21,779 bases of DNA from contig CAYLZE010000087.1 in the NCBI GenBank assembly GCA_964388035.1, positions 1-21,779 of the forward strand, written 5' to 3'. The notes beneath the pieces were generated by a model. It was given only the letters and a program-made list of their open reading frames with translations. It was not told the origin of the DNA and did not search any database. Both the position numbers and the translations under genes were made by a program. Source of the DNA: an uncultured archaeon (GTDB lineage: Archaea; Asgardarchaeota; Lokiarchaeia; Sigyniarchaeales; SOKP01). Shown piece by piece: positions 1-21,779 of this stretch (within the stretch, counting starts at the first letter, position 1; each line of letters begins with the position of its first letter).

Positions 1-372
1 AATCAAGCATTATGTGCTTTAGCAGCATTAATTTATCTGATTTCTCTTGGAGGTCAAGGTTTACGTGAGATTGCCATCCAGAATATTCAAAAAGCAGACT
101 ATGTAAAAAGAATTCTTAATTCAATAGAAGGATATAGAGTCTTAAATAAAAAACCTACTTTCAACGAATTTCTTGTGGAATGTCCTAATATCAATGAGTT
201 AAGAAATCGATGTCAGGAAAATGACCTTCTTTCCCCCTTAGATTTCTCTCGTTATTTCCCAGAAAAGAAGAATGTTGCTTTAGTATGTGTTACCGAAATG
301 AATTCTAAAGAGAGCATTGATACTTTTTTAAATATTGCTCAATCATTATCCGATAATCGGGGAGGTAAGTAA
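1..372 (+). CDS. gcvPA: Glycine dehydrogenase (decarboxylating) subunit 1, C-terminal part (runs off the left edge)
   Basis: Frame 1 is open from base 1: NQALCALAALIYLISLGGQGLREIA...TFNEFLV...LVCVTEMNSKESID, typical of the GcvPA C-terminus. It lies directly upstream of gcvPB. The ORF track's 175..372 is only its tail. Confidence 0.93.
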   Translation, partial: NQALCALAALIYLISLGGQGLREIAIQNIQKADYVKRILNSIEGYRVLNKKPTFNEFLVECPNINELRNRCQENDLLSPLDFSRYFPEKKNVALVCVTEMNSKESIDTFLNIAQSLSDNRGGK

Positions 373-377
373 ATCAC

Positions 378-1814
378 ATGGTATATGATAATAAATTAAT
401 TTTCGAGAAAGGAATCAAGGCTAAAGTTCCAAATTTCATAACTCAAATGGATATAGAAGCTCAAGAATTGAATGATATATTACCAGCGAAATTCCAAAGA
501 AAGGATTTACCAATTCCAGATGTTCCCGAAGTCGAAATCGTGCGTCATTATGTTAATTTAAGCCAAAGAAATTATGGAACTGATTTAGGGATATATCCCT
601 TAGGATCATGTACCATGAAATATAATCCTAAAATTGATGAAAAAATTGCTCGTCTTCATGGATTTAGTAATGCTCATCCTCTTCAAGATGAAAATCAAGG
701 ATCCCTTGAATTGTTACATATTCTAGCTAAATATTTAGGTGAAATCACTGGTATGGAAGGATTTACTCTACAACCAGCAGCTGGAGCACATGGAGAATTA
801 ACGGGGCTTTTGATTATCAAAAAATTTTTCGAACTTAAGAATTCCAAACGAAATAAAATCATCGTTGCAGATTCAGCACATGGAACGAATCCCGCATCAG
901 CCAAAATGGCAGGTTTTTCTATCATTGAACTAAAATCAAATAAATGGGGTGAGATGCCCCTCGATCAACTTGAATTTGCAATGCAAGAGAGTGATGTGGC
1001 TGGATTAATGCTAACTAATCCTAATACGTTAGGTTTGTTTGATAGAAATATAAAGGAAATTACTAAACTAGTACATGATAAAGGCGGGTTGTGTTATTAT
1101 GATGGAGCAAATTTAAATCCAATATTAGGAAAATGTCGTCCAGGAGATATGGGTTTTGATATAGTCCATTTAAATCTTCATAAAACATTTTCAACTCCAC
1201 ACGGTGGGGGCGGTCCGGGAGCAGGCCCTATAGGCGTTAAAGAGCACCTCATACCCTACTTACCAGAACCTTGTATTATTTCTGCTCGAGATGGGTTTGC
1301 ATGTAGAAAAAATTCAGCAACTAGTATTGGGAGAATAAAATGTTTTTGGGGCAATTTCGGTGTGTTAATAAGAGCTTTCAGCTATATTTTAGCTTTAGGT
1401 GCAGAAGGATTAGAAAGAGTGGGCGAAATTTCCGTATTAAACGCTAATTATCTCAGAGTGAAATTAAAAGAATTCTTTCACCTGCCTTTTGATAGAGCTT
1501 GTAAGCATGAATTCATTCTTTCAGATAAAAACTTACCAAACGAAATAACTACTGAGGATATAGCAAAGCGAATCTTGGATTATGGGATATATGCCCCCAC
1601 AATCTATTTTCCTCTGATTGTCGAGGGAGCAATGATGATCGAACCCACTGAAACAGAATCGAAAAGTTCCTTAGACTATTTTGTGGATACTCTAGTCACA
1701 ATTTATAAAGAATGTCGGGAGAATCCAGAAATTATTAAGAATGCACCTCATAATACTCCTATCGGTCGATTAGATGCAGTTCTTGCAGCAAGAAATCCCA
1801 TTTTACACGATTAA
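378..1814 (+). CDS. gcvPB: Glycine dehydrogenase (decarboxylating) subunit 2
   Basis: Motifs YPLGSCTMKYNP, QPAAGAHGE, SAHGTNPASA, DGANLN, and the PLP-lysine motif HLNLHKTFSTPHGGGGPG. GGAGGT lies upstream at 361. Confidence 0.97.
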   Translation: MVYDNKLIFEKGIKAKVPNFITQMDIEAQELNDILPAKFQRKDLPIPDVPEVEIVRHYVNLSQRNYGTDLGIYPLGSCTMKYNPKIDEKIARLHGFSNAHPLQDENQGSLELLHILAKYLGEITGMEGFTLQPAAGAHGELTGLLIIKKFFELKNSKRNKIIVADSAHGTNPASAKMAGFSIIELKSNKWGEMPLDQLEFAMQESDVAGLMLTNPNTLGLFDRNIKEITKLVHDKGGLCYYDGANLNPILGKCRPGDMGFDIVHLNLHKTFSTPHGGGGPGAGPIGVKEHLIPYLPEPCIISARDGFACRKNSATSIGRIKCFWGNFGVLIRAFSYILALGAEGLERVGEISVLNANYLRVKLKEFFHLPFDRACKHEFILSDKNLPNEITTEDIAKRILDYGIYAPTIYFPLIVEGAMMIEPTETESKSSLDYFVDTLVTIYKECRENPEIIKNAPHNTPIGRLDAVLAARNPILHD

Positions 1815-1934
1815 ATCCGATCATTAATTAAATTCATTATCGGGTTTTGTAACCCCATACAAACTCATATTTAAAAACAATTCTGCTTTTTAATTGTTAA
1901 AAATAGTTCTTCATTTTTTTTATAAATATGAGGA

Positions 1935-3026
1935 ATGAAATTGAATAAACTAAAAGTTGGTCTGATCGGTTTAGGAAAAATTGCTGAAGTTCATTTGAAA
2001 GCTTATCAGCAAGTTTCTCTCATTGATGTCATTGCTGGAGCGGATATTAATTCGGGCCGAATGAAAACAATGACAAAACACTGGAATCTGAAGGGATATA
2101 CGGATTATCAAAAAATGCTGGAGAAGGAAGAATTGGATATTGTTTGCATTTTAACACCTGCTCGGTATCATTGGAATGTCGTAAAAGATTCAGCGGAAAA
2201 TGGTGTAAACATTTTGTGTGAAAAGCCCATTGCGACAAATATTGAAGATGCAAAGAGTATTATTAATGTTTGCGAAAAGAGAAACGTAAAATTTTATTAC
2301 GGTTCGACTTATAGATGGCTTGCTGCCTGTCGTAAGGCAAAAGAATTGATAGATCAAGATCTCTTAGGAAACATCTCCATACTCCTGGAAGCTTTTATAG
2401 GAGGGAGCGGTCGGGAAAGCTACAAAGATTTAGGGAATAGTCATTATCCTAATGGCACACCTGGAGGAGGAGGGATGGGATTAATGGACCATGGCATCCA
2501 TTTGATAGATATTTTTTATTGGATGCTAAATAGTGAGATAGAGCACGTTGTTGGGCGAATAAATATATCTGGATCTCCTCCTTTTACAGAATTCTTGACC
2601 ATGATGTTTAAAAATGGAGCTATAGGGCAACTAATCTATAATGAAACCTCATTTTCCTCAGATTTACCTTATGAGGGAATTTTCAGTTGGGGTGGAAGTT
2701 GGGATATTGAAGGGAAATTATCATTAGAGGGTAGCTGGCAAGACCATCCTGGAAATATTCGAATCCATGGAGATAAAGGGGCGTTTAGAGTTTACTATTA
2801 TGCAAATAAATTATTTTATTTTAGTAATGGACAAAAACAACCTATAAAAGTTTTAGATCGCCCCATGCCCGATAATTTTGCGTTACAAATGGAATCATTT
2901 GTTAATTCTATTCAAAATGATCTAAAACCTGAAGTAACTGCTAAGGATGGATTAAGAGCATTGGCTACTGCTTTAGCTGCTAATGAAAGCTTTCAAACTA
3001 AGAAATTTGTGCGTGTAGAATATTAA
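1935..3026 (+). CDS. Gfo/Idh/MocA family NAD(P)-dependent oxidoreductase
   Basis: Rossmann motif GLIGLGKIA, CEKP motif, and GG.GLMDHGIH catalytic region. Confidence 0.92.
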   Translation: MKLNKLKVGLIGLGKIAEVHLKAYQQVSLIDVIAGADINSGRMKTMTKHWNLKGYTDYQKMLEKEELDIVCILTPARYHWNVVKDSAENGVNILCEKPIATNIEDAKSIINVCEKRNVKFYYGSTYRWLAACRKAKELIDQDLLGNISILLEAFIGGSGRESYKDLGNSHYPNGTPGGGGMGLMDHGIHLIDIFYWMLNSEIEHVVGRINISGSPPFTEFLTMMFKNGAIGQLIYNETSFSSDLPYEGIFSWGGSWDIEGKLSLEGSWQDHPGNIRIHGDKGAFRVYYYANKLFYFSNGQKQPIKVLDRPMPDNFALQMESFVNSIQNDLKPEVTAKDGLRALATALAANESFQTKKFVRVEY

Positions 3027-3084
3027 TTTGTGAATTTTAATAAAATATTAACTTAAGACTATTTTTAAAAAAGTAATTAGAAAA

Positions 3085-3558
3085 ATGAAACCGCAAGAAG
3101 TAAGACACACTGAAGAAATGTTAAAAAAATTAAATATAGATGCTGAAGTTATCGAACATTCGAAGGTAGATGGAACACGTTCTAATATAATTGCAGATTA
3201 TCTCAATGTGCCTTTAAATTGTATTATAAAATGTTTAATATTAAAATCTAAAGACAATAGATATGCAGAAGCCATTATTCTGGGAAGTCAAAAACTAGAT
3301 ATTAAAAAGATAACATTACTTTCGGGATTGAAAAAGTTAAGTTTGGCTTCTCCAGATAATATAAAAGAATTGACGGGTTATGATATTGGTGGCATACCAC
3401 CAATTGCCCTAATCAATAAATTTCCAATATATATTGATGAAAAAGTTTTTGAAAAGAAATATATAATAGGTTCTGCAGGAAGTCCTTATTATGGACTGAA
3501 ATTTGCACCTATAATCTTGAAAAAATTTGACATCATAATTGCTAATATAAGTATTTAA
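3085..3558 (+). CDS. YbaK/EbsC (INS superfamily) aminoacyl-tRNA deacylase
   Basis: 157 aa. Conserved Lys in IIKCLIL, LTGYDIGGIPP (GxxxP loop), and the IDE...GSAG tail. Confidence 0.88.
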   Translation: MKPQEVRHTEEMLKKLNIDAEVIEHSKVDGTRSNIIADYLNVPLNCIIKCLILKSKDNRYAEAIILGSQKLDIKKITLLSGLKKLSLASPDNIKELTGYDIGGIPPIALINKFPIYIDEKVFEKKYIIGSAGSPYYGLKFAPIILKKFDIIIANISI

Positions 3559-3660
3559 GCGAATTGTTAATTCATTATCTTCAACCGTAATCGTATTAAT
3601 TATTTGCTTCATTTTTTCGGCTTTAGAAAAAAACATAGCTATAATTAATTAAATAAATTT

Positions 3661-3945
3661 ATGGTCATTATGGGTATAATAAGAAGAGAGATAAAGGGCA
3701 TTTTAATTTCTAAACTACAAGCAATCGGGACCAAATCACAGGGACCTTCTTATTTTCTCCAACCTATAGATGATTACGCAGACCGATGGAATGAGATCTT
3801 AATTAGGAAAAAAACTCATCTTTGGCAAGTTGATCCTGAGCTCGATAAATTTGTAGGAAAAAAAGTTATTATTTTTGGAGAAATTATAGAAACCAAAAAA
3901 ACCATTACGGTGGATTATGAATTTATCACTGAGGTTAAAGAATAA
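3661..3945 (+). CDS. Hypothetical protein (small, beta-rich; start may be 3670)
   Basis: 94-aa ORF with protein-like composition, co-oriented within the + strand run. No family recognised. Confidence 0.7.
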   Translation: MVIMGIIRREIKGILISKLQAIGTKSQGPSYFLQPIDDYADRWNEILIRKKTHLWQVDPELDKFVGKKVIIFGEIIETKKTITVDYEFITEVKE

Positions 3946-3980
3946 CATTAATCAATTCTTTAATAAGAGGTAAATATGTC

Positions 3981-5369
3981 ATGAGTAGTAATATTAAGCA
4001 AATGGAATCTCTAATTTTAAATTTGATGCGGGAGACAAAAACTCCCGGTATGTGCATTGGTATTGTTAGAAAAAATAAATCCATCTATTCTAAAGGATTT
4101 GGGGTCAGAGATGTAATGGAACTCTTACCCATGACTCCCGATACTTTATTTGGAATCGGATCTATTTCTAAATCTTTTACTGCAACAGCGATCATGCAAT
4201 TATTCGAACGCGGGATGATTGATCTCCAAAGTCCCGTAAAAAAATATCTTGATTTTCAGTTAGGATCGGATGAAAATCCTATCTTAGTCCATCATTTATT
4301 ATCTCATTCGACGGGAATATCGGATCTTGATAGCGGAGCAATGGTTGAATATAGGAGAGAACAAATGGCAGAGACCATTGTATCTATCGCTAATTGGGGG
4401 GAGCTTCTCCATTATATTAATGGTGCTAAAGGCCAAATAGCGTCGCTCCCGGGTCAGCTCTTCATGTATTCTAATGACATGTATTCTTTATTAGCATACC
4501 TCGTGGAAAAAGTCTCTGGAATTAAATTTGGAGAATACATGAAAAAAAATATATTTTTACCACTTGGTATGGAAAAAACAACTTATGAATTTAAAAAAGC
4601 TCAGAATGTGGTTACGGGCTATAATTTATCTCCGGATGGTAAGAAATTACTTGAAGTTTCCCATCCTTTTCATGAATTGAAATTTGGGAGGGGAGGTATC
4701 TTTAGCACGTGTAAGGAAATGCAAAATTATCTTCTCATGTTAATTAATGAAGGAAAAAGTCCCATGGGCGATTCTCAAATTATTTCTATTGACTCTTTAC
4801 GTGCAATGTGGACGCCTCATATCAAAACTCCTGAAGAAAGTTCATATGGAGACGCATATGGTTATGGATGGAGTATAAATAGTAATTTTTTAGGAAATGA
4901 ATTAATCACTCATGGAGGGAGTATAGGAACCACCGGTGGATATATTGCATTCCTTCCTAAATTACAAATGGGTATAATTGTTGGACAGAATGGTACGCCT
5001 CAAATTTGTGGTCAGATTGCCAAAGGTATTCTTGGTACTTTGCTAGGCGGGGATCTAAATAAAATAGTTCCAATGTTAAAAATTCAAGAGAAAATGAAAA
5101 TGCTTGAAGGCAGATATGAGGGTTACAAAAATTTAACACGAGCAGAGGTAAAATTAAAGGAAGGGATTCTTCAGGGGAAGCTTTTTTTCGTTGGAAACCC
5201 GAACCCCATGGAATTTTGTGCTGCCCCTTATGATTTAGAGAATTTAATATTCTATATTCCTATAGTATATCCGAATAATAAAATTTGGCTCAATTTCATG
5301 ATAGATGAGAATGGAGGAGTTCATCTTCAAGCAGATAGATATTATTTACATAAGGTATCTAATATTTAA
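3981..5369 (+). CDS. Serine hydrolase, beta-lactamase class C/CubicO family (Pab87-like D-aminopeptidase) with C-terminal beta domain
   Basis: SxxK (GSISKS), LLSHSTG, YSN and HGG motifs. A ~100-aa beta-rich C-terminal extension. No signal peptide. Confidence 0.88.
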   Translation: MSSNIKQMESLILNLMRETKTPGMCIGIVRKNKSIYSKGFGVRDVMELLPMTPDTLFGIGSISKSFTATAIMQLFERGMIDLQSPVKKYLDFQLGSDENPILVHHLLSHSTGISDLDSGAMVEYRREQMAETIVSIANWGELLHYINGAKGQIASLPGQLFMYSNDMYSLLAYLVEKVSGIKFGEYMKKNIFLPLGMEKTTYEFKKAQNVVTGYNLSPDGKKLLEVSHPFHELKFGRGGIFSTCKEMQNYLLMLINEGKSPMGDSQIISIDSLRAMWTPHIKTPEESSYGDAYGYGWSINSNFLGNELITHGGSIGTTGGYIAFLPKLQMGIIVGQNGTPQICGQIAKGILGTLLGGDLNKIVPMLKIQEKMKMLEGRYEGYKNLTRAEVKLKEGILQGKLFFVGNPNPMEFCAAPYDLENLIFYIPIVYPNNKIWLNFMIDENGGVHLQADRYYLHKVSNI

Positions 5370-5417
5370 CTTAAATTTTAAAAATATATTATTTTTTAAT
5401 TAATAAAACAACAAAAA

Positions 5418-6257
5418 GTGGTGAAAAATATTAAAGTTTATATTTCTGCTGATATGGAGGGAGCTACGGGAGTTACGGGTATAGATGATGTCATGGAAGA
5501 TAAAAGTGCATATGAACGATTTCGAAAATTACTAACTAAAGATGTAAATGCAGCGGTAGAGGGCGCCATAAAGGGAGGAGCTACGCAAGTAATTATAAAT
5601 GAGGCACACGGATTTAAAAGAAATATCTTAATTGAAGAACTCCACGAACAAGCTGAAATGATTACAGGACCAACCCGTTTTTTATGCATGATGGAAGGAA
5701 TTGATGAAACTTTTGCTGCTGCATTCTTTATCGGATATCATGCGCGTGTTGGAACTCAAGCCGCAGTATTAAATCATACCATTTCAGGATCCCAGATTTA
5801 TAATTTGCGTTTAAATGGTAATGAAATTGGGGAATTGGGATTAAATATTTTAGTAGCAGGATACTATGACGTACCCGTAATTTTAGTATCAGGAGATGAT
5901 AAGGTATGTGCTGAAGCTAAATCTTTTCTTAAAGATGTGGAGGTCGCTCAAGTAAAAGAAGGCATCGATAGATATGTTGCAAAATGCTTAACACCGGCTA
6001 AAACTACTAAAGTGATACGAGATTCAGCAGAAAAAGCACTTAAAAATCTGGAACGTTTTAAAACCATCAAGATAAAAGAGCGGATTCAAATAGAAATTAA
6101 TTTTATGGATACTTCAATGGCTGCATCTGCAGCGTTGATTCCTACAGTAAATCGTCTAAATTCTCGCACTGTTTCCTTTTCTACAGAAAATATCGTTCAA
6201 GCTTATAAATTAATTTTGAATTGCGTATTTCTTGCTGTGAGAACTCCCAAGCGCTAA
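5418..6257 (+). CDS. dppA: M55 family Zn D-aminopeptidase (DppA-like)
   Basis: YISADMEG (DxE), NEAH, MMEGID, FIGYHA, NHT, IGE and VSGDD motifs. Confidence 0.93.
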   Translation: MVKNIKVYISADMEGATGVTGIDDVMEDKSAYERFRKLLTKDVNAAVEGAIKGGATQVIINEAHGFKRNILIEELHEQAEMITGPTRFLCMMEGIDETFAAAFFIGYHARVGTQAAVLNHTISGSQIYNLRLNGNEIGELGLNILVAGYYDVPVILVSGDDKVCAEAKSFLKDVEVAQVKEGIDRYVAKCLTPAKTTKVIRDSAEKALKNLERFKTIKIKERIQIEINFMDTSMAASAALIPTVNRLNSRTVSFSTENIVQAYKLILNCVFLAVRTPKR

Positions 6258-6356
6258 AGAAAGATAAAATACTGTTTTACTTTCTCATCTTTATTTTTAA
6301 AATGCGAATCAAAATAGAAAATATTGATAAATTTAATGATTGAGGTAAGAGGAGAG

Positions 6357-7454
6357 ATGTATCGTGATAATAAAGCCATATTAATAGAACTAGAAGGTAA
6401 TGCATTTGAAAGAGGTTTAATGCACGGAGAAACATTAAATAGTTTAATTCAGGAGACTATAAAAAGATGGAAATACCATCTGAAATTAAATTATCAAATT
6501 AGTCCTAATAAATTAATAAAAAAATTCATGCAAAATACTTATTTTGTTAAATCAGTAAAGAAAAATACTCCCGATTTGTTCGAAGAAGTTAAAGGAATTT
6601 CGGAAGGTTCGGGAATTAATTTTAATACAATATTTGCTTTTCAATGTCTCGATGAAAGATGGTGGTTCTCTAAATATTCGAATAATTCAAATTGTTTTGA
6701 CCATTGTAGCTCAATTGGATGTTATAAATCCGAATCTCATCCAACATTACTTGCCCAAAACATGGATTTGTTCTCTTTTCTCCAAGGATTACAATTAGTC
6801 TTAAAAATAAAAGATTCAATCTCTTCCTTACAAACGTATATATTAACAATTCCTGGATTGATTGGATTATGTGGTTTAAATAATGCCCCATTAGGTATTT
6901 GCTGTAATTCTCTAAAGACACTCAATCATTCTGAGCTCGGATTACCCGTTGCATTTATCTTGCGAAATGTACTTCAAAAGAAAACACTAGAGGATGCGAG
7001 AAATTTCATACATGAAGTCGTTCATGCTTCGGGACAAAATTATATTATCGGAGGAATTGAAAAAGTAATTTGTTTGGAATGTTCAGCAAATAAAGTTGTT
7101 GAATTCATGCCTACTAATTATGCCACACGAGTTTATCATACTAATCATCCTTTAGTAAATGACGATATTATTACACCCTTAGAAAGTATTGAATTCTATA
7201 GTAGTTCTTGGGATCGGTTGAATTATTTAAAATTTCGGCTACAAGATGAAAGTGAAATTATCAATCTAGACGGAATAAAACATATTTTACGTTCCCATTT
7301 TGGACCAATTTGTGTTCATCAAAACTTTAAACCAAATGATGGTTTTACGTTTGGATCTGTTGTTTACTCGATGAGTGAAGGTCCTGCGTTTTATTTAGCT
7401 ATAGGACCGCCATGTTTAAATAATTACCAAGAATATAAATTTGATATATCATAA
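6357..7454 (+). CDS. C45 family Ntn-hydrolase (acyl-CoA:6-APA acyltransferase-like peptidase)
   Basis: G...ERGLMHG, EEVKGISEGSG, DH|CSSIG nucleophile, AQNMD, GLNN and HTNH motifs. ATG 6357 follows GAGG/GGAG, so it is preferred over TTG 6324. Confidence 0.88.
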   Translation: MYRDNKAILIELEGNAFERGLMHGETLNSLIQETIKRWKYHLKLNYQISPNKLIKKFMQNTYFVKSVKKNTPDLFEEVKGISEGSGINFNTIFAFQCLDERWWFSKYSNNSNCFDHCSSIGCYKSESHPTLLAQNMDLFSFLQGLQLVLKIKDSISSLQTYILTIPGLIGLCGLNNAPLGICCNSLKTLNHSELGLPVAFILRNVLQKKTLEDARNFIHEVVHASGQNYIIGGIEKVICLECSANKVVEFMPTNYATRVYHTNHPLVNDDIITPLESIEFYSSSWDRLNYLKFRLQDESEIINLDGIKHILRSHFGPICVHQNFKPNDGFTFGSVVYSMSEGPAFYLAIGPPCLNNYQEYKFDIS

Positions 7455-7550
7455 GTTATTACCTTAATCTTACTTTTTTAAAATACCTTGTAAAATTTTG
7501 AAAATGAAAAAAAAAAATTGAAATATGCATTTCGTTTTAAATGGCTATAA

Positions 7551-9308
7551 TTATTCTATTCCCGCACCTTGTGAGAAATCAATTAAAACGCTTCTATCTT
7601 TCAAATTTTTTTTGGTAAATGGTAGCTTTCTATATATTTCACTATAGGCTTTAATAACTCTATTTATCTTGAACCAAGGATCCTCTGGCTCTTGCTTTAT
7701 TAAGGAATCGATCGCATTATAATTAGAAAGAGCCCCTTCTCTATTTCCATTAAGATCGTTTAAGATTCCTAAAATTAACGTGTTATGAGCTCTTTCATTA
7801 GCTGATTGCGTTTTCTTTAATGCTTCAGTCATCAATTCTATACCTTCTTGATAATTCCCTTGATGAATCATGAATTTTGCAAGCATTTGATAATAAATAA
7901 TTTCTTCAGGATCTCTTTCCAGTGCTTGTCTCAGAAGCGATAGAATCTCCGGAGTAGTTTTCACGTATTTCTCATGTAAAATATATGCATTATTAAAAAG
8001 TACCATTCCCTCTCTTTTCCTACTATCCTTAAACTTATAACCATCTAACGTTTTCGGAATTAGATTTGAATTCTTTCCCTCGATTTCCGCTTTAAAATCG
8101 AATCCTACGTAAGGATTATTACAGACCGGAGCAGGTCCTGCGGCAATCCATATTTTTAAATCTTCTGGAGAAAACACCATGCTATTAACGTTATCATCTA
8201 CTCCTATGATGCCATAAGCATTTCTTTCTTGTCCCGTAGTATACCTGATGTGATCCCCCATGAATTCAGCAACTAACATAGGTTCCATTTTTCCATAATT
8301 CGATTTAAATAATTGCTCTAATCTGCGATATCTTCCTGGGCACCCTTCATTTAAATTATATCTTGAAACAAAATCAATTTGTCGCTTTTCCTCTGATACT
8401 GCCATGTTAGTCATTATTAGATGATTATCTTCTAACCAACGAATCGTGGCTTTTCCCGTGCTTACCTCTGCAGCAAAAGCATTTTTAGTTTTGCCATCAG
8501 TGACGACAATACCACCCGAAATACCTCTTGAATTTTTATTTAATATATCGACAGCATCATCTAAAGTCTCAGCCTCACGTAATATCGTATCGGTAAATGC
8601 TGGTATGCACCATCCTGCAGGATCAATATCGTCATAAATCATGTAATGACAACAAACGACAATTTTGTTTTCATTCATTCCGGGCCCCCACAATAAGACT
8701 CCAGCTGTTCCTATCTGCATATATTTAAAACCATCCGTTGGTTCCACGAAACTTACCGTCTGATGCATTGGCCATTCGTGAATAGCGGAATAATCAGTAT
8801 TTCTCCCCACGATAGTTTTTCCATCTATCGTAGCTTCTTTAGTCGCTACAAAAGTACTACAAGCTGGTTGAATGGTAATTCCTAATTCTTTAAATTTTTT
8901 TTCAGTGCTCTTAAATATAACAGGAGTCATGACCATATTGACAGAAGTATGATGATTCCCTTTGAATATGGTTTTATATGATACTCCACTACCATCGGCA
9001 ATACCTTTTAGATGTTCAATCAATGCTTTCGGTTGAGCTTTTTCTGCAGGTCTATAAATCTTACTATTTAAAAACATTTTTCCTATTATTTTCATCAGCG
9101 GATTTGAAATTCCTTGGTTACTCAAAGGATCTGCATAAATCTTTACCGCTCCCTTCTTGATCTCATCTTTCAATAAAATTCCATGCTGGTACCCTACCTC
9201 ATATGGAGCTCCCTTGAGATGAAGAACATTAAGATAATCTTTCTTTTCTACCCAAGCTTCTCCATAATAATATTTACCATTTTTGAATAATACTTTATTC
9301 TCGACCAT
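7551..9308 (-). CDS. C45 family Ntn-hydrolase with C-terminal TPR-like repeats
   Basis: GAPYEVGYQHG, LKGIADGSG, PA|CSTF, GRNTDY, GMNE and TN motifs. The C-terminus has TPR-like helices (ALERDPE...YYQMLA...GNYQEG; LGILNDLNGNREGALSNY). Confidence 0.85.
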   Translation of the reverse strand: MVENKVLFKNGKYYYGEAWVEKKDYLNVLHLKGAPYEVGYQHGILLKDEIKKGAVKIYADPLSNQGISNPLMKIIGKMFLNSKIYRPAEKAQPKALIEHLKGIADGSGVSYKTIFKGNHHTSVNMVMTPVIFKSTEKKFKELGITIQPACSTFVATKEATIDGKTIVGRNTDYSAIHEWPMHQTVSFVEPTDGFKYMQIGTAGVLLWGPGMNENKIVVCCHYMIYDDIDPAGWCIPAFTDTILREAETLDDAVDILNKNSRGISGGIVVTDGKTKNAFAAEVSTGKATIRWLEDNHLIMTNMAVSEEKRQIDFVSRYNLNEGCPGRYRRLEQLFKSNYGKMEPMLVAEFMGDHIRYTTGQERNAYGIIGVDDNVNSMVFSPEDLKIWIAAGPAPVCNNPYVGFDFKAEIEGKNSNLIPKTLDGYKFKDSRKREGMVLFNNAYILHEKYVKTTPEILSLLRQALERDPEEIIYYQMLAKFMIHQGNYQEGIELMTEALKKTQSANERAHNTLILGILNDLNGNREGALSNYNAIDSLIKQEPEDPWFKINRVIKAYSEIYRKLPFTKKNLKDRSVLIDFSQGAGIE

Positions 9309-9488
9309 TTTTCTACGTATAAAAATATTAATTAAATTAACAAAATAAAACTTTAAAATGTAGAATATTCAGAAAAAGAAAAAGAATTATTATTTTTTTT
9401 TCAAAAAAGTATTGAATTAACTTTTTTCTAGTTAAATACAGACCTCTTTAATGTGCTCATCCTTTTTCTCATTTATTATGAAAATATT

Positions 9489-10271
9489 TTAACTATTTTG
9501 AGACATAATTTCTTTTATCTTAATTTGAGGTTGATGATAACGTTCCCTATTTGCTGTATTTTTACCATATTGTATCGCTTTCTGGGGACAGAAATGAATA
9601 CATGCTAAGCATTGTTGACATTTATGTTGCCATTCTGGTTTTCCATCAACAATTTTAATATTACCTACAGGGCATACTTTTTCACAGATTTCGCAAGAAT
9701 CGCAATTTATATTCACATAAAAATCTTTATCAAGCTTATTAACCCTATTCCGGAAAAGTTTATTTATGGGTTTTAATATGACACTAAAAGGTTCTCTTCT
9801 TATTTTGCTTTGGTTGCTTTTAATGACTTCATAGATATTATTAAGAATTATACTTGCTTTTTCAAACATGCGTATTTGTGCTCCTTCAGAAGGAATATTA
9901 TACATTGGAATATAATTTATTGGCATTTGAATTGAAAAGCCAGCATTTAAACGTTTTGATTGTTTTTTTAATAATTTCTTAACTTGACTTAATGATGCTC
10001 CCGAACTACCACCTCCGCTAGTAATAATTGTAAAAATATAATCTGCTAAATGAGTATTTAATTTATTTAGAAATTCATAAACAATTGCTGGAAGTCCAAA
10101 TCCATATACAGGAAAAATTAATCCAATTCTTTCGGCAACTACTATAGGAGAATCTTGTTGCCATATCTTAGAAATTGGTACTAATTCACAATTTGATAAT
10201 TTTTCTGCTAATTTTTTTGCAATGTAAAGGGAATTCCCCGTTCCCGTAAAAAAGTAAATAATAGTTTTCAT
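9489..10271 (-). CDS. EFR1 family protein (flavodoxin domain plus 2x[4Fe-4S] ferredoxin)
   Basis: YFFTGTGNS, FPVY, MPINY, CDSCEICEKVCP and CQQCLACIHFCP motifs. The start at MKTIIY (10271) follows GAGGGGG. Confidence 0.92.
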   Translation of the reverse strand: MKTIIYFFTGTGNSLYIAKKLAEKLSNCELVPISKIWQQDSPIVVAERIGLIFPVYGFGLPAIVYEFLNKLNTHLADYIFTIITSGGGSSGASLSQVKKLLKKQSKRLNAGFSIQMPINYIPMYNIPSEGAQIRMFEKASIILNNIYEVIKSNQSKIRREPFSVILKPINKLFRNRVNKLDKDFYVNINCDSCEICEKVCPVGNIKIVDGKPEWQHKCQQCLACIHFCPQKAIQYGKNTANRERYHQPQIKIKEIMSQNS

Positions 10272-10471
10272 AATTTCCCCCTCTTGCATATTTTTTTATA
10301 GCTGGTCTTTTATGTAATTTTATGTTATAATCATATTTATTCCGAAATCTAAAAGATTGATTAAAAGAATTTAAATTTAAAAAGATCTTTACCAAGATTG
10401 AATTAATATATGAACTCCACTAATTATTTAGCTTTTGGAGCTTTAATATTTAAGCTATTGCAGAATAATTT

Positions 10472-11506
10472 TCACATTTTAATTAGTTCATATTTATATT
10501 TTGTGGGATTCCCCTTAGTAATATACATTTCGAGGTTAACCAAATCCATAATTATTGAACAAACCGACCCACCCCGACCAAACCGTTCGTTTCGTCTGTA
10601 TTTACGGCAAATCGGATGCTCTTTATTGGATTTATCCAAAAGAATCGATTTCATATCATCAATTGATTGTAATTGAACACCTTTAGCTAAAGATTCTGCT
10701 CGTTCATAGCGAGCAAGAGTATTGTCCATGTCTGATCCAAGGACTCCTGTAGAAATAATGGATTTATCTTTAAGATAATGATTGGTATGAACAAAAATTT
10801 CCTCTTCTTGCGAATTTTCAATTAAAAAATACTTTTTCCCTGCAAATTCCACATCCATGAATCTTCCTTTTTTATCACCAATTAAAATATTGCTAGCTGT
10901 TCCATGCTCATGATTTTTCATTTTATCAACCGCTTCTTCCAAATTCGCAGAATCCAATACTGCTCGCAATAAAATATGAATAGGAACGCCATTTAACTCT
11001 CCATCGATTCCCAAAAAATTCAAACAAGCCCCCACACCATCATTATTAAATCCAATCTTACCGATTATTCCAGGTTCTGTCATTTGAAGGATTTCCTGTC
11101 CATTTTCTTTCTTTATTCGCATGATAACTGCTAATGATTCCAAAGCTTCCGCCCAATCCCAATTTTGTGCAAGAATGCTCGTTTTGCTAAAATAGAGGGC
11201 GGTACATTCTTTCTTAAGCAAAGAGGTCAGCTCAGTTCTTCCGTTTAACACATAAATCCATAAGGGGTTTGCTCCAGATCCCTCTGCAATAGCTTCTATT
11301 TCCTCGCAATAATCAGGATTGAAACCATTAATAACTTTTTTAAATGCTTCCCCCTTCTTTAAAATAACTTCTTCCTCTAATCCGGAAGCTATGTGATAAG
11401 CTGCAATAGTTTTATGAATCCTATCCTTTATAATTTTTCCGTGCTGCAATCCAATTTCACGAGGAGATCCTTTAAGTTGGATAATCGGAAATTTTTCGAC
11501 GGGCAT
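10472..11506 (-). CDS. C45 family Ntn-hydrolase
   Basis: GSPREIGLQHG, EEIEAIAEGSG, LNGRTE, KE|CTA, AQNWDW, GKIGFN, HTNH and ICR motifs. Confidence 0.9.
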   Translation of the reverse strand: MPVEKFPIIQLKGSPREIGLQHGKIIKDRIHKTIAAYHIASGLEEEVILKKGEAFKKVINGFNPDYCEEIEAIAEGSGANPLWIYVLNGRTELTSLLKKECTALYFSKTSILAQNWDWAEALESLAVIMRIKKENGQEILQMTEPGIIGKIGFNNDGVGACLNFLGIDGELNGVPIHILLRAVLDSANLEEAVDKMKNHEHGTASNILIGDKKGRFMDVEFAGKKYFLIENSQEEEIFVHTNHYLKDKSIISTGVLGSDMDNTLARYERAESLAKGVQLQSIDDMKSILLDKSNKEHPICRKYRRNERFGRGGSVCSIIMDLVNLEMYITKGNPTKYKYELIKM

Positions 11507-11672
11507 ATTTTAATATCAACATGTAAAAAATTCAATAATAATTCTACTTAATTAGATAAATATATTTAACTTTTTACTTTCTCAAAAAAAAACCTATAGA
11601 TATATTGTAAAAGTTTTGCATAAATCATTTCAACGTCCACTATTTACCTCAAAAAGAGAAATTGACAATTAT

Positions 11673-11695
11673 GGAGAAAAAGTTTATATTTATAA
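11673..11695 (+). promoter_or_regulatory. Candidate archaeal BRE + TATA box upstream of the structured element
   Basis: GGAGAAAAAG followed by TTTATATTTATA, ~25-30 nt before the start of the self-complementary region. No + strand ORF of size follows. Confidence 0.45.
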
Positions 11696-11710
11696 TCAGA
11701 TATATAAAGA

Positions 11711-11880
11711 TTGAAGGACGATACTAACAATCAAGATTTCCCCCATACAACCTGGATTTTTGTCTTTTGGTTGGTGTAAATTTTTACACCTTTATTTGCC
11801 TTTCTCCTTCTTTATTGTTAATTACCTTGTATTGAGGTAGTGTATGCGGGGAAATCGCCTTAACTAAATTTCATTACTTT
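11711..11880 (+). ncRNA. Candidate structured non-coding RNA of unknown family
   Basis: GATTTCCCCCATAC (11735-11748) pairs with GTATG(C)GGGGAAATC (11842-11856). Inner hairpins at 11773-11790 and 11823-11839. AAGG (11714-17) and CCTT (11858-61) form a closing stem. Confidence 0.5.
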
Positions 11881-12001
11881 CTAGCATAATCGGCTTAATT
11901 TTGCTCTGATAATTCGTTAGAATAAAATCAAATTAAAAAAAAGAAAAAGTGAATGAGTAATTAATAATAGAGATACTTTATCAAAGACTTAGTCTGGACT
12001 A

Positions 12002-12263
12002 TTAATAAAATAGGCAATATGGAAATTTTCTTTTATGATTTCCCTTATTTAATAAATTAGACATTCTTTCAACGATTTTATCAATTTCAGTTTTAAATTT
12101 CAAACGTTGATCAAAAAAAGTATTATTTACGAGGAGCAATTGCGTTATTAAAATTTCTGGAATTTATAGAAATTTCTTAGCAAATACGAGCATTTCCTGA
12201 AGGAATTGCCCAGTCTCCTTTTTTTTCTAAAATTATAAATTTAAAATTATTTGCGATCGTCAT
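12002..12263 (-). pseudogene. Possible internally deleted gene remnant (enoyl-CoA hydratase-like ends)
   Basis: MTIANNFKFIILEKKGDWAI... resembles a crotonase N-terminus. In a shifted frame, QEMLVFAKKFL*IPEIL...VNNTFFDQRLKFKTE resembles a C-terminal helix region and contains an in-frame stop. Confidence 0.3.
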
Positions 12264-12304
12264 CTATTTGCTCTAATTTTGAATCTTATTTAAAATCACG
12301 CTCT

Positions 12305-12339
12305 AATATTCTTAGGATTTTTCCTAGTTGGAGAATATT
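12305..12339 (-). terminator. Hairpin directly after the DUF3795 stop codon
   Basis: AATATTCT (12305-12) pairs with AGAATATT (12332-39), enclosing TAGGA-TTTT-TCCTA. Confidence 0.35.
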
Positions 12340-12804
12340 TTAATCTACATTAACTTCAATTCCACATTTATTACACCGTTTTGCTCCCCGAAATAAGCTA
12401 TTCCCACATTCAGGACAAATATATCTTTTCTCTTCCTCTTCTACCCATTTATTATCTCCCCACTCTTTTCTCTGGGGGATAGCTCTCAAGATCACCTTTT
12501 TCCCTACGGCAATAGGAAAGTTTTTGATATATTTGCAAGGAAAATCTTCGCATTGATGGCATCCTTCGATTCCTTTTGTTTCACAGCAGCTTTTAATCGC
12601 ACAAGCTCTGCATACGGGGAAAACAACTCTTGAAGATAAACATCCCGTGCATGATATTTCATCTACGCCTTTTACGAATGCTTTATAAATTGGAAATAAT
12701 TTTTCTTTAAACTTTTGATTATTATCTCTATGGGCAATATAGATCGAGCATACACCACAATATAAACCGCAAGGAGCTAAAAGATCCTTATTCACTTCAA
12801 CCAT
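12340..12804 (-). CDS. DUF3795 domain Cys-rich metal-binding protein with C-terminal zinc ribbon
   Basis: APCGLYCGVC, CTGC, C..CAIKSCC..KG..GCHQCEDFPC and CPECG...CNKCG motifs. Confidence 0.88.
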   Translation of the reverse strand: MVEVNKDLLAPCGLYCGVCSIYIAHRDNNQKFKEKLFPIYKAFVKGVDEISCTGCLSSRVVFPVCRACAIKSCCETKGIEGCHQCEDFPCKYIKNFPIAVGKKVILRAIPQRKEWGDNKWVEEEEKRYICPECGNSLFRGAKRCNKCGIEVNVD

Positions 12805-12987
12805 TTATCCTTCCTCTTTTTTATTTGATCTCTCACAATTCAATATGATAATTTAACAATATTTTTATGATTATAAAAAAGTTACCTTTTCACTATAATT
12901 TTCTATAGGATTTAAATAATAATATACATTAGTATAGTATGATCATTTTTCATCAATTTTAATCATCTTGTTTTATTAAACGTAAAA

Positions 12988-13746
12988 ATGTCTGAGTCTA
13001 ATGATAAGATTTCGAAATTAAGTATGCAAATATCGGGATTAAATAATCGATTTAACTTCCTTCAAGACATTCTGTTAAATATTAAAAAGGATATTGATCT
13101 TTTAAAAAAAAGTAGAATTCAAGAAAATTATTATTTTAATATAACTAAAGCAACAAGTAATCGCTTGACTAAATTTTTAGATAATCGACCTAAAGATTGT
13201 AAAATTTTAGATTATTGTAACACATTGATAGAAAAAGGAGTTTTTCGAGTTTTACGAACATTAATGGAGCATGGAACCGAATCAGCTATTAGAAAAATTG
13301 ATAAATATCTTGAATTTTCTAAATCAAGTGCTGCGTCGAAAGCATGTGAAAATAGGGAATGTTTTAAAAACGCTTTAGACATTTATGAAGTTCTAAAAAA
13401 TTTAATATTAAAATCAAAAGAGTTTTCTTCAAGATATTTGGAAGAAATGATTATGATCAATGATGAATTACCTTTAACTGAAGGGGATGAGGAGGATATT
13501 AATCAGATTTTATCTCCTTTATGTAATATTATTAGAATAAAAATATTAAAAAATTTGAGTAAAGGGGGCAAGTATTATTCTGAATTAGAACAAGATATGG
13601 GAATAAAAGCTGGTCACTTGCTTTTTCATGTAAATAAGTTAATAGAAAATGATTACGTAGCTCAAGAGAAGAAGAAATATATCATTACATTAACTGGATT
13701 AAAAGCATTACAAATAATATATCAGTTAAAACAATGTTTTTCTTAA
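12988..13746 (+). CDS. Transcriptional regulator: C-terminal ArsR-like winged HTH, N-terminal helical/Cys-containing domain
   Basis: LSPLCNIIRIKILKNL...YYSELEQ...GHLLFHVNKL...YIITLTG. N-terminal coiled-coil-like segment and CxxxxxC, CxxxxC motifs. Confidence 0.85.
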   Translation: MSESNDKISKLSMQISGLNNRFNFLQDILLNIKKDIDLLKKSRIQENYYFNITKATSNRLTKFLDNRPKDCKILDYCNTLIEKGVFRVLRTLMEHGTESAIRKIDKYLEFSKSSAASKACENRECFKNALDIYEVLKNLILKSKEFSSRYLEEMIMINDELPLTEGDEEDINQILSPLCNIIRIKILKNLSKGGKYYSELEQDMGIKAGHLLFHVNKLIENDYVAQEKKKYIITLTGLKALQIIYQLKQCFS

Positions 13747-14041
13747 ATATTAAGCGAAATGAGTAAGTGATTTAATTTGTGTAATTTTTTAAACTAGTTT
13801 ATTTCTCTTTTTTTCTAATGAATGTCGCAATTATTTTTGAACTAACTTTATTTATAAATTGAAATAAATAAATGATAACTTGAGCTTAATAATTTAAAAT
13901 ACTCATCAATTTTAATATCATTATCCTTTTTAATTTTAAGATTTTAAACTTAGTTATTAAGATGATGAAATTTTAATCACAATAAGAATATCGTTAAAAA
14001 ACATTTTTCCCGTTCATCTAATTATAAGGTGGTTTTGGTAA

Positions 14042-16456
14042 ATGAGTGTTAAAGATACATTGAAATACAAAGAACTGTCAATTAATAAGACAATTCTATC
14101 GTTAGAAGGAACTCTAATGGGTTTATCCCAAGAAGAAGCTCAAAAAAGGTTGGAACAATTTGGAGAGAACAGAATTGAAAAAGAAAAGAGATCTCCCATT
14201 ATCTCTTTTTTTTCTCGATATTGGGGCCCTATGCCTTGGCTATTAGAATTGGCTATCATTTTATCTTTAATTGTCGCACATTATCTTGAGGTAATTGTAA
14301 TATTTATATTACTAACTATTAATGTAATTATAGGGTTTTTTCATGAGAGGAATGCTAGAAATGTTCTTGATCTCCTTTCCAAAAAATTAGCAATCAAGGG
14401 TAAAATTTTGCGGGATGGAGAATGGGAAATTAAAGATTCTAGTGAGATCGTTCCGGGAGATATTTTTATCATAGGTTTAGGAGATGTCATTCCCGCTGAT
14501 GGGAAAGTAATTAGTGGAACACTCACTGTCGATCAATCTTCTCTAACAGGTGAATCTAAACCAGTAATCAAAAATCCATCCGATATCATCTTTTCTAGTA
14601 GTACTGTAAATCGAGGGGAGGCAAAATGTATTGCACTAAATACGGGAAAAAATACTTATTTTGGAAAAACCGTCGAATTGGTCAAAATAGCTAAACCCAA
14701 ATCTCATCAAGAAGATTTGGTTTTCACTTTAAATAAATATTTAGTTATTTCTGGTGTTATTGCATTGATTTTAATATCAGTAAATGCTATTTTTTTGGGA
14801 GCTGGTTTAATATCCATTATTATATATGCAATTATTATCTTGATGGGTTCAATTCCTGTGGCCTTACCCACGGTTTTTGCAGTATTACAATCTGTTGGGG
14901 CAAAGGAACTTGCTGACAAAAAAGTATTAATAACAAAACTCGATTCTATTGAAGATGCCGCTTCTATGAATATCCTTTGCATCGATAAAACCGGAACTAT
15001 TACTCAAAATATTTTATCTATTATTGACGTACTTCCATTTTTTGGAAAAAGTAAAGAAGCGATTATTAAAATAGCAAAATTGGCTTCTCTCGAAGAGAGT
15101 AAAGATGATATTGATCTTATGATTATCAATTATGCCAATAAGTATTTGAAAGATTTTTATCAATTCAAGCGGCTAGATTTCATACCATTTGATTCTACTA
15201 TCAAACGTTCAGAAGCATTGATTGAGGAAAATAACGTGAAATATAAAGCTTTAAAAGGCGCTCCTCAAGTAATAATGGCTCTTTCTTCTAACCTTAATCC
15301 AGAATCCCGCAATACAATAAATATCGAATTAGAAAAGTTATCTCTTAAAGGGTTTAGAACCTTGGGTGTGGCTGCATCTGAAGATAATGATATCACCAAA
15401 CTAAATTTTCTAGGTTTAATTGTAATAGCAAATCCATTAAGACAAGACTCGAAAGAAATGATAAATAATGTTAAAGAATTAGGAGTAAAACCAATAATGT
15501 TAACAGGAGATAACTTAAGTATAGCAAAAGAAATAGCACGGGAAGTATCCTTAGGGAACAATGTAGTAGCAATCGATTCTTTTAGACAACTAAATAAACA
15601 AGAATTAAGTGCCAAAATTGATAGTTATGACGGGATTGCTGAAATTTATCCAGAAGATAAATATAATATCGTTAAGCTTTTTCAAGCGAAGGGACACATC
15701 GTGGGAATGACCGGTGATGGTGTCAACGATGCTCCTGCTTTAAAACAAGCTGAAATTGGAATTGCTGTGAATAATTCTACAGACGTAGCCAAATCATCTG
15801 CTGCCATTGTGTTAATGGAAGAGGGACTTGGGGTTATAAATGATGCGATAGAAACAAGTAGAAAGATTTACCAAAGAATGCTATCTTGGGTTTTGAATAA
15901 GATCTCTAAGGTAATTCAGATTATAGGAATTCTTGTAGTAGGATTTTTTATACTGCATTTTTTTATAATTTCGTTATTGGGAATCATTCTTATCATGTTT
16001 GCAAATGATTTTGTAACAATTTCTTTAGCGACAGATAATGTAGTACCAACAAAAAATCCCGATATATGGAATATGAAAAAAATGATGATCCCTTCTTCCG
16101 TAATTGGGATTGGATTAGTGGTTCAAGCAATAATTGCCGTGCAAGTTGGACTTACAATTTTCAATTTAAATGAGGAACAATTAAGTACATTCATTACGGT
16201 ATTGGTTATTTTTTCTAGTCAATTTAGGATTTATATCATTCGAGAAAGAAGACACTTCTGGTCATCTTTTCCCGGGAAAGAATTGTTGATTTCTACTATT
16301 GCTGCACTAATCGTTTTTGTAATATTTGGCATCTTTGGTATCTTAATCTCAGCCCTATCAATATCTCAAATTTTGTTTCTCTTGTTATATTCATCTATAT
16401 TCACGTTTAGTTTAGATTTCATAAAATTTTTTGTATTTGAGAAAATAAATTTGTAA
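14042..16456 (+). CDS. P-type ATPase, subfamily IIIA (plasma-membrane proton-efflux H+-ATPase)
   Basis: WGPMPWLLE, DQSSLTGES, IPVALP, DKTGT, KGAP, MLTGD, TGDGVNDAPALK, and M6 ANDF (proton-acceptor Asp). Confidence 0.92.
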   Translation: MSVKDTLKYKELSINKTILSLEGTLMGLSQEEAQKRLEQFGENRIEKEKRSPIISFFSRYWGPMPWLLELAIILSLIVAHYLEVIVIFILLTINVIIGFFHERNARNVLDLLSKKLAIKGKILRDGEWEIKDSSEIVPGDIFIIGLGDVIPADGKVISGTLTVDQSSLTGESKPVIKNPSDIIFSSSTVNRGEAKCIALNTGKNTYFGKTVELVKIAKPKSHQEDLVFTLNKYLVISGVIALILISVNAIFLGAGLISIIIYAIIILMGSIPVALPTVFAVLQSVGAKELADKKVLITKLDSIEDAASMNILCIDKTGTITQNILSIIDVLPFFGKSKEAIIKIAKLASLEESKDDIDLMIINYANKYLKDFYQFKRLDFIPFDSTIKRSEALIEENNVKYKALKGAPQVIMALSSNLNPESRNTINIELEKLSLKGFRTLGVAASEDNDITKLNFLGLIVIANPLRQDSKEMINNVKELGVKPIMLTGDNLSIAKEIAREVSLGNNVVAIDSFRQLNKQELSAKIDSYDGIAEIYPEDKYNIVKLFQAKGHIVGMTGDGVNDAPALKQAEIGIAVNNSTDVAKSSAAIVLMEEGLGVINDAIETSRKIYQRMLSWVLNKISKVIQIIGILVVGFFILHFFIISLLGIILIMFANDFVTISLATDNVVPTKNPDIWNMKKMMIPSSVIGIGLVVQAIIAVQVGLTIFNLNEEQLSTFITVLVIFSSQFRIYIIRERRHFWSSFPGKELLISTIAALIVFVIFGIFGILISALSISQILFLLLYSSIFTFSLDFIKFFVFEKINL

Positions 16457-16786
16457 ATGAAGCAAATAGATAAGAGCTAATTAATTTTTCTTGACAATAG
16501 TTTTTACGGATAATTACAAGAATCTGTTTTTATTTATAATTCCTTGAAAATCAATAAAAACTGTCTTAATATGGTTCAAAATCGAAGAATTATCTCTTTT
16601 CCATGAGTATTAAACTATAATCGCAACGTGCTAAGATGAGTGTATTATGCAGATTATAAAAAATCTCTTGGGGTTCTTGGGTAAACTTAAAATAATATCG
16701 GAACACCGATCATTAGAAAAAAATTAAAAAAAATAAATAGTTAAATATTCAAAAAAAATAAAAAAAAATATTTATGCCTTTGGAGA

Positions 16787-18973
<2,187 letters not shown>

Positions 18974-19045
18974 TCACCCTTATTTTTTATTATTCACCTT
19001 TTACTCGATTTTGTTCGAATTTAAATATATAGTTTAAAATTTCAA

Positions 19046-19097
19046 AATGTAATTTTTAATTACATTGGAATTATTCTTAATTAGTAACTAATACTAA
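19046..19097. promoter_or_regulatory. Cluster of palindromes in the katG/perR divergent intergenic region (candidate Fur/PerR operators)
   Basis: AATGTAATT-TTT-AATTACATT (19046-66), TTGGAAT-T-ATTCTTA (19065-79, Per-box-like), and TTAGTA-N5-TACTAA (19081-97). Confidence 0.5.
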
Positions 19098-19190
19098 AGA
19101 GTTTGGAGTATTAAAAAAGATTACTTTTTTAAAATAAAAGCAACTCTAATAAATTATCATATTAATTCGTAATTTACTAAATAAGTTAGA

Positions 19191-19619
19191 TTGATATTGA
19201 AGGATCAAGACTTAATTGTCTTATTACGGAAAAAAGGGTATAAAGTTACAACTCAACGCTTGGCAATATACAATTTCATAATCTCCAGGAAGGATCATCC
19301 CACCATTGACCAACTTCATGAAGCAATGAAAAGAAAATTCCCTATGATTAGTTTAGGAACTGTATATAAATCACTGCATTTATTAAATAAGCTAGGATTA
19401 ATACAAGAATTAGGATTTAGCGAAGGGAGCATTAGATTTGACCCGAATACCAAAATTCATATTAACATGGTATGTACTGAATGTGGGAAGATTATCGATT
19501 ATGACTCCGAATCATTAACAAGTTTCTGGAGAAAATTGATATCTAATTTGAAAGTTAAACCCAAAGGGCAGCGTATTGACTTATATTATAAATGTGATGA
19601 TTGTTCATATACTAAGTAA
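19191..19619 (+). CDS. Fur family transcriptional repressor, PerR-like
   Basis: KVTTQR, DHPT, SLGTVYKSL, RFD...HINMVCTECGKIID and CDDC motifs. Divergent from katG. Confidence 0.92.
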   Translation: MILKDQDLIVLLRKKGYKVTTQRLAIYNFIISRKDHPTIDQLHEAMKRKFPMISLGTVYKSLHLLNKLGLIQELGFSEGSIRFDPNTKIHINMVCTECGKIIDYDSESLTSFWRKLISNLKVKPKGQRIDLYYKCDDCSYTK

Positions 19620-19967
19620 AATTTTATTTTCCTCCGTTCATTAATGCATGTTCATAAAAAGATATGGGAATTGGACTTTTAACTTGAATATATTGAGTTT
19701 AGATAATTAGAAATACTTTCAAATTTCTAAGTTTTGTTTAGAAACCAATAAAGAAGAAGAGGTTTCCATTATTTATTATATCAAAATGCTCACATTTCAT
19801 AAGCTCTTACATATTTTTCAAAGGACAATGAATTAAGTGCTAAATCATGTAGATTTTGAAATACAAGCTCTTCAGACATGCTATCTTAATTTTGGAATGC
19901 ATTTTAATAAATTTAAAAAATAGAACATAATTAATTAAAACTAATAAAATCGAAAATAGATAAAATT

Positions 19968-20735
19968 ATGACTGAATTTGCAGAATATAAAAAGATTGGA
20001 AGAATTGGATACATTACTCTTCATAGGCCAGAATTAGATCTTCAAACAGTCAGAGATTTAATTGATGCGTTTAAAGAGAGCATGAATAATAAAGACGTGT
20101 GTGTGGTATTTACTTCAAGCAAAGAAAATTTTGCATTGGGAGAAGATTTAAAATATGCTTATGATCTAATTACAAATCCAGAAAAGCAATCTCAGGCATT
20201 TGATGAAGTATCAAACTTTCAAGAATTGACTTCTTTAATTAGAGAGCATCCAGGCATTATCATATGTGGCTATCGAGGATGGGTCATTGGAGGAGGTTTT
20301 GAGCTTACTCTTTTCTGTGACTTTCGGATTGCTGCCTCTGATACTAAAATTTGGCTCCCTGAATTAGAAGTAGGTATGTTCTTTTCAAATGCTTCTACGA
20401 AAATTTTAGCTTGGTTAATTGGAGGTAGTCATGCAAAAGAATTAATGATTTTAGGCAGCAAAATCAAAGCAGATAAAGCATTGGAGTATGGTATCGTTAA
20501 TAAAGTTTGCAAGCCGGAGGAATTAGATAAGGAGTGCAAGAAAATGGCCAAAAAAGTAGCTGAAAAAAGTCCCTTCGCTCTTACTCATGCAAAAAGACTA
20601 ATTAATGCCGGACCGGATATCACTTTTGATGAGGCATTATATAGAGAAAGTCGGGCAATGATCGCCTGCGGTAATTCAGAACAAGCAAAAATGAGAATAG
20701 AAACATTTCTTAATAGATCAAAAGGAGCAAAGTGA
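19968..20735 (+). CDS. Enoyl-CoA hydratase/isomerase (crotonase) family protein
   Basis: ITLHRP, FALGEDL, GGGFEL and LPE.EVG (both catalytic Glu positions present), ALEYGIVN. Confidence 0.92.
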   Translation: MTEFAEYKKIGRIGYITLHRPELDLQTVRDLIDAFKESMNNKDVCVVFTSSKENFALGEDLKYAYDLITNPEKQSQAFDEVSNFQELTSLIREHPGIIICGYRGWVIGGGFELTLFCDFRIAASDTKIWLPELEVGMFFSNASTKILAWLIGGSHAKELMILGSKIKADKALEYGIVNKVCKPEELDKECKKMAKKVAEKSPFALTHAKRLINAGPDITFDEALYRESRAMIACGNSEQAKMRIETFLNRSKGAK

Positions 20736-20825
20736 TTGAGAAGAAAAAAATCATTAGCGATACCATATTAGAGTATAAAATTTGTTTTTTGAGAGAAGAT
20801 AATTAAAAATTTTGAAAATAGCTTG

Positions 20826-21779
20826 ATGAAAATGACCAAAAAAAATCTATATGAATGGAATGAGACTGCACCAAGAGAGAAACAGTTTGAAGAATACGAG
20901 ATCACATCTACTTATATCACAATGAGGGATGGTGTGAAAATAGCTGCTGATATTTACCTTCCAAAAGGACTAAAACACGGACAAAAACTACCCACCATCT
21001 TGGTACAGACATGTTACTGGAGGGATACTATTTTTAGAAAGCCTTTCAAATGGTTGAAAGAGTCCCTTATCAGGTTCAACTACAATCTTTTTTTCACTAA
21101 TTATGGGTTTGCTATGTTAAAAGTGGATGTAAGAGGTACGGGGGCATCATTTGGTATCCGACCATATCCTTGGTCCGAAGAGGAGATTGCCGATAATCAA
21201 GACATTATAGAATGGATAATAACTCAAGATTGGTCAGATGGAAACGTGATTACATGGGGGAATTCCTATCTGGGTACTACTGCCGAATTAGCAGGGATAG
21301 TACAGCATCCTCATTTGAAAGGTTTGGGACCGATGCATAATGAATTTGATCCTTTTTTAGATATAGCATTTCCAGGGGGTATATATGATGAAATGTTTAT
21401 CGAAATGTGGGCCAGAGCTACTCGAGCACTTGATTTAAATAGTTCGAAAGGATTGGGATTTTTGCCTTTTCTTTTCATGAAAGGTGTAAAATTTGTTGAT
21501 TCCGATGAGGATGGGCACCTATTAAAGAAAGCTATAGAAGAGCATAAAGCTAGTAATAATGTGGCTGAAGGTGCTCGTACAATCACATATCGAGATGATA
21601 CTTATGGAGATACTAATGCATCCTCCCAAAATTTCAGCGTTTATCGATATAAAGAGCAAATTAATCAATCAAGACTGCCCATTTTCTCTTGGGGCTCTTG
21701 GATGGATGCTGCAACTGCTAGAGTGATAATAGAACGATTTTTGAATTATAATAATCCACAGATTGGCGTGATCGGTGCA
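20826..21779 (+). CDS. CocE/NonD family alpha/beta hydrolase (peptidase S15-like), N-terminal part (runs off the right edge)
   Basis: Open frame from ATG 20826 (or 20832) to the window end: YITMRDGVKIAADIYLP, VDVRGTGASFG, QDWSDGNV, nucleophile elbow WGNSYLG, and GSWMD. Absent from the ORF track. Confidence 0.92.
   Translation, partial: MKMTKKNLYEWNETAPREKQFEEYEITSTYITMRDGVKIAADIYLPKGLKHGQKLPTILVQTCYWRDTIFRKPFKWLKESLIRFNYNLFFTNYGFAMLKVDVRGTGASFGIRPYPWSEEEIADNQDIIEWIITQDWSDGNVITWGNSYLGTTAELAGIVQHPHLKGLGPMHNEFDPFLDIAFPGGIYDEMFIEMWARATRALDLNSSKGLGFLPFLFMKGVKFVDSDEDGHLLKKAIEEHKASNNVAEGARTITYRDDTYGDTNASSQNFSVYRYKEQINQSRLPIFSWGSWMDAATARVIIERFLNYNNPQIGVIGA

Follow-up and report, generated by a model that had tools for sequence, protein, structure and literature searches.

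A multi-copy family of structured non-coding RNAs with a near-invariant U-rich loop in one family of Lokiarchaeia

Comparative sequence analysis identifies positions 11735-11861 (plus strand) of the window, the 21,779-nt stretch of DNA that we analyzed, as the gene of a folded non-coding RNA of about 127 nt that belongs to an uncatalogued multi-copy family. The preliminary description of this DNA had raised the possibility of an undescribed archaeal non-coding RNA family, and we arrive at the same view: the RNA is structured and conserved, occurs independently of any particular neighbor, and has no match in Rfam. How it works is less certain. With about even confidence, and judging from sequence features, we propose that it is an independently transcribed, trans-acting structured small RNA whose U-rich loop would dock a protein, plausibly an Sm-like ring, while a pyrimidine-rich linker and the 3' tail would pair with other sequences.

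The RNA gene, its fold and its ends

The source genome comprises 5.47 Mb in 211 contigs, has a G+C content of 33% and is 96.7% complete; the window corresponds to its contig C87. The element lies in an 833-nt gap flanked by two genes on the minus strand. Features of the gap and its borders are as follows.

10472-11506, minus strand: gene of a C45/AAT-type acyltransferase, a neighbor of the element's gap
11673-11695, plus strand: BRE/TATA-like motif seen in the sequence, an alternative and less likely promoter
11700-11709, plus strand: TATA-like box ATATATAAAG, 26-35 nt before P1, the likelier promoter as judged from its spacing
11729-11734, plus strand: conserved proximal element AA-n-n-A-W, from base frequencies in 86 copies, with a probable start at or next to G11735
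11735-11748 / 11842-11856, plus strand: closing stem P1, 14 bp with C11847 bulged, from the minimum-free-energy fold and covariation
11735-11748, plus strand: 5' arm of P1, from the fold; double changes in 10/10 modelled P1 pairs, 91.6% of cells paired
11842-11856, plus strand: 3' arm of P1, with bulged C11847, from the fold
11749-11752 / 11769-11772 (11749-11772), plus strand: P2, a 4-bp stem closing a 16-nt U-rich loop, from the fold
11751-11770, plus strand: near-invariant 20-mer CCUGGAUUUUUGUCUUUUGG, which includes AUUUUUG at 11756-11762
11773-11779 / 11784-11790, plus strand: P3, a 7-bp hairpin with a 4-nt loop, from the fold; 6/6 modelled pairs covary, 97.9% of cells paired
11791-11820, plus strand: pyrimidine-rich, purine-poor single-stranded linker of 30 nt, unpaired probability about 0.9 in the window's copy
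11821-11828 / 11834-11841, plus strand: P4, a hairpin with core ACCUU / AGGU, from the fold; 8 modelled pairs with double changes
11857-11863, plus strand: unpaired 3' tail, with G-CC-UU at 11857-11861, and probable transcript end, from position frequencies in the family
12340-12804, minus strand: gene of a DUF3795 zinc-ribbon protein, a neighbor of the element's gap

The plus strand of segment 11705-11880 is predicted to fold with a free energy of -45.3 kcal/mol (z = -4.07), and none of 200 dinucleotide shuffles folded as well. The fold of the minus strand is weaker (z = -3.18), and the plus strand is also the one fitted by the G-U pairs, by motifs that are U-rich rather than A-rich, and by the T-run downstream. 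From inspection of the letters, the preliminary description had drawn a 14-bp stem with one bulged C joining the ends and enclosing two hairpins and pyrimidine-rich linkers. All of these parts appear in the minimum-free-energy fold, where 11791-11820 are unpaired, and compensatory changes preserve the helices across 84 relatives; the bulged C belongs to the fold of the window's copy but is not a feature of the family, as it is absent from every other copy. Two further pairings that had been suggested find no such backing. The upstream partner of an outer AAGG/CCTT closure is conserved in no other copy, only the 3' CCUU being kept, and a switch-like alternative pairing of 11714-11722 is without comparative support since its partner is likewise unconserved. 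Positions 11709-11732 form a small hairpin of their own (GAUUG / CAAUC), a similar one being found at the copy on contig C9 and nowhere else in the family.

Covariation across the 84 model-aligned sequences provides the strongest argument for an RNA structure. In this alignment 87.2% of cells are paired, compared with 68.6% when partners are shuffled, and double-sided changes occur in 30 of the 32 pairs. The covariation score is 0.405 versus 0.144 for shuffled partners (0/500 shuffles reach 0.405) and falls to 0.04-0.07 once partners are displaced by 1-3 columns. Fitting the alignment to the model favors the structure, a bias that the displaced controls have in common with it. P1, P3 and P4 all covary strongly. 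Little or no variation is seen at the two inner C-G pairs of P2, which are therefore uninformative in this respect.

The beginning of the gene can be placed from the conservation profile. Among 86 copies, conservation sets in six bases before P1 with the pattern A-A-n-n-A-T (A at -6 in 87%, A at -5 in 80%, A at -2 in 94%, T at -1 in 73%), followed by G at +1. A pyrimidine-purine step such as T at -1 and G at +1 is typical of archaeal start sites. Because conservation begins 6 nt before the stem and shows this step, the transcription start is probably at or near 11735, and the TATA-like box ATATATAAAG at 11700-11709 is probably the promoter. In a paralog subfamily of genome G127, a conserved TATATAAT occupies a similar place, 29-36 nt before P1. 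The BRE/TATA-like motif at 11673-11695, which the preliminary description had taken as the promoter of a transcript starting near 11711-11713, is indeed present. Its use would imply a 24-nt leader, which forms a hairpin here, but no other copy conserves that leader, and this again places the start at or near 11735. A comparison with the promoters of tRNA genes was uninformative, as aragorn supplied only 7 tRNAs for it.

At the other end, the family consensus is GAGUC-W-CC-Y followed by two more U (tail W-CC-Y-UUU). As to the T-rich end noted earlier, 73 of 86 copies have a run of 3-5 T at the 3' end; the window's copy has TT only, so its terminator is weak and transcription here may end less sharply.

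The preliminary description had supposed the RNA to be new, and a search of Rfam 15 with the whole window gave nothing at gathering score, with the element nothing at E up to 10, and with five canonical relatives nothing at E up to 5. A scan for tRNA and tmRNA found nothing. We found no account of the family in the literature searched, and one Asgard intron preprint consulted for it gave none either. On the minus strand, at 12180-12271 of the window, an end-paired element of about 90 nt lies just downstream of the DUF3795 gene; it gives a weak SNORD81-like (C/D box) match with E = 3.3, far under the gathering score, and has no clear D box by eye.

Copies, distribution and genomic neighborhoods

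A search for further copies, which the preliminary description had suggested, was productive. BLAST, nhmmer and a covariance model agree exactly on five copies in the source genome, on contigs C87 (the window's), C9, C10, C75 and C208. They are 75-81% identical, and their similarity begins at P1 and ends at the tail. Their neighbors are unrelated: the acyltransferase and DUF3795 genes in the window, and elsewhere genes of a thiolase, a PAP2 phosphatase, a radical SAM enzyme and a methyltransferase.

In order to describe the distribution we refer to the GTDB family that holds the source genome (Lokiarchaeia, Promethearchaeota) as f1 and to its sister family as f2. A first covariance model (R1), built on the five copies of the source genome, matched 23 of 24 other f1 genomes, and a second (R2), built on 33 genomes, matched 119 of 126 f1 genomes with 1-18 copies per genome. 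A near-invariant 19-mer was found with at most one mismatch in 126/134 f1 genomes, in 1/14 f2 genomes and in 0/251 genomes from 31 families outside f1 and f2; the reversed pattern, used as a control, gave one match. An exact scan of the 19-mer through 185,579 species genomes returned almost only Promethearchaeota MAGs. A few of the matched MAGs with canonical copies are labelled Odin-, Thor-, Hermod- or Hodarchaeota (L040, L056, L063, L083, L091, L092); at least one coincides with an f1 genome in the GTDB-based set (L083 = G050:C82), and the public labels seem unreliable.

Unfiltered searches uncovered divergent relatives in one f2 genus, g20, which includes a closed 6.0-Mb genome (L254, L256 and L257, G274:C1; L255, G035:C84). 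These score 25-42 bits and keep the order of elements around a variant core, AUUUUGUC followed by five U and GG, and an additional hairpin pairs their C-run with a G-run. The same searches found no relatives in five other f2 genera, and covariance models did not find the family in a closed 4.4-Mb f2 genome. The family is thus essentially specific to f1, with divergent relatives in a single f2 genus.

Among viral contigs there were four exact 19-mer matches. Only one of them belongs to the family, as a weak member (44.5 bits), and the rest are non-members that resemble chance matches. The weak member (L162, IMGVR_UViG_3300029288_000001) lies near the end of a 225-kb contig filed as viral, which could be an Asgard virus or mobile element that carries the RNA, or a misfiled chromosomal fragment.

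Copy number is highest in G127, where 18 copies fall into subfamilies (L204, L206, L208, L214, L216 and others) and include two tandem pairs of equal spacing as well as a 98% identical duplication of 1.7 kb. Duplicates of recent origin in this genome have about 100 nt of upstream sequence in common and their homology stops at the 3' end of the RNA, so they arose by DNA duplication of promoter and gene together. Size also varies within the family. Minimal variants of about 75 nt (L108, L118) have no parts other than a closing stem that covaries, the invariant U-loop and a pyrimidine tract. The C75 copy (L008:6545-6701, minus strand, which is G000:C75:10545-10701 in the source genome, G000) and the C208 copy are lengthened by an insertion of about 30 nt that separates P1 from the U-loop, the second insertion-bearing copy lying at L009:2568-2723 (plus strand). 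The insertion adjoins a partial duplicate of the motif's CUGGA start, and in the C75 copy the 19-mer is unbroken on its 3' side, with one mismatch. A strict scan of the C75/C208 insertion for a bulge-helix-bulge found no canonical motif that would restore the consensus.

One copy per genome is syntenic, with the same neighbors in 33-35 of about 110 loci across genera. At this home locus the RNA is preceded, at a distance of about 260 nt, by a divergent gene for a small membrane protein of 3-4 helices and followed, about 340 nt downstream, by a radical SAM/HMPTM-zinc-ribbon gene. In the source genome the home locus is that of the C75 copy, whose flanking genes are L008:4395-6116 (minus strand) and L008:6868-7254 (plus strand); the window's copy is therefore a dispersed paralog. 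In G001, a genome of the same genus, the genes that flank the window's copy are on different contigs, with no RNA adjoining them.

Paired ends and dispersed copies, sometimes in tandem pairs and numbering 1-18 per genome, could also suggest a MITE-like or selfish DNA repeat, as the preliminary description had considered, in which a terminal inverted repeat only mimics an RNA stem. We regard this as very improbable. The reading fails because the terminal repeat covaries, with compensatory double substitutions that are also seen in the internal hairpins; because direct repeats of 4-9 bp flank 45/99 loci, where 44.5 are expected from re-paired flanks; and because no transposase is found near the five copies of the source genome or at the loci compared for synteny. 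The upstream region shared by recent paralogs, the end of their homology at the RNA 3' end, and the synteny of one copy across genera also count against it. No more credence can be given to a cis-acting leader or riboswitch, or to an end-paired type I toxin mRNA with a micro-peptide. The radical SAM gene does follow on the same strand in 33 loci, but only the syntenic copy precedes it, some 340 nt away and after the T-run that directly follows the fold, while dispersed copies, including that of the window, have downstream genes that are unrelated or on the opposite strand. The toxin reading had drawn on TTG micro-ORFs in the window's copy; both the micro-ORFs and the reading built on them fail because no reading frame is conserved, the best one being open in only 28/98 copies, with element lengths distributed over all residues modulo 3 (26/45/27 in 98 copies). 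Least probable of all is the reading of the element as a Y RNA-like molecule that partners a Ro60-type protein. Outwardly the window's copy does look like a Y RNA, having a bulged C in its closing stem, pyrimidines in the loop and oligo-U at the end, but the bulged C is missing from the other copies, and no TROVE-domain gene (PF05731) was found in the 96.7% complete source genome by a search that detected the control genomes.

The conserved loop, the pyrimidine linker and candidate partners

Conservation reaches 90% or more in a single stretch of the family, the U-rich loop sequence CCUGGAUUUUUGUCUUUUGG; the sequences of P1 and P3 change freely with pairing kept, and the loop stays constant across paralogs whose helices and linkers differ. 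Its predicted mean unpaired probability is only 0.58 because of invariant G-U pairs that lie beyond any test by covariation. In the 5.47 Mb of the source genome, the best non-self match to the loop's complement is 16/20 counting G-U pairs, which is at chance level. Since the loop is invariant across differing paralogs and has no complement above chance in that genome, it may be a docking site for a protein.

The most plausible partner would be an Sm-like (SmAP/Lsm) ring, because the AUUUUUG core adjoins a stem-loop and oligo-U closes the predicted transcript. A consensus Sm site reads PuAU4-6GPu and has stem-loops on its flanks (PMC3710371), and archaeal SmAP1/2 associate with U-rich RNA (PMC12817955). 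The sequence GAUUUUUGU at 11755-11763, invariant in most of the family, matches this consensus except for the last purine, where U follows the G. Stem-loops flank the Sm-like site, with P1/P2 on its 5' side and the P2 strand and P3 on its 3' side. The source genome has four LSM-domain genes. The third paralog, of 106 aa with an acidic tail (G000:C33:9137-9454, minus strand; locus L189:1411-1731), sits on its own long branch in the LSM protein tree and is found at 54-83% identity in 55/58 f1 genomes, while outside f1 the same query finds only matches of 32-45%; the fourth LSM-domain protein has 140 aa. The distribution of the third paralog appears to match that of the RNA, a single clade-level coincidence that we treat only as a lead. 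No protein gene travels with the RNA in the neighborhoods of dispersed and syntenic copies.

Beyond the loop, most copies continue after P3 with UGAUUU-CGCCC, a C-rich run of the CCUCC type and a U-rich stretch; in the window's copy and its four paralogs this linker is richer in U. Family-wide, the best 14-nt window of the linker contains 12.6 pyrimidines on average and has an unpaired probability of 0.83; the tail is predicted to be unpaired at 0.99, and CCUCC itself occurs in 59/99 copies. The paralog subfamilies of G127 have the same loop with three different linkers. The source genome shows an enrichment of GGAGGTGA-type motifs (GGAGG/GAGGT/GGTGA) at positions -14 to -6 relative to its start codons. 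The linker and tail resemble an anti-Shine-Dalgarno sequence and would be free to pair with purine-rich, Shine-Dalgarno-like sequences. The RNA as a whole may then combine a constant protein handle with a variable pairing module, as Hfq- and Lsm-dependent regulatory RNAs do. Complements of the C-rich linker, the G-rich product that it might template, gave isolated matches only. In the g20 relatives the C-rich part of the linker is folded into a hairpin of its own, and an anti-Shine-Dalgarno-like seed is therefore not universal.

For the function of the RNA, a protein-docked (Sm-like), trans-acting molecule with a pyrimidine pairing module seems to us about evenly poised between right and wrong, and two other readings have to be weighed against it. 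The loop of a stable RNA might be read by a partner other than an Sm ring, either a lineage-specific RNA-binding protein or conserved rRNA or pre-rRNA, and the RNA would then serve RNA processing as a scaffold, chaperone or guide instead of being an Lsm-dependent regulator. This is possible, if clearly the less probable reading. Twenty consecutive, nearly fixed bases far exceed the U-tract required by an Sm ring and point to a different partner or a further one, and an rRNA partner could have been missed in that SSU and LSU rRNA genes were not found in the G000, G104 or G024 assemblies. The lack of any above-chance complementary site in the source genome speaks against an RNA partner of this kind, as does the A-rich reverse complement of the loop, since conserved rRNA cores are not A-rich in this manner; for a protein other than Sm, one may object that no gene travels with the RNA. 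We are more doubtful still about a seed-type antisense regulator whose C/U-rich linker and CCUU tail block Shine-Dalgarno sites or mimic the anti-Shine-Dalgarno, with the U-loop serving for stability only. Linker and tail are indeed unpaired, almost free of purines and CCUCC-like, the source genome uses Shine-Dalgarno motifs, and the linker differs among paralog subfamilies, all of which would suit a seed. But the linker is the least conserved single-stranded part and the loop the most conserved, the version in the window's copy is weak and U-rich, the g20 relatives hide the C-run inside a hairpin, and composition alone predicts that a pyrimidine tract will match purine-rich ribosome-binding sites.

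A more specific form of the Sm-like proposal would have the RNA and an Sm-like ring, maybe of the third LSM paralog, make up an archaeal Sm-class RNP of their own, in which the handle is constant and the pyrimidine guide varies and which acts on purine-rich sites in translation start or RNA processing; such a particle would be a prokaryotic analogue of snRNPs that arose inside Asgard. We offer this as a speculation and consider it rather unlikely.

Comparison with known small RNAs and implications

Asgard archaea are the closest known relatives of eukaryotes, and to our knowledge their non-coding RNAs are almost unexplored. Sm proteins build the snRNPs of eukaryotes as well as the Hfq-sRNA complexes of bacteria. 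The family described here is abundant in copies, strongly constrained and absent from the databases and literature searched, and its sole fixed element resembles an Sm-protein binding site. Binding of an Sm-like ring by the RNA, if real, would offer a tractable archaeal model for the working and evolution of Sm-RNA particles with a constant handle and variable pairing; direct inference on the origin of eukaryotes is limited, since a single lineage of Lokiarchaeia holds the family. Even with its function left aside, the covariance model improves the annotation of hundreds of Asgard genomes.

As stand-alone structured RNA genes of unknown function that form islands of higher G+C (37-50% versus 33% for the genome) in AT-rich intergenic DNA, members of the family recall the HgcC/E/F/G class, from which they are distinct in fold, motifs and lineage, and no Rfam match links them. 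Y RNAs, too, have ends that pair into a closing stem, an interior rich in pyrimidines and a U-tail, but the source genome has no Ro60/TROVE gene and the element's bulged C is unconserved. Sibling small RNAs of the RsaE/RoxS and CcsR types also present unpaired C/U-rich motifs fit for GGAGG-type sites and occur as several paralogs per genome. They are bacterial and not homologous to our element, and they form a row of hairpins with C-rich loops, whereas the element is a closed multi-helix junction whose C-rich tract is less conserved than its U-loop.

The closest likeness is to Sm-class snRNAs (U1, U2, U4, U5, U7) and to small RNAs bound by Lsm or Hfq. Common to these and the element are a U-rich site with an AUUUUUG core beside stem-loops, and a small, stable-looking RNA with paired ends and an oligo-U 3' end, encoded by multi-copy genes with their own promoters, as predicted for the element; the GUC that follows the element's core recalls the Sm site of U7 type. 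The element differs from Sm-class snRNAs in showing no homology to them by sequence or model (no Rfam match at E up to 10), in lacking the purine after the G, in holding the site within a loop closed by a 4-bp stem, and in being limited to one family of Lokiarchaeia and one sister genus rather than found Asgard-wide. The likeness is one of sequence features and need not extend to Sm binding or to a role in splicing. Among known systems, the element would appear to work most like the small RNAs bound by Sm, Lsm or Hfq proteins, though it is at most a candidate member of the Sm class.
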